In this document: positions 1 to 64,000 of the stretch, one piece after another | How the letters are laid out: every line of letters starts with the position of its first letter | How positions within the stretch are numbered: position 1 is the first letter of the stretch | NCBI GenBank assembly: GCA_964469905.1 | Contig: CAYXZW010000005.1 | Location: forward strand, 36,330 to 100,329 | Length of the DNA: 64,000 nucleotides | Reading direction: 5' to 3' | DNA from: an uncultured Smithella sp. | GTDB lineage: Bacteria > Desulfobacterota > Syntrophia > Syntrophales > Smithellaceae | Notes under the pieces: model-generated | The model's database searches: none | What the model was told of the DNA's origin: nothing | What the model saw: the letters and a program-made list of their open reading frames with translations, nothing else | Made by a program: the position numbers and the translations under genes

Positions 1-310
1 CATGCAGAAAAAAATCAACGTAAAGCTTCGCAAACTCCAGCAGCAGGTCTGATGCCGAAGCTTCTTTTTGCAAAGAATTTATTATCCTTTTATGGAAATC
101 GATAATATCCATAATCAATATCTGAACATATATTTCTTCCTTGCTCTCAAAATACAAATATATTGAACCTTTGCTGAGCTCGGCGCTGGCAGCTATGTTG
201 TCAACGGTTACCGATTTAAAACCTTTTTCAAAAAACAATTTCCGTGCTGCTTTTAAAATTATGTTTTTGCGATTTTCTTTTTCTTTTTTTCTTCTTTCTC
301 CTGAGCTCAA
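1..310 (-). CDS. TetR/AcrR-family transcriptional regulator, N-terminal part (3' end runs off the window)
   Basis: Not in the ORF track because it is open at the window edge. Minus-strand reading from TTG 310-308 gives MSSGERRKKEKENRKNIILKAARKLFFEKGFKSVTVDNIAASAELSKGSIYLYFESKEEIY..., a typical TetR HTH. AAGGAGGA lies 9 nt upstream. Confidence 0.75.
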   Translation of the reverse strand, partial: MSSGERRKKEKENRKNIILKAARKLFFEKGFKSVTVDNIAASAELSKGSIYLYFESKEEIYVQILIMDIIDFHKRIINSLQKEASASDLLLEFAKLYVDFFLH

Positions 311-376
311 TTCTTAATCTCCTCCTTGTTTAACCTGCTGTTAGACCTTCAAATTAAATCACGACACAATAATTAT

Positions 377-386
377 ATTTCGAAAT
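377..386. promoter_or_regulatory. Perfect 10-bp palindrome ATTTCGAAAT about 70 bp upstream of the TetR start; candidate autoregulatory operator
   Basis: Palindrome read directly, with AT-rich flanks that are partly symmetric (TATATTTCGAAATTTAA). The function is inferred only. Confidence 0.25.
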
Positions 387-518
387 TTAAGAACCTTCCA
401 GCTTTTTAGATCCTGATCATTTCTTCAGAAATTCACCCCGAATAATATAAATGCAATCGTAAAAACGCAATAATAGGCAATGGATAATTGCTTATGATTT
501 TTTACGGAGACATCAAGA

Positions 519-1712
519 TCAATTACGGGACATTAAATGCTGCACAGCTTTTTCCAATCCATCCAAAGTAAGTTCATACATCGGAAATATTTTTCGAATA
601 TGATGAACTGTCCAGTCATGTTGCCATGCATCCTGCGACATAGGATTCAGCCAGACGGCATGCCGGAATGTTTTGGCCAGAATTTTCAGATACTCGATGC
701 TGGGCTTGGAATTGTTCTGATTAATATAAATGGCGCCATTGGCATTAGTAAGCTCATACGGCGCCATTGAGGCATCGCCGACAATAATCAGCCTTGTTTC
801 CGGATCGCTGCGGACAAAATCTTCCACCGGCAGCGGTTTTCGGAAGCGTTCGGGATCCTGCCAGACACTTTTATAAATGGTATTATGAAAGTAATAAATA
901 TCCAATTCTTTAAACTGAAAACCAGCATAATGAAAAAGAACCTGGACCAGCTCCACATAGGGATCCATCGACCAGCCGCCATTATCAATAAATAGTTTCA
1001 CTTTCAGGCGATCCGCTAACCGGCGGTCAAAGACAATCTCGATTTCACCGGCATTGCGCATTGTCTGATTAATGGTCTTGTCGATATTGACAACATCCCA
1101 CGGTCCGGATGATTTTAAATATTTTAACCTTTTCAGCGCTTCGCCTATTTGCGAAGCGGTAATCGGCCCTTCCTGCGAATAATCCCGATAGCGGCGCTCC
1201 AGCGCCACCTTTATTGCCGACTTGTTTTGCGAGCTGCCGCCCACGCGCATGCCGCCGGGATGATTGCCGGAATGGCCAACAGGTGAAGTGCCTTTGGTTC
1301 CAATCCATTTACTGCCCCCGTGATGCGCTTCCGTTTGGTCTTTTAAGCGCTGCTGGAAATAATCCAGTAACTCTTCCGGCGTCATTTTCTTTAACGCCTC
1401 TTCCGGTAGACCGAGCGCTTTGGCCATATCTGCCGGACTTTTTAACCATTCATTAAGCAGCGCTTTGGCCATTTCGGTCAGTTCGGCTTCAGTGGGATCA
1501 ACGTCAACAATTCCGCGAAAGGCCACTGCAAAGGCCGTATCATAAACATCAAAATAGCGTTCGCTTTTAACCAGTAAAGAGCGGGCGGCAATATAAAAAT
1601 CTTCCAGAGACCGGATCAAACCCATACCCAGTGCTTTTTGCAGTAGCAAAAAAGACTTGGGAGAAACAGGAATTCCTTTGTCGCGCAGCATAAAGAAAAA
1701 ATTTACAAACAT
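519..1712 (-). CDS. VWA domain protein, CoxE-like
   Basis: 397 aa. The N-terminus MFVNFFFMLRDKGIPVSPKSFLLLQKAL...EDFY is typical of VWA_CoxE proteins. It is paired with a MoxR-type ATPase upstream. Confidence 0.75.
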   Translation of the reverse strand: MFVNFFFMLRDKGIPVSPKSFLLLQKALGMGLIRSLEDFYIAARSLLVKSERYFDVYDTAFAVAFRGIVDVDPTEAELTEMAKALLNEWLKSPADMAKALGLPEEALKKMTPEELLDYFQQRLKDQTEAHHGGSKWIGTKGTSPVGHSGNHPGGMRVGGSSQNKSAIKVALERRYRDYSQEGPITASQIGEALKRLKYLKSSGPWDVVNIDKTINQTMRNAGEIEIVFDRRLADRLKVKLFIDNGGWSMDPYVELVQVLFHYAGFQFKELDIYYFHNTIYKSVWQDPERFRKPLPVEDFVRSDPETRLIIVGDASMAPYELTNANGAIYINQNNSKPSIEYLKILAKTFRHAVWLNPMSQDAWQHDWTVHHIRKIFPMYELTLDGLEKAVQHLMSRN

Positions 1713-1750
1713 AATTATTTATCTCAAAATATTTTTAAATTAGTAATTTT

Positions 1751-1916
1751 CAACGACTTCGTAAAAAGCTTCAAAGGCAAGGCGCGCAAATCCCGAGGAG
1801 TGAGTCGTACATTAAACGTACGTCGCAACGACGAGGGATGCAGCGCCAACGTCACCTAAAGGTGATAAACAGCATATGGACTCTCGCGCCCTTTAGGGTA
1901 TTTTACGAGGTTGTCA
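1751..1916 (+). repeat. Structured intergenic repeat, copy A (GAGNCGTA-loop-TACG core family)
   Basis: Terminal inverted repeats are CTTCGTAAAA...TTTTACGAGG and AAAGGCAAGGCGCG...CGCGCCCTTT. The core is GAGTCGTAC-attaaac-GTACGTCGCAACGACGAGGG, homologous to copy B at 36671-36796. Confidence 0.8.
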
Positions 1917-1918
1917 TC

Positions 1919-2767
1919 TCATCTGGACCCGGATGACTGATGCAAAGCCATATAAAGATCATTGCTCTTTTTAAACAGTACACCCAGGTAAGGAACTTTC
2001 CCCGCTTTCAGACTCTTTAACTGGAAATCCGGATCTGCCTGCAGGGCCCGAATCCAGTTAATCAATTCCCTGGTAGCCGGTTTTTTCTCTACTCCACGAA
2101 CATCGCGCAGACGGTAAAAGGCATCCAGACAAGCGCCGGCCATATCACTATTCAGATCAGGAAAATGCACCCCTATAATCTGGCGCATCAAATCGCGGTC
2201 AGGGAAAGCGATGTGATGGAAATTGCAACGACCGAGGAAGGGATCGGACAAATCCTTTTTTGCATTGGAAGTGATTATTATTACCGGACGGTGTCTGGCG
2301 GAAATAGTTTTATCGGTTTCCATAATATCAAATTGCATTTGATCGAGAATATCCAGCATATCGTCCTGAAAATCAGTATCGGCTTTGTCAATCTCATCAA
2401 TTAAAAGAACAACTTTCTTTTCGGCAACAAAGGCCTGACCGATTTTCCCCATCCGGAGATATTCTTCAATATTACTCACATTGCGGGCCGAATCGCCGAA
2501 GCGGCTGTCATTGAGGCGCGTTAATGTATCATATTGATAAAGTGCATCCACCAGCTTCATACTGGATTTAACATTAAGAACAATCAGCGGCATATGCAAA
2601 CTTTCCGTAATTGCATGAGCCAACATTGTCTTACCTGTCCCCGGTTCTCCTTTGAGCAAAAGAGGCATTTCCAATGCCATAGAAATATTTACTATTTTTG
2701 CTAATTCCTCATCCAGAACGTAGCGGGAAGCGCCACGGAATTTTACGGGTTGATGATCTGCTACCAT
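1919..2767 (-). CDS. MoxR/CoxD-like AAA+ ATPase
   Basis: 282 aa with Walker A GEPGTGKT and Walker B VVLLIDEIDKA. It sits upstream of the VWA partner. Confidence 0.85.
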   Translation of the reverse strand: MVADHQPVKFRGASRYVLDEELAKIVNISMALEMPLLLKGEPGTGKTMLAHAITESLHMPLIVLNVKSSMKLVDALYQYDTLTRLNDSRFGDSARNVSNIEEYLRMGKIGQAFVAEKKVVLLIDEIDKADTDFQDDMLDILDQMQFDIMETDKTISARHRPVIIITSNAKKDLSDPFLGRCNFHHIAFPDRDLMRQIIGVHFPDLNSDMAGACLDAFYRLRDVRGVEKKPATRELINWIRALQADPDFQLKSLKAGKVPYLGVLFKKSNDLYMALHQSSGSR

Positions 2768-3122
2768 AAAGATACTCCTTATTTATTATTTTTCGTCTTT
2801 TAATATACAAACACCATATAAGCATTTTCGGATCGCTGTAGTAATATACATCTGTCAAAACTTTGTCAATAACCGGAATGAAATAATTTCTACTGCGCAT
2901 TATTGTTCCGAACACACAAGACTTTGTCATAACTATCATTTATTCCTTTTTGTAGCACAACATCCATGAGTCGTTTGTCGCACAAAACCTCTCTGCCGGA
3001 CGAAAAAGAATTATTCGGGGTTCCTCCTCCTGCCACAGCCGAATTTGGCATACTTTTTTATATCAATGTGACCACAAAATCATCCACCCATTTTCCAAAT
3101 AAGCCTTGACAAACACGCGCGC

Positions 3123-3149
3123 ATGCTACTAATAAAAATTACGTAACAC
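3123..3149 (+). promoter_or_regulatory. Candidate NikR operator ATGCTAC-N13-GTAACAC, overlapping the putative promoter (TTGACA at 3106-3111)
   Basis: It lies 16 nt upstream of the first gene of the nik cluster. The same TGCTAC-N14/15-TAACAC arrangement recurs upstream of nikR (10813-10840). Confidence 0.55.
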
Positions 3150-3164
3150 AACAGGAGCTCAGAC

Positions 3165-3947
3165 ATGAACTTGTGCAGGTTAGTGGCCGGAATTTTATTA
3201 TCTGCTGTTTTAGCCGTCCCCGGATTATCCCGGGCAGCCCACCCCTTGATTACCGATGACGCCGGGACGATGGGTAAAGGCAAGTTCCAGTTGGAATTCA
3301 ATGCTCAATACGACTTGGACAAGGAAGATGTTGGAGGCGTGTCAGTAAAAACCACGAGAGGAGAAGTGGCAACCACTCTATCCTACGGTATAGTTGAAAA
3401 TGTCGATCTGGTCTTAAGCCTTCCCTATTCGTGGGGCAAGATCGAAGAAGACGAATCAATCACCTATAATGAAAAGGGCATCTCCGACATGGTTTTCGAA
3501 ACCAAATGGCGCCTCTGGGAAAAAGAAGGTTACAGTCTGGCAGTGAAGCCCGGCATCCGTATCCCCACCGGTGACGATAAAAAAGGTCTGGGAGCCGGAG
3601 AAATAGGCTATCAAGCCTTTCTAATCGGGTCAAAAGAAATAGCTTCCTGGTCATTTCATACAAATATTGGATATATTCACAATGAAAACAAAGTTGCCGA
3701 GCAAAGAAATATCTGGCATGCCTCTCTGGCAACAACCTGGGAAGCTCTTAAAAATCTGAGATTCGTTACCAATATTGGAATCGAACGCAATCCCGATGAC
3801 ACTGCGAAGAACCACCCTGCCTTCCTCATCGCAGGGGCTATTTATTCAATTGATGAAAATATTGATCTGGACTGCGGCGTGAAATACGGGTTGAATTCAT
3901 CAGAAACGGATTGGTCGCTCCTGGCGGGAATAGCCATCCGCTTCTAG
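3165..3947 (+). CDS. Outer-membrane beta-barrel protein (MetA-pathway/transporter-like family), first gene of the nik cluster
   Basis: 260 aa. It has a signal peptide (...LAVPGLSRA-AHP), the HPLITDDAGTMGKGKFQLEF motif, an alternating-strand pattern and a C-terminal ...GIAIRF. Confidence 0.65.
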   Translation: MNLCRLVAGILLSAVLAVPGLSRAAHPLITDDAGTMGKGKFQLEFNAQYDLDKEDVGGVSVKTTRGEVATTLSYGIVENVDLVLSLPYSWGKIEEDESITYNEKGISDMVFETKWRLWEKEGYSLAVKPGIRIPTGDDKKGLGAGEIGYQAFLIGSKEIASWSFHTNIGYIHNENKVAEQRNIWHASLATTWEALKNLRFVTNIGIERNPDDTAKNHPAFLIAGAIYSIDENIDLDCGVKYGLNSSETDWSLLAGIAIRF

Positions 3948-3988
3948 TCAATTCATTGAACACTATAAAATGTTGAAAGGAATAGATC

Positions 3989-5029
3989 ATGCACATGGCC
4001 GATGCTTTACTCTCTCCGGCAGTGGGTGCAACAATGTGGGCCGGATCGCTGGCTGCACTGGGTTATTCTTCAAGGAAACTGCAAGAAAATATCGACAACA
4101 AAACCATTCCCCTGATGGGAGTTATGGGTGCCTTTCTTTTTGCCGCCCAGATGATTAATTTCACTATCCCCGGTACAGGTTCCAGCGGACACCTGGGCGG
4201 GGGCATGCTCCTGGCTGCCCTTCTGGGACCATATGCGGCCTTCCTCGTCATGTCCTCGATTCTGACCGTACAAGCTCTCTTTTTCGCCGACGGCGGCTTG
4301 CTGGCTCTGGGCTGCAACATCTGGAATCTGGGCATCTACCCATGTTTTATCGCCTATCCGCTTATCTATAAACCCCTTGCCGGGAATGGAACAAGTGGCC
4401 GGCGACTGTCCATTGCCGCTATCCTGAGCACGCTGATCGCTCTGCAACTGGGCGCTTTCTCAGTTGTGCTAGAAACACTCCTTTCGGGCAAGAGCGAATT
4501 GCCCTTTGCCACCTTTGCTCTCCTCATGCAGCCGATTCACCTGGCCATCGGTCTGGTGGAAGGATTTGTCACGGCCGGGATTATCAGTTATGTGCAAAAC
4601 GCCCGACCGGAGTTCCTGGAAAACAGTGCACCTTCGCGTCCGCAGGCCTACGGCATCCCGGTCAAAAGAATTCTGATTGTCTTTGCGGTCCTGACTATAT
4701 TTACAGGCGGGGTATTATCCTGGTTTGCATCAACCAATCCGGACGGTCTGGAATGGTCTATTAAAAGCATTACCGGAAAGAGAGAGCTGGCCGAGCATGA
4801 GAAGGGTATCGCTTCCGTTCTCAGGAGAATTCAGGAAAAGACGGCTTTTCTCCCGGATTACAATTTCCAGTCAGCATCCGTCACGGAAGGCAAAGAGGGT
4901 AAATCTTCCTCCTGGCCGGGAGCCGAAGCGGGTACATCGATGGCCGGTTTGCTGGGCAGCGCAATTGTTCTGGGGCTGGTTTTGTTAATCGGATTCGGCA
5001 TTCGATCCTTCAAGAAAGGGCAAAGCTGA
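3989..5029 (+). CDS. nikMN: ECF-type Ni/Co transporter substrate component NikM/CbiM fused to a NikN/CbiN-like PDGLE module
   Basis: 346 aa with N-terminus MHMADALLSP and a multi-TM body. The C-terminal ~120 aa carries NPDGLEWSI between two TM helices. Confidence 0.8.
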   Translation: MHMADALLSPAVGATMWAGSLAALGYSSRKLQENIDNKTIPLMGVMGAFLFAAQMINFTIPGTGSSGHLGGGMLLAALLGPYAAFLVMSSILTVQALFFADGGLLALGCNIWNLGIYPCFIAYPLIYKPLAGNGTSGRRLSIAAILSTLIALQLGAFSVVLETLLSGKSELPFATFALLMQPIHLAIGLVEGFVTAGIISYVQNARPEFLENSAPSRPQAYGIPVKRILIVFAVLTIFTGGVLSWFASTNPDGLEWSIKSITGKRELAEHEKGIASVLRRIQEKTAFLPDYNFQSASVTEGKEGKSSSWPGAEAGTSMAGLLGSAIVLGLVLLIGFGIRSFKKGQS

Positions 5030-5031
5030 TA

Positions 5032-5838
5032 ATGGCCTTTGACAAGGAATATTATAATATCGGTTATCTGGACAGGCTCTCTTATTCGGATACATTCGTG
5101 CATGGGCTCGACCCCCGGATTAAACTGATCACCACCTTGCTTTTTCTCTTTACCGTCATATCCTTCTCCAAGTATGCAGTGGCAGAACTTTTACCTTTCT
5201 TTCTCTTCCCAGTGATTTTGTTGACTGCCGGAGAGATTCCCTTGTGGTTTATCCTCAAGAAGGTCGCGATTGTTTCACCCTTCGCGATCTTTATCGGCAT
5301 TTTCAATCCTCTATTGGATGGCGCGCCGGTGGCTGTTTTCCCGGGATTAACTATTGCGGCTGGCTGGTTTTCTTTTGCTTCGATTCTGCTTAAGTTTATT
5401 CTGACCGTCAGCACGGCGCTGCTGCTCGTCGCCACGACTTCTTTCCCGACGGTCTGTCATGGCCTCCGTAAGCTGGGTGTACCGTCCGTTTTCGTATCAC
5501 AGCTCCTCTTCCTGTATCGGTATATTTTTGTCCTCGCCGAAGAGACCATGCGCATCGTCCGCGCTCGCGACATGAGGTCATTTGGCCACAGGGGAACGGA
5601 CGTTAAAGTTTTTATCCGTATTGCGGGGGTCCTTTTTCTCCGGACGATTGAGCGAGCAGAACGGATATACTTTGCCATGCTGGCCCGGGGCTTTCATGGT
5701 GATATGCCGACTCGCAAGCGATACTCTATCGGGCCGCGAGACCTGGTCTTCGCAGCAGCGGTTGCAATCGGTCTGTTTGTCCTGCGGTTTTATCCGGTCA
5801 CAGAAATACTCGGCCGTTTTTTTCAGGAGCTGTTATAA
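5032..5838 (+). CDS. nikQ: ECF transporter transmembrane (T) component NikQ/CbiQ
   Basis: 268 aa polytopic protein containing ...ETMRIVRARDMRS..., the Arg-rich coupling motif of CbiQ/EcfT. It lies 2 nt after nikMN. Confidence 0.8.
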   Translation: MAFDKEYYNIGYLDRLSYSDTFVHGLDPRIKLITTLLFLFTVISFSKYAVAELLPFFLFPVILLTAGEIPLWFILKKVAIVSPFAIFIGIFNPLLDGAPVAVFPGLTIAAGWFSFASILLKFILTVSTALLLVATTSFPTVCHGLRKLGVPSVFVSQLLFLYRYIFVLAEETMRIVRARDMRSFGHRGTDVKVFIRIAGVLFLRTIERAERIYFAMLARGFHGDMPTRKRYSIGPRDLVFAAAVAIGLFVLRFYPVTEILGRFFQELL

Positions 5839-6572
5839 TGAGCCATCATATTGTTGATTTTAAAAATGTGTTTTTCCGTTATCCCGACAAAACAGAGGCG
5901 CTCCGGGATATTTCCTTCCGCATCACTCATGGCGAAGCTGTCGGCATCATCGGGGCAAACGGTTCCGGTAAGTCTACTCTGCTTTTGCACATGAACGGTC
6001 ACCTGCTCCCCGCATCAGGAACGGTGACAATCGGCGATCTTCATCTGAACCGCAAAACCCGCCAGGAAATCCGGAAAAAGGTGGGCATCGTCTTTCAGAA
6101 TCCCGACGATCAACTATTTATGCCTACCGTTTACGATGATGTTGCCTTCGGTCCACTCAACCTCGGCATGGATGAAGATGTTGTTCGGAAGCGGGTTCAC
6201 AGCGCGTTGAGCCTGGTAAACAGTTTTAATCTGCGCGACAAACCGCCGCATCATCTTTCCTGCGGTCAGAAAAGCGCTGTGGCAATTGCTGCGGTCATGG
6301 CCATGGAACCTGACATCCTGGCAATGGATGAACCGGCAGCCAACCTTGATCCAAAATCAAGGCGCTTGCTCATCAACCTGCTGAAGACATTTACTCACTC
6401 CAAGATTATCGCCTCCCACGACCTTGACCTGATTCTGGATGTCTGTTCGCGCTGCATCGTAATCAGAGAAGGCACCGTGGCGGCGGATGGACCGGCAAGA
6501 GAAATACTCTCGGACAGAAAACTGCTCGAAGAAAACAATTTGGAGTTGCCTTTGTCACTCCAGAGAGGCTGA
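5838..6572 (+). CDS. nikO: ECF transporter ATPase NikO/CbiO
   Basis: 244 aa with Walker A GANGSGKST, signature LSCGQKSAV and Walker B ILAMDEP. Its start overlaps the nikQ stop. Confidence 0.9.
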   Translation: MSHHIVDFKNVFFRYPDKTEALRDISFRITHGEAVGIIGANGSGKSTLLLHMNGHLLPASGTVTIGDLHLNRKTRQEIRKKVGIVFQNPDDQLFMPTVYDDVAFGPLNLGMDEDVVRKRVHSALSLVNSFNLRDKPPHHLSCGQKSAVAIAAVMAMEPDILAMDEPAANLDPKSRRLLINLLKTFTHSKIIASHDLDLILDVCSRCIVIREGTVAADGPAREILSDRKLLEENNLELPLSLQRG

Positions 6573-6580
6573 TCAGGCTT

Positions 6581-7105
6581 TTAAAACACTGCACCTTCAC
6601 TTAACATCCGGCACAAAAACAGGGGTTTGGTCTTTTGATCTGATTGTCCTCCTCCCTTTTTGTTCTTGCCCTTCTTAGGAGATTCCGGCGGTAAAATGAA
6701 GTAGATTCCGACCAGGAGAAATGCATCAAAAACAATTGGTTTCCAAAAATTTTTTTTCTGCTCTTCTTCTTTCAGGGGAGATAAAATATTTTTAGCATAT
6801 CCATCTTCTGATTCCATCGTTATCAAATAATCGGCAACAACGTTAAAAAAAGCACTTTCCACTTTTAAGATCTTTTTATTATTAATGAGATCTATATTGC
6901 CTGTATTTTTAGAAATGTTTGATAAAAAATGATCTTTAAACCAGGAATGGGTGGAGTGAGATAGTTCATAAATTACAAAAGTGGCAATCTTTATTTTTAA
7001 ATTTGTTTGTTCTTCTTCCTCTAATTTCATCTTGGCAATTAATGATTTTCTTGCGGCTTCGTAATAATCCTTAAGATTTTTCACAGCATCCTTTTTGTCG
7101 TTCAT
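6581..7105 (-). CDS. Hypothetical protein with one C-terminal TM helix; AT-rich orphan
   Basis: 174 aa with no recognisable motif and the TM segment WKPIVFDAFLLVGIYFILP. It is clearly AT-richer than its neighbours by eye and is convergent with nikO (8-nt gap). Confidence 0.45.
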   Translation of the reverse strand: MNDKKDAVKNLKDYYEAARKSLIAKMKLEEEEQTNLKIKIATFVIYELSHSTHSWFKDHFLSNISKNTGNIDLINNKKILKVESAFFNVVADYLITMESEDGYAKNILSPLKEEEQKKNFWKPIVFDAFLLVGIYFILPPESPKKGKNKKGGGQSDQKTKPLFLCRMLSEGAVF

Positions 7106-7707
7106 TTTGCTTACCTCAACATTTTATGCCATAAGACAATTTCATTAACAGTAATTTCTTGTTCATTATAAATACCATGTTCTTTGGCAATATCGAACAA
7201 ATTTTCCGCACTAATGGTATTTTTTTCCCGTAATAAGCATAAATCAGAAAATTATTGCTTACTCAATAATGTATTTTGCTATTATTCATGAGAACTGCAT
7301 TTCCCATACCAAATGGACAAGAGAGCCTCTCCAAAGCCAAAAAAATTTCTCCTCTGTAATAATGACCGGATAAAAAAGAGGAAATACTTCCCCAACCAGT
7401 ATTTTACTGTTTACTAACATTCAACTACACCTGCGATTACCTAGCGGGCGGAAGCGCTGATCGGCATAGCCCATACCCAGTTCCACGATGAGCTCACAAA
7501 GCAGGCCCGCGAGATGAAAATCCGGTTCGATTAAGCCTGGGAAAACAGGCCATTTTCACTGCTGGTAATTATCTTCTCGACATTTACGGACAATTCCATA
7601 TAAATGTAAGGCGATGAGGGATTTTAATGGGCCAAATATTTTCAGCTTGTCATAAACAGGAAATTTGACACATAGTGTCCGGATATTTCATATTGAGGAG
7701 ATAGACC

Positions 7708-9666
7708 ATGAAAACATTAGAGCATCTGCTGGCGCCAATTCGGATAAGAAATCTGGAAATTGCCAACCGGCTGGTTATGCCGGCGATGGGAACGATGCTC
7801 GGCAATGATGACAGCACCGTCAGCGAGGCGAACCTTGCCTATATTGACCGCCGGGCTGCCAGCGGCGCCGGTCTGATCATCAACGAGATCACGGAAGTTC
7901 ATCCCCTGGGCGCGGCCTCGCCGCGCTGCCTGGGAGTATGGGACGATAAGTTTATTCCGGGACTGACCAAATTTGCCGCTGTTGTGCATGCCCGGGGAAG
8001 CAAGATCGCCATGCAATTGCACCATACGGGCCGCGAAAACTTCCTGCTGCAGCGAAAAAAGAAGGCTGTCGGACCATCGGCGATACCCAGCCATATCTTC
8101 GGCTTCCTGGGTGCGCCGCGCGAGATGACTCTTGAAGATATCGAAGAAACCATCGCCGCTTTCGGCAGTGCGGCAGTGCGCGCCCGCAATGCCGGGTTTG
8201 ACGCCGTAGAACTCCACGGCGCCCACGGCTATCTGCTCATGCAGTTTCTGGCGGCTCATTCCAATCAGCGCACCGACAAATACGGTGGCGATTTCCGCGG
8301 ACGATCCCGCTTCATGCTCGATTGCCTGAAGGAGGTGCGCAAGCAGGTTGGACAGGATTACCCTATATCTATCAGGCTTTCCGGTGAGGAGTGCATTAAA
8401 GACGGTTATACCATCTCCGACATACAGACCATTATCCCCGATCTTGTGGAGGCCGGTGCGGACATCATCAATGTGTCCTTCGGCACTCATGGCAATCCGG
8501 AAGTGAACATCGATACCCCTAATCCCAGCGCTCCTGTGGAATACGGCCAGGGTTTCAAGGCGCACCTGGCCCGGAAAATAAAAGAAGTAACGGCCGTGCC
8601 CGTCATCTCCGTAGGACGCTATAATGATCCCTATTTGATGGATGAAGTAATCGCCAGGGGTGATGCCGATTTCATTGCTGTGGCCCGGCAGCATCTGGCC
8701 GACCCCGATTTTCTTCTGCACGCCCGCGCCGGACATCCCGAAAACACACTGGAATGTCTGGCCTGCAATCAGGGGTGTATTGAACGTCTGTCCCTGGAGG
8801 CGCTGCCGATTCGTTGCGCCATCAACCCGCAGACAGGTCAAGAACTGCTCTACCCGTCAGCCCCGGCGGCAACAAGCCGCAATGTCTGGGTTGTCGGTGG
8901 CGGACCTGCCGGTCTTACAGCGGCATTTGAGGCCGCACGCCTTGGACATCACGTAACCCTCTTCGAACAGGAAAAAGAAACAGGCGGTAATGTCCGTTAT
9001 GCCGCGAAGGCGCCGCACAAAGAAGTCTACAGTAAATATATCCGGACTCTCACGGAAAGTTGTCGCCGGAAAAACGTGAAAATAAAGGAAAACACCACAG
9101 TAACCGAAGACATGATCGAGAAAGATAAACCGGATGTCGTCATTCTCGCTACCGGAGCCGGCAAATCATCCTGCACCGCGGAGGGCATTAACTCAACGAT
9201 AGTTTGTGACGCCTGGCAAATTCTGGATGGCGAAGTTACACCCCAAAATAATGCAGTCATCATTGGCGGCGGCCTTGTGGGAATGGAAACGGCTGATTAC
9301 CTCTGCGAAAAGGGCATCAAAGATATTACCCTGGTGGAGATGCTGCCCACTTCACCCGTTCTGGCCTGGGCTGCCCACGGCTTCATGCTGCATCAGCGTC
9401 TGCGGGCAGCCGGAATCAAACTGCGGTTCGGCGCAACCGTAAAACTAATTACAGAAAGATCAGTGGTAGTAACGCAGAACGGTGAGGAGCAGAAAATCGA
9501 ACCAGTCGGCCAGGTTATTGTTGCCATCGGCGTGACACCCAGAAACGCACTCAAAGACCTGCTGGTAAAAAAAGGCATTCGCCATTTTATCGTCGGTGAT
9601 GCTGCAGCTCCCCGGCGCATTATCGAAGCGACAACAGAAGGAGCAAAAGCCGCCTGGGAGATTTGA
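7708..9666 (+). CDS. 2,4-dienoyl-CoA reductase-like NADH:flavin oxidoreductase (OYE domain + Fe-S + FAD/NAD(P) domain)
   Basis: 652 aa. It has an OYE-like N-terminal domain, a CLACNQGC cluster motif and a VVGGGPAGL Rossmann motif. A GAGGAG RBS precedes the ATG. Confidence 0.85.
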   Translation: MKTLEHLLAPIRIRNLEIANRLVMPAMGTMLGNDDSTVSEANLAYIDRRAASGAGLIINEITEVHPLGAASPRCLGVWDDKFIPGLTKFAAVVHARGSKIAMQLHHTGRENFLLQRKKKAVGPSAIPSHIFGFLGAPREMTLEDIEETIAAFGSAAVRARNAGFDAVELHGAHGYLLMQFLAAHSNQRTDKYGGDFRGRSRFMLDCLKEVRKQVGQDYPISIRLSGEECIKDGYTISDIQTIIPDLVEAGADIINVSFGTHGNPEVNIDTPNPSAPVEYGQGFKAHLARKIKEVTAVPVISVGRYNDPYLMDEVIARGDADFIAVARQHLADPDFLLHARAGHPENTLECLACNQGCIERLSLEALPIRCAINPQTGQELLYPSAPAATSRNVWVVGGGPAGLTAAFEAARLGHHVTLFEQEKETGGNVRYAAKAPHKEVYSKYIRTLTESCRRKNVKIKENTTVTEDMIEKDKPDVVILATGAGKSSCTAEGINSTIVCDAWQILDGEVTPQNNAVIIGGGLVGMETADYLCEKGIKDITLVEMLPTSPVLAWAAHGFMLHQRLRAAGIKLRFGATVKLITERSVVVTQNGEEQKIEPVGQVIVAIGVTPRNALKDLLVKKGIRHFIVGDAAAPRRIIEATTEGAKAAWEI

Positions 9667-9896
9667 TGCCCAAACGGGCGAACATCCTGTTGTTTTGCGT
9701 TGCAATTATTTATTCGGGTCTTGCATCCCTGATTCTATGTCCGGGAAATAAAACGGATCTCTTTTAAGCAAAACGGGATTGTTTTTTGCCTCATTGTATC
9801 AGCCCAATCACCTGATAAATTTATGAACTCCAACTATTGACAACAAGTTATTTTCTGGATAATACCCAATCATTAATCATCGAAAGGAGACCATAA

Positions 9897-10256
9897 ATGA
9901 AAAAAACATTGACGAAAATTTTTATTATTGCCGCCACTCTAATTTTTGTAAGCACAATTGGATTTGCCGCAGACACAAAAGATGCAGCTAAAAATGTTCC
10001 GCAGGCCAAATCAGCAGTTGAAAAACAGGCGCCCGCCAAACCGGAGGCCAAGAAAGAACTTGTTGACCTGAACACAGCCACAATAGCCCAACTAAAAGCC
10101 ATTCCCGGCATCGGCGACACTTATGCCCAGAAGATTATTGATGGACGACCTTATGCCAAGAAAGATCAAATGAAAACAAAGAAAATTCTGCCTGATGCTG
10201 TCTATGACAAAATCAAAGATATGATTATTGCCAAGCAGGAACCCAAGAAAAAATAA
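9897..10256 (+). CDS. ComEA-like secreted helix-hairpin-helix DNA-binding protein
   Basis: 119 aa with a signal peptide, then LNTATIAQLKAIPGIGDTYAQKIIDGRPY (HhH motif). Confidence 0.75.
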   Translation: MKKTLTKIFIIAATLIFVSTIGFAADTKDAAKNVPQAKSAVEKQAPAKPEAKKELVDLNTATIAQLKAIPGIGDTYAQKIIDGRPYAKKDQMKTKKILPDAVYDKIKDMIIAKQEPKKK

Positions 10257-10275
10257 TATTACCGCAGATCAGCCA

Positions 10276-10312
10276 GAAACCCCGGAATAATCCGCCGGGG
10301 TTTCTCTTTTTT
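10276..10312 (+). terminator. Rho-independent terminator after the comEA-like gene
   Basis: Stem GAAACCCCGG / CCGGGGTTTC with a 9-nt loop, followed by TCTTTTTT. Confidence 0.8.
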
Positions 10313-10371
10313 ATTCCGTAATGATAACGCAATCAACCCTGAAAGACTGTTAGCAAATAACGAGAAAGAGG

Positions 10372-10791
10372 CTACTTTATAGCCTTTTGACCGCTGCCCG
10401 TCATGCTGAGTGCGCAGTGCCGGACACCTTTGATGGCCTTCAGGGAATCGGCCAGTTTTATGACCTTCTTCACACGCCCTTTGACCGCAATAATCTCCAG
10501 ACAATGATGGTGATCGAGGTGAATATGTTGAGTAGAGATGATCACCTCCTGGCTGTCGTGCTGGATATCGGTAATCTTACTCAACAGCTCTCTCGTGTGG
10601 TGATCGTAGATGAAGGTAATGGCGCCGGCAACCTCCCCACCCACCTCCCAATCCTGCTTGAGCAGTTCCTGGCGAATCATGTCCCGAATCGCCTCCGAGC
10701 GGTTGGTATATTTCCGGCTGTGAATCAGGTCGTCAAAGCTTTCCAGAAGCTCTTTTTCCAGCGATACCCCAAAGCGAACCAGTTCCGACAT
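10372..10791 (-). CDS. nikR: Nickel-responsive regulator NikR
   Basis: 139 aa. It has a ribbon-helix-helix N-terminus (RFGVSLEKELLESFD...RSEAIRD) and a His-rich C-terminal metal site (HIHLDHHHCLE). Confidence 0.9.
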   Translation of the reverse strand: MSELVRFGVSLEKELLESFDDLIHSRKYTNRSEAIRDMIRQELLKQDWEVGGEVAGAITFIYDHHTRELLSKITDIQHDSQEVIISTQHIHLDHHHCLEIIAVKGRVKKVIKLADSLKAIKGVRHCALSMTGSGQKAIK

Positions 10792-10812
10792 GTAAACTCA
10801 CCCTCCCTTTAC

Positions 10813-10840
10813 TTGCTACATATATTTTAAGATTTAACAC
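10813..10840. promoter_or_regulatory. Candidate NikR operator TTGCTAC-N14-TTAACAC upstream of nikR
   Basis: It lies 22-50 nt upstream of the nikR ATG and shares TGCTAC...TAACAC with the site at 3123-3149. Confidence 0.5.
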
Positions 10841-11055
10841 CAGATGGCGGTTTCTGTCAATGTCCGGCGCTCCAATGTCCAAAGCGCAGGAACAATTGCC
10901 CGGAAATATATTTTAACGGTGCAAGGATGTAATCGGCTTAAAATGACTTTATATATTCTAGAGAGAAATAATGATAAATTGCTCATAAAGATTATAGACA
11001 ATAACCTGTTATTAATATATTTGTACAATCTTCAAGACACTTCTTAGTTCATAAG

Positions 11056-11859
11056 GTGAGGTGCAATTTGACAACATTTCAGGCGATAGTATTAGGATTG
11101 GTTCAAGGTTTGGGAGAGTTTCTGCCCATATCCAGTTCGGCACATTTGATATTGGTCCCCTGGCTTTTCCAATGGGAAGATCCGGGACTTACTTTTGACA
11201 TCGCCCTGCATTTCGGCACATTGATCGCCGTAGCAATATATTTCTGGCGAGACTGGCTGCGACTATTATCGAAGGGATTCACCGATACAAAAAGCACCGA
11301 CGGGCGTTTGTTCTGGTATCTCGTGTTGGCCACCATTCCCGGGGCGGCAATCGGCCTGGCGCTGGAGAAACATGCCGAAACAACTTTCCGCGATCCTCTG
11401 CTTATCGCCGTCATGCTGATTTTACTGGGTATTATTTTGTATTGGGCTGATCGGAAAAGTGCCAAGAATATTGATGTAAAAAATATAACACTGAAAACAA
11501 GTTTTTTAATTGGCCTGTCACAGGCGCTGGCGATAATTCCCGGAGTTTCGCGCTCCGGAATTACAATGACCACGGGCTTGTTGCTGGGCTTGACCCGCGA
11601 AGGCGCCGCACGCTTTTCGTTCTTGCTTTCGGCGCCCATTATTTTCGGCGCTGCGGCCGTTAAGCTGCCTTACCTTATTGCCCATCCCTCTCAGATCACA
11701 GGCAACTTCGTTATCGGTATGGTGGTTTCTTTTGTTACGGGAATAGCAAGCATAGGATTTCTCCTGCGCTATGTGCAGACCAAAACTTTTCTGCCCTTTG
11801 CCTGGTATAGATTTATCCTGGGCGCTGTGGTTATTGTCGCAGCCTTATTTTATCCTTAA
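11056..11859 (+). CDS. uppP: Undecaprenyl-diphosphate phosphatase
   Basis: 267 aa with GLGEFLPISSSAHL and PGVSRSG motifs. The track start is GTG 11056. TTG 11068 (MTTFQAIVLG...) sits better behind the AAGGTGAGG RBS. Confidence 0.9.
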   Translation: MRCNLTTFQAIVLGLVQGLGEFLPISSSAHLILVPWLFQWEDPGLTFDIALHFGTLIAVAIYFWRDWLRLLSKGFTDTKSTDGRLFWYLVLATIPGAAIGLALEKHAETTFRDPLLIAVMLILLGIILYWADRKSAKNIDVKNITLKTSFLIGLSQALAIIPGVSRSGITMTTGLLLGLTREGAARFSFLLSAPIIFGAAAVKLPYLIAHPSQITGNFVIGMVVSFVTGIASIGFLLRYVQTKTFLPFAWYRFILGAVVIVAALFYP

Positions 11860-11967
11860 GCATACCACCTTTCAATCCCGGCAATAATTTCTATTCTTTG
11901 ATATTTCTTGACAGAGCCAAATGTTTAGAGTTAGTCATTTTAACTTTAAAAACGGGCAGTCACGATT

Positions 11968-12579
11968 ATGCCCATAAGGGATAAGTCTATAAATATGAAA
12001 ACAGGCGAGAAAAAAATAGCAACTCCGGCAAAAAAAACGGCCAGCCGAAACAAGCAGCAGAAGCAAGGCTTAGTGATCGTTATCACCGGAAACGGCAAGG
12101 GCAAAACGACCTCTGCTTTCGGTCAGGCTCTGCGCGCCATCGGCCAGGGATATAAGGTTTTGGTCGTGCAGTTTATGAAAGGGAGAAAATACGGTGAATT
12201 TAAAGCCGCAAAAGATCATCTTCCTAATTTAACTATTCGGTTGTCCGGTTTAGACAGTTTTGTTATGCGCGACAACCCCGCACCCATTGATATTGAACTG
12301 GCACAAAAAGGGTTTGCCTATGCCCGGAAGGCCATTGAATCAGGCAAATATGACATGATTATTCTCGATGAAATCAATGTAGCGCTGGATTTTAAACTTC
12401 TTGATTTAAAAGAAATTATCGAAGTAATTAAGAATAAACCCGCCGGCGTTGATCTGATCTTGACCGGCCGTTATGCTCCACAGCAAATAATTAAACTTGC
12501 CGATACCGTCAGCGAAATAAAAGAAATTAAACATCATTACTCGGCAGGAATCAAAGACCGCGCCGGCATTGAATACTAG
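11968..12579 (+). CDS. cobO: Cob(I)yrinic acid a,c-diamide (corrinoid) adenosyltransferase
   Basis: 203 aa with P-loop GNGKGKTTSAFG, then VVQFMKG...DEI, typical of CobO/BtuR. The start may instead be ATG 11995. Confidence 0.85.
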   Translation: MPIRDKSINMKTGEKKIATPAKKTASRNKQQKQGLVIVITGNGKGKTTSAFGQALRAIGQGYKVLVVQFMKGRKYGEFKAAKDHLPNLTIRLSGLDSFVMRDNPAPIDIELAQKGFAYARKAIESGKYDMIILDEINVALDFKLLDLKEIIEVIKNKPAGVDLILTGRYAPQQIIKLADTVSEIKEIKHHYSAGIKDRAGIEY

Positions 12580-12582
12580 CGT

Positions 12583-12760
12583 AGCGCATCGATGAAACCA
12601 TGTCAGAACAACAGAGTGTGTCACCATAGAGCCCTTCGCTGCACTCAAGGGCAGGCTTCGCGAAGGGTCCGGGGTCACAAGATTCTTCGTCTCAAGGATC
12701 AGAGATTCTTCGGCTGCCGCATCCGAATGAAATTGCGACACAGCCGCCACTTGCCAACCA
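12583..12760. repeat. REP-like composite intergenic sequence (uncertain family)
   Basis: It contains the hairpin GCCCTTCG...CGAAGGGT and the direct repeat AGATTCTTCG x2. It shares the 11-mer AGCGTAGCGCA with the block at 25440-25600. The ORFs here have no coding character. Confidence 0.3.
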
Positions 12761-12922
12761 TTCCATTTTGCTTGCTAAATATTGATTATGGAAACAACTT
12801 TTTTGTTGACAATCAGAGTAACTTGGAGCATAAAAATCATCATTAATTAATTTTTTTCAGTAATTTATTGCCACTCGATGATAAATTTATTTTTACTATT
12901 TACTTTCCCGGCGGAGGCTGCG

Positions 12923-14521
12923 ATGAAAAAAGTTGTTTTAATAATCAGTGTTTTTCTTTTATCGTTTATCTTGAGTTCTGCGGCTTTTTGCCAAACCCAA
13001 AATCCCCTCCTGGAAGAAGGCATCAAACAATACCAGTCGGAAAATTATGAAGAAGCCATCGATATCCTGGAAAAGGTAAGAGAGCAGGATCCAAAATCTT
13101 CCCTGGCAGCCTTTTTTCTGGGGATGGCCTACAAACAAACAATGACTTACGACAAAGCCGCCGCCAATCTGGAAGATGCTTTAAAACTCAAACCCGCCGT
13201 AAAAGAAGCCCTGGTGGAATGTGTCAATGTACTTTTTCAATTAAACAAATTACAGGAAGCAAAGAAATGGATCAAAGTAGCGCAGGAACAAAACATTGAT
13301 CCCGCCAATATTACTTTTTTAGAGGGAATGGTTTTATCGCGCGAAAGAAAGTATACAGAGGCTGTCGCCGCATTTGAAAAAGCAAAATCACTGGATCAGA
13401 GTTTAGCCCAGACCGTGGACTACCAGATTGGTCTGTGTTACATGAACAGCAGAAAATATAAAAATGCCCAGGAACGTTTTAAGGCAACAGCATCCTTTGA
13501 TCCCAAATCCGATCTGGCCGCCTACGCCCGCCAGTATCTGGAAGCAGTGGAAAACACGATTTTTTATACCCGGCCGGTACGTATTACTATCGGTCTTTCC
13601 GGTGCCTATGATGACAATCTGACCTCCAAGCCCCGCCTGCAAAGCGTGGCCGGTTCTAACGACAGTCCCGGAAGCAATGTTTTCTCTCCTACTTTAAGAA
13701 TTGAATATGCGCCCCTTTTTGACGGCCCCTGGCTTTTTAACGCCCACTATGCAGCAATGGGTAGTTTCAATGAACGTTACGTTCACACCCGTGATTCCAT
13801 CGTCAATACTTTTTCCGTCATCCCGGGCTATAATTTCGGCCGGTTTTCCTTAAGTATGCTGGGCAGTTATACCTACAGCTCCCTGCGGACGGATTCCGAT
13901 GTTACGCCGGACGGCAACGCCGGCTATAAACGTTATCAGGATTATTACACCTTCGGGCCGATTGTAAAAATTATGCTATCGGAAAAGCAGATTCTGGAAA
14001 CATTTGTCGGCTATGACAAGAAAAATTATTATAATCAAGTAATTACATCTACAGCACAATTTGCCGACAACCTGCGTGACGCCGAGGGATTCCGGGCTTA
14101 TTTAAGCTGGGCCTGGTTTTTTAGCAACAATGCTTTTATTAATTTACGTTATGAAGCGGCCCGGGAAGCAACCAACGGTAGTTATTGGGACAACAGCTTA
14201 AACCGTCTATCCGCCAGTATGGTTTTACCGGTTTTGTCGGATGATCTGGTTCAGAAAATCGGTTTCATGTACGTGCAACTTACGGGTGGCTTCACCGCGC
14301 AGGATTACACTTACCCGCAGCCATACACTGCTTTCGATGGATCGGCAAGATCAGGCCGCAGAGAAGACAGAATGTATAACGGCTCTGTCGGCTTAAACTG
14401 GGACATATCGAAAAACTGGACATGCACTCTGCAATATGCACGTATCATTTCAGACTCCAATATTCCTGTTTATGAATATACCAAAAATCTTTACACAATG
14501 GGAGTGGAGTTTAAGTTTTAG
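12923..14521 (+). CDS. Outer-membrane protein: N-terminal TPR domain + C-terminal beta-barrel (Slam/DUF560-like architecture)
   Basis: The track ORF starts at 12878, but ATG 12923 follows a GGAGGC RBS and gives the signal peptide MKKVVLIISVFLLSFILSSAAFC. About 200 aa of TPR-like repeats follow, then a strand-rich region ending YTMGVEFKF. Confidence 0.6.
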   Translation: MKKVVLIISVFLLSFILSSAAFCQTQNPLLEEGIKQYQSENYEEAIDILEKVREQDPKSSLAAFFLGMAYKQTMTYDKAAANLEDALKLKPAVKEALVECVNVLFQLNKLQEAKKWIKVAQEQNIDPANITFLEGMVLSRERKYTEAVAAFEKAKSLDQSLAQTVDYQIGLCYMNSRKYKNAQERFKATASFDPKSDLAAYARQYLEAVENTIFYTRPVRITIGLSGAYDDNLTSKPRLQSVAGSNDSPGSNVFSPTLRIEYAPLFDGPWLFNAHYAAMGSFNERYVHTRDSIVNTFSVIPGYNFGRFSLSMLGSYTYSSLRTDSDVTPDGNAGYKRYQDYYTFGPIVKIMLSEKQILETFVGYDKKNYYNQVITSTAQFADNLRDAEGFRAYLSWAWFFSNNAFINLRYEAAREATNGSYWDNSLNRLSASMVLPVLSDDLVQKIGFMYVQLTGGFTAQDYTYPQPYTAFDGSARSGRREDRMYNGSVGLNWDISKNWTCTLQYARIISDSNIPVYEYTKNLYTMGVEFKF

Positions 14522-14573
14522 ACAGTTGGGGACGACAATAAATTAAGATACAATTTTTCTGGGGAGACAAAGT

Positions 14574-17500
14574 ATGAAAAGACAACCCTTGATTAAAGCA
14601 AAACATTACATCGCAGCATTGTTAGCCCTATTGCTGCTGATTCCCTGGGCAGCACTGGCGGCGCCGGTGGGTAAAATTACCAATATTGCCGGCAATGTGG
14701 ATATTACGGTCAAGGGAAAAGCCGCCCGTAGCGTTAATCTGGGCGATGCTGTTAATGTCGGCGACTTTATCCGCACCAAGAGCAAATCCAGAGTGGAAAT
14801 AACTTTTAAGGAAGACAATGTATTGCGACTGGCGGAAAACAGCCGGGTGGGCATCACGGAATACATGTCCGGCGAAAAACAGAATTCCAGCGTCTTCAAT
14901 CTTTTTCGGGGGAAAATACAAAACATAGTTAAATCCGTCGGCATACCCGGCGGCCGCTACGAAGTCCACACACCGACATCTGTCTGCGGTGTCCGCGGCA
15001 CCCATTTCTTTAACTTTTATCTGGCCGGTGCGTCCGGATCAATATTCTCGGAAGGTTCCGGCTACGGTTACAGCAAGAACAATCCCGGTGATGTTAAATC
15101 GATAGCTGCCGGTCAGGGCATGTTTGTACCCAGTGCGACACTGGGTGCACAATTAAGAGCTGTTACTAACAAGCAGATCGATGAAATGAAGAATGCCACG
15201 GAAATATCGGGAGGCTCCGGTGATTCCGGCGGTGGTTCCGGCGGCTCTGGTTCTTCGGGCGGTTCGGGCGGTTCCGGCGGCACTGGTGATCTCGCTGGTG
15301 GAGGCGACCAACCTCCTCCACCGCCACCGCCGCCTACAAATCCACCGGTGACGCCGCCGGTAATAGTGATACCGCCGGTTGTAAATACAGCTGCGCTGAA
15401 TCTAACCATAACACCAGCCGGCAATTTTACTCATAAAATTGATGAAGGCGGCACAATCACCGGCACAACAACGGACAACACCGTTTATACTCTCACCTTA
15501 GCGGGAGGACAATCCCCCAGCGGCAGTGGCTATGATTATCCGGGGGCGGCATTAATCGACGGTACAATCGCATCCGGAACTGCCGTGAGCTCAGGAGTGT
15601 CCGGCTATATGATGGGTCTTCCCAATGCTTATGTTTCAGCCACCAGTGCCAGCGCGCTCCTCTCCGCAATTTACGTCAACAGCGACGGGGGGGCAGGCTT
15701 TTTGCTGGGCACCGGCTCCGCCAACATTTATCCCACTACCTTTAGCGGCGCCGGCGTCGCCGTTAAATATACTGCATTTGCCTCAACATCTCTCACACCT
15801 TCCACGCTGGCGGCGAACATTGTTGTCGATACCGGTGCCCCGCTATTGGGCGATGTCTATTTGACTCCGAATTATGTATATCTAGGTTGCACCACCGGCG
15901 GTTGCCAACAAAATAGTCAGAGCGAATCCCGACGCATTGCCGTTAACGGAGGCGGTGTAATCGGCGTTTGGGGCAGCTATGGCATCAACGGTACTTATTA
16001 CAACAGCGGCGTCACCAGTTTTACCAATAAACAGGTAATATATTACGATTCAGTCAAAAAAATAGTGCGTTACAGCACAAACTATTCCGGTGCGGTGTCC
16101 GGGCAAGACGTAAGCATCAGCGGCGACTTCCTCGAAATGAGCACTCTTTTCAAAGGCAATTCGACGCTGAATCATTTTGGCTATTACGCCGGCGCCACAT
16201 ATACATCCATCAGCAGCGGCACTTTCAATCTTTTACCGATGGCTTTTGCCAACGTGATTGAAGACTCACTGAGCGACTTCGGCGGCGGCGTTATGGGATC
16301 AACAGCCAGCCTCTGGACCAACGCCTCTGTTACTACAACCATAATGGGGTCAATTTCCGCCCCCTGTTTCGGCGGTGGTTGCGTTTCCCCCCTCAGCAAT
16401 TATAATGTTCGTTCCGGCCCCTGGCAGAGTTATAATTACCGTGCCGGTTCCGGCTACTTAACCAATGACTCCGGAGGCGCCTATAAAGGTTATGCCAATG
16501 CCCAGTTGCTGATGCTCTCCCCCTACACGTTCAGTACGGATGCCCTCGCTCTCTATGCGGACGCATCCGGCAATATCGGCATTTTGCGGGGCAATATTCC
16601 CGGCGATTTCTATCAGTATGCCGGCGGCTATAAAGCCGAAGGCGTTTTAAACCGCATTGAAATCGGAACAGGTACAGCAATAGTGGCAAGTACCTTTGTT
16701 TCTTCCGGAACCAACAGCGGCGCATATGAGTTAAACATCTCCGGAGGAACGTATGCTAATTTGCTCAGCGGGGGACCGACATTAACCATAAATAATCATA
16801 AAACCGGATTAAATTCTCAATGGATTGGTTTCAAGGATTACACCACTCTCGGAGTAGGTAAGAACGTTTTGTCGGGCACTTACGATACTGCGTACAGCCC
16901 CCTGGGGGATGCTGTTTTCAGTTATTATCGCCAGTTAGTAGGCGCAGGAGGAGGCGCGGCGGACATTGCAGCATCAGAGAGCTTTGTCTATACACAAATT
17001 AATGCCTCTAGCGCTTGGACGGCAGCACTGGGTGGCTATTTCCAGGGCGATATAGCCGGCGCCGCCACTAATTGGCTATCGGCATCAACTTCTGTTTTCG
17101 GCGGGGCAGTGAAGGGTGTCTTCAGTCCGTCCGCCGCCGGTACCTGGCAGGCAACCGCTCTGAGCACGATAATCGAAACAGCAAAATTCATCGATATGGC
17201 CTCCACAGCCGCAGGGCGGGCCAGTCTGGCCGCTTTAAACATTCCTTATGTGAATGTGGCCTCGGCGGATTTAAGCGGTTCCCGCTTTACCCAAACAGGT
17301 GATTCCTTGAGCGTGAACATGACGGGCGTAAAATTCTATGCCTATTCCACCGGCGAGGTGCCGAAAATCTTTGCTACCGGAAATGTTACGGGAAATTACG
17401 ATGCAATTACCCTCTCCTCCCCCCCCTTACCCGGAGCCGTAACTTTGACAAGCAGTAACAAAACAAACTTGTCGAGCTTGTCCGCTACATTCACGCCCAA

Positions 17501-17684
17501 GGTTTGGGATACAGGTACCGGAAAATGGGCGGCAACAGTATCAGGTTCAGGTGCGCTTACATCTCCGTCAACCGGTATTTTAATCAATGGTGGCGCCGCT
17601 GGTTTACTTAACGGCGGCAGTGGAGGCAGTTCCGGCTCCTATACAGGTACTGCATCCGGAACAGTAAGGCCGGGGGCAATTTAG
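14574..17684 (+). CDS. Large secreted protein: FecR-like N-terminal domain, Gly/Ser linker, poly-Pro tract, ~770-aa G/S/T/A/Y-rich region
   Basis: 1036 aa. It has a signal peptide (...PWAALA-APVGK) and a FecR-like block (GKITNIAGNVDITVKGK...GDFIRTKSKSRVEITF...). The linker and PPPPPPPP tract occupy nt 15210-15380. No C-terminal sorting motif was recognised. Confidence 0.6.
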   Translation: MKRQPLIKAKHYIAALLALLLLIPWAALAAPVGKITNIAGNVDITVKGKAARSVNLGDAVNVGDFIRTKSKSRVEITFKEDNVLRLAENSRVGITEYMSGEKQNSSVFNLFRGKIQNIVKSVGIPGGRYEVHTPTSVCGVRGTHFFNFYLAGASGSIFSEGSGYGYSKNNPGDVKSIAAGQGMFVPSATLGAQLRAVTNKQIDEMKNATEISGGSGDSGGGSGGSGSSGGSGGSGGTGDLAGGGDQPPPPPPPPTNPPVTPPVIVIPPVVNTAALNLTITPAGNFTHKIDEGGTITGTTTDNTVYTLTLAGGQSPSGSGYDYPGAALIDGTIASGTAVSSGVSGYMMGLPNAYVSATSASALLSAIYVNSDGGAGFLLGTGSANIYPTTFSGAGVAVKYTAFASTSLTPSTLAANIVVDTGAPLLGDVYLTPNYVYLGCTTGGCQQNSQSESRRIAVNGGGVIGVWGSYGINGTYYNSGVTSFTNKQVIYYDSVKKIVRYSTNYSGAVSGQDVSISGDFLEMSTLFKGNSTLNHFGYYAGATYTSISSGTFNLLPMAFANVIEDSLSDFGGGVMGSTASLWTNASVTTTIMGSISAPCFGGGCVSPLSNYNVRSGPWQSYNYRAGSGYLTNDSGGAYKGYANAQLLMLSPYTFSTDALALYADASGNIGILRGNIPGDFYQYAGGYKAEGVLNRIEIGTGTAIVASTFVSSGTNSGAYELNISGGTYANLLSGGPTLTINNHKTGLNSQWIGFKDYTTLGVGKNVLSGTYDTAYSPLGDAVFSYYRQLVGAGGGAADIAASESFVYTQINASSAWTAALGGYFQGDIAGAATNWLSASTSVFGGAVKGVFSPSAAGTWQATALSTIIETAKFIDMASTAAGRASLAALNIPYVNVASADLSGSRFTQTGDSLSVNMTGVKFYAYSTGEVPKIFATGNVTGNYDAITLSSPPLPGAVTLTSSNKTNLSSLSATFTPKVWDTGTGKWAATVSGSGALTSPSTGILINGGAAGLLNGGSGGSSGSYTGTASGTVRPGAI

Positions 17685-17710
17685 AACTTCTTATATCTGC
17701 CACTTAACGC

Positions 17711-17746
17711 AAGAAGGCGCGTTTCCTAACGCGCCTTCTTTGTTTG
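17711..17746 (+). terminator. Rho-independent terminator after the 1036-aa gene
   Basis: Stem AAGAAGGCGCG / CGCGCCTTCTT with loop TTTCCTAA, followed by TGTTTG. Confidence 0.7.
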
Positions 17747-17751
17747 ATGTC

Positions 17752-18050
17752 ATTCCGTACTCGATACGGAATCCATTATTATAATGAATGGTTCCCCGCC
17801 TTCGCGGGGACGACGTCTGGATACCGTCCTTCGACGTATGACGACTTTTTGCCGGTTTAATATTTTTGTTATTACAGACAAGTTGCCTTGGCGAGAGAGC
17901 AAAGCGAACGAAGCAATCTCAAAATCTTTTGAAAATACTGGATTCCCGCCTTTGCGGGAAGGACAATGAAGAGATTTTATTTTTGCGTTTTTAGTCTTTA
18001 GTCTTCGGCCTTCAACGGCATTCCCAGGCATGCGCCGGGGTTCCCTTACG
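17752..18050. repeat. Cluster of REP-like hairpins (TTCCCGC-N4-GCGGGAA type and relatives)
   Basis: Hairpins are at 17752-17772 (ATTCCGTA-ctcga-TACGGAAT), 17794-17809 (CCCCGC-cttc-GCGGGG) and 17943-17960 (TTCCCGC-cttt-GCGGGAA). Related hairpins lie at 25551-25568 and 46203-46230. Confidence 0.7.
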
Positions 18051-18052
18051 GT

Positions 18053-18101
18053 CTTCTACCTTCTACCTTCTACCTTCTACCTTCAGCCTTCAGTCTTCAG
18101 C
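18053..18101. repeat. 7-bp tandem repeat, 7 units: (CTTCTAC)x4 (CTTCAGC)(CTTCAGT)(CTTCAGC)
   Basis: Read directly; it ends 10 nt before the stop of the 18112 gene. The CCTTCAG motif also occurs at 28416-28431 and 40291-40330. Confidence 0.9.
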
Positions 18102-18111
18102 CGTATTTAAT

Positions 18112-19041
18112 TTACAACAGTCTCTCGGCCCCCACCGTCTTCACCGTCGTCTTAATTACGCCGGCCGGTTCGCGGACAAAAACAATCATAAAAGGTATCA
18201 TCGCGTTGGGCATAAGCTTGTCGTTGGCATTGTTGCCGCCTTCCGGCCTGGCCAGTTTGGTGATAATGGCCTCTTCCGGCAATGATGTTAATTCTTCATC
18301 GGTCAGAACATTGCCGGCATAGGTATCACGTTCGCCCAGCACCACCGAATAAGCATCAACGATTTCACCTTTGATGACTATCCGCGAAATGGGATAGTCG
18401 GCCTGATTCACCGCCGTACCTTCGACAATACGTATTGGCCCCAGAATATAGTTATTCACCATCCGCTGCCTGATGTCCTGCAACTTGACTTGACTTACAA
18501 CAATCTCGGGGCGGGCAGGCTCTTTGATGCCTATATCAACATATTGATTAACAACTTTCAGCAAACGGTCTCCCATTTGCGGAAAAATATAAATATAAAT
18601 GATTGCCGGTATGACAACAACTGCCGCCAGAATCCAAACGGTAATCGCCAGCACCCTCCAGAAGCCCTTACGCGGAGGCTTATCTGGCTTCTGTTCATCA
18701 TCTTCCACCGCCAGCTCAAAGGCCAGATTACTTGCATCTTCTCTGTTTTCTTCAGCGAATAGCTTTGCTTCCTCCAACCTCAATTCTCTATCCGGGCCGC
18801 TCTTCGCTTTCATGACACCGTCGAGAAAAAGGGCGGCATCTTCATCACTACCGGAACCCGAAGCTCCCGCCGGCATATTTTCCTCTGTCATAAATTGCTG
18901 CGGGCCGCGCTTGACATTCTGCGGGCTGTCCTGAAAGAAAACGTGCTGACAATGGCTGCACCGCATCCATACGCCATCCCCTTCCATCAGAGCATCATCA
19001 AAACGAAATTTCGTCCGGCATTGTCTGCATTGAATGATCAT
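18112..19041 (-). CDS. MJ0042-type zinc-ribbon protein with TM segment and DUF3426-like C-terminal domain
   Basis: 309 aa. It starts MIIQCRQCRTKFRFDD...MRCSHCQHVF (two CxxC pairs), followed by an acidic linker, one TM helix and a C-terminal domain. Confidence 0.7.
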   Translation of the reverse strand: MIIQCRQCRTKFRFDDALMEGDGVWMRCSHCQHVFFQDSPQNVKRGPQQFMTEENMPAGASGSGSDEDAALFLDGVMKAKSGPDRELRLEEAKLFAEENREDASNLAFELAVEDDEQKPDKPPRKGFWRVLAITVWILAAVVVIPAIIYIYIFPQMGDRLLKVVNQYVDIGIKEPARPEIVVSQVKLQDIRQRMVNNYILGPIRIVEGTAVNQADYPISRIVIKGEIVDAYSVVLGERDTYAGNVLTDEELTSLPEEAIITKLARPEGGNNANDKLMPNAMIPFMIVFVREPAGVIKTTVKTVGAERLL

Positions 19042-19058
19042 TCCCTTACCTCTGCCTG

Positions 19059-19583
19059 TTACTGTTTGAGAATATAAACTTCCGGCAAAAATCTTGCCTG
19101 TTCGTCAAAATCAAGTCCATAGCCAACTACAAACACGTCCTCTATGGTAAACCCGACATAATCGGCTTCAAAGGAAACTTTTCTTCTTTTGGGTTTGTCT
19201 AAAAAAGCGCAGACGCGAAGTGTGTGCGGATTTCTTTCTTTCAACCAATTGACCAGATAGGTCAAAGTCAGGCCCGTATCAACAATGTCTTCCACAATCA
19301 GGACATCCCGGCCCTTGATTGATGTTTCGATGTCTTTGGTCAGGACTACTTTACCTGCGCTTGCCTGCCCTGCGCCATAACTGGCTACCCGGACAAAATC
19401 AACCGTACAGGGAATTGCGAGCTCCCGGATTAAGTCAGCCATGAAAATAAACGCGCCCTTAAGAACACCAATAACTATCAATTCACGGCCTTTGTAATCA
19501 ATTGAAATCTGACCGGCCAGCTCCCTGACCCTCTGCTCAATTGCGTCCCGGGAAAAAAGGATTTCTTTGTTCATCTTGTCCAT
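19059..19583 (-). CDS. hpt: Hypoxanthine phosphoribosyltransferase
   Basis: 174 aa with the PRPP motif VLIVEDIVDTGLTL and the conserved GYGLD near the C-terminus. Confidence 0.9.
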   Translation of the reverse strand: MDKMNKEILFSRDAIEQRVRELAGQISIDYKGRELIVIGVLKGAFIFMADLIRELAIPCTVDFVRVASYGAGQASAGKVVLTKDIETSIKGRDVLIVEDIVDTGLTLTYLVNWLKERNPHTLRVCAFLDKPKRRKVSFEADYVGFTIEDVFVVGYGLDFDEQARFLPEVYILKQ

Positions 19584-19649
19584 TAAACAATTCCCTTAGA
19601 TTAATTGGCGATACATTAGCCAAAATATGAGTTCCCTGTCAACAGGAAA

Positions 19650-20462
19650 TCAAAAATACTTCCGGTAGGTGGCGACAAATTGCCTCACATTGCCCATAAC
19701 CAGCTCTTCGGCCGCAGCTATTTCCTGAGCATTGGTGAAAGTGGAGGAAAGGCTCAGGAAGATTTTATTCAGGGGGGAAATAGCACTGCCGAATTTTTCG
19801 TAGTCAATATAACTGATCATGTAATGGGAGCCGTCAAAATAATACTTGCCCAACCGGTTGGTATCTTCCGACCGGAAAGGCCAGTTAATTTTCCAGTGAT
19901 AATACTCCCGGGCAATATTTCTCAGCGCTTCATTTTCAAAAACTTCCGGCTTGAGCTCCTCTCCAATTTTATCAGCGATCAGGCGAAAATAATCAACGAC
20001 CAGATCAATATCCGTCAGGCAAAGACCATAAAGATACCAGTCTTCAATTATTCTGAGTAAAATCTGCGCCTGATTGGCGGGAATAAAATGATGACTCGGA
20101 CAGAGATGCCCGGCACATGTCTCCTGCCCGTAAAAAGAACCGGCGCGCAAATCCAAACCGGAATTCTGCATAGGGTGCAACAAACAGCCGACTTTCTTTT
20201 CCGCCACATCGAGAAAACCAAGATACTCGCAGCAGTAAATCACTTCATATCTTTTCGTACAATCTTCCGCCGCAAGTGTGGCTTCGGCATAGCATTTGAT
20301 GTCGTCTGAATTTTTCACCATACTGCGGAAACGCTCTGTGCGCGCACGCAATCGCCGCGTAAGCGACTCGCGGGAACTGTCCACATAATTGTAAAGGCCG
20401 CAGCAGGCACCACAGGATTTCTGTTCGTCAGGCTGACAAAGAACAACCAAATTATCATTCAT
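19650..20462 (-). CDS. Cys-rich conserved hypothetical protein
   Basis: 270 aa with an N-terminal CGACCG motif plus scattered Cys/His (CCEY, CAGHLCPSHH). There is a loose resemblance to Cys-cluster (YkgJ-like) proteins, unverified. Confidence 0.45.
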   Translation of the reverse strand: MNDNLVVLCQPDEQKSCGACCGLYNYVDSSRESLTRRLRARTERFRSMVKNSDDIKCYAEATLAAEDCTKRYEVIYCCEYLGFLDVAEKKVGCLLHPMQNSGLDLRAGSFYGQETCAGHLCPSHHFIPANQAQILLRIIEDWYLYGLCLTDIDLVVDYFRLIADKIGEELKPEVFENEALRNIAREYYHWKINWPFRSEDTNRLGKYYFDGSHYMISYIDYEKFGSAISPLNKIFLSLSSTFTNAQEIAAAEELVMGNVRQFVATYRKYF

Positions 20463-20521
20463 AATATATTTTGACTTTTCCTTACATTTTTTCAGATTCG
20501 CTATTAATCACGTACAGATCA

Positions 20522-20645
20522 ATACCATTCCGATTTTCCAGGATAACGCGGCGGCAAGGAGGAGGCGCCGGAGGCGTATATGCAAATACGTTGAGGACGC
20601 CGACGACGCAGCCAACAAAGTTAGCCGAAAAAAGCGGGATGGTAT
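20522..20645 (+). repeat. Structured intergenic repeat, copy C
   Basis: Arms are ATACCATTCCGATTTTC / GAAAAAAGCGGGATGGTAT. The core at 20571-20591 is GAGGCGTAT-atgcaa-ATACGT followed by TGAGGACGCCGACGAC. Confidence 0.8.
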
Positions 20646-20651
20646 AGTCCG

Positions 20652-21509
20652 TCACTCAAAGACGATGGTCTTCGCCCCGTACACCAGTATTTTATTCTCC
20701 AGATGCAGGCGCAAAGCGCGCGCAAGCACTATTCTTTCCAGATCTCTGCCTTTGGTTTGAATGTCGGCAATTGTATCGCGATGACTGATTTTAATTACAT
20801 CCTGTGCAATAATCGGTCCTTCATCAAGAGTTTCCGTTACATAATGTCCGGTAGCACCGATAATCTTCACGCCCCGGTCATAGGCCTGCTGATAGGGATT
20901 TCCCCCGGCAAAAGCCGGCAAAAAAGAATGATGAATATTGATGATCTTATGGGGATAAACCTTAAGAAATTTTCCGGTCAGGATTTGCATGTAGCGCGCC
21001 AGTACAATCAGGTCTATCTTCATCTCCTGCAACAGCTGAATCTCGAGCTTTTCTAGCCTCGCCTTATTTTGCGCCGTAACAGGAAAATGAAAGAATTTCA
21101 GTCCTAATTGTTCCACCGACTCGCGGGCATCAAGATGATTGCTGATTACCAGGGGTATTTTAACGTTAAATTCACCCAGCCGATGCCGTAAAATCAAATC
21201 ATGCAGACAATGGGGATGTTTGGATACGAAAACAGCCATCCGGGGCACATAATCGGTAAAGTGCAACTCCCATTTCATGGCAAACTGGGCGGCAAGCTCA
21301 GCAAATGCCACCGGAATTTCCTCGCGGCCAAGCGAAAAGCCTTGCAGTTCCCACTCAATCCGCATAAAAAATATTTTTCCTCTCTTGGAGGTGTGCTGGT
21401 CGGCATGAACTATATTGCCGTTGTTCTGAAAGATGAAATTGGATAATCTGGCTACAAGACCTTTACGATCCGGACAGGACAAAAGCAAAATCGCGTGAAC
21501 ATCACTCAT
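20652..21509 (-). CDS. purU: Formyltetrahydrofolate deformylase
   Basis: 285 aa with an ACT-like N-terminus (LLLSCPDRKGLVA) and a formyltransferase domain (INIHHSFLPAFAG). Confidence 0.9.
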   Translation of the reverse strand: MSDVHAILLLSCPDRKGLVARLSNFIFQNNGNIVHADQHTSKRGKIFFMRIEWELQGFSLGREEIPVAFAELAAQFAMKWELHFTDYVPRMAVFVSKHPHCLHDLILRHRLGEFNVKIPLVISNHLDARESVEQLGLKFFHFPVTAQNKARLEKLEIQLLQEMKIDLIVLARYMQILTGKFLKVYPHKIINIHHSFLPAFAGGNPYQQAYDRGVKIIGATGHYVTETLDEGPIIAQDVIKISHRDTIADIQTKGRDLERIVLARALRLHLENKILVYGAKTIVFE

Positions 21510-21590
21510 ATTATGGCCTTATTTTCACTGGTTAATATCTCTTTCTTGATTTATAGAAGGATTAAGTTTGCAGGTCAAGCTTAAAAATGC

Positions 21591-21739
21591 TAATAACAGC
21601 CCGCTTTCCTTGTCTAACTTCGTTGGCACAGCCTGCCCCGGTGCAGGCCGGGGTCGTCGGCTTCCTCAACGTATTGATAATACGCTTACGGAGCGTCCTC
21701 CTTGCTGCCTCGTTATCCTTTGAAAGCGGGCTGGTATAA
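21591..21739 (-). repeat. Structured intergenic repeat, copy E (inverted orientation)
   Basis: Arms are CAGCCCGCTTTC (21598-21609) / GAAAGCGGGCTG (21722-21733). The core is at 21669-21685. A 45-nt module at 21625-21669 differs by 1 nt from copy D. Confidence 0.8.
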
Positions 21740-21779
21740 AACCAAGCCACCTGTTAAGACAAGTGGAGACTGGAAACAA

Positions 21780-22172
21780 ATGAAATCAATTGAGGAAATA
21801 GTTCTTCCCAACGGGCTGAAGTTAAACATTTTCGATTTGTCGCGGGAGATTGCCGCCAATACGGTAAAAGTTGAAATAGCTTTTAAAATCGACATCAGCT
21901 TGAAGGAATCTTTCTTCTTAACGCCGGCTGATTATCAGCAGGTAAAAAAACACTTCGGCGATAAGCTTGCTTACGAACGTACAATGGAAAGAGCGTACAT
22001 GAAGAAAGAAAAAGGAGCTGAGGTCCGCGACGAATTGATTAATAACTTTAAAAATAATTCACTCTCTTACGTCGGCGTGGATAATTTTGCCGAAAAGTTT
22101 GCTCTATCGCTGCTCAAAGACATCAAAAAAAATCCTTACAAGTATCAATGCAAAGCAGATAACCAAACATGA
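21780..22172 (+). CDS. Hypothetical protein (130 aa), translationally coupled to the radical SAM gene
   Basis: The track ORF starts at TTG 21702 inside repeat E. ATG 21780 (MKSIEEIVLP...) follows GTGGAGA. Its stop overlaps the next start (ATGA at 22169-22172). Confidence 0.5.
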   Translation: MKSIEEIVLPNGLKLNIFDLSREIAANTVKVEIAFKIDISLKESFFLTPADYQQVKKHFGDKLAYERTMERAYMKKEKGAEVRDELINNFKNNSLSYVGVDNFAEKFALSLLKDIKKNPYKYQCKADNQT

Positions 22173-24652
22173 ACAACTATAAATTTGACGAATTATTACT
22201 TGCCGCCGACAAGCCCAGCCGCTACATTGGCGCCGAAGTAAATTCCGTTTATAAAGACAATGCCCAAGTAAATTTTCTTCTCGCCTTTCCCGACACATAC
22301 GAAGTCGGCATGTCGCACCTGGGAATCAAGATTCTCTATGAAATATTAAACGCCATTCCCTATGTGTCCGCGCAAAGGTGTTTTGCTCCCTGGCCGGACC
22401 GTGAGAAACAACTGCGGCAAGGCAACCTGTCCCTGACTTCATTGGAAGCACAAATGCCTATTGCGGATTTTGATATTGTCGGATTCTCCCTTCAATATGA
22501 ATTGTCTTACACCAATGTATTGAACATGCTGGAGTTGGGCGGTGTGCCACTCCGCTGCAGTGATCGTCTTGATAGTCATCCGGTGATAATTGCGGGAGGT
22601 CCCTGTTGCTTTAATCCGGCGCCATTGATTGATTTTATTGACGCCTTTGTTATCGGGGAAGGCGAAGAGGTTGTCGGAGAAATTACCGCCCTCATCCGGA
22701 ACTGCAAGCAAAACAAGGTCTCCCGACAGGAATCGATCAGGCAACTGGCGCAAATTCCCGGCATTTATGTTCCCGCTGTACACATTAACAATACCGTCAT
22801 TAAAAAAAGAACGGGCGTTGACCTCAATGCATGGCTTTATCCGGCTGCACCCGTTGTCCCCTTAATGCAAACAGTCCATGACCGCATTATCCTGGAAATA
22901 GCCCGCGGTTGTACCCGCGGCTGCCGCTTCTGCCAGGCGGGAATGATCTGGCGGCCTTACCGGGAAAGAAACTCGTCTGCCCTCAAAGAGATGGCCGAAA
23001 AATTACTGGCCTCCACAGGTCATGATGAAATATCGCTTTTAGCTTTAAGCTCCGGTGATTACAGCTGCCTGGAACCTCTACTGAAAGACCTGATGAACAA
23101 GTACTGTGCCCAGCGTGTAGCCCTTGCTCTGCCTTCTTTGCGGGTAGAATCACTGACCGGCACATTGATTGAGGAAATCAAACGGACCCGCAAAACAAGC
23201 TTTACACTGGCCCCGGAAGCCGGTACGGACAAAATGCGCCTGGTCATCAACAAAGGAAATACGGCGGATGATCTGCTCGCCACAGTGGACAAGGTTTTTG
23301 CCGCCGGCTGGAAATCAATCAAGCTCTATTTCATGATCGGGCTACCGCAGGAGACCGAGGAAGATGTGGAAGGAATTATCGAACTGGCCTATCAGGCATT
23401 GCGGGCAGCAAAAAACCGCGGCCAGGTAACCGTCAGCCTTTCCACATTTGTTCCCAAACCACATACGCCGTTCCAATGGCACCGTCAGATTTCACTTGCC
23501 GAAACATATGCCAGGCAGGAGCATATCCGCCAGCGCATCCGTAACCGCAACCTCAGTGTGAAATGGCATGATGGCCGGATGAGTATGCTCGAAGGATTAT
23601 TTTCCCGGGGTGATGGAAAACTCGGTGGGCTATTAGAGACGGCATTTCGCAAGGGGTGCCGTTTTGACGGCTGGACAGATCTGTTCAATTTCCACTTATG
23701 GCAGGAAGCGCTCGCCGAGACCGGAATCAACCCGGATCATTATACACGCGAAAGGGATACGAAGGAAATATTGCCCTGGGATAATATTGACTGCGGTGTA
23801 AGCCGCGAATTTCTGCTGGAAGAACTGGTCAAGGCTACCGGTGGTGTGATTACTGCCGATTGCCGTACAGCCGACTGCCAGCAATGCGGTGTTTGTGATT
23901 TTACAACCATAAAAAATACGTTTTCCACAACTGCTGACAACATTGACCAGTCGGCATTTGCATCCAGTCGTCCATCTTCCAGTCTCCCGAACATTGACAA
24001 ACATTATCGTATCACTTTTACCAAAGCCGGCCGGGCGCGTTTCCTTTCCCATCTGGAATTATCTTCTGCTTTAATTCGCTCCCTGCGCCGCAGCAGCCTG
24101 TCTTTATGCTATTCCGCAGGCTTCCATCCTCATCCGAAAATATCGTTTGCTACGGCAACCTCTGTCGGCATGGAAAGCCTTCAGGAGTTCGCCGATGTAA
24201 CCGCTCAAAAATATTCGGCGGATTTATCATTGCTAAAACAGGAAATTAACAGCGCACTGCCCGATGGCGTAAAAGTACTGGAAATCCGAGAGCTTGCATT
24301 TGCCGAAAAAGATCTGGCCCAGGCACTGAAGGGATTTTCCTACGAACTGCATCTCTCCGGCAATATTGATTCTGCACATTTAGAAACATTGGCGGATAAT
24401 ATTAAAAATTTTCTGGCCGCACCGGCATTTATAATTGAACGCAAGTCGAAGGGGAAAAACATTTCGAAAGATATCCGTCCTTTTGTAGAGGAAATGACTC
24501 TGAACTTTGCAGAAAGGAAGGTGTCTTTAACCATTCGTCATTCCCAGCAGGGAGCGGCCAGGCCGCAGGATATAATTGGGCATGTTCTGGCCGGAAAAGA
24601 AGAAGAAAACAATAAAATTCGGGTTGTTAAAACAATGACCATGCTTAACTAA
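22169..24652 (+). CDS. B12-binding-domain radical SAM protein fused to a radical-SAM-linked (DUF2344-type) domain
   Basis: 827 aa with the CTRGCRFCQAG (CxxxCxxC) motif. The C-terminal ~230 aa (HYRITFTKAGRARFLSHLE...) resembles the separate 'radical SAM-linked protein' of other genomes (TIGR03960/TIGR03936, from memory). Confidence 0.75.
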   Translation: MNNYKFDELLLAADKPSRYIGAEVNSVYKDNAQVNFLLAFPDTYEVGMSHLGIKILYEILNAIPYVSAQRCFAPWPDREKQLRQGNLSLTSLEAQMPIADFDIVGFSLQYELSYTNVLNMLELGGVPLRCSDRLDSHPVIIAGGPCCFNPAPLIDFIDAFVIGEGEEVVGEITALIRNCKQNKVSRQESIRQLAQIPGIYVPAVHINNTVIKKRTGVDLNAWLYPAAPVVPLMQTVHDRIILEIARGCTRGCRFCQAGMIWRPYRERNSSALKEMAEKLLASTGHDEISLLALSSGDYSCLEPLLKDLMNKYCAQRVALALPSLRVESLTGTLIEEIKRTRKTSFTLAPEAGTDKMRLVINKGNTADDLLATVDKVFAAGWKSIKLYFMIGLPQETEEDVEGIIELAYQALRAAKNRGQVTVSLSTFVPKPHTPFQWHRQISLAETYARQEHIRQRIRNRNLSVKWHDGRMSMLEGLFSRGDGKLGGLLETAFRKGCRFDGWTDLFNFHLWQEALAETGINPDHYTRERDTKEILPWDNIDCGVSREFLLEELVKATGGVITADCRTADCQQCGVCDFTTIKNTFSTTADNIDQSAFASSRPSSSLPNIDKHYRITFTKAGRARFLSHLELSSALIRSLRRSSLSLCYSAGFHPHPKISFATATSVGMESLQEFADVTAQKYSADLSLLKQEINSALPDGVKVLEIRELAFAEKDLAQALKGFSYELHLSGNIDSAHLETLADNIKNFLAAPAFIIERKSKGKNISKDIRPFVEEMTLNFAERKVSLTIRHSQQGAARPQDIIGHVLAGKEEENNKIRVVKTMTMLN

Positions 24653-24733
24653 CAATATTATCCCCGTTATTTCAGCGGCTTATCCATCAGGCGGCAAATA
24701 TTTAAAAAAAATTGCCCTGAAAGCTAAATCTTA

Positions 24734-24762
24734 TTGACAAACAAGCACAAATTAACTATAAG
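24734..24762 (+). promoter_or_regulatory. Sigma70-type promoter for rplU-rpmA (TTGACA-N17-TATAAG)
   Basis: -35 is at 24734-24739 and -10 at 24757-24762, 34 nt upstream of the rplU ATG. Confidence 0.6.
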
Positions 24763-24795
24763 CTTCGATCTTAATTACAATATAAGGATAAGCGT

Positions 24796-25107
24796 ATGTA
24801 TGCAGTAATAAAAACAGGCGGAAAACAGCACAAAGTAAGCGAAGGTGATGTTTTATCCATAGAAAAGCTGGTCGGTGATAAGGGCGCTGAAGTCGTTTTT
24901 AACGAAGTCCTGATGGTTGCCGACGAAAAAAACGTTAAAGTAGGCAAACCTTTTGTAGAAGGCGCCTCGGTGACCTGTGAAATCGTCACTCAGAAGAAGG
25001 GGCCAAAAATCCATGTCTACCATATGACGCGACGCAAGGGCTTTCACAAGAAAACCGGACATCGCCAGAATTTAACCAGCATGAAAATTAAAAAGATTAC
25101 GATATAA
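24796..25107 (+). CDS. rplU: 50S ribosomal protein L21
   Basis: 103 aa starting [18 protein letters not shown]. Confidence 0.97.
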
Positions 25108-25119
25108 GCGGAGGAAGTC

Positions 25120-25374
25120 ATGGCACATAAAAAAGGCCAGGGGAGCTCTCGCAACGGTAGAGACAGCAATTCCCAGAGGCGTGGAGTTAAAGTATTCGGC
25201 GGCCAGAAGATTAATGCCGGATCGATTATAGTGAGGCAGGTAGGAACGAAAATTCATCCGGGTAACAATGTCGGATTAGGAAAAGATTTTACTATTTTTT
25301 CTTTGATTAACGGAATAGTCAAATTCGAAAGACTCGATAAGACCAGAAAAAAAGTAAGTGTTTACGCCGCTTAG
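25120..25374 (+). CDS. rpmA: 50S ribosomal protein L27
   Basis: 84 aa starting [24 protein letters not shown]. Confidence 0.97.
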
Positions 25375-25399
25375 AACTTAACAATAATATTACGATTAC

Positions 25400-25428
25400 A
25401 AAAGGCGCTTGTTTTAAGCGCCTTTTTT
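25400..25428 (+). terminator. Rho-independent terminator after rpmA
   Basis: Stem AAGGCGCTT / AAGCGCCTT followed by TTTTTT. Confidence 0.8.
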
Positions 25429-25439
25429 AATGAGGCTCC

Positions 25440-25600
25440 AATTATACAAGCGTAGCGCAATAGAATTGGCCAGCCGAATTATCCAGCATAGCTGTGGTAA
25501 TGAGACTCGCTAAAAACGAGTGAAGCGAAGTTTGAAGCGTGAGTCGAGTTATCCCGCGCATGCGGGATTGTGGCAATGATATTCCAAATTAAATTTCTAT
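25440..25600. repeat. REP-like composite intergenic block between rpmA and obg
   Basis: Hairpins are ACTCG-ctaaaaa-CGAGT and ATCCCGC-gcat-GCGGGAT (25551-25568). It shares AGCGTAGCGCA with 12583-12760. Confidence 0.35.
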
Positions 25601-25630
25601 TACAGCAGAAAATATTTTCGGGCAATAATC

Positions 25631-26632
25631 ATGAAATTTGTTGATGAAGCAAAAATTTTCATCAAGGCGGGGCACGGCGGACCAGGTTGTGTGAGCTTCC
25701 GCAGAGAGAAGTTTGTGCCGCGTGGCGGTCCTGACGGCGGCGAAGGCGGCAAGGGCGGCGATGTATTTTTTCGCGCCGCAGAAAGCCATCGCACTTTACT
25801 GGATTTAAAATATCAGCAGCAGTATCTGGCCAAAAACGGCAGCCACGGTTCGGGAAACAACCGCAGCGGAAAAAGTGCTGAAGACCTGGAAATTGCGGTA
25901 CCCGTGGGCACAGTCGTCAAAGATTTCGAAACTCAGGAGATCCTTGCCGATTTATCAGTGAATGGACAAACTTTCATAATCGGTTATGGCGGTATCGGTG
26001 GCAAAGGCAATTCTCATTTTGCCTCATCTACCCATCAAACACCGCGCTTTGCCCAGGACGGCATGCCCGGAGATGAACGCTGGCTCAAACTGGAGCTCAA
26101 ACTGCTGGCCGATGTCGGCATTGTGGGCTTTCCCAATTCCGGAAAATCAACCTTCATATCACGCGTTTCCGCAGCTCGTCCCAAGATTGCCGATTATCCT
26201 TTTACCACACTGACTCCGCATCTGGGCGTGGTTAAACATCGCGACAGCAATAGTTTCGTTATGGCCGATATTCCCGGCCTGATCCCCGGCGCTCATGAAG
26301 GCCACGGCATGGGTATCCAATTTTTAAAACATGTGGAAAGAACATCACTCCTGCTCCACATCATTGATATTTCCCTGGAGCCGGACAACAATGCGCTGGC
26401 CAATTATAAGGCGATTAACAAGGAACTGGGGTTTTACAATCCCCAACTGCTGGAAAAGCCGCAAATAGTGGCTATCAACAAGATTGATCTGCCCCATGTT
26501 AAAGACCAGATCAAAAAAGATGTTGCGCGATTCAAGAAAAAAGGCATAGTATTGTATCCGTTTTCCGCTGCAACCGGCGAAGGAATAACGGAAATATTAA
26601 ATAAAATAATTGAGAAATTAAGCCAGACTTAA
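25631..26632 (+). CDS. obg: GTPase Obg/CgtA
   Basis: 333 aa with a Gly-rich Obg fold (GGPDGGEGGKGGDV) and G1 motif GFPNSGKST. Confidence 0.95.
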   Translation: MKFVDEAKIFIKAGHGGPGCVSFRREKFVPRGGPDGGEGGKGGDVFFRAAESHRTLLDLKYQQQYLAKNGSHGSGNNRSGKSAEDLEIAVPVGTVVKDFETQEILADLSVNGQTFIIGYGGIGGKGNSHFASSTHQTPRFAQDGMPGDERWLKLELKLLADVGIVGFPNSGKSTFISRVSAARPKIADYPFTTLTPHLGVVKHRDSNSFVMADIPGLIPGAHEGHGMGIQFLKHVERTSLLLHIIDISLEPDNNALANYKAINKELGFYNPQLLEKPQIVAINKIDLPHVKDQIKKDVARFKKKGIVLYPFSAATGEGITEILNKIIEKLSQT

Positions 26633-26659
26633 TGAACTTATAAAAAGTCGAAGATTAAA

Positions 26660-27811
26660 ATGAAAAACATCCGTCTGGAAACCCTGGCCCATACAAAAAA
26701 AATCCTCATCAAAATCGGTTCGGCAGTTCTTACCGGCACGGAAGGTCTTGATCTCAAGATTGTCGATTCTTTAGTTACTGAAATGTCCGAACTGGTGCGT
26801 CGGGGATATTCGGTAGTCCTGGTAACTTCCGGGGCGATTGCTTCGGGAAAACACCGCCTGAACATCACCGGCAAACTCAAAAGCATCCCGGAAAAACAGG
26901 CTGCGGCTGCCGTCGGACAGGGACGCCTGATGCGCGTTTATTCCAAATCGTTTGAAAAAAACGGCCTTTACGTTGCCCAGATTCTTTTGACTCTTTCTGA
27001 TCTTACCGACCGGCAAAGATTCTTAAATATCCGCAATACGCTTTCCACGCTGATGGAGTGGAAAGTGATACCCGTTATCAACGAAAATGACTCTGTTGCC
27101 ATTGACGAAATCAAATTCGGCGACAACGACAACCTCGCCGCCATGATCGCCAATATCGTGGAAGCCGATCTTTTCATCAACCTGACCAACATCGCAGGAT
27201 TATACACTTGTAACCCCGCTGAATCCAAGAAAGCCAAACTTATTCCTCTGGTAGCTGAATTCACGGATGAAATCGAAGCCATAGCCACGGCGGAAACATC
27301 ATCGGTCGGCACAGGCGGCATGAAAAGCAAAGTACTGGCCGCCAAAAAAGTTACGGCTATCGGCATTCCCTGTATCATTGCTCCCGGCAAAAAGAAAAAT
27401 ATCTTAACGGATATTATTGCCGGAAAAAAAATCGGCACGCTTTTCCTGCCGATGGCCGACCGCTTAAACAGCAAAAAATACTGGATTGCGTTTACGCTGC
27501 GTTCCCAGGGCAAACTGGTTGTTGATGAAGGCGCCCGCAAAGCACTGCTGGAAAAGGGTAAAAGCCTTCTTCCTTCCGGTATTACCGCTGTCGAAGGAGA
27601 TTTTGCCGTGGGCGATCCGGTAAGCTGCGTGGATGGCAATGGAACGACAATTGCCAAGGGCCTCGTCAATTTCAGTTCGGCGGAAATAAGCAAAATAATG
27701 GGTTTAAAAACAACAAAGATCGAACAAGTCCTGGGGCATAAGGACTATGAAGAAGTAATTCACCGCGACAATCTGGCCATTACAAAAAACAATACCCGAA
27801 ATAAAATCTAA
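26660..27811 (+). CDS. proB: Glutamate 5-kinase (with PUA domain)
   Basis: 383 aa with an amino-acid-kinase fold (KIGSAVLT..., VIPVINEND, FGDNDNLAA) and a C-terminal PUA-like region. Confidence 0.93.
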   Translation: MKNIRLETLAHTKKILIKIGSAVLTGTEGLDLKIVDSLVTEMSELVRRGYSVVLVTSGAIASGKHRLNITGKLKSIPEKQAAAAVGQGRLMRVYSKSFEKNGLYVAQILLTLSDLTDRQRFLNIRNTLSTLMEWKVIPVINENDSVAIDEIKFGDNDNLAAMIANIVEADLFINLTNIAGLYTCNPAESKKAKLIPLVAEFTDEIEAIATAETSSVGTGGMKSKVLAAKKVTAIGIPCIIAPGKKKNILTDIIAGKKIGTLFLPMADRLNSKKYWIAFTLRSQGKLVVDEGARKALLEKGKSLLPSGITAVEGDFAVGDPVSCVDGNGTTIAKGLVNFSSAEISKIMGLKTTKIEQVLGHKDYEEVIHRDNLAITKNNTRNKI

Positions 27812-27854
27812 GTGCTTTTTCACCAGGCAAACATTTTTTAGTATTGAACACAGA

Positions 27855-28397
27855 CTATAAATATTTTACTGCAACACGTCCCTTTTCGTCAAAAACCACA
27901 CCTTCTTTGCCGAGCAGTTCTTTTTTCATCCGAATTCCTCCGCCAAAACCGCCCAGGGAACCATCTGATCTCACAACGCGATGACAGGGAATAACCAACG
28001 GAAAAGGATTATTGGCCAGAGCATTGCCCACGGCACGCGCTGCTCCGGGAGCGCCGATTTTCGCAGCCAGCCCGGAATAGGTATCTACCCTGCCCCTTGG
28101 TATTTTACAGGTTTGTTTTAACACCTTTCCGACAAACATATTAAGCCGGAAAATATTCAGAAAGGAGAGATCAAATTCAACTTTCTTGCCTTCATATATT
28201 TTTATAATCTGTTCGGCAATATCGTTTGATATTTTTCGTGCAGTTATCTTAATTTCCCAAAAATCTTTAGCAATTTCATCTTTTAAGTGACCTGCAGAGT
28301 TGGGCAAATAAATATATTCCACTTGCGGCTTGTTGCCGACAAACTGCCACACCAACCCGATATTTTCCTTACCAACCTTGATTATTTGATAATACAT
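27855..28397 (-). CDS. ogt: Methylated-DNA-protein-cysteine methyltransferase
   Basis: 180 aa with active site IPCHRVV and the helix-turn-helix TYSGLAAKIG. Confidence 0.88.
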   Translation of the reverse strand: MYYQIIKVGKENIGLVWQFVGNKPQVEYIYLPNSAGHLKDEIAKDFWEIKITARKISNDIAEQIIKIYEGKKVEFDLSFLNIFRLNMFVGKVLKQTCKIPRGRVDTYSGLAAKIGAPGAARAVGNALANNPFPLVIPCHRVVRSDGSLGGFGGGIRMKKELLGKEGVVFDEKGRVAVKYL

Positions 28398-28437
28398 GAC
28401 ACCCCCCCTTTCAGGCCTTCAGCCTTCAACCATCATC

Positions 28438-28992
28438 CTACATGTGCTCAAACAATATCTTCACGCCGATAGCAATCAACACCAGCCCGCCGAATATTTC
28501 CACTTTCTTCCCGAACAATTTTGCCAACCCCTTGCCGAAAATCATACCAACCGCTGTCATGCCAAAGCAGACAACACCGATAATAAACGCCGGAAACAGG
28601 ATGGGTGTTTTCAGCAAAGAAAAACTGAAACCGACAGCCAGGGCGTCAATACTGGTCGCAATGGAGAGCAGAAGCAGCGGCCAGCCGCGCGTCTGATCGG
28701 CCTTCTCCTCATTATTTTCCTTCGCTAATCCCTCCCGGATCATCTTGCCGCCAATAAAAGCCAGCAATACGAAGGCAATCCAATGATCGTAACCGGCGAT
28801 CATTTCAACTACTGTCGAACCGGCCAGCCACCCGGCAACCGGCATGGCAAACTGAAAAAGACCAAAAGCGAGGGAAAGGCGCCAGACGGGCAACCACGAT
28901 CTTTTGTAATTGGCCGCACCGATGCCGATTGCCACGGAAAAAGCATCTACACCTAACGCCACAGCCAGCAGAAAAATAGTTGCCAGACTCAT
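28438..28992 (-). CDS. mntP: Manganese efflux pump MntP family
   Basis: 184 aa, 6-TM, with duplicated GVDAFSVA / SIDALAVG motifs. It starts 8 nt after the uvrC stop. Confidence 0.85.
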   Translation of the reverse strand: MSLATIFLLAVALGVDAFSVAIGIGAANYKRSWLPVWRLSLAFGLFQFAMPVAGWLAGSTVVEMIAGYDHWIAFVLLAFIGGKMIREGLAKENNEEKADQTRGWPLLLLSIATSIDALAVGFSFSLLKTPILFPAFIIGVVCFGMTAVGMIFGKGLAKLFGKKVEIFGGLVLIAIGVKILFEHM

Positions 28993-29000
28993 TTAAATCA

Positions 29001-30848
29001 TCATGCTCCCTTTTCGTTTCTCCAATGAGAATAGATTTTTTCCGCCAGTTCCGGACCTATTCCCGGAACATTTTGTAAATCATCAAGAGATGCGTTTTGC
29101 ACCTGCTCGGCCGAACCGAAATGTTTAATTAGCATTCTTTTGCGCCGGTTGCCGATATCGGGAATGGCTTCCAGCACCGAACGCAGATCAGTTTTCTGCT
29201 TAAGTTTATGATGATAACTGACGGCAAAACGATGCGCTTCATCACGCAGGCGCTGTAGAAGAGCAAGCGCCTGCGGCCAGGATGAAAGGAAGATAGCGTC
29301 CTTGCGCCCCGGCAGATAAACGCGATCTTCCGACTTTGATACTTTCTTCCTGATGGCTCCTCTGCCGGAAATAAAAGTGCGCTCCTCTTTGGCCAGACCG
29401 ATTACATCAATCTTAATCTTTAAATCCCTGAACACGGAAAGCGCGACATTGAGCTGCCCTTTGCCGCCATCCACCACAACAAGATCCGGCATTGCTTCGG
29501 CACCGTTAAAGCGACGAATCAGCATTTCCCGCATCATACCGTAATCATCGGGCTCGTCAACAGTCTTAATGCGGAACCGCCGGTAACCTGCCTTGTCCGG
29601 CTCGCCGTCCTGAAAGACCACCAGGGAACCAACGGCGTTTTTGCCGCTGATATTGGAAATATCGTAGCACTCTATCCGCCGCGGCAGATGGGTCAGCGCC
29701 AGCTTTTCCTGAAGAAGCAAGAGCGATTCCATTTCCTGTTCTTCTTTCTTCCGGGCGGAAGTAAACAACTCGCCCGCATTGGCACAGGCCATAGCAAGCA
29801 GTGCTTTTTTTGTGCCGCGCCGGGGAACAGTCACCAGCACCTTTTTCCCTTTATTGTCGGCGAGCCATTCGGCAATGACCTTTTCATCGGGAAGATTACA
29901 CGGCAGGATAATCTCTTCCGGCAAATTGGAGCCATCGTAATATTGTTGCAGAGCCGATGAAATAACTTCTGCAACGTCGGCCCTTGTTTTTAAAAGCGCA
30001 AAAGATTTACTGCCGATGAGTTTTCCACCGCGGACAAATAAAACACAGAGCTGATAAGTATCGCCATCAGCATAAACGCCCAGAACATCCTGCTCTTGAT
30101 CTCCTCCCCAGTCCACGTTTTGCTTTTCCAGTGCATGATTCAGAGCGCCGACGCGATCGCGCAAACGCGCTGCTTCCTCATACTTCAATTCTTCGGCCGC
30201 ATCAGCCATCTGCTTTTTCAAATCGGCAATCAACTCGCGGCGGCGGCCCTGAAGAAAAGATACAGCATTATCGGCTAATTTTCTGTATGCTTCCTCCTCA
30301 ATCAACCCCCTGCAGGGAGCAAGACACCGCCCGATCTGATATTCCAGACAGGGCCTTGTACGCAATAGGAAATCGCGGTTGCGGCAGGTACGCAGAGGGA
30401 ATACCTGCAAGACAAACCGCAACGTTTCACGCGCTGCCAGTCCCGATGGATATGGCCCGAAATAGAGCGCAGCATTATTAAGCCTTTTGCGGACAAGTTG
30501 CAGGCGGGGATATTTTTCCGCAGGATCGAGAGATAAATGATAATATGTTTTATCGTCTCGTAAAATAACATTGTAGCGGGGATGATGCTTCTTAATAAGA
30601 TTGTTTTCCAAAATCAGCGCTTCTTTTCCCGTAGCGGTCGTAATAAAATCAATATCACTGACCCGTGCCATCAAAAAAGGCGCCATCGGTCGCGTATCAC
30701 GGCCTGTAAAATAAGAACTGATACGATTTTTCAGATCATTGGCTTTGCCGACATAGATAACCTTCCCCCGGTCATCGTGCATAATATAGACACCGGGGCT
30801 GCGCGGCGCAGAAGCCATTTTTTCTTTTAAGTCCTTATTTTCTGTCAT
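29001..30848 (-). CDS. uvrC: Excinuclease ABC subunit C
   Basis: 615 aa with a GIY-YIG N-terminus (GVYIMHD...VIYVGKA), a UVR domain and a C-terminal (HhH)2. Confidence 0.95.
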   Translation of the reverse strand: MTENKDLKEKMASAPRSPGVYIMHDDRGKVIYVGKANDLKNRISSYFTGRDTRPMAPFLMARVSDIDFITTATGKEALILENNLIKKHHPRYNVILRDDKTYYHLSLDPAEKYPRLQLVRKRLNNAALYFGPYPSGLAARETLRFVLQVFPLRTCRNRDFLLRTRPCLEYQIGRCLAPCRGLIEEEAYRKLADNAVSFLQGRRRELIADLKKQMADAAEELKYEEAARLRDRVGALNHALEKQNVDWGGDQEQDVLGVYADGDTYQLCVLFVRGGKLIGSKSFALLKTRADVAEVISSALQQYYDGSNLPEEIILPCNLPDEKVIAEWLADNKGKKVLVTVPRRGTKKALLAMACANAGELFTSARKKEEQEMESLLLLQEKLALTHLPRRIECYDISNISGKNAVGSLVVFQDGEPDKAGYRRFRIKTVDEPDDYGMMREMLIRRFNGAEAMPDLVVVDGGKGQLNVALSVFRDLKIKIDVIGLAKEERTFISGRGAIRKKVSKSEDRVYLPGRKDAIFLSSWPQALALLQRLRDEAHRFAVSYHHKLKQKTDLRSVLEAIPDIGNRRKRMLIKHFGSAEQVQNASLDDLQNVPGIGPELAEKIYSHWRNEKGA

Positions 30849-31089
30849 TTTTTCTCTGCGTCTTTAGAAACATTTTAGTTGCAGAATAAGATCAATAAAA
30901 AATATGCTAGTAGTAACTTAATGACGCTTTGGAATAATTATTAGCCCATATTTGTCATTTGGTTGTAAGTTGAATGGTGTCATATTTGTTTATCTTGAAT
31001 ATCTGTTCGTGTGTTTTCTAGAGTATTGACCGGAATGACGAATAATGGAGTTAAGTCATCTAAGTTAGAATCTTTTTCATTTTTTTATT

Positions 31090-31236
31090 TTATTTTGATT
31101 GTTCTCTAACCATTTTCTCCATCGGTTTTTTAATTTCAAGAATTCGCTCTGATGCTAACGACCAGACGGATTCATAATCTACACCAAAGTAGCCATGTAT
31201 GAGCTTATCCCGCATTCCGGCCAGTACTATTTTCAT
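31090..31236 (-). pseudogene. Truncated HEPN (DUF86/HepT-like) toxin remnant, 48 codons
   Basis: Below the ORF-track cutoff. It reads MKIVLAGMRDKLIHGYFGVDYESVWSLASERILEIKKPMEKMVREQSK and carries the R-x4-H HEPN motif at residues 9-14, so the ~70 N-terminal residues of a normal DUF86 are missing. Its ATG overlaps the MNT stop (ATGA). Confidence 0.6.
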
Positions 31237-31556
31237 AAATAACGGACCTCTTTCAATATTTCTTTACCTATGTGCGGTTTTAATGATTTTTGGGAAACAA
31301 GATCAACTTTTTTATCGAACATGTCGGAAAGCTTTTCTTCAAGATCAAGAAAACTAAAAAGGTCAATCGGCCTTTCAAAATCAACCAGTATGTCCACATC
31401 ACTATCGGCACGTTCTTCGCCTCGCAGATATGACCCGAAAACACCAATTTTTTTCACATGATATTCTTTTATTATTTCTGATTTGTGATTCGTAAATTTA
31501 CTTATAATGTGTTCCAGTTCTTTCATTATTCCGGCCTCATCATTAAAAAATGCCAA
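31233..31556 (-). CDS. Minimal nucleotidyltransferase (MNT/MntA-like antitoxin)
   Basis: 107 aa with GVFGSYLRGEERADSDVDILV (the G-S ... D-x-D pol-beta NTase motif). AT-rich. Confidence 0.8.
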   Translation of the reverse strand: MAFFNDEAGIMKELEHIISKFTNHKSEIIKEYHVKKIGVFGSYLRGEERADSDVDILVDFERPIDLFSFLDLEEKLSDMFDKKVDLVSQKSLKPHIGKEILKEVRYL

Positions 31557-31656
31557 GATTGCTACTGATTCAACATTCTTCTTTCCCTGTAATAATTTAC
31601 AGCAATTGTATTAAATTGTCGATTAATTATTTTGCTCCAGCCAGCGAATCGGAAGC

Positions 31657-32172
31657 TTATTCTTCCGGCGTCGCACCGCTCAGATGCTCTACAAGCTGTC
31701 CGCTGGTCCGCCGCAGACGCTGACTTATCTGACGCGAAATCTTCCAGAGCAGTGCCAATGCCAGAGGGGCTTTCTCCTTGCCGAGCCGGTTAAAATCATC
31801 CAGACTGATAAACAGAAACATGACGTCACTTGCGGCCACGGCCGTTGCTGAACGGGGCTCATCATCTATCAATGACATTTCTCCAAATGTCTGGCCTTTC
31901 CGGAGCCGCGCCAAAACGGTTTCTTTCTGCCGCAAATCATACTTTACAATGTCGATTTCGCCGTTGATGATAATACCCAGACTGTGTTCTCTCTGGCCTT
32001 CGTGAAAGAGCTCGGCCCCCTTGACCGCCCGGTAAACCTTAAAATATCCACTCAGATTAACTAACTGATTCCAGGAAAAATCCTTAGCCCACTGGGTTTC
32101 ATCCAGCAGTTCGGCAATGCGTCTTTCGGTCATGTCCAAACGTTTGAGCCCGGCTTGAATTGCTGTAATCAT
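31657..32172 (-). CDS. Cyclic-nucleotide-binding domain protein (stand-alone)
   Basis: 171 aa with FGEMSLIDDEPRSATAVA, the phosphate-binding cassette of CAP/cNMP domains. Confidence 0.8.
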   Translation of the reverse strand: MITAIQAGLKRLDMTERRIAELLDETQWAKDFSWNQLVNLSGYFKVYRAVKGAELFHEGQREHSLGIIINGEIDIVKYDLRQKETVLARLRKGQTFGEMSLIDDEPRSATAVAASDVMFLFISLDDFNRLGKEKAPLALALLWKISRQISQRLRRTSGQLVEHLSGATPEE

Positions 32173-32272
32173 TGCTCCTCCAGAGTATCGCCATCACTAT
32201 TTGCTGTGATCTTTCTTCTTTAAGGCAAAAGTATATGAAGAACAGCCTTGGGTGTCAATAGGATAGCTGAAC

Positions 32273-34267
32273 CTACCCCATCTCCAACAATATTTTATTG
32301 AGCTCTTTTATTTCATCGCGCAGTCGGGCGGCTTTTTCGAATTCCAGATCTTTGGCCGCCTGTTTCATCTCTGCTGTGAGATTTTTAATAAGTGCCGGCA
32401 AATCTTCTTCCTTTGCGGGAATGGCTCTACCATATGCATCCACCGGAATTGTAACGTAATCAGCTTCATAGATGGAGCCGAGCACATTGCTGATTGACTT
32501 TTTAATTGTTTCGGGTGTGATATTATTTTCTTCATTAAACTTAGCCTGAATGATACGGCGGCGCTTTGTTTCGTCCAGGCAGGCCTGAATGGATTTCGTG
32601 ATTTTGTCTGCATACATAATAACCTTGCCACTGACGTTACGCGCGGCGCGACCGCTTGTCTGAATCAGCGAACGCTCAGAGCGCAAGAATCCTTCTTTAT
32701 CGGCATCGAGTATAGCCACCAGCGACACTTCAGGAATATCCAGACCTTCCCGCAGCAGATTGACGCCAACCAGCACATCGAACTCTCCCAGACGCAAATC
32801 GCGGATGATACTGACACGTTCTAGTGTATGAATATCGGAGTGCAGATAGCGGACACGAATCCCCAGACCATTATAATAATCGGTTAAATTTTCCGCCATC
32901 CGCTTGGTGAGAGTGGTCACCAGCACCCGTTCCTTTTCTTTAATCCGCTGACGGATTTCTTCGAGCAGATCATCTACCTGATGTATGGCCGGTTTGATTT
33001 CTATTTCCGGGTCCATTAATCCTGTCGGACGAATAATCTGCTCCACCCGCACACCTAGCGCTTTCTCCATTTCGTAAACAGCGGGTGTTGCCGATATATA
33101 TATTCGCTGATTAGGCAGAGCTTCGTATTCTTCAAAGCGCAGCGGTCGGTTATCCATTGCGGATGGCAGGCGAAAGCCGTATTTTACCAGAGTTTCCTTA
33201 CGCGATCTGTCGCCGCGATACATTCCGCCCACCTGCGGCAATGTAGCGTGACTCTCGTCGACAATAATCAGGGCATCCTGCGGCAGATATTCCATGAGCG
33301 TCGGCGGCGGCTCGCCAGGCTTGCGGCCGGTCAGATGGCGGGAATAATTTTCGATTCCCTGGCAGTAACCCATCTCTGCCATCATTTCCAGATCAAAATT
33401 GGTGCGCTGTTCCAGGCGTTGCGCCTCCACCAGTTTATTTTGCTCTTGATATTCGGCCAGTGTAAGCGCCAGTTCCGCGCGAATATCGGCGGTTGCTCTT
33501 TTAAGATTATCGCGCGTGGTCACATAGTGGCTGCCGGGATAGACAGCAGTTTTCTGCACTGATCCTATCTTTTTACCGCGCAGCGGGTCAATAATGGTCA
33601 TGGATTCGATAGTGTCGCCGAAAAATTCCACCCGCAGTGCCTGTTCGTCTTCGTAAGGCGGAAATATTTCCACCACATCGCCGCGCACACGGAACGTGCC
33701 GCGGTGAAAATCAATATCATTGCGCTCGTACTGTATTTCCACCAGACGCTTCAAAATATCCTCACGGGGAATATCCATCCCTACTTCCAGCTGCACGATC
33801 ATGCCCAGATAAGCATCTGGGGAGCCCAAACCGTAAATACAGGAGACACTGGCGACGATAATGACATCGCGGCGGGTCAGCAGAGCATGGGTAGCCGCGT
33901 GACGCAGTTTGTCGATTTCTTCGTTGATTGCTGAATCCTTTTCAATAAAGGTATCGGTAGAGGGCAGATAGGCTTCCGGCTGGTAGTAATCGTAATAGCT
34001 GACAAAATATTCGACGGAGTTGTCGGGAAAGAGGCCTTTGAATTCTTCATACAGTTGCGCAGCCAGAGTTTTATTATGAGCAATAACTAACGCCGGCCGC
34101 TGCTCCCGCTCAATGACATTGGCAATCGTAAAGGTTTTGCCGGAACCGGTAACACCCAAGAGCACCTGATGACCTTTGCCCTCGGCAAGACCACGCGACA
34201 ATTGATCAATAGCCTGCGGCTGATCTCCTGCCGGAACAAAACCGGTTATCATTTTAAACTTTTCCAT
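32273..34267 (-). CDS. uvrB: Excinuclease ABC subunit B
   Basis: 664 aa with [12 protein letters not shown] and a C-terminal UVR domain ([13 protein letters not shown]). Confidence 0.97.
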
Positions 34268-34362
34268 AATAAAAATTCTTTTTGTGGTAGTGGTAGCAAG
34301 CTGATTAAACGACTTGTAATGTTATCTTATAAGTAAAAACGTCACCATTATTTTTAATTCAT

Positions 34363-36522
34363 CTATCTATACAGTTTCGTATTATCGATAATATAGTAAG
34401 CTTCACCAGTTAAGATGCTATTGTATATAGCACTTAACTCCTTATCATCTACACCTGATTCTATTCGCTTCTTTATAAGAAGCCGTATATTGTCACGGCC
34501 TCCAAAAGAATCTAATACTTCTTCTTCTACTTTTGAATACCTACCTTTTACAGAATCTGTTCCTCCAGTCCTCCGCCCAATTGCTATAGCAAACTTATCT
34601 AAATCTTCGTCATTCTGAAGCAATGGTTTAACAATATCTTTACTTTTTTGAGGTTCAATACTTCTTAATAATAATAGAATAATAGAGGGTTCACTTACTT
34701 CAAAAAATGATTTTTCTGCAATAACCTTAATAACAGACTCAATCCACTGCTTTTTATATGTTTCTAATTGTGAAATATCTAGCCAACGTAATTTCTCATC
34801 AATTTGTTCCTTGCTATCATAAAAGCCATGCTGCCGTAGGCAAAAATTTAGGCCATAAGCTGCTAAGGATATAAATTCAACCTTCTTTGACATATCGAGC
34901 AAAATTTCTGACCGTTCACAAATTGACAATCTTTCCAATGTAAGCTCAGCTAGCCACCAGAGTTGCCTCACAGGACCAGATAGAAGTATATCTCTTGGTT
35001 TCTCTTGCAGATATTTGACTTCCTTTAAAGAAGCAATTTGGGCAATACATGAAATAAAATTAACTGGATTTATAGGGGGATTATATTTTATAGTTCGCAG
35101 TAATAATTCTATAAATCTTTCCAGCTTATTACTATCCAAAATATCCTTAATAATTTTATCTCTTATATCTGGATTAGATGAGAAATCAGAAATATCTGTC
35201 GAATATACCTCACCAGAAGGAAGTCCAAAAGTTAGCGCAAATTGTAAACGATCGGGTGATGCAATATGACCTCTTGTATAATGAAAATCAATATCGCTCG
35301 AACCACTATAAAATTCAGAGCCTACTAATGGAAAGAGTTTGACGATAATTTCTTTAATGTAAATACGATCCGTTTCTGAAATTGTATTCAATACTCTATC
35401 CCGCTCATTTTCATATTTCTTAATAACGTCTTTTGGTTTTGCAAGAGCAAATTCATATTGCGGTTCTCGAGCATTGTAAGCCCAAGGACAAGTTCTAATA
35501 TGCTCATAAACATTAGGTGCTTTTATTGCCAGCACTTCTAAGGCAAATACATCGGCAAAACAAACATTTTTTCTTAATGACGGCTCAATAAAACGCAATC
35601 GATTAAAAATGCGTTTCAATTCTCTTGGCGTCTTTATTAATGGTTTCACAGAAAGTTGATATATTTCTGACAATCGATTTTGATCGCCTTCAAAAAAGGA
35701 AGTGAGTTCCATATTGGCTAAACTCTGCAATTCAGAAACGGCTAACAAGTGCAAATCATTACTAGCTAGCAGAGGCAGGTGAAGACGAACTTGGATGATC
35801 TTGTCGAGATATGAATTTGAATCATCAATACCATATTTACTCAACGCCTTTTCAATATACTGTCGCTCAAAAGCTAACAAAAAAGTTGTTCGCGGAAAGT
35901 CTGTAATAGCTTTAACAGCTCTTATCATTTGGAATATTTCACTTGGTGGGAGCCTATCCAGGTCGTCTATAAAAACAACTATTGGTTTATTTATTTTATT
36001 TAATGCATTTACAACTTCTGTGCGTTTTTCATTTATATTTAAATCTTTTAGATTCCCAATTTTTTCAGTAGCTGATCCAACCCCATTTAAAACTTTTCCT
36101 ATGAGACTTGACCATGGTTCAGCTCCCGGCACCCATTTCAGGACATCAAATATTTTGGAATAAGCCAATAATTTCTTTGCAGCTTCTTGAGTAGTTTTAT
36201 TTTTACCACTTAAACCGACAGCAGAACCGAACTGGATGATAAATTCTTGAACTATATTTTCTGCGTTACCAATTATCCAAGGATTGAAAGAGAATATAAT
36301 AGGCTTTTCAGTGAGTTTTAGTGATTCGTAATATTGGTTAATGAGATTAATGACAGATGTTTTCCCGTACCCCCAAGACCCTTCCAAAGAAACTACTAAC
36401 GGACTAGAGTCAGGCCTGAGTTTTAAAGCATCACCAATTCTGTGTGCAAATAAAGTTCGATCTAATTGATCTGGACTTTCCTTAGTACCTGATATTGGAG
36501 AGTCTGTATGAAAGATAGGCAT
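34363..36522 (-). CDS. KAP-family P-loop NTPase (soluble type, long C-terminal extension)
   Basis: 719 aa. It has DQLDRTLFAHRIGDAL, then Walker A LEGSWGYGKTS and Walker B IVVFIDDLDR. No TM insert was seen. It is markedly AT-richer than the flanking genes. Confidence 0.8.
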   Translation of the reverse strand: MPIFHTDSPISGTKESPDQLDRTLFAHRIGDALKLRPDSSPLVVSLEGSWGYGKTSVINLINQYYESLKLTEKPIIFSFNPWIIGNAENIVQEFIIQFGSAVGLSGKNKTTQEAAKKLLAYSKIFDVLKWVPGAEPWSSLIGKVLNGVGSATEKIGNLKDLNINEKRTEVVNALNKINKPIVVFIDDLDRLPPSEIFQMIRAVKAITDFPRTTFLLAFERQYIEKALSKYGIDDSNSYLDKIIQVRLHLPLLASNDLHLLAVSELQSLANMELTSFFEGDQNRLSEIYQLSVKPLIKTPRELKRIFNRLRFIEPSLRKNVCFADVFALEVLAIKAPNVYEHIRTCPWAYNAREPQYEFALAKPKDVIKKYENERDRVLNTISETDRIYIKEIIVKLFPLVGSEFYSGSSDIDFHYTRGHIASPDRLQFALTFGLPSGEVYSTDISDFSSNPDIRDKIIKDILDSNKLERFIELLLRTIKYNPPINPVNFISCIAQIASLKEVKYLQEKPRDILLSGPVRQLWWLAELTLERLSICERSEILLDMSKKVEFISLAAYGLNFCLRQHGFYDSKEQIDEKLRWLDISQLETYKKQWIESVIKVIAEKSFFEVSEPSIILLLLRSIEPQKSKDIVKPLLQNDEDLDKFAIAIGRRTGGTDSVKGRYSKVEEEVLDSFGGRDNIRLLIKKRIESGVDDKELSAIYNSILTGEAYYIIDNTKLYR

Positions 36523-36670
36523 ATTTTACCTCTTCAAGAATTTAATAAATATCAGTACGGCCGATATTCAATGAGTTTATTCTCGGTGTAAGCTTAATAG
36601 CCAAATGCATCTGGCCTTAGATACTTTAATTCAGTGGTTATATCAACTCGTTTTCTTATCCACTATTTTT

Positions 36671-36796
36671 CAGGGCTATTCAAACGTGCCTAGATGCAAG
36701 GCCCCCGAACCCTGAGGAGTGAGGCGTATAGTACAATACGTCGCAACGATGAAGGGTGAGGGAAACGCCGCAGATGGGCGCGTTTCAATAGTCCTG
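36671..36796 (+). repeat. Structured intergenic repeat, copy B
   Basis: Arms are CAGGGCTATTCAAACGTGCC / GGCGCGTTTCAATAGTCCTG (17/20 complementary). The core at 36721-36745 is GAGGCGTAT-agtaca-ATACGTCGC. It abuts the helicase stop codon. Confidence 0.85.
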
Positions 36797-38881
36797 CTAG
36801 AGGAAGAGGACGGGTTCTCTGAGGATCGCTTCTCTTGCTTTATACGCACACACCGCCACCTCCGGATAAGTATCTTTCAGGGCGGCAATTTGCCGCAAAT
36901 TATCGGCTGTCCGCAAAACAAGTGTCGCCATATCACCTTCGGCCAGGCCTGTGGTTTTAATGATGCCCTCCCAGCTGCGTCCCTGTGCCCAGAAATACAT
37001 GGCCGCACCCACTGCCGGATAAAGTTTCGCCGATGTAAATCCTGCTGCGTTCAAACGATGTATCAGCGGCCGGACAATAATCAATACTTTCTTTAGCGAC
37101 GCCGAAAGCATAGGCGGCAGATCTTTCACCGAAATATTAATTTCATTATCGCGATCATAAGCAAACATGGCCACCAGCGCAGCAAGAATTCTTTCATTCT
37201 GTCCATCGAAAGCTTGGCTGCGCAAACATTCGGCAATGAGCAGCGGATAATCCAGACGTAAGCGGGCCGCCCAGAAGCCGTCGGCTGTAAGCTTGTCGTC
37301 GTCACTTACAAAACCTTCCGCCTTCAGAAAATCCAAATGCCGCTGGAAATCTGCCCAGAGTGTTCTTGCTGCCTTGTGTGCTAAATTTTGGTGGCGGGAA
37401 TGCTGCTGATAGGATGCCAGGGATCTTTCAAATATTTGCCGGACATCAGCCGGCGTCTGCGACATGAGCAAATTTAGAACCATAGAAAAATCATTTTTCA
37501 ACTGACTTAGAATATCTTCCGGCGCCTTGAATAATAATTTGCGAACATGAATAATATCCATAAATCTTCCGGGAATCGCCAGCATGAAGCCGATTTTATC
37601 CTGCCCGCGGCGTCCGGCTCGTCCCGTCATTTGCCGGAATTCCGTCGCCGAAAGAGGCTGAAAATCATGTCCATTAAACAAATCGGAATTTAAAAGCACA
37701 ATTGTCCGTGCCGGAAAATTCACCCCGGCGGCAATTGTGGATGTGGCGAAGATAACGCGTAAATGCCCCCGGTTCATCATTTCTTCCACCAACAATTTCC
37801 AGGCAGGCAGCTGGCCGCCATGATGGGCGGCAATCCCGAATGACTGCAAAGCTTTTATTTGTCTGTGGTTATGCAAGGAAGGAAAGCGTTCCAGCAATTC
37901 TGTAAGCGAATCGTCAAATTCCGCAGAGGGAGGTAGAGGCGATAAAAAATCCTTGGCCGTCAAAGCCGCATCACATTCCGCGCGTGACTTTAAAAAAAAG
38001 ATGGCTGGTAATAGATTAAATCTTTCCAGAACACGAATTATGCTGCCGTATTCCGGCAGGCGCCTTTGGTCTTGACGGCTCCCAGAGTCTTTCTTTAATA
38101 AATCAGCAACAGGAGCAGATAATTTTTCCCCTTCTAAAAAAGGCAAAAGTCTGCCGGACGGATGCAGAAAAAGAGGATAAAGCGGCACCGGGCGTTTATC
38201 CTCATTGATCACCACGCAGTGTTTTTTACGGATTGCCGTCAGCCACCGGGCGATCTCTTCCCCATTGCCGATGGTTGCCGACAGGAGCAGCAAATTAACG
38301 CGCACCGGCAGGTAAGTCATCACTTCTTCCCAGACAACACCCCGGTCCACGTCTCCCAGGAAATGGGCCTCATCGAGAATAACCAGATCGCAATTCAAAT
38401 CGCTCCCCTGATGCATGGCATCGTAAAGCTGGTTGCGCAATATTTCCGTTGTGCCTACAATAATCGGCGCTTCTGTATTCTCCTTGGTATCACCGGTAAT
38501 GATCCCCACGTTTCCAGCATCGAAATGCAGGCCAAACTCTATCCATTTAGAATTGGAAAGAGCCTTAAGCGGTGAGGCATACCAGGCCCGTCCACCCTTT
38601 TTGAGCACGGAAACTATCGCTTCCCGGGCAATCCAGGTTTTACCGGAACCGGTCGGAGCGATAACAAGACAATCTGTTTTTTTTATGGCTTCCAGAGCAT
38701 CTTTTTGAAAAGCATCGGGAACAAAAGGAACTAGATGAGGTTTGCCTATTTTAGCCAGGACACTTTTGAGCGCGGGATCAATTTCCGGTTTCATCGCCGG
38801 AGGAGATGATTTCGGCCTTCGCTTTTTTGCAGTAAAGTTCTTTTTAGACGGGGGATAATATTTATCTTTTATAATAATCAT
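36797..38881 (-). CDS. Ski2/HelY-like DEAD/DEAH-box (SF2) helicase
   Basis: 694 aa with motif I APTGSGKT, motif II LDEAHF and motif VI QMTGRAGRRG. The true start may be the internal MKPEIDP (codon 30). Confidence 0.8.
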   Translation of the reverse strand: MIIIKDKYYPPSKKNFTAKKRRPKSSPPAMKPEIDPALKSVLAKIGKPHLVPFVPDAFQKDALEAIKKTDCLVIAPTGSGKTWIAREAIVSVLKKGGRAWYASPLKALSNSKWIEFGLHFDAGNVGIITGDTKENTEAPIIVGTTEILRNQLYDAMHQGSDLNCDLVILDEAHFLGDVDRGVVWEEVMTYLPVRVNLLLLSATIGNGEEIARWLTAIRKKHCVVINEDKRPVPLYPLFLHPSGRLLPFLEGEKLSAPVADLLKKDSGSRQDQRRLPEYGSIIRVLERFNLLPAIFFLKSRAECDAALTAKDFLSPLPPSAEFDDSLTELLERFPSLHNHRQIKALQSFGIAAHHGGQLPAWKLLVEEMMNRGHLRVIFATSTIAAGVNFPARTIVLLNSDLFNGHDFQPLSATEFRQMTGRAGRRGQDKIGFMLAIPGRFMDIIHVRKLLFKAPEDILSQLKNDFSMVLNLLMSQTPADVRQIFERSLASYQQHSRHQNLAHKAARTLWADFQRHLDFLKAEGFVSDDDKLTADGFWAARLRLDYPLLIAECLRSQAFDGQNERILAALVAMFAYDRDNEINISVKDLPPMLSASLKKVLIIVRPLIHRLNAAGFTSAKLYPAVGAAMYFWAQGRSWEGIIKTTGLAEGDMATLVLRTADNLRQIAALKDTYPEVAVCAYKAREAILREPVLFL

Positions 38882-38983
38882 GCCTTTTTGTTGCTATTTT
38901 TTCTTTTTTTATATGTATCACAAAGTCATTTAATGGTAAAGGAACCGGCGGGAAAAATAGTCAGTTGCTGTATGGACATATAA

Positions 38984-40246
38984 ATGCAAAAGAATAAAGA
39001 AATCTTCTGGGGCTGGTTCATCGTCGCAGGCGCTTTTCTGGTGCTGGGCATAAATTACGGATCGCGTTACTGCTTTGGGGTTTTTCTCAAGCCTATGGCA
39101 GAGGAATTTGCCTGGTCGCGTTCGGTAATATCACTGGCTGCCACTATCAATATTATCCTCTATTCTGTCGGCGCTATTTTTGTAGGACGGATGCTGGATC
39201 GAATTGCACCGCGCTGGATTATAACAGCGGGAGCCACCCTTGCCGCCGGCGGTTACATCCTGACCGGTTTCGTCAACACCCCGTTCGGTTTATACATCAC
39301 TTATGGTTTGATGGTGGGCATCGGAACAACCGGTTTGGGCGTTGTCACTTGCAGTTCCTCCGTAGGTAAATGGTTTATCAGAAAAAGGGGTGTGGCAATC
39401 GGCATAGCTTCCATGGGAATAAGTTTCGGAACCATGGCCCTGACTCCGCTGGCAGGATATATAGTCAATTTCCTGAACTGGCGAATCGGACTCATGACTC
39501 TCGGCGCAATTACATTGCTGATCGGACTGATTGTTTCTCAAACATTGATGCAAAAAACACACCCGGAAGCATATGGCCTGCTGCCCGATGGCGATAAAAA
39601 CAATACGAACAAAGAAGCATCAGCGGCACAAGCCGTTTATATATTACCAACAATGACCATTTTTAATGATTCGCGTTTCTGGACACTTGCTGTTTGTCAG
39701 GGATTGGCTTTCATGGTTACGATGTCGGTTTTTGTTCACCAGGTTGCTTACGCTGAGGATAACGGAGTCTCCATGGTTGCCGCTGCTGCGTCTCTGGCCG
39801 CAATCAGTTTTACCGGATTTCTTGGTCAGTTCTTCTGGGGATGGCTGAGCGACCGCCTGAAAGATCCAAAATATGCTTTTTGTATGGGCATCGTATTCAT
39901 GCTGGCAGGCATGATACTACTTATCAATGCACGCAGCATCAATCAACTTTATGTCTATGCCCTTGTATACGGCTTTGGTTACGGTTCTCTGGCCCCGACT
40001 ATACCGATTATTGCTGCCCACCGCTTTGGCCGGCAGGTGCTGGGATCAATTTACGGACTGCTGACATTCTTTATCGGCGTAGGAGGCAGCATCGGTCCGA
40101 TTCTCGGCGGCTTTATTTATGATCATTTTGGTTCTTACCGGTATCTATGGTTGATTAATATTTGTGTGCTTATTTTTATTACCATTACCATTTTGACCCT
40201 GAAAAAAGGCAAACAATACGGTCCCGCCGCCACATCACTACAATAG
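38984..40246 (+). CDS. MFS transporter (oxalate/formate-antiporter-like)
   Basis: 420 aa, 12 predicted TM helices, with GRMLDRIAPRW between TM2 and TM3. Confidence 0.8.
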   Translation: MQKNKEIFWGWFIVAGAFLVLGINYGSRYCFGVFLKPMAEEFAWSRSVISLAATINIILYSVGAIFVGRMLDRIAPRWIITAGATLAAGGYILTGFVNTPFGLYITYGLMVGIGTTGLGVVTCSSSVGKWFIRKRGVAIGIASMGISFGTMALTPLAGYIVNFLNWRIGLMTLGAITLLIGLIVSQTLMQKTHPEAYGLLPDGDKNNTNKEASAAQAVYILPTMTIFNDSRFWTLAVCQGLAFMVTMSVFVHQVAYAEDNGVSMVAAAASLAAISFTGFLGQFFWGWLSDRLKDPKYAFCMGIVFMLAGMILLINARSINQLYVYALVYGFGYGSLAPTIPIIAAHRFGRQVLGSIYGLLTFFIGVGGSIGPILGGFIYDHFGSYRYLWLINICVLIFITITILTLKKGKQYGPAATSLQ

Positions 40247-40247
40247 A

Positions 40248-40279
40248 AAAGTCCCCTGCTCCAAGGAACAGGGGACTTT
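40248..40279. terminator. Bidirectional hairpin terminator between the MFS gene and groEL
   Basis: Stem AAAGTCCCCTG / CAGGGGACTTT with a 10-nt loop. Confidence 0.65.
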
Positions 40280-40334
40280 AACTTTCCAATCTTCAGCCTC
40301 GCGCCACCTTCAGGTGGTCGGCCTTCAGTCTTTT

Positions 40335-41999
<1,665 letters not shown>

Positions 42000-42016
42000 T
42001 TATATTCTTAATTCGC

Positions 42017-42307
42017 TTATTTTTCGATAACGCCTAAAATGTCGTCTTCTCTCATGATCAGATACTCTTCGCCATCAATCTTAACTTCGGTCCCGCCGTA
42101 TTTGCTGAAAAGAATTTTGTCGCCTGCTTTTACATCCATTTTGATCAACTTACCATCATCAGCTACTTTTCCCTTGCCAACAGCAATAACTTTACCTTCG
42201 ACTGGTTTCTCTTTTGCTGAATCCGGGATGATGATTCCCCCCTTGGTTTTCTGCTCTTCTTCCAAACGTTTTACAATGACTCTATCCTGTAAAGGTCTGA
42301 TTTTCAT
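42017..42307 (-). CDS. groS: Co-chaperonin GroES
   Basis: 96 aa starting [14 protein letters not shown]. Confidence 0.98.
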
Positions 42308-42344
42308 GCGCTTTTCTCTCCTTTCCTCTTTTTTTGTAATTTAT

Positions 42345-42396
42345 ATAGTATAGCGGTGAAGCGGCGCTATATTATGCACTATTTTCGCCGTGTCAA
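42345..42396 (-). promoter_or_regulatory. groESL promoter (TTGACA-N16-TAATAT) overlapped by the inverted repeat ATAGTATAGCG-N9-CGCTATATTAT
   Basis: On the minus strand, -35 is at 42396-42391 and -10 at 42374-42369. The IR arms are 42345-42355 and 42365-42375 (10/11 complementary, 9-nt spacer). No canonical CIRCE is present. Confidence 0.55.
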
Positions 42397-42439
42397 GGTT
42401 TTTAGAAAAATTTTCTTGATTTTTTAAAGTGCTTATTTA

Positions 42440-43798
42440 TTAGAAAATATTTTCCAGTAATTCTTTTAAAGAACCAATGGTGCATGTTTCCATTTTTGCT
42501 ATTTTGGCCAACTGGACTGCGTTTGTCCTGGGCACAAGACAACGTTTAAAACCCAAACGGGCCGCTTCCTTGATGCGGACTTCCATTTGTGAAATGGCGC
42601 GAACTTCCCCGGTAAGACCGACTTCCCCCAATACAACCGTATGCGAATCAATCGGCCGGTCCAGAAAACTCGACGCCATTGCAGCAACTATGCCGAGATC
42701 TACTGCCGGTTCTTCCACCCTTATACCTCCGGCAACATTAATAAAAATATCCGAACCACTTAAATGCAGGCCGCAAATCTTATCAAGCACAGCAACCAGA
42801 AGCGAAACACGGTTATGATCGACACCAATGGCCGTGCGTCTCGGCATACCCAGGTTGGTGGCACTGACCAGAGCCTGAATCTCCACCAGGATCGGCCGGG
42901 TACCTTCCAAACTGGGAACAACAACGGACCCAGCGACATTCTGCGGCCGTTCGGCGAGAAAAAAAGCCGAGGGATTGGGCACTTCCTGTAGTCCTTTATC
43001 CTGCATTTCAAAGACGCCGATTTCATTAGCCGGGCCAAAACGGTTTTTCATACTGCGGATAATCCGGTAAGCATGGCCGGAATCCCCCTCGAAATAAAGA
43101 ACCGTATCGACCATATGCTCCAGTACTTTGGGGCCGGCAATGGAGCCATCTTTCGTCACGTGACCGATAAGAAAAACTGGAATGCCATGTTTTTTAGAAA
43201 ACAAAATCAGTCGCGATGATGCCTCACGCACCTGCCCGACACTGCCCGGCGCGGACATCAGGTCTGCCGAGTAAACTGTTTGAATGGAATCAATGACAAC
43301 TATGACGGGAGCAACCGCTTTTATTTGCTCCAGAATTTTTTCTAAGGAAATCTCCACCAGCACCAGCAAATCCTTGGAGGATGCGCCAATACGGTTGCTG
43401 CGCAATTTAATCTGCTGTGCTGATTCTTCGCCGGATACGTAAAGAACCTTCAGCCCTTTTTCCGAAAGCTTGTGCATCATCTGCAAAAGCAAAGTTGATT
43501 TGCCGATACCGGGCTCACCGCCGACCAAAATTGCCGATCCACCTACAATACCGCCACCCAGAACCCGGTCTATTTCGGCAATACCCGTAACAATCCGCTG
43601 GCCTTCCTCAGCCGGGATATCTTCAATCGGCAGCGGCTTGCCGTCAAACTTCATCTCGGAACGGCTTGACGAATCAGACTCCATAACCAATTCTTCGGCA
43701 AAGCAATTCCAGCCGTTGCATGACGGGCATTTACCCAGCCATTTAGGTGACATGTAGCCACAGTGCTGACAAAAGAAGCTTGTTTTGCTTTTTTTCAA
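42440..43798 (-). CDS. radA: DNA repair protein RadA/Sms
   Basis: 452 aa with a zinc ribbon CQHCGY...CPSC, Walker A GEPGIGKST, the KNRFG motif and a Lon-like C-terminal domain. Confidence 0.95.
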   Translation of the reverse strand: MKKSKTSFFCQHCGYMSPKWLGKCPSCNGWNCFAEELVMESDSSSRSEMKFDGKPLPIEDIPAEEGQRIVTGIAEIDRVLGGGIVGGSAILVGGEPGIGKSTLLLQMMHKLSEKGLKVLYVSGEESAQQIKLRSNRIGASSKDLLVLVEISLEKILEQIKAVAPVIVVIDSIQTVYSADLMSAPGSVGQVREASSRLILFSKKHGIPVFLIGHVTKDGSIAGPKVLEHMVDTVLYFEGDSGHAYRIIRSMKNRFGPANEIGVFEMQDKGLQEVPNPSAFFLAERPQNVAGSVVVPSLEGTRPILVEIQALVSATNLGMPRRTAIGVDHNRVSLLVAVLDKICGLHLSGSDIFINVAGGIRVEEPAVDLGIVAAMASSFLDRPIDSHTVVLGEVGLTGEVRAISQMEVRIKEAARLGFKRCLVPRTNAVQLAKIAKMETCTIGSLKELLENIF

Positions 43799-44205
43799 AG
43801 CCGGTTTCTCCTTGACTTAGATGAATCACAAGAGCATATTTTTTCAGAAAATGCCAACATGAATTGAAAGAAGAAATTGCATGAAATACAAAATAATACT
43901 TACTTTATTAGACATTATTATGTTGTCTTTCTTTTTTAGATTCGCCTCTTCTTTCGATGAAATTACCTTAGCACGGCATGCGCAGATTAAAGGGTAAAAC
44001 AATATCCGTATCCATACTGCTGTGCAGCGCTTCTGCTCACAAGCAGTGCTATTTAATAGCAAAACACTTGCAATATTAGTTTTTTGTCTTGACTTTGATA
44101 AAAGGCTTAGTTAGCGTAATAACGATTATGGATAAAGGGACTAGAGTTGCTTATAAAAAAACGTTCGAGAATTGATAATTTACAATTATTATTAAAGGAG
44201 TTGAA

Positions 44206-44598
44206 ATGAAAAAAAAATTAATATTGATTCTTATTATCGTACTTCTTCCTATTTCCTCTTCCCTTGCAACTGAGGGAATTAAGCCGGCAACAATGGAAAA
44301 ATATAGGCAAATCAAGGATAATCTGGGGCAAATGTATCAGTCCAAAGTTGGAACTTACGCCAAGGACATCCTGGAAAGAGCCAATCGAGCCCTTGCCAAA
44401 GCCTCGGAAGAAATAGACGCAAAGAACGAAAAGGCAACTCTCGAAGCTCTGGACATGACAACTCTCCAAATTGATCTCGCCAGGGTCAAGACTGAGGAGT
44501 TGGAAGCAGCTCAAAAAACAGCTGTTACCCGGACTAAAGTTGACAAATTATCGCAGCGGCTAAACGATATCCTTTCCGGTAAAGGAGATACAAAATGA
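44206..44598 (+). CDS. Secreted helical protein (DUF4398-like)
   Basis: 130 aa with a signal peptide and an Ala/Glu/Lys-rich helical body. It sits directly upstream of, and overlaps (ATGA), an OmpA-like gene, as DUF4398 genes typically do. Confidence 0.5.
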   Translation: MKKKLILILIIVLLPISSSLATEGIKPATMEKYRQIKDNLGQMYQSKVGTYAKDILERANRALAKASEEIDAKNEKATLEALDMTTLQIDLARVKTEELEAAQKTAVTRTKVDKLSQRLNDILSGKGDTK

Positions 44599-45749
44599 AA
44601 AAATTATCTATTGTCATTATTTCATTCCTTTTCTTTTTCATCCAAGTCAATGCTGTTTTTGCCGACAGAGACCAACTACAGTTTTCTATTCAAAAAGTTA
44701 AAACCGATATTGAAAAAAGCCAGAAGAAGAGTGAAGAAGTCAAGGTTTCCATTAATGAACTTCAAAAAGCACGCGAATATATTAAACAGGCGGAGACTGA
44801 ACTGGCAAAAAGCAAAAACTGGCGGGGAACTTTAGATAAGAAAGCAGAACCGCTAATTACATATTACACAGAAATGGCGGAAATCTATACATCCATTGCT
44901 TTTTCACGGTTGGAAAAATTCACTCAGGAAAGAGAAAATGAGCGACTGGAAAAGCAAATTCCGGAAATTGAAGCCAGAATAAAAGTATTTGACGATAAGA
45001 ATGCGGAAATAAAAAAATTAAAGGAAATGCTGGAAAAACCACAAGGTAAAATTCGCGATGTTAACAGCGAAATAGCCAACCTCAAGAAGGAAAGGACGGA
45101 ATTGCTGGGCCAGGTTGCCCAACTGAAAACAGAGAACGAAAAATCATCGGGAAAAATCGAAATGCTTAATGAAGTGGTAGCTTCCGTAAGAATTGATCTT
45201 ACCGAAAAAATAAAAGCGGTAGAAAATCTTTCAGCGGAAAACAAACTCTTGAAGGATAACATAAAAAGTTCGGAAACTTCGAAAGGCAGCAGTCTTGTGG
45301 AAATGCAGACCAGGCTGAACTCAATGGATGCAAAGCTTAAGTTATTCGACACCGTTGGGAAAATTGGATTTATTTCCAAAGCTTCCGGCGACGGATATAC
45401 CTTCATTATTCCGCGAAGCAAATTAATTAAAACCACTGGCAAAAATCCTGCCTTTACTCCGGACGCAGAGCAATACATTACGGAAATTGTTAAGAACATG
45501 AAAATTTTACCCGAAAGCAAATTGTCCATTAAAGTTCATGGTTTTGGCAAACCGGTAAGTAACGAAGATAGCAAAGGCACATCAGCCATGGCCAATTTGC
45601 TGAAAAAAGCATTTCTCAGCAAGGGAATGAGCGAATCGGCAATACAGGCCTCCGGTGCAGGTAGTGAGGCGCCACTTTTTTCAAAAAGTGCTATTGAAGA
45701 AAACAGATGCATTGAAATGACGATTAGTAACTTAGCAGCCGGAAAATAG
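44595..45749 (+). CDS. Coiled-coil protein with a degenerate OmpA-like C-terminal domain
   Basis: 384 aa with a signal peptide, ~230 aa of coiled coil, then GYTFIIP...FTPDAEQYI...IKVHGF... Confidence 0.5.
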   Translation: MKKLSIVIISFLFFFIQVNAVFADRDQLQFSIQKVKTDIEKSQKKSEEVKVSINELQKAREYIKQAETELAKSKNWRGTLDKKAEPLITYYTEMAEIYTSIAFSRLEKFTQERENERLEKQIPEIEARIKVFDDKNAEIKKLKEMLEKPQGKIRDVNSEIANLKKERTELLGQVAQLKTENEKSSGKIEMLNEVVASVRIDLTEKIKAVENLSAENKLLKDNIKSSETSKGSSLVEMQTRLNSMDAKLKLFDTVGKIGFISKASGDGYTFIIPRSKLIKTTGKNPAFTPDAEQYITEIVKNMKILPESKLSIKVHGFGKPVSNEDSKGTSAMANLLKKAFLSKGMSESAIQASGAGSEAPLFSKSAIEENRCIEMTISNLAAGK

Positions 45750-45869
45750 TAAAGCTAAAGTCTTCAATCAGGCGGGGTGCAAGTAAAGCTAACTGTGCAA
45801 ATGGGACAGCTACCTTAAATTCTGCCTTACATGCATTTCCGTCACCCGTATCTTTAAAGTGAGGTTACC

Positions 45870-46184
45870 ATGCCCGAATTTAAAAACGTAACAGTAATAA
45901 AAAAAGCCAATATTTACTTTGACGGCAAAGTCACCAGCCGCACGGTTATTTTCTCGGATGGTTCCAAAAAGACGCTGGGCATAATGCTCCCCGGGGAATA
46001 CGCATTTGGAACAGCAAGCAAGGAAATAATGGAAATACTTGCCGGTGAACTGGAGATACTGCTGCCGGGAGAAAATGAGTGGAAAACAATAAAAGCTGGA
46101 GATTCATTTGAAGTTCCGGCTCAATCCAAATTCAGCCTGAATGTTAAAAGCATTACTGATTACTGTTGCTCCTATATCAGCTAA
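45870..46184 (+). CDS. ppnP: Pyrimidine/purine nucleoside phosphorylase (DUF1255)
   Basis: 104 aa with [14 protein letters not shown]...GEYAFGT...E.MEILAGEL, matching the YaiE/PpnP pattern. Confidence 0.85.
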
Positions 46185-46202
46185 ACGGCACTTAATAAAT
46201 AT

Positions 46203-46230
46203 GCATTCCCGCACTAATATGCGGGAATGC
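46203..46230. repeat. REP-type hairpin GCATTCCCGCA-ctaata-TGCGGGAATGC (also a likely terminator for ppnP)
   Basis: An 11-bp perfect stem in the same TTCCCGC/GCGGGAA family as 17943-17960. Confidence 0.7.
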
Positions 46231-46305
46231 TGTCTCGGTTTAAATTAAAGTCACCTGTCATAAGCACCGGGAAATGCATGGCGTAAAAAATTCAACCCCT
46301 GCTTG

Positions 46306-46899
46306 TCATTTAAACAGCTTCTGATACTCTCCGTAGCCTTTCTTTTCCAGGTCTTCTTTGGGAATAAATCGCAGGGCGGCGGAATTCATGCAATAACGCA
46401 ATCCTGTCGGTGCCGGCCCATCGGGGAAAACATGACCAAGGTGAGAACCGGCATACCTGCTTTTCACTTCCAGGTCGTGGGGAGATTTCACGACATTACC
46501 CGGTTCGATGGGCCGCGTAAAGCTGGGCCAGCCTGTTCCGGAATCGTATTTGTCTTTAGAACTGAAAAGCGGCTCGCCGGAAACAATATCGACATAAATG
46601 CCATCTCTGTAGTTTTTATCATATTCGTTGGTAAAAGGCGCTTCAGTACCTTCGCGTTGAGTAACTTTGTGCTGCAGCGGAGATAGAATTTTCTGCAAAG
46701 TTACATCGTCCTGCTTTTTAAAGTTTTTCCAGTCACAAGTATTGATTTTCGCGGCTTGAGCATTCGCGGGATTTTCGTTTTTCATATTTACCTCCTTTAT
46801 TTCCTTTATGCTGCTTTTCTCCGGCTGCGCAACCATACCGGAATTCTGGCAAGCCGTAATCATAAATAAAACCATCACACTTATCGGTAATGTTTTCAT
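46306..46899 (-). CDS. msrB: Peptide-methionine (R)-S-oxide reductase, lipoprotein form
   Basis: 197 aa with lipobox LFMITAC, the catalytic region GLRYCMNS and GTGWPSF. Confidence 0.88.
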
Positions 46900-47089
46900 A
46901 ATTTCTCCTCTGTTAAATTGAATATTCGATGATAATATAATGACGAAATATTTAAGCGCAAATCACATTGTTATGCTGACAGGGAAATAACAGCTTATAT
47001 CCAACAGATTCAATGTTTTTGATTGGATTGGTCTCCGGCGGGAGCAGAACCATGATCACATCGGGCAATAATATCTCTGATAAAAGGGA

Positions 47090-47105
47090 GGATTTGGCCA
47101 AATCC
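47090..47105 (-). terminator. Perfect 16-bp palindrome GGATTTGGCCAAATCC downstream of the DsbA-like gene
   Basis: It lies 46 nt after the stop at 47152 and is followed on the minus strand by TCCCTTTTAT. Possibly a terminator. Confidence 0.4.
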
Positions 47106-47151
47106 AATAAATACTCTGGATTTAACAGCAGTTATTTTTCAGAGCATATCC

Positions 47152-47745
47152 TCATTTAAGTTGATCGAGAATGTCACGGAATACTGGAATCGGCTGGGCC
47201 CCGACGATTTTATATTTATTCTCGATGATGAACAGGGGCACGCCGGTTAAACCAATCAACTGCCCCTCTTGTCTTGCTTCCTTTAAACGGGATTCATAAC
47301 GACCTGCATTCACGGCACTAAGCGTCTCTTTTTCATCCAGACCGCTTTTCCCGGCAACGGCGGCAATAATATCCGGATGACCGATGTCGAGACCCTCCGT
47401 AAAATATGCATAAAAGATGTTCTCATGAAAAGAATTATGCAGTCCCCTATCCCGGGCATATTCACTAGCCATCAGAGCCAAGCGGGAATTGGAAAGGAGT
47501 TTGTGGTTGCCGAAAGTTACACCAACTTCTTTACCGCGGAAGCGCAGCTGGTCATAAAGCGAAGAGAGGTCGTAACCCTTGAATCTCTCGGAGAGCAATA
47601 TTCCGGCAGGCGGCGTTTCCGGATGAAGCTCGTAGCTCAGCCATTGATCATCAATGGCGTATTCTTGTTTCAATTGATCGACAATGCCCTTGCCTATATA
47701 ACAGAAAGGTCAGATATAGTCGGAAAATATCCTGAAGTTAACCAT
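47152..47745 (-). CDS. DsbA/FrnE-like thiol oxidoreductase with in-frame TGA (probable selenocysteine) in a U-P-F-C redox motif
   Basis: The track ORF (47152-47673) starts at TTG. The same frame extends upstream to ATG 47745 behind AGAGGA and reads MVNFRIFSDYI-TGA(47712-47710)-PFCYIGKGIVDQ-LKQEYAIDDQW... The TGA is the only stop and replaces the first Cys of CxxC. Confidence 0.7.
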
Positions 47746-47938
47746 AATTTTATTCCTCTGTTGGATGGTATTTAATCTCTCTGTCTATCAACTATAAAGA
47801 AGAAGTTCTTATTTTTTATTGTCAGATTCCAATCTGTGGCTTGTTCTGCAAAGAACTGGAACAAACATACCCCTGATTGCCTTGCGCTTCAAATGTTTTT
47901 TTGGTGAATGCATAGATACGTAAAAGTTCTTTTACAAA

Positions 47939-48420
47939 TTATTTCTGTTTGGGCAGGTGATTTCCCGGTACTGAAGAAATCAGATCCTCCCCGAATATCC
48001 AGAAATATATTGTCCCGATAAGTCCGCAAGCGAAGGCCGTAAAGAAGTTTACCTGCGGCGACATTTGCCAGAGGAAGGCTCCGCCAAAGGCTCCGCCAAA
48101 AGCACCGCCTGCAAGTAAGGAAAAATTATGACAATGGCGTAACCAAAAAGGGCAATTAAGTTAAAAACCAGCAGGGCTTTTTTATAGCCCAGACGGTCGC
48201 TCAAATAACCGCCGGGGAAGGAATAGAGGGCGGAAAGAAGATTGGTCATGCCGCCCAGCAGGCCGATCGTCAAAGCACCTCCACCCAGAGCCATGATATA
48301 AACAGGCAAAAAACGCTCGGTCATTTTCTCCCCCAGGCCGACCAGGACGACCATGGCGAGCAAGGCCGCCATGCTTTTTCTCAATCCGAAAAATTCAGAG
48401 ATTTTCTTTCTTAAGCGCAT
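47939..48420 (-). pseudogene. MFS transporter remnant: N-terminal ~105 aa joined out of frame to the C-terminal ~55 aa
   Basis: The N-terminal part (48420-48049 ORF) is MRLRKKISEFFG...GGYLSDRLGYKKALL. Another frame continues GAFGGAFGGAFLWQMSPQVNFFTAFACGLIGTIYFWIFGEDLISSVPGNHLPKQK* ending at 47939. About 250 aa of a normal MFS are missing. Confidence 0.7.
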
Positions 48421-48439
48421 TTCACTCCGTCTCGTTAAA

Positions 48440-48605
48440 CCATACCATTTCCAATTCCATTTCTAAATCAATGATGATATCGCGGCAGCTAGAAGGAGGC
48501 GACGAGGCGTATTGTACATACTTTGAGGAAGCCGACGACCCCGGCCTGCGCCGGGGCAGGCTGTGCCAAAAAAAGATAACGTGCGATGGAGAAATGGAAT
48601 TACTT
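48440..48605 (+). repeat. Structured intergenic repeat, copy D
   Basis: The arms contain AATTCCATTTCT / AGAAATGGAATT. The core at 48504-48521 is GAGGCGTAT-tgtac-ATAC. The 45-nt module at 48523-48567 includes the hairpin CCCCGGC-ctgc-GCCGGGG. Confidence 0.8.
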
Positions 48606-48649
48606 TTCTCGTTTGCGGCAATAAACAATGTATATTTTACACCTGCTCC

Positions 48650-49843
48650 TTAAAACATCAACAGCGAAACGCCGATGGTACCCAGGATAAGCCAGATAGC
48701 ATCCTTCTTCCAGACGATCAGGTACCCGGCAGATACGACAAAGATCGTCCATGTCTGCCAGCTGATCAGAGAATGAACCCCGAATTGATAAACAACAGCG
48801 AGCAAAAGCCCGATGAAGCCGGATAAAAATCCTTTGATGACGACCTTAACAATTTTCATGTTTTTGACCTTCGCATGAACGCTGCCCAGAAGGATAATAG
48901 CGGCCAGCGACGGTGTAAAAATACCGAAAGTAGCAACAAGGGCTCCGATAATGCCTTTAACCTTGAAACCAATAAATGTGGCGGTGATAAACACCGGACC
49001 CGGTGTGATTTGTCCCAGAGCAATGCCGTCACGGAAAGCCGTCAGATTCAACCAATGCATTCCATCGACAACAACCTGCTGAATCAGCGGGATAGCAGTA
49101 AAGCCACCGCCGAAGGCTAATGCGCCAATCTTCAGGAAGGTTGTATAAATGATCCATGTTCCGGAAACAGACCAGAAGGTCGTGGCCAGAATTCCCGCCA
49201 TCAGCAGAAGCGGCAGATAATTATGCAGCCTCCCGGCTTTAGGAAAGTCTATTTCTACTTTTAGATGCTCCGGCATTTTTTCCTGTTCAAATTCACCGCT
49301 GAAATAAAAGAACAAGACACCGCAGACCCCGGAGATTAAGATGATGTAAACAACATTTAAATGCAGAAAGGTGATGCCCAGAAATGAAAGCGCCACGATA
49401 GTAATGCCTTTGTAGGAATTACGATCAATTCGGGGGAAGACCGATTTACCCATTATCAGCGTAGCATTAACTAACAAGGAAACAACCAGCGCACCCAGAC
49501 CCATAAAAATTGAATGTACATATTTTAAGCTCCCGTAAGCGAAGTACGCCCAGGCCAGTGCGGTAATAGCAATCATGGCGGGCAATACAAATGAAAAAGG
49601 CGCGAGTATCCCACCCCAGGGCTTACTCAGTTTGTGGCCGACATATCCCCAAAGAGTCACACCGATAGCGCCCGGCAGAATCTGCGAAAGGCTCAAAGCA
49701 TTCATGAACTCATCTTCGGAAATCCACCTTTTTTCATGGACAATGACTTTCTTCATCAAGGCCAGAATCGCCGGACCACCATAGCCGATTGTCCCGATGT
49801 ATAAAGCAGTCTTTACAATTTCCCAAAGGCTCGGTCGTTTCAT
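48650..49843 (-). CDS. chrA: Chromate transporter (CHR family, two-domain)
   Basis: 397 aa with duplicated CHR halves (GGPAILALM... and FGGGFTAIPLI...). Confidence 0.85.
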   Translation of the reverse strand: MKRPSLWEIVKTALYIGTIGYGGPAILALMKKVIVHEKRWISEDEFMNALSLSQILPGAIGVTLWGYVGHKLSKPWGGILAPFSFVLPAMIAITALAWAYFAYGSLKYVHSIFMGLGALVVSLLVNATLIMGKSVFPRIDRNSYKGITIVALSFLGITFLHLNVVYIILISGVCGVLFFYFSGEFEQEKMPEHLKVEIDFPKAGRLHNYLPLLLMAGILATTFWSVSGTWIIYTTFLKIGALAFGGGFTAIPLIQQVVVDGMHWLNLTAFRDGIALGQITPGPVFITATFIGFKVKGIIGALVATFGIFTPSLAAIILLGSVHAKVKNMKIVKVVIKGFLSGFIGLLLAVVYQFGVHSLISWQTWTIFVVSAGYLIVWKKDAIWLILGTIGVSLLMF

Positions 49844-50082
49844 TTTTTGTCATTCCCTGAGAGGCTCTAAAGTCGGTTTTGCTTAGAAGTAATAGCCTAC
49901 TATTAATGCGATGTGATAGTCGTTTTTTTATAAATAGCATAAATAACATAAAAAAACATCGCCGTGCTTACAAGTATTCCTGATTGTAATAATATCAGCT
50001 GTAATATTACTTTAATGAATTTGCTTTAAGTTGTGGCAATTGTTAGAACAGCTCGAATTATTTCCATGAAGGAGTGTGTTTT

Positions 50083-51162
50083 ATGAATAATATTCTTGCA
50101 ACCCGCAAAGGTATTATTATTGTCGGCGCGGTGATTGGTATCGGTGCGGCGCTGTTGCAGTATCTCGGCAATCCGCCCAATATGGGCATTTGCGTGGCCT
50201 GCTTCGAACGTGATATGGCCGGTGGACTGGGACTACATCGCGCGGATGTCGTGCAGTACCTGCGACCGGAAATCATGGGATTCGTTCTTGGTTCTTTTGC
50301 GGCGTCCCTTTTTGCCGGAGAATACAAGCCCAGGGGCGGCTCTTCTCCGCTGATCCGGTTTTTCCTCGGCATTTTTGCGATGCTGGGTGCGCTGGTATTT
50401 CTGGGCTGCCCCTGGCGGTCGCTTTTAAGACTGGCCGGTGGCGACGGCAACGCCATCCTGGGTATCGCGGGACTGATTTTCGGCATTTTTATCGGTGTCC
50501 TGTTTTTGAAAAACGGCTATAGTCTGGGACGTTCCTATGCGCAAAGAAAGGCCAGCGGCTGGGTTTTCCCGGCATTGATGGTTGGTCTTTTTCTGCTTCT
50601 GGTGTTTAAGGTCTCTTTTGCACCGGGCGGACCGATTTTCTTTAGCATAAAGGGCCCCGGCTCACAGCATGCGCCCATTGTGATCAGTATCGTCGCCGGT
50701 TTGATCATCGGCGCCATCGCGCAGCGCAGCCGTTTTTGCACAATGGGAGCATTTCGGGATGTTATGCTGATTAAGGATTTTCATCTGATCAGCGGAGTGG
50801 CCGCCCTTCTGGTTTTTGCGTTTGCGACGAATTTAATCCTGGGCCAGTTCCATCCCGGCTTTGAAGGGCAGCCCATCGCCCATACCGATCATGTCTGGAA
50901 TTTCCTGGGCATGGCTCTTTCCGGACTGGCGTTTGTGATGGCCGGGGGTTGTCCCGGACGTCAACTCTTTTTATCCGGCGAAGGCGACATGGACGCGGCG
51001 ATTTTTGCAACGGGTATGATTGTGGGCGCGGGCATCGCCCATAACTTTGCGATGGCCTCGTCACCCAAGGGTATTGCCGCCTTTGGTCCCGCCGCCGTCG
51101 TCGTCGGGTTTTTATTCTGTTTGGTTATAGGTTTAACACAACGTGATAAAATATCCGCTTGA
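50083..51162 (+). CDS. yedE: YedE/FdhT-family membrane protein (putative selenium/sulfur-compound transporter)
   Basis: The track start is GTG 50074, but ATG 50083 follows AAGGAG. It is polytopic with GICVACFERD and FCTMGAFRD motifs, the paired Cys-loops of the YedE/YeeE family. Confidence 0.75.
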   Translation: MNNILATRKGIIIVGAVIGIGAALLQYLGNPPNMGICVACFERDMAGGLGLHRADVVQYLRPEIMGFVLGSFAASLFAGEYKPRGGSSPLIRFFLGIFAMLGALVFLGCPWRSLLRLAGGDGNAILGIAGLIFGIFIGVLFLKNGYSLGRSYAQRKASGWVFPALMVGLFLLLVFKVSFAPGGPIFFSIKGPGSQHAPIVISIVAGLIIGAIAQRSRFCTMGAFRDVMLIKDFHLISGVAALLVFAFATNLILGQFHPGFEGQPIAHTDHVWNFLGMALSGLAFVMAGGCPGRQLFLSGEGDMDAAIFATGMIVGAGIAHNFAMASSPKGIAAFGPAAVVVGFLFCLVIGLTQRDKISA

Positions 51163-51183
51163 TTTTCGGGAAGGAGAAAAGGT

Positions 51184-51399
51184 ATGAGCACAAAACAAAT
51201 TGACGCAAGAGGGCTTTCTTGTCCACAGCCTGTCGTTTTGGTTGACCGGGCCATTGCCGGCGGCAACAACAATCTGGAAATTTTGGTGGATAACGAGGTC
51301 GCGCGGGAAAACGTCACCCGTCTGATCAGCCGGCGCGGCATGAAAGCGGATATAAGCCAGAAAGGCCAGGATATTATCATACGGGCGGTGAAATCATAA
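51184..51399 (+). CDS. TusA/SirA-like sulfurtransferase (YedF-like)
   Basis: 71 aa with the DARGLSCPQP (CPxP) active-site motif. Confidence 0.8.
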   Translation: MSTKQIDARGLSCPQPVVLVDRAIAGGNNNLEILVDNEVARENVTRLISRRGMKADISQKGQDIIIRAVKS

Positions 51400-51426
51400 A
51401 AGACCGCTGTTGGATGGGAAGTTTCC

Positions 51427-52590
51427 GTGAAAACAATTTATCTCGATAATGCCGCAACGTCGTTTCCGAAACCGGAAGCGATGTTTGCGGCAATGATTCA
51501 TTATCAGCAGAACATCGGCGGCTCGCCCGGACGTTCCGGCCACGGCCTTTCCATCGATGCGGGCCGGATTGTTTTTGAAACACGGGAAACGCTGGCGCGT
51601 CTTTTTAGCATAGACGATCCTCTGCGAATCGTCTTTACAAAAAACTCAACGGAAGCACTCAATATTGCCCTGCTCGGCCTGCTGAAAAAAAATGATCATG
51701 TCATTACCACCGGCATGGAACATAATTCCGTTATGCGGCCACTGCGTTATCTCCAGTCACAAGGCGTCGAATTGTCGGTGATTCCCTGCTCTGCGCAAGG
51801 CGAGCTTGACCCGGAGAACATCAAGAAGGCTTTCCAAAAACATACAAAAATGGTTGTCCTGACCCACGCATCCAATGTAACGGGAACCATCATGCCTGTA
51901 TACGAAATAGGGAAAATGACCAGTGCCAGGGGCGATGTTGTGCTGTGTGTGGATGCCGCCCAGACCGCAGGAGCCCTGCCGATTGATGTGGGCAAAATGG
52001 CCATTGACCTTCTAGCATTCACTGGCCACAAATCTCTTTATGGTCCTCAGGGCACCGGCGGGCTTTATATTCGCGAAGGCCTCGACCGTTGTATTGCACC
52101 TTTGATGCGAGGAGGAACAGGCAGCCGCTCGGAGTTTGAAGCGCAGCCGGATTTCATGCCGGACAAGTATGAAAGTGGCACTCCCAATGCCATTGGCCTT
52201 GCAGGACTTGGCGCAGGCGCCTCGTTCATCCTGGAGCAGACCCTGGAAGCAATCCGGGCCAAAGAATTGCAACTGACAGCCCGCTTTCTTGATTTACTGA
52301 ACGAAGATAAAAATCATGTGACCGTTTACGGCAGCGGCGATGCCGCAAAAAAAATCGCCGTGGTTTCCTTTAATTTAAAGAACATCACGCCGTCCGATGC
52401 CGCCTTATACTTTGAAGAAAAATGGGGCATCATGTGCAGGCCAGGACTGCATTGCGCGCCTGCGGCCCATAAAACACTAGGAACATTTTCACAGGGTACG
52501 ATACGCTTCAGCTTCGGCTTTTTTAATAACGAAGAGGATATTGACCATGCCGCCGGTGCAGTGCGAGATTTGATCAAAAAAGGAAATTAA
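51427..52590 (+). CDS. Class V aminotransferase: cysteine desulfurase / selenocysteine lyase family
   Basis: 387 aa starting at GTG, with YLDNAATS, the FTGHKSLYGP PLP-lysine region and a CRPGLHCA active-site loop. Confidence 0.85.
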   Translation: MKTIYLDNAATSFPKPEAMFAAMIHYQQNIGGSPGRSGHGLSIDAGRIVFETRETLARLFSIDDPLRIVFTKNSTEALNIALLGLLKKNDHVITTGMEHNSVMRPLRYLQSQGVELSVIPCSAQGELDPENIKKAFQKHTKMVVLTHASNVTGTIMPVYEIGKMTSARGDVVLCVDAAQTAGALPIDVGKMAIDLLAFTGHKSLYGPQGTGGLYIREGLDRCIAPLMRGGTGSRSEFEAQPDFMPDKYESGTPNAIGLAGLGAGASFILEQTLEAIRAKELQLTARFLDLLNEDKNHVTVYGSGDAAKKIAVVSFNLKNITPSDAALYFEEKWGIMCRPGLHCAPAAHKTLGTFSQGTIRFSFGFFNNEEDIDHAAGAVRDLIKKGN

Positions 52591-52598
52591 ATCCAGCA

Positions 52599-52826
52599 AT
52601 GACACAAAAAGAATCGACCAGCGTTGTCCTCTTTGAATCCATCAGCCATGCGTTACGCGCCGAAAAATTGATTAAAGCCGCGAATATTTCCTGCAAACTG
52701 ATTCCCGTGCCGCGCCATCTCAGTTCCGATTGCGGCGTCTGCCTGCGTATCAGCACCGACACAAAAGAGCATGTTGAAAATATATTACAGGAGAAGCTGG
52801 ATTTCTTTGAGATCAAACTGCTCTGA
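52599..52826 (+). CDS. DUF3343-like small protein (putative Se/S carrier)
   Basis: 75 aa with VVLFESISHALRAEKLIK...LIPVPRHLSSDCGVCLRI, matching the DUF3343 pattern. Confidence 0.7.
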   Translation: MTQKESTSVVLFESISHALRAEKLIKAANISCKLIPVPRHLSSDCGVCLRISTDTKEHVENILQEKLDFFEIKLL

Positions 52827-52859
52827 CATATTTATTACTCCTTTAAATCTGGACTTTAT

Positions 52860-54161
52860 TTAAAAGTAATAGCCAACCCGTAGTTCAATACGGTAGTCAT
52901 TTTGCTTCTCGCCAAAATCAGAGTTTTTTGTGCCGGAGATAATTCCTGTACGGAGACGGAATTCCCAATTGGTGATACCAGTATAAAGAAGTTCCGGCGT
53001 CAATGACCAACTCTGATCATCCGTGTTCATCATCCAGGTTAGCGATGGCGTGAAATAAAGGATATCGAAGGGCTCTTTCTGGCTGCAACGAACATACAGA
53101 TAGTTTCCCATAGCGCTGGAACGACCATAACCTCCCTCCGCCATTTGCTGGGCGTTGCCAAGGGCGGCAGCGTTGCCGGTTGTCTGATAGGTGTTGTACC
53201 CCCGTGTGATATAAGTGTAATAGTTTTTCATATCATCGCCGCTGAAACCCATGCCGTTGTGGTAGTACTCAATGATAGTGGTAAGGTCAAATGTGGTCAG
53301 GTGCCGGATGCCGATGACATAACTTAAGGCGTCTCCTTCCACCTGATAACGATTGCCGTTTACATCCAGAACGTTTTTCTGAAAATTCTGAACATAGGCC
53401 AGTTCGCCGTGCACTTCAAAGTTGGTCGTGATGTTCCGGGAAAAGTCAATGCCGTAGCGGTCGGTCCTGCTGCCCCCGGTCATGAACATCAAATCAATAT
53501 CCGTGTCATACAAAAGAAAATAGAACCGGCCCGCAACGTTGAGTTTGTAATTATTGCCAAATGTGTCGTTCACATGGTCGTAAACGGGAAATAGAACGGG
53601 GGTAAAGGAAAAAGTTTTCAATGGCCCCTCGAAGCTTTTGATATAGTCGGCCGTAGCCAGGACGTAGCCTTCCATGGCTGTTTCCGGATCGTCCGGATCT
53701 TTCGGCCTGTCCACGAAGGCCACTGGATTCCAGGCGTAGCCCTTCCCCCACTTCATGGTCTTTTTCCCAATATCAAATTTCAGATTGGACGATGGTTTCA
53801 CAGAGCCGTATGCTTCGTAAAATGTTGTTCTTTCCGATTCTCCTGAATAAGAAGATTTTAAATCCGTGTTCGTCTTCGCATAGATTCGGAAGATATTTTT
53901 TTCGAAGCTTCCCTCCAGTTGGATTCTACCGTTTGCTTCTAATAGATTCTGCCCTCGGGGATCGCTGAAAAAGCGCTGTTTGTAAAATGCACTATCGCGA
54001 TCAAGACCGAAGAGAATGGGCTTAAACTCGACGTAACCCCCGATATGATTCGATTTCTTCTCAGTCTCTGCAGGATCAAAGGAATATGATTCCTCGGCGC
54101 CCACAACTGCCGGGATCAGCCAAAACATAAAATACAGGAAGATAAGCAATAGCCTTTTCAT
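52860..54161 (-). CDS. Outer-membrane beta-barrel protein of unknown function
   Basis: 433 aa with a signal peptide, aromatic-rich alternating strands and a C-terminal ...RVGYYF. Confidence 0.6.
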   Translation of the reverse strand: MKRLLLIFLYFMFWLIPAVVGAEESYSFDPAETEKKSNHIGGYVEFKPILFGLDRDSAFYKQRFFSDPRGQNLLEANGRIQLEGSFEKNIFRIYAKTNTDLKSSYSGESERTTFYEAYGSVKPSSNLKFDIGKKTMKWGKGYAWNPVAFVDRPKDPDDPETAMEGYVLATADYIKSFEGPLKTFSFTPVLFPVYDHVNDTFGNNYKLNVAGRFYFLLYDTDIDLMFMTGGSRTDRYGIDFSRNITTNFEVHGELAYVQNFQKNVLDVNGNRYQVEGDALSYVIGIRHLTTFDLTTIIEYYHNGMGFSGDDMKNYYTYITRGYNTYQTTGNAAALGNAQQMAEGGYGRSSAMGNYLYVRCSQKEPFDILYFTPSLTWMMNTDDQSWSLTPELLYTGITNWEFRLRTGIISGTKNSDFGEKQNDYRIELRVGYYF

Positions 54162-54899
54162 TTAACGCAGCGCTTCCAGATTCGGCATGAAGGTCATGGT
54201 AAAGACCTCATCCTTAAAGGTCTTCTTTTTGACCTTGGCGAAAATCATGACGGACTTGTAGCCCTTGTAAAGGGGACTGTCCGTTTCTATCACCGCCGGA
54301 CGGACAAGACCGCCGCCAAAATCTTTTACATCCTTAAAATAGAGGGTTTTGATGAGCATGTTTGCCTCGGTCAGACATTCTATCTTTGTCGGCAACTTTT
54401 TGTCCTTGTCGGCCCAAATTTTGAGTTTGTCATAGGCCACGGTTTTTGTCTTGGCCTTGAGATAAAGAAGATATTCGTTTCCCTTTTCATCAACCTTCTC
54501 CACATCGTATTCCACGGTGTAATCGAGTTGCAGAATATCGGCATTGTTAAAGACGCCGCCTACGACCGATTGAAGGCTGGTAATCCTAATTGGCTTACCG
54601 ATATTGGGAATGTTCAGCCACATGTTATCGCCTACCCTCAGTGTGCTTCTGCCTTTTTCACTGGCCGGGGCGACAAACAGCGAGGCGACTTTATCAACAC
54701 CCTTTTTAACGGTAAAAAGAGTAAATTCTTTTTTCGCACCGGAAGGTTCGATGTTGATGAGCTTGCGATAGGACTCGTAGGATTCAGGAGAGAGGTTCCT
54801 GTCCACCTGCTCCAGAAGCGCCTTACCATCTAAGGCAAAGACGGGACAAGCCATGGACACAATCAGCAGAATAATCAATAATAGTTTTTTCATCATCAT
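54162..54899 (-). CDS. LolA-like outer-membrane lipoprotein-sorting protein
   Basis: 245 aa with a signal peptide. Its size and sequence pattern (…FTLFTVKKG…LRVGDNMWLNIPN…) fit the LolA_like family. Its stop abuts the next start. Confidence 0.65.
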   Translation of the reverse strand: MMMKKLLLIILLIVSMACPVFALDGKALLEQVDRNLSPESYESYRKLINIEPSGAKKEFTLFTVKKGVDKVASLFVAPASEKGRSTLRVGDNMWLNIPNIGKPIRITSLQSVVGGVFNNADILQLDYTVEYDVEKVDEKGNEYLLYLKAKTKTVAYDKLKIWADKDKKLPTKIECLTEANMLIKTLYFKDVKDFGGGLVRPAVIETDSPLYKGYKSVMIFAKVKKKTFKDEVFTMTFMPNLEALR

Positions 54900-54913
54900 T
54901 TCTCCTTTATGAT

Positions 54914-56152
54914 TTAAACGTGACGCAGGGCTTCGATGGGCTCCATCTTCGATGCTTTGATGGCCGGTTGAAGGCTGGCTGCCACAGCAACGATAATAAC
55001 AATGACTGACACAATCAACAAATCAGCCGGGTTCAGAGTGGCTTTCAGAAGAAGCCCCTGCTGCTGGCCGAAGTCAAAGCGGATGCCAACAATATTGACG
55101 ATCAATATAATGGCACTCCCCAGCAAACCGCCAATGACTGTGCCGACAACGCCGAGACAGAATCCTTCGATGATGAACATGGAGCGGATCTTGCCGGGCA
55201 GAGTGCCGATGGCGGCAATAGTACCGATTTCCCGAATCCGTTCATAGACGGCCATAATCATAACATTCATAATGCTGATGAGGACGATGGCAATCAGCAT
55301 AATCTTAATGAAGAAGGTCATCACGTCGATCATCCGAGCGATATTGAAGAAAGGTGAAAGTTGTTCCCAGGAATGAACCTCGAACATAGGCAGTCCCCCC
55401 TTGTTGACCTCGCCTACAACCTTACCATCCAGTTGCTTAACTGCGGCGGAAAGGCGGCTAAAATTCTTGAGCCGAACGGCAACTTCGCTTACTTCCGCTT
55501 CCGGCATACGAAGAACATCGGCGGCATCCTCAATATGAATATACCCATCACGTCCGCCGGGGCCGGTAGCGCTCTCCAGGATGCCGGAAACGATAAACTG
55601 CTTGCCGTTGACGGAGCCATCGACATTTGTCGCCACAATGACAACGGTGTCACCCACCTTGACTTTCAATCCCTTCGCCAAAAGTATGGGAATCATGATT
55701 TCACCCCGGCTGAGGGTCTTTTTGCCTTCCGCTATGCGGGTGGTTAAAAAAGGGACGGTTTGAAACTCCTGCTCGGGATAGACGCCGTTTAAGCGGATGT
55801 TGGTTGTCTCTACAAAGTTACTGAACATGCCACCGAATTTAAGGCGGGGCGAAAAGGCCTCCACTTCCGTCGCTGCTGTAAGAACTGTGGCAATTTTGGC
55901 ATAAGCATTGGGTTTCATGTTCAGATTCAGCGGCAGGTTATCGATGGCAGCAACATACCCTTTACGGTGGATCTGGAGATGCCCCAACATGGAATCGGTT
56001 ACTTGTCCAATAATCATCGCCTTGAAAGAGCCGGTAATGGAAACAAAGACAAGAACGAAAACAACGCCGATCGTGATGAGCGATGCCGTCAGCAGAGTTC
56101 TTCTTTTATACCGGATGAGATTGCGGATGGCAATTTTAAAAAGATTACTCAT
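54914..56152 (-). CDS. FtsX-family ABC transporter permease (LolC/E- or MacB-like)
   Basis: 412 aa with TM1, a ~230-aa periplasmic domain and three C-terminal TM helices. Confidence 0.8.
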   Translation of the reverse strand: MSNLFKIAIRNLIRYKRRTLLTASLITIGVVFVLVFVSITGSFKAMIIGQVTDSMLGHLQIHRKGYVAAIDNLPLNLNMKPNAYAKIATVLTAATEVEAFSPRLKFGGMFSNFVETTNIRLNGVYPEQEFQTVPFLTTRIAEGKKTLSRGEIMIPILLAKGLKVKVGDTVVIVATNVDGSVNGKQFIVSGILESATGPGGRDGYIHIEDAADVLRMPEAEVSEVAVRLKNFSRLSAAVKQLDGKVVGEVNKGGLPMFEVHSWEQLSPFFNIARMIDVMTFFIKIMLIAIVLISIMNVMIMAVYERIREIGTIAAIGTLPGKIRSMFIIEGFCLGVVGTVIGGLLGSAIILIVNIVGIRFDFGQQQGLLLKATLNPADLLIVSVIVIIVAVAASLQPAIKASKMEPIEALRHV

Positions 56153-56850
56153 GGTTTTGTGCCCCCTTTTGTCTCTTTTGCGGTCAGTCTGCCATCTTCC
56201 AACCGGAAGATGACTTCCGCTTCGCCGACAATCTTAGTGTCATGGGTGGAGAAAATAAACGTCGTTCCAAAATCATCCCGCATTTTCTTCATCAGCCCGA
56301 TCACGGCATAGGCCGTCTGGGAATCAAGGTTGGCCGTGGGTTCATCAGCCAGGACCAGAGAGGGATTGGTAACCAGCGCCCGGGCCACAGCAACGCGCTG
56401 CTTCTGTCCTCCCGAGATCTGGTGGGGATACTTTTGCCCCTGATCTGTCATATCAACAGCCGCAAGCAATCGAGAAATTCTCTCTTTGCGTTCCTGCGGT
56501 GCTATGTTCTGAACCATGATCAGAGGATATTCGATGTTTTCGTAAACAGTGAGCACCGGGATCAGGTTAAAATCCTGAAAAATAAATCCCAGATTCTTTC
56601 CCCGGAAAGCTGCGCTATTCTTCCGATCCAGGGTGATGACATCCGTATCGGCAATGCGGAGGTTTCCTGCCGATGGTTTGTCCAGACAGCCGATGAGATT
56701 CAGGATGGTCGTTTTGCCGCTGCCCGAAGGCCCTACAAACGAAACGAAGGAGGCGGGTTCAATTTCAAAATCGACGTCCTGAAGAGCGTGAACGACCACG
56801 TCTTCCGTCTGGTAATCTTTGGTGATGTTCTGTGCTTTAATTAATGCCAT
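56149..56850 (-). CDS. ABC transporter ATP-binding protein (LolD/MacB type)
   Basis: 233 aa with Walker [10 protein letters not shown], signature [15 protein letters not shown] and Walker B VLADEPT. It overlaps the permease gene by 4 nt. Confidence 0.9.
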
Positions 56851-56936
56851 ATGGCTTTCCCCTTTCTTAAAAACACGGGATTTACAATATAATAACCACT
56901 TAAATCATCTTGTCTAATCAGGAGCAAGCGCAAACT

Positions 56937-56969
56937 AAAAAAACGGGGGAGCGTACGACACGCTCCCCC
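56937..56969 (-). terminator. Rho-independent terminator after the Spy/CpxP-like gene
   Basis: A 10-bp stem GGGGGAGCGT / ACGCTCCCCC (56945-56969) is followed on the minus strand by a T7 run. Confidence 0.85.
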
Positions 56970-56994
56970 ATCGAAGAAGGATATAAAGATTGGA

Positions 56995-57489
56995 TTAGTT
57001 GTACATTCCCATTCTGTGACCGAAGTCGCCCTGGCCTCTCATACCGCCGCGTGGACCATAACCCATTCCTCGGCCCCAGCCGACATTAGCCAGTTTTTCC
57101 TGCTGTTCCGATGTAAGAACTTTGCGGATTTCCAGCCTCATTGCCGTAGTCTTATCCTGCATCTGATCTCGCAGAGTTCTTATTTCTTTCTGGGCGTCAT
57201 TAATCTTGTTTTGATCCGGGTTAGCCTGTAGCCACAGCCTGCGCATCTCTACCGATTTATCGAACATCTTTTCCCGAATCGGTCTTACTTCCTTGTCGGT
57301 TGAAGTTTGCAGAGCCTCAATCTTAATTTTTTGTTCTGCGTTTAGATTCAATCTCTCCAGGCCTGCTTCGCGACAATTTTCATATCCTCTGCCTTTGCCC
57401 GGACCGTAACCGGAACCCCAGGCAAATACCTGAGAAGTAAAAAGCAGGCCAACCACAACGGCCATCAATGTTAGTGTTAACTTTTTCAT
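56995..57489 (-). CDS. Spy/CpxP/ZraP-family periplasmic chaperone
   Basis: 164 aa with a signal peptide, two LTxxQ-type motifs (LNLNAEQKIKI, LTSEQQEKL) and Gly/Met/His-rich ends. Confidence 0.75.
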   Translation of the reverse strand: MKKLTLTLMAVVVGLLFTSQVFAWGSGYGPGKGRGYENCREAGLERLNLNAEQKIKIEALQTSTDKEVRPIREKMFDKSVEMRRLWLQANPDQNKINDAQKEIRTLRDQMQDKTTAMRLEIRKVLTSEQQEKLANVGWGRGMGYGPRGGMRGQGDFGHRMGMYN

Positions 57490-57538
57490 GACACATCTCC
57501 TTGTTATATTTTATTGCTGATCAGTTACCCTGCTAATT

Positions 57539-57554
57539 AGCAATGCTCATGCCA
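57539..57554 (-). promoter_or_regulatory. Sigma54 promoter TGGCAT-N5-TTGCT
   Basis: The minus strand reads TGGCATGAGCATTGCT (GG-N10-GC spacing exact). It lies 50-65 nt upstream of the Spy/ZraP-like ATG. Confidence 0.75.
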
Positions 57555-57777
57555 TCATAGACAAGCAATTGTAATTACACGAATAGTTACGAACAGCAGC
57601 AATATTATCTGTGTTTTGTGTGCATTTCATGGGTAATATATATCCACTTGAAGTATCCAGATGGATAGTATCTATACATGTAAGAATCAATAAAGTGCAG
57701 CACGGCAGGAAGGCACATACTATAATAAAGATATAATCAATTAATTACAATGGTTACATTTTTTTCTCGGTTGGAAA

Positions 57778-57798
57778 CGTGCCGACAATCTCGGCACG
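57778..57798 (-). terminator. Hairpin CGTGCCGA-caatc-TCGGCACG downstream of the acr3 operon
   Basis: An 8-bp perfect stem 70 nt after the stop at 57868. Only TTT follows it on the minus strand, so it is weak as an intrinsic terminator. Confidence 0.35.
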
Positions 57799-57867
57799 AT
57801 CATAATGTAGATAGATGGTGATGATGATCTTCTTTTAATCCAACTATTCGACCTATCTGGCGATCAG

Positions 57868-58908
57868 TTATTTTTTAACCTTCACCATCTGCGCCTTTAA
57901 CTTTATTAACCCCTCCCATATTTCGTCGTCCCCGACATACTTTTTAATGTCAGTGGCGGAATACCTGATTACACAGGTAGGCGTGGCATCAACCTTGTGC
58001 TCTTTGATAACAGCGCTCAAAAGCGGGAAAATTGATTTCTCGTCTCTGACTTTCCATGAAATTCTTTGCTCTTTCAGATAACTGACAAGGGATTCCTCCG
58101 TCTGAATACGCTTGATCTGCGCCGCGTCAAAAAGTATTTTTCGTACATGAAGCACATTGTTGACGCCGGGATCGGCATTTACAGCATATAGGTAATACTT
58201 GGCGTAAATCGGTGTGGCTTTGGAAAAAGGCACATCAACGAATGTAATTTTCACTTGACCTTTAACTAGTAATTCTTTCAACAATGGTTCTGCTTTTATA
58301 TCTATCCTGCGGCACGGCGGACAGAAATAATCGGCAAACATGATAACCTCATAAGGTCCTTTGCCCAGTGACGGAATTCCCCGGATAGAATCCTGACCGT
58401 AGGCGGGAGTGACCGAACCGGTAAATGTAAATACGATTGTCAAATATCCCAGTAAGCTGAAAAACAACAACGGCAATTTATTTAATTTAAACATCGGAAA
58501 ACTTACCTCCCCTAAAAAATATAGCCACATCCGGTGGCGATTTTCGCGCCAGGCGGATGGAACTTCGTAATTGATAATAAATGATGCGATGAGTATCACA
58601 GAAAACGCCAGACAGAAAGGACAATAGACATTGTTTTGCACCTGAAAGGCGTATAAATGGACTTCCACGCCGAGGCCAGCAGCCAGCAACGCCCGCACAA
58701 AAGGCGTTTGTTTAAATACCGCAAAAACAATAATGGCGATCATATAGGCGATGCCGACCCACTTGAGATCAATGGCAAAAATATCTCCTTTGAGATAACT
58801 GCATGTCGTATCGCAGTAATCGTAATAAGCCATGATCCCGATGCCGATAAATGCCAGCACAATGGTGGCGATGTTGCGATACTCTTTAATGCCTTCCGTT
58901 AATTTCAT
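57868..58908 (-). CDS. VKOR-like membrane domain fused to a DsbA/thioredoxin-like periplasmic domain
   Basis: 346 aa. It has loop cysteines YCDTTC, an in-membrane CPFC, then a soluble domain with FADYFCPPCRR. Confidence 0.6.
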   Translation of the reverse strand: MKLTEGIKEYRNIATIVLAFIGIGIMAYYDYCDTTCSYLKGDIFAIDLKWVGIAYMIAIIVFAVFKQTPFVRALLAAGLGVEVHLYAFQVQNNVYCPFCLAFSVILIASFIINYEVPSAWRENRHRMWLYFLGEVSFPMFKLNKLPLLFFSLLGYLTIVFTFTGSVTPAYGQDSIRGIPSLGKGPYEVIMFADYFCPPCRRIDIKAEPLLKELLVKGQVKITFVDVPFSKATPIYAKYYLYAVNADPGVNNVLHVRKILFDAAQIKRIQTEESLVSYLKEQRISWKVRDEKSIFPLLSAVIKEHKVDATPTCVIRYSATDIKKYVGDDEIWEGLIKLKAQMVKVKK

Positions 58909-58933
58909 CCTGTCTTCCCTCCTTCAAAATGAA

Positions 58934-59980
58934 TTAGCGCTGGAAGTATTTCTCTTTGAATTTCAAGGCCACGGTGACCAGACCGATCATCACCGGCACC
59001 TCCACCAGAGGACCGATCACCGCTGCAAAGGCAGCGCCGGAATTAATGCCGAAAACGGCAATCGCCACGGCAATCGCCAACTCAAAATTGTTGCTTGCCG
59101 CCGTGAATGCCAGAGTGGTTGTTTTAGAATAATCAGCTTCCAGCTTTTTGCCCATATAAAACGACACCAGAAACATGACCACAAAATAGATCAGCAACGG
59201 GATGGCGATTCGGACAACATCGACCGGCAGTGTAACGATTAAATTGCCCTTCAGACTGAACATCACAACAATCGTAAACAAAAGAGCTATCAGAGTGAGC
59301 GGACTGATCAGCGGCACAAAGCGTGAATGATACAACTCTTTTCCCATGAGCTTTACGCCGATCAACCGGGTCAAAGCCCCGGCAATACAGGGAATGCCCA
59401 GATAGATGAAGACACTTTCGGCAATCTGGCGTATGCTGACATTCACGACGCTGCCGGTAAATCCAAAATAGGGCGGGAGCACTGTGATAAAAAACCAGGC
59501 GAACACGCTGTAAAAAAGTACCTGAAAAATACTATTAAAAGCAACGAGACCGGCGGCATATTCCGTGTTACCTTTCGCCAGTTCATTCCAGACAATAACC
59601 ATGGCTATACAGCGCGCCAGTCCAATCATGATCAGGCCCACCATGTATTCAGGCTTATCCGGTAAAAACACAATCGCCAGGACAAACATTAAAACCGGCC
59701 CGATCAGCCAGTTCTGCACCAGCGACAGCCCAAGGATTTTTCCGTTGCGGAAAACCCGGGGCAAATCCTCATATTTCACTTTGGCAAAAGGCGGATACAT
59801 CATCAAAACAAGCCCCACAGCAATGGGGATATTAGTTGTGCCCACCTGGAACGAATTAATGAAGGCTTCAACACCAGGGATGAAATAACCAAGTCCTACG
59901 CCCAGAATCATAGCCGCAAAAATCCACAGTGTCAGAAAACGATCTAAAGATGACAACCGACTGGCAACATGTTCCGCCAT
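58934..59980 (-). CDS. acr3: Arsenite efflux permease ACR3 family
   Basis: 348 aa, 10-TM, starting [13 protein letters not shown] and containing the GLARCIAMV motif of ACR3/BART transporters. Confidence 0.88.
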
Positions 59981-59990
59981 AAATTCCCCC

Positions 59991-60701
59991 TCAATTAATA
60001 AAATTCAGCACAATTAAATAAACGCCACCTAATATCACCAGAACGCCGCATATCTTTTTCAGGATAACCGCACCTTTTGATTTTTCCGTCCAATGCAGAT
60101 AGTGCTGCACGACTTCCGTAAAAGTACCGGCAAAAACAAGAACCGCGCAGTGCCCGATGCCGTAAGCCAGGAGCAGGGAAAGCGCAAAAACAATTTGAGT
60201 CGATGCCATACTGAATACAACACCCAGCATCGTGGCCATGTAAGCAAACGTACAAGGGCCCAAGGCAATGCCGAATATTAGACCCAGAACGAAAGCCGCC
60301 AGCATGCCCTTTCTTTTATAGTTCGGATTCGCACCGCCTTCCATAAAAGGCAGCGGCAATATTCCCATTAAATTGAAGCCGACAGCAAAGAAAACTATTG
60401 CCACAAAGTAGCTGCCATAGCCACCGATATCGCCGATCATTCGCCCCATCAGTCCGGTAATAAGTCCGATGACGCCGATCGTAATCAGAATGCCTAATCC
60501 AAAAAGAGATGATAGTCCAAAGGCACGCGAAGTGCTGATGTTGCCCTGGCCATCAATAAAACCGACAATGAGGGGAATACACGCAATGTGGCAAGGCGAC
60601 AGAATAACCGACAGCACCCCCCAGACAAACGCCGCCCCAATGGCGATTTCGGGTGATTGGGTCAGCGCCCCCGAAAGCCAGGTGAATAGCTCTACGATCA
60701 T
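59991..60701 (-). CDS. ccdA: CcdA/DsbD-family thiol-disulfide electron transporter
   Basis: 236 aa, 6-TM, with the conserved [11 protein letters not shown] and ALGPCTF Cys motifs. Confidence 0.8.
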
Positions 60702-61145
60702 TTACTTGACCCCCTGCATTTTCAGAACCTTGATGAGATCCTCCTTCGGAAAGTATCCTTCATGCCGGAAATATTCCTTGCCGTCTTTATCCAGAAAGAC
60801 CTGCGTGGGAATCACACGAATATTATATTTCTCAGCGTCTATCCTCCCTTGATTCGTCCAGACATCGTGAAAAAGAACAATTACCTGTCCCTTGTATGTT
60901 TCTGCCACTTCTTTCATAATGGGTTGCATGGCTTTGCAGGGAATGCACCTGGCGGCGCCGATTTCCACGAAAGTAACTAAAGGCGGACCGGACTTTTCCG
61001 TTTTTCCTGCCGCTGCTTTTGTTACCGATGGTTTGCCGGCAGTGCTTTGGGCAGCTACATAACGGCAGTCAACCGAAAGTGAAAGAAAAGCAAAGGCAGT
61101 TAAAACTGATAAAGTTACTATAAACAGTTTTGAACACAGTTTCAT
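60702..61145 (-). CDS. Periplasmic thioredoxin-family protein
   Basis: 147 aa with a signal peptide and a CIPC active site. Its stop abuts the ccdA start. Confidence 0.8.
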   Translation of the reverse strand: MKLCSKLFIVTLSVLTAFAFLSLSVDCRYVAAQSTAGKPSVTKAAAGKTEKSGPPLVTFVEIGAARCIPCKAMQPIMKEVAETYKGQVIVLFHDVWTNQGRIDAEKYNIRVIPTQVFLDKDGKEYFRHEGYFPKEDLIKVLKMQGVK

Positions 61146-61220
61146 GTTTAATCAACTCCAAAACATTGAAGTCTAAGGGCAGCATATTTTATATATCCCT
61201 CAGCGAGTATGCATTGATTC

Positions 61221-61634
61221 TCAGCATTTGCCGCCGCAGGAACATCCGCCGGTTACCACCGGAGCGGTTGATAAATTACCCCCGGCGCCTTTAATTTTTT
61301 CACATATGCGGGCGACTATTTCATCTGAAACGGGGCTTTCTCCCTTAACGAGTCCCAGTTCTGTCAAAACATAAGATGTCGGATCAACTTCTATTCGTTC
61401 GAGCGTCTTTTTCGCACAGGCCTTTTTGCAGCCGTCAATAGTAATGTTTTCAGCCGTACCTTTAGCCGATTGCAAATAACTGGACAATCCCGCGGCAATA
61501 CCGGCAAGACATGTCATTTTAGCAAATCCCTCGGCGCGCAACTTTCGTGCTACTCTATCGGCAATCTCACCCACATCAGCCGCACCGGAACACGCATAAA
61601 TTAATTTAGTTCCATCACCACCAAATCCAGCCAT
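61221..61634 (-). CDS. DGC-domain putative zinc-binding protein
   Basis: 137 aa with YACSGAADVG, a literal ...ITIDGCKKACA... DGC motif, and a Cys-rich C-terminus GGCSCGGKC. Confidence 0.7.
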   Translation of the reverse strand: MAGFGGDGTKLIYACSGAADVGEIADRVARKLRAEGFAKMTCLAGIAAGLSSYLQSAKGTAENITIDGCKKACAKKTLERIEVDPTSYVLTELGLVKGESPVSDEIVARICEKIKGAGGNLSTAPVVTGGCSCGGKC

Positions 61635-61660
61635 GATATCTCTCCTTTTTTTGACAAAAA

Positions 61661-62710
61661 TTAATAGATTAAATTAAACAGAAACCCCACAATCATAATG
61701 CCAGTAGCAACAATGCTGATAAATATTATAATGAGCGGCAGCTTGATAACTTTCTTCAAGATGATCATTTCGGGAAGAGATAGCCCGATTACTGACATCA
61801 TGAAGGCCAGTGCAGTGCCCAGAGATGCCCCCTTTTCGAGCAGCGCCTGGAGAATCGGGATAATACCCGCCGCATTGGAATAAAGCGGAACTCCGATAAG
61901 AACAGCCAGGGGAACCGACCACCACGCCTCTTTACCCATAATTGAGGCCATGAAGTTTTCCGGCACATACCCGTGAACGGCAGCACCCACGGCAATGCCG
62001 GCCACAATGTAAATCCAGACCTTGGAAACTATATCGACTACGGCAGTATGACCTGCCTGAATTCTATCATTAAACGTTACTTTTCTTTCTTCGATTTGAA
62101 AATCACCGGCCTTGATTTCATAAACCCATTCTTCGACAAAGCGCTCTACTTTGAGCTTGCCGATCACCCAGCCGGAAACGATAGCGATAAGCAATCCGGT
62201 GAAAGCATAAAGCAGGGCAGTCTTCCAGCCGAAAAGGCCAAAGAGCAGGACCAGTGCTACTTCATTAATCATGGGTGCGGACACCAGAAAGGAAAATGTC
62301 ACACCTAGCGGAATACCGCTTTCCACAAAACCGATAAAAAGAGGAATTGCCGAACAAGTACAGAAGGGAGTTAAGATACCTAACGAGGCAGCCATGACGT
62401 TGCCAGCAAACAATGGTTTTCCTTCCAGTGCCTTTCTTGTTTTTTCCGGTGAGAAATAGGACCGGATGATACCGACAACAAAAACAATAACAGTTAGAAG
62501 GATAAACACTTTGGGGGTGTCATAGAGAAAAAATCGAATCGCTTCCGTCAAATGAGCGGATCTATCCAGTTTAAGTATTTCATAAACAAGAAAATCAACT
62601 CCCTGCTCTAAAAAAAAATAGAGCAGAACTGCCAGAGGAATCAGTAAAAAAGGAATATAATTACCAATATTTTTATTGTTATTATTATCTGTCGCGCAGC
62701 ATTCAGCCAT
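61661..62710 (-). CDS. ArsP-type predicted permease (PF03773-like)
   Basis: The track start is 62752, but ATG 62710 (MAECCATD...) follows GAGGAG and avoids overlap with the upstream gene. It has the TPFCTCSAIPLF motif. Confidence 0.75.
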   Translation of the reverse strand: MAECCATDNNNNKNIGNYIPFLLIPLAVLLYFFLEQGVDFLVYEILKLDRSAHLTEAIRFFLYDTPKVFILLTVIVFVVGIIRSYFSPEKTRKALEGKPLFAGNVMAASLGILTPFCTCSAIPLFIGFVESGIPLGVTFSFLVSAPMINEVALVLLFGLFGWKTALLYAFTGLLIAIVSGWVIGKLKVERFVEEWVYEIKAGDFQIEERKVTFNDRIQAGHTAVVDIVSKVWIYIVAGIAVGAAVHGYVPENFMASIMGKEAWWSVPLAVLIGVPLYSNAAGIIPILQALLEKGASLGTALAFMMSVIGLSLPEMIILKKVIKLPLIIIFISIVATGIMIVGFLFNLIY

Positions 62711-62739
62711 TTCTATTACTCCTCTTTTATTACAACAAC

Positions 62740-62976
62740 CTATTTGCCGCAAATCATTTGTTTAATGTCGGACAGCGAGGGAAGCTTACCGGCAGCTTTA
62801 ACTGCGCCGTCAATCACTAGCGCGGGAGTTGTCATTACACCATATGTCATAATTTTCTTTATGTCTTTAACATGATCAATCTGGGCTTCAATGCCCATCT
62901 CGCTAACAGCAAGACGAACCGTATCTTCAAGTTTGTTACAGGTTGCGCAACCCATCCCTAATATTTCTATTTTCAT
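62740..62976 (-). CDS. Thioredoxin-fold 'redox-active disulfide protein 2'
   Basis: 78 aa starting MKIEILGMGCATCNKL (CxxC). Confidence 0.8.
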   Translation of the reverse strand: MKIEILGMGCATCNKLEDTVRLAVSEMGIEAQIDHVKDIKKIMTYGVMTTPALVIDGAVKAAGKLPSLSDIKQMICGK

Positions 62977-62989
62977 GTTTGACCTCCTT

Positions 62990-63322
62990 TTATTTCTTGC
63001 AGCACTTCAATATATGAGCATGTTCTTTGGCATTAGCCGACAATACGTCTTCCACGCAGCCAATAAACTGCATAATGCACGGAACCCGCAGACGATAAAA
63101 AATGGCATTGCCTCTTTTCTCCATCATGACCAGCCCGGCATTCTTTAAAACACTTAAATGCTTGGAAACGGTAGAAGCATCGGAACCAATCATTGCCGTA
63201 AGATCATTGACGCATTGTTCACCTTTGTTGAGTTCCTCAATAATAAAAAGCCGACTGGGGTGAGCCATTGCTTTAATTATTTTAGCCCGCGCTTCATGTT
63301 GAGTACTTACCCTGCTTGCCAT
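62990..63322 (-). CDS. arsR: ArsR/SmtB-family metalloregulator
   Basis: 110 aa with a wHTH (AMAHPSRLFIIEELNKGEQCVNDL). It lacks the classic CVC site but has C-terminal Cys residues (…GCVED…KCCKK). Confidence 0.85.
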   Translation of the reverse strand: MASRVSTQHEARAKIIKAMAHPSRLFIIEELNKGEQCVNDLTAMIGSDASTVSKHLSVLKNAGLVMMEKRGNAIFYRLRVPCIMQFIGCVEDVLSANAKEHAHILKCCKK

Positions 63323-63342
63323 TTTTTACTTCCCTCCTTAAT

Positions 63343-63364
63343 CTATTTGGTCAAATAGCCAAAT
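63343..63364. promoter_or_regulatory. Candidate ArsR operator: CTATTTG-gt-CAAATAG overlapping ATTTGG-N8-CCAAAT
   Basis: It lies 21-42 nt upstream of the arsR ATG and overlaps a putative -10 (TATTTG), 17 nt after TTGACA (63380-63375, minus strand). Confidence 0.4.
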
Positions 63365-63669
63365 TACCAGACGTTGTCAAGAAATATTTTATCAAAAAGA
63401 TTGCTTGTGGAAATCAACCGGAGTGTTTTTCATGTTGCCGATTTTTTCAAATCCATATCAACTTTCAGGCCGGCATTTTTCCTCCGGAAGTCAGCATAAT
63501 TGAGAATTCAAGCGGCAAGTTGCAGCATTACAGGAAGCCAAACTGCTCAAAAGACAAGGGATAACGCCAGCAGATAAAATGTCTATTTGAGCCAAGAAAA
63601 TACTTGACCCAACCCCCTTTTGTCCTTATTGTTCAATATCTTCAATATCAAACGGAGGCATATCATCGA

Positions 63670-64000
63670 ATGCAAATGCCGAAATCACACACAGTTCTTT
63701 TTTTTACAATAATGCTGATAGTTACCGTTGCATTTTTTTACATTATGCAACCGTTCATCTATGCTGTTTTCTGGGCGATTATCATGGCGGGCCTCTTTAT
63801 GCCCGTGTATAAAAAAATTGAGGAGAAGCTGCATAGGCCCACTCTGAGTGCAACGATAGTTCTCATAACGATTTGCCTCATTTTCATCCTTCCCTTTGTT
63901 TTCATCTTAAGCCTGCTGCTTAAGGAATCCATGGATATCTACCAAGCTCTATCGGATGAAAACAGCCAGATCAATGCCTCTGTCCGGAAATTAGTGGAAC
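63670..64000 (+). CDS. AI-2E (PerM/YhhT) family transporter, N-terminal part (runs off the window)
   Basis: Not in the track because it is open-ended. It reads MQMPKSHTVLFFTIMLIVTVAFFYIMQPFIYAVFWAIIMAGLFMPVYKKI..., and a GGAGG RBS lies 11 nt upstream. Confidence 0.7.
   Translation, partial: MQMPKSHTVLFFTIMLIVTVAFFYIMQPFIYAVFWAIIMAGLFMPVYKKIEEKLHRPTLSATIVLITICLIFILPFVFILSLLLKESMDIYQALSDENSQINASVRKLVE

Follow-up and report, generated by a model that had tools for sequence, protein, structure and literature searches.

We present evidence that the minus strand of a 64-kb stretch of Smithella DNA (64,000 nucleotides, hereafter the window) very probably carries the gene of a cytoplasmic thiol-disulfide oxidoreductase from the FrnE branch of the DsbA proteins (COG2761), in which an in-frame UGA would be recoded as selenocysteine (Sec) by way of a hairpin at 47697-47677. 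The mechanical ORF list for this locus offers only a 173-residue ORF starting at a TTG codon (47152..47673). The initial annotation had held this ORF to be the mis-called, truncated part of a selenoprotein gene, a proposal that is borne out by the domain match, by orthologues with Cys or TGA at the position in question, by coding conservation upstream of the TGA, by the SECIS hairpin and by the literature. The features discussed below are collected in Table 1.

Table 1. Features of the DsbA-like locus, of the selenium genes and of related loci; positions are those of the window unless a relative's locus (L) is named
Feature	Position	Strand	Basis
Predicted complete DsbA/FrnE-like selenoprotein CDS	47152..47745	-	single frame with one TGA, PF01323, FrnE 5CNW, dN/dS
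UGA as predicted selenocysteine codon, first position of U-P-F-C	47710..47712	-	column conservation, FrnE CPWC alignment, codon-position pattern
Shine-Dalgarno-like AGAGGA, 8 nt 5' of ATG 47745	47754..47759	-	sequence; comparable boxes in orthologues
Putative SECIS hairpin	47677..47697	-	RNAalifold consensus, covariation, synonymous-site constraint, published bSECIS criteria
Selenium-handling cluster	50074-52826	+	YedE, YedF-like, TIGR01977 protein, PF11823 Se/S carrier
UGA-containing selD beside yedE	L072 about 9224-10270; L036 about 11752-12798; also L061, L066, L071, L074, L075	- (L072, L036)	TGA at Cys17 column + downstream hairpin
U73 tRNA(UCA) beside yedE/yedF/Se-carrier cluster	L041 6455-6550; L057 9791-9885; L065 7214-7305; L068 11099-11192; L069 11085-11180		

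Reading frame and protein family

The frame runs on the minus strand from the ATG (47745-47743) through 10 sense codons, the TGA (47712-47710) and another 185 sense codons to a stop at 47154-47152, i.e. 198 codons for 197 residues plus the stop, with the TGA as the one internal stop. The product begins MVNFRIFSDYI, continues past the TGA with PFCYIGKGIVDQLK... and has U as residue 12 and its sole Cys as residue 15. The initial annotation had read this stretch without error, from the AGAGGA box, the 8-nt spacer and the ATG to the coordinates of the TGA, including the TGA as the sole stop within the extension and a full product of 197 aa. Purine-rich boxes like AGAGGA were seen at the matching place in most orthologues. 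A promoter and terminator scan returned sites no more numerous than in shuffled sequence, and a scan of the 64-kb window for other TGA-interrupted genes yielded none that was convincing.

With U replaced by C, the product matched the Pfam DSBA family (PF01323) over residues 6-193 of 197 (E 2.4e-29, 102.9 bits vs. a cut-off of 25.6), the match spanning the U column and the active site, and the assignment to the DsbA/FrnE-like oxidoreductases is upheld by this full-domain match. By sequence, the nearest solved structure is the Deinococcus radiodurans FrnE (5CNW/5CP1; E 2.4e-20, residues 4-188 aligned), in which VDIWSDIA-C-PWCYIGK aligns with FRIFSDYI-U-PFCYIGK of the window, placing U on the first Cys of CPWC and ahead of Y-I-G-K, just as had been proposed. 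The sequence and the FrnE alignment indicate that strand beta-1 stands at the very start of the window protein, with no signal peptide ahead of it. Relatives bear the JGI name "predicted DsbA family dithiol-disulfide isomerase". For a Cys orthologue (P0002), an AlphaFold2 model built on a shallow alignment was discarded, since its mean pLDDT was 52.7 and the first 60 residues scored under 50.

Conservation of the TGA codon and selection on the gene

Orthologues were drawn from 33 species-representative genomes of Smithella, Smithellaceae and Syntrophaceae. The U column held TGA in 31 of the 33 loci and TGC in the other two (L002 and L033), and it was flanked by M-I-N-F-K-I-F-S-D-Y-I before and P-F-C-Y-I-G-K-G after. 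Across 34 sequences, variability at the three codon positions of codons 2-11, ahead of the TGA, was 0.026/0.021/0.206, a pattern from which we conclude that the N-terminal extension is translated in frame with the remainder of the gene; the 25 nt 5' of the ATG were ~42% variable in every phase (conservation ~58%). With dN/dS values of 0.13-0.16 between the window and its orthologues (0.16 at dS 0.40 for the closest relative), the gene is under purifying selection (dN/dS ~0.15). TGA also terminates 17 of the 50 long ORFs in the window and hence has not been reassigned genome-wide. Two of the loci deserve separate mention: in the TGA-form orthologue L027 (about 6001-6624), 105 additional nt (35 residues) sit in frame in the region of the last beta-strand, with ...IIENKY before and KIVGAQ... 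after them, and the Cys form L033 has a +1 frameshift near codon 122, which is either an assembly indel or a real disruption.

The TGA form extends well outside the Smithellaceae. DNA was also retrieved for 80 divergent relatives (35-60% identity), with 78 loci assessable, and the U column held TGA in 51 and Cys in 26, the TGA forms sharing the motif FSDYI-U-PFCYIGKG. All 51 divergent TGA loci are bacterial, with taxa that include Clostridium, Alicyclobacillus, Ferroacidibacillus, Nitrospirota and Thermodesulfobacteriota as well as Chloroflexota, Dehalogenimonas, Maridesulfovibrio, Actinomycetota and others. The recurrence of an in-frame TGA within a conserved flanking peptide is far beyond chance. 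The 26 divergent Cys loci are mostly from Asgard archaea; all sampled Asgard relatives (L183-L221; MAGs of Promethearchaeota, Thorarchaeota and Hermodarchaeota) have Cys, encoded by TGT or TGC, and a differing downstream peptide, IGYHRIE. In a 2026 review (PMC13188914), Asgard archaea are nonetheless credited with DsbA-like selenoproteins, which may belong to another branch.

These comparisons bear directly on the reading in which the locus is a pseudogene, or in which the TTG at 47673 is the true start and leaves the upstream similarity as a relic. Such a reading would agree with the 172-181-residue products that gene callers and the NCBI annotation report for most relatives. However, the 11 upstream codons show a substitution pattern confined to the third position over 34 genomes, the TGA column is maintained from phylum to phylum, homologues having Cys there, and a 173-residue product would be devoid of strand beta-1 and of the entire DSBA redox motif. 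Orthologues that start downstream of the motif, or a TGA accompanied by other disruptions, had been named beforehand as signs against a selenoprotein; neither was encountered, with the TGA forms being otherwise undisrupted. We give the pseudogene or TTG-start reading next to no credence, as it is already contradicted by the comparative data.

A SECIS hairpin conserved across phyla

The putative SECIS hairpin is the RNAalifold consensus in Smithellaceae as well as in 83 TGA-form sequences from all phyla sampled. It comprises a 5' arm at 47696-47690 (UAGGCAA in the window, UCGGCAA in relatives), an apical loop GGGCA at 47689-47685, ~20 nt after the UGA, and a 3' arm at 47684-47678 (UUGUCGA), with an extra outer A-U pair (47697/47677). 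Counted from the U of the UGA, it corresponds to U17-A35 (47696-47678 in the window), or 13-33 nt downstream if the outer pair is included. Published bSECIS criteria are a loop of 3-9 nt, a stem of 4-16 bp, a G in the first two loop positions and a spacing of 16-37 nt (PMC13188914); the hairpin has the loop GGGCA, a 7-bp stem (with one A.G mismatch in the window) and a spacing of 20 nt.

Support for this structure comes from several features of the alignment: 1) 97.6% of stem cells are paired over the 83 TGA-form sequences; 2) one stem pair shows compensatory change (CG 71, UG 7, UA 2, GC 1 in 83 sequences); 3) none of 500 shuffles matched the observed covariation score, the paired fraction or the number of double changes; 4) the Gly codon of the stem is GGC in 82/83 sequences vs. 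34% among the remaining Gly codons of these genes, and the Val codon of the stem is GTC in 81/83 vs. 20% of Val codons elsewhere, whereas the Gly codon of the loop, unlike the stem codons, varies freely. Among the Smithellaceae alone, where the hairpin is too conserved, no double-sided covariation was detected. Most Cys forms are without the hairpin: the diverse ones make 2-4 of 6 pairs, differ in their Gly codons and vary in the peptide past C-Y-I-G. The two Cys forms of Smithellaceae both retain the hairpin and are closest to each other, which suggests that a single recent Sec-to-Cys change may lie behind them.

Other structures were examined and set aside. The initial annotation had put forward two SECIS candidates, both of which fail, with RNA folding and orthologue comparison pointing instead to the hairpin above. 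The 8-bp stem at 47658-47640 derives from the window-specific peptide IDDQW and pairs in 19% of cells over 34 orthologues. The CCUU/AAGG stem is conserved only by virtue of its Pro-Phe and Lys-Gly codons and loses its pairing at the sole free column in 6 of 34 sequences; its loop, starting ~5 nt past the UGA, is too close, and it is mutually exclusive with the true hairpin. In a lower helix beneath the hairpin, 87% of cells are paired, yet covariation there did not exceed that of shuffles. Rfam, searched at gathering thresholds and in permissive mode, gave nothing relevant.

The weak hairpin allele of the window

In most orthologues, the hairpin together with the lower helix is the free MFE fold (-8 to -14 kcal/mol). 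The window stands apart as the weakest of the 83 TGA-form sequences, with an Ile codon ATA in place of ATC, unique among the 83, that turns the second stem pair (47695/47679) into an A.G mismatch. Its hairpin folds at -4.3 kcal/mol under constraint, while the free MFE of the 48-nt stretch is -5.6 kcal/mol, a competing fold whose loop is without G; both values miss the bSECIS energy threshold of -7.5 kcal/mol, which is a search heuristic and no functional limit.

One might read this as a gene losing its function in the window organism, with Sec insertion made inefficient by the weakened hairpin, translation mostly terminating at the UGA to yield an 11-residue peptide and with the 173-residue TTG product, if made, lacking the active site. 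In keeping with such a loss, only the window among the 83 sequences has a broken pair at stem position 2, its hairpin is 1.3 kcal/mol less stable than the competing fold without the loop G, and the identical allele occurs in three further assemblies (SRR13723392, SRR13723393 and SRR13723396), so that it is real and no sequencing error. A.G mismatches, however, are tolerated in many RNA helices, and here the outer A-U pair and the lower helix offset the mismatch in part. Apart from the TGA the frame is unbroken, dN/dS against the nearest relative is low (see above), and the energy threshold, being heuristic, sets no limit on function. From the intact frame and the low dN/dS, we argue that the window gene probably still works despite its weak hairpin, and we deem loss of function very unlikely.

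Selenium genes and the Sec machinery

The window itself has no tRNA-Sec or any other tRNA and no SelA, SelB or SelD, as judged by a tRNA scan, NCBIfam searches of nine large ORFs and tblastn. Tblastn with E. coli SelA, SelB and SelD was likewise negative for the window and the first 33 loci, tRNA scans of the same sequences showed no tRNA-Sec, and neither SelA, SelB nor a canonical G73 tRNA-Sec was found among the Smithellaceae sequences retrieved, the yedE loci of relatives included. SelD, by comparison with these searches, was found in the yedE loci of many relatives, where it adjoins yedE; one of these loci, L072, is from the MAG CAYMYR01 of a related Smithella, which also carries a TGA-DsbA locus (L025). 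The selD genes of relatives have an in-frame TGA at the column of E. coli Cys17 (GAG-U-ACKIGP), followed by a G+C-rich hairpin whose GGG or GGA apical loop starts 16-18 nt past the UGA and whose geometry resembles that of the DsbA hairpin. SelD itself would appear to be a selenoprotein in the Smithellaceae lineage, and in the related Smithella MAG with the TGA-DsbA gene it seems to supply another UGA-Sec gene of the classical kind, recoded by way of a similar signal. According to Mukai et al. (2017, PMC5389517), selABCD is complete in all selC*-containing genomes, including a Smithella composite genome; the case for Sec machinery in the Smithellaceae lineage rests on selD and on this one literature statement. 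Syntrophus aciditrophicus has 16-19 selenoproteins (PMC1794560, PMC5029168).

The initial annotation had also pointed to a selenium-utilization cluster near the DsbA-like gene. The cluster does exist at about 50074-52826, but it is not near the DsbA gene in any of 33 relatives, and as support for the selenoprotein reading it is weak. It contains a putative selenium transporter of the YedE family (TIGR04112, 503 bits vs. a cut-off of 200), a 71-residue YedF-like protein that matches the N-terminal third of the YedF model only, a TIGR01977 cysteine-desulfurase-family protein that scores below the cut-off for the SclA selenocysteine lyase, and a PF11823 Se/S carrier. In relatives the yedE cluster often includes selD or a tRNA(UCA) with U73; the window cluster has neither.

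The U73 tRNA(UCA) raises the question of what is inserted at the UGA. ARAGORN reported a tRNA-SeC(tca) beside yedE in five loci, and a pattern scan recovered 19 tRNA(UCA) genes with U73 in MAGs of Syntrophales and Smithellaceae (L120-L141), usually beside yedE. These tRNAs have U73, a long variable arm and a 12-bp acceptor + T branch (8/4), vs. 13 bp (8/5) and G73 in the canonical tRNA-Sec, and in these respects they resemble the selC* tRNA-Cys(UCA), which as described in PMC5389517 combines U73, a GCA or UCA anticodon and an 8/4 tRNA-Sec-like cloverleaf. In that study, such tRNAs were described as Cys acceptors, Cys was inserted by opal suppression at a selD UGA in E. coli, and the Smithella composite genome was among the selC* carriers (Mukai et al., PMC5389517). 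Three MAGs (JBDKUG01, PHBN01 and MGQN01) carry both a U73 tRNA(UCA) and the TGA-DsbA gene. On these grounds, the UGA might be decoded wholly or partly as Cys, giving either an ordinary CxxC enzyme or a selenium-dependent mix of Sec and Cys forms. Against this stand several observations: 1) with Cys as the product, TGA would bring no advantage over TGC, yet 31/33 Smithellaceae and 51/78 diverse loci have it; 2) most phyla with the TGA form have not been reported to carry selC*; 3) SerRS can accept U73 with a long variable arm (PMC5389517), and the Cys identity of the lineage tRNAs is putative; 4) the tRNA is absent from the 64-kb window; 5) unlike the selC* system, the loci examined have no selB* and no cysS* or second cysS adjoining the tRNA. 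We consider decoding as Cys to be unlikely. Since 82 of ~110 genomes, from phyla in which selC* is not known, have retained TGA in place of TGC, we argue that Sec is the selected product.

A further and rather improbable scenario is that the UGA of Smithellaceae, in DsbA and selD alike, has a dual meaning, being read as Sec when selenium is available and as Cys by the yedE-linked U73 tRNA(UCA) when it is scarce. Were this so, the oxidoreductase would be kept working under selenium starvation and the organism could restart its own Sec pathway, and the weak hairpin of the window could tilt the Sec/Cys balance. The selC*-like tRNA is the only lead in this analysis to anything less ordinary than a known type of selenoprotein.

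Mis-annotation of the Sec form in public collections

Gene calling obscures this family to a considerable degree. At the U column, the closest 120 protein clusters comprise 92 truncated calls, 17 with Trp and 11 with Cys. Most of the Trp-bearing clusters have run-on C-termini, and Trp at this column is evidently the signature of gene calling with a code that reads TGA as Trp, on short metagenomic contigs. The Trp-form database clusters are P0004, P0009, P0010, P0014-16, P0019-27, P0030 and P0056, along with P0130, P0136, P0148, P0156 and P0161. Among the best 150 matches from 1.84 billion cluster representatives, 48 have CxxC, 5 have WxxC and 97 are without the motif, most of these 97 beginning just past it. 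In public collections, the active site is missing or carries the artefactual Trp in 109 of the closest 120 clusters, and likewise in roughly two thirds of the best 150 50%-identity clusters. With products mis-called in this manner, selenoproteome counts for Smithellaceae and for many other anaerobes are too low. We see the chief value of this work in the repair of such annotation and in the definition of a cross-phylum SECIS, as the hairpin could become a covariance model that flags DsbA-like Sec genes automatically.

Neighboring genes

Downstream of the DsbA-like gene lies msrB (46306-46899, minus strand), separated by a 252-nt spacer with its own RBS. MsrB has an N-terminal extension of ~60 residues that opens with a lipoprotein-type signal (LFMITAC), suggesting that it may be an exported, membrane-anchored methionine sulfoxide reductase. 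An operon or partnership between the two genes was rejected given the lipoprotein signal, the length of the spacer and the fact that only 3 of 33 relatives have them side by side. A 123-residue ORF (48049-48420, minus strand) that lies between chrA and the DsbA-like gene has a match to the MFS_1 profile confined to its middle part (positions 206-291 of 347) and looks like a gene remnant; the fragment is also present in L001 and in Logan contigs. Two other minus-strand ORFs are without family assignment: one of 433 residues (52860-54161) with no Pfam or NCBIfam match and one of 346 residues (57868-58908) with no NCBIfam match.

Proposed mechanism and comparison with known systems

We propose that the gene product is a thioredoxin-fold enzyme with a redox centre U12-P-F-C15, made by recoding the UGA as selenocysteine during translation. 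With its G-rich apical loop ~20 nt from the UGA, the hairpin would bind SelB-GTP-Sec-tRNA(Sec), and this complex, competing with release factor 2, would bring Sec to the ribosome. The enzyme would then cycle between a selenolate/thiol and a selenenylsulfide state, and Sec would be expected to speed thiol-disulfide exchange relative to the Cys form. We infer the identity of the inserted residue (Sec and not Cys), the binding of the hairpin by SelB and the cellular substrate. If correct, this proposal would give a group of syntrophic bacteria a cytoplasmic thiol-disulfide oxidoreductase that depends on Sec.

In relation to D. radiodurans FrnE, the window protein shares a cytoplasmic DsbA-like architecture, the C-P-(F/W)-C-Y-I-G-K context and the TGVP cis-Pro loop region, with Cys in FrnE and, as predicted, Sec in the window protein at the first active-site position. 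The cytoplasmic DsbA fold and the C-P-x-C-Y-I-G-K context are those of the FrnE subfamily (COG2761); the Cys-containing C-terminal tail found in D. radiodurans FrnE is missing. FrnE has 260 residues and extends well past the aligned region, whereas the window protein stops 9 residues beyond it, contains C15 as its sole Cys and has no counterpart of the long C-terminal region of FrnE. The FrnE tail has a CxxxxC motif that would be absent from the window protein, which is FrnE-like in its core only.

With respect to SECIS elements, the hairpin is unrelated in primary sequence to that of the Escherichia coli fdhF type, its binding by SelB is putative, and compared with the bSECIS consensus model the window allele misses the energy criterion.

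The closest parallel is the known family of DsbA-like selenoproteins. That DsbA/FrnE-like proteins are an established selenoprotein family in bacteria, as stated at the outset of this study by the initial annotation, agrees with a record going back to 2005, when a DsbA-like COG2761 UxxC family of nine sequences was first described in the Sargasso Sea study (Zhang et al. 2005, PMC1088965). The family was then found in Anaeromyxobacter, Desulfovibrio and Desulfotomaculum (Zhang et al. 2006, PMC1794560) and later in 41 organisms (Peng et al. 2016, PMC5029168 supplement), and it is listed as "DsbA-like protein form 1, PF01323, UxxC" in the 2026 review (PMC13188914). Syntrophus aciditrophicus, the nearest relative analyzed, is not listed with a DsbA-like selenoprotein (PMC1794560), and our search of the literature found no paper on such a protein specifically in Smithella or Smithellaceae. 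The form 1 family is known from anaerobic Deltaproteobacteria and Firmicutes. The window gene shares with it the same Pfam domain, covering the active site, a UxxC motif with UGA at the first position and Sec predicted there, Cys homologues, conservation on both sides of the UGA and a SECIS just 3' of the UGA inside the CDS, and differs from it in the unique mismatch of the window SECIS. [quoted passage not shown] We regard it as a genuine but ordinary selenoprotein gene, one that leaves the known picture of selenoprotein families unchanged.
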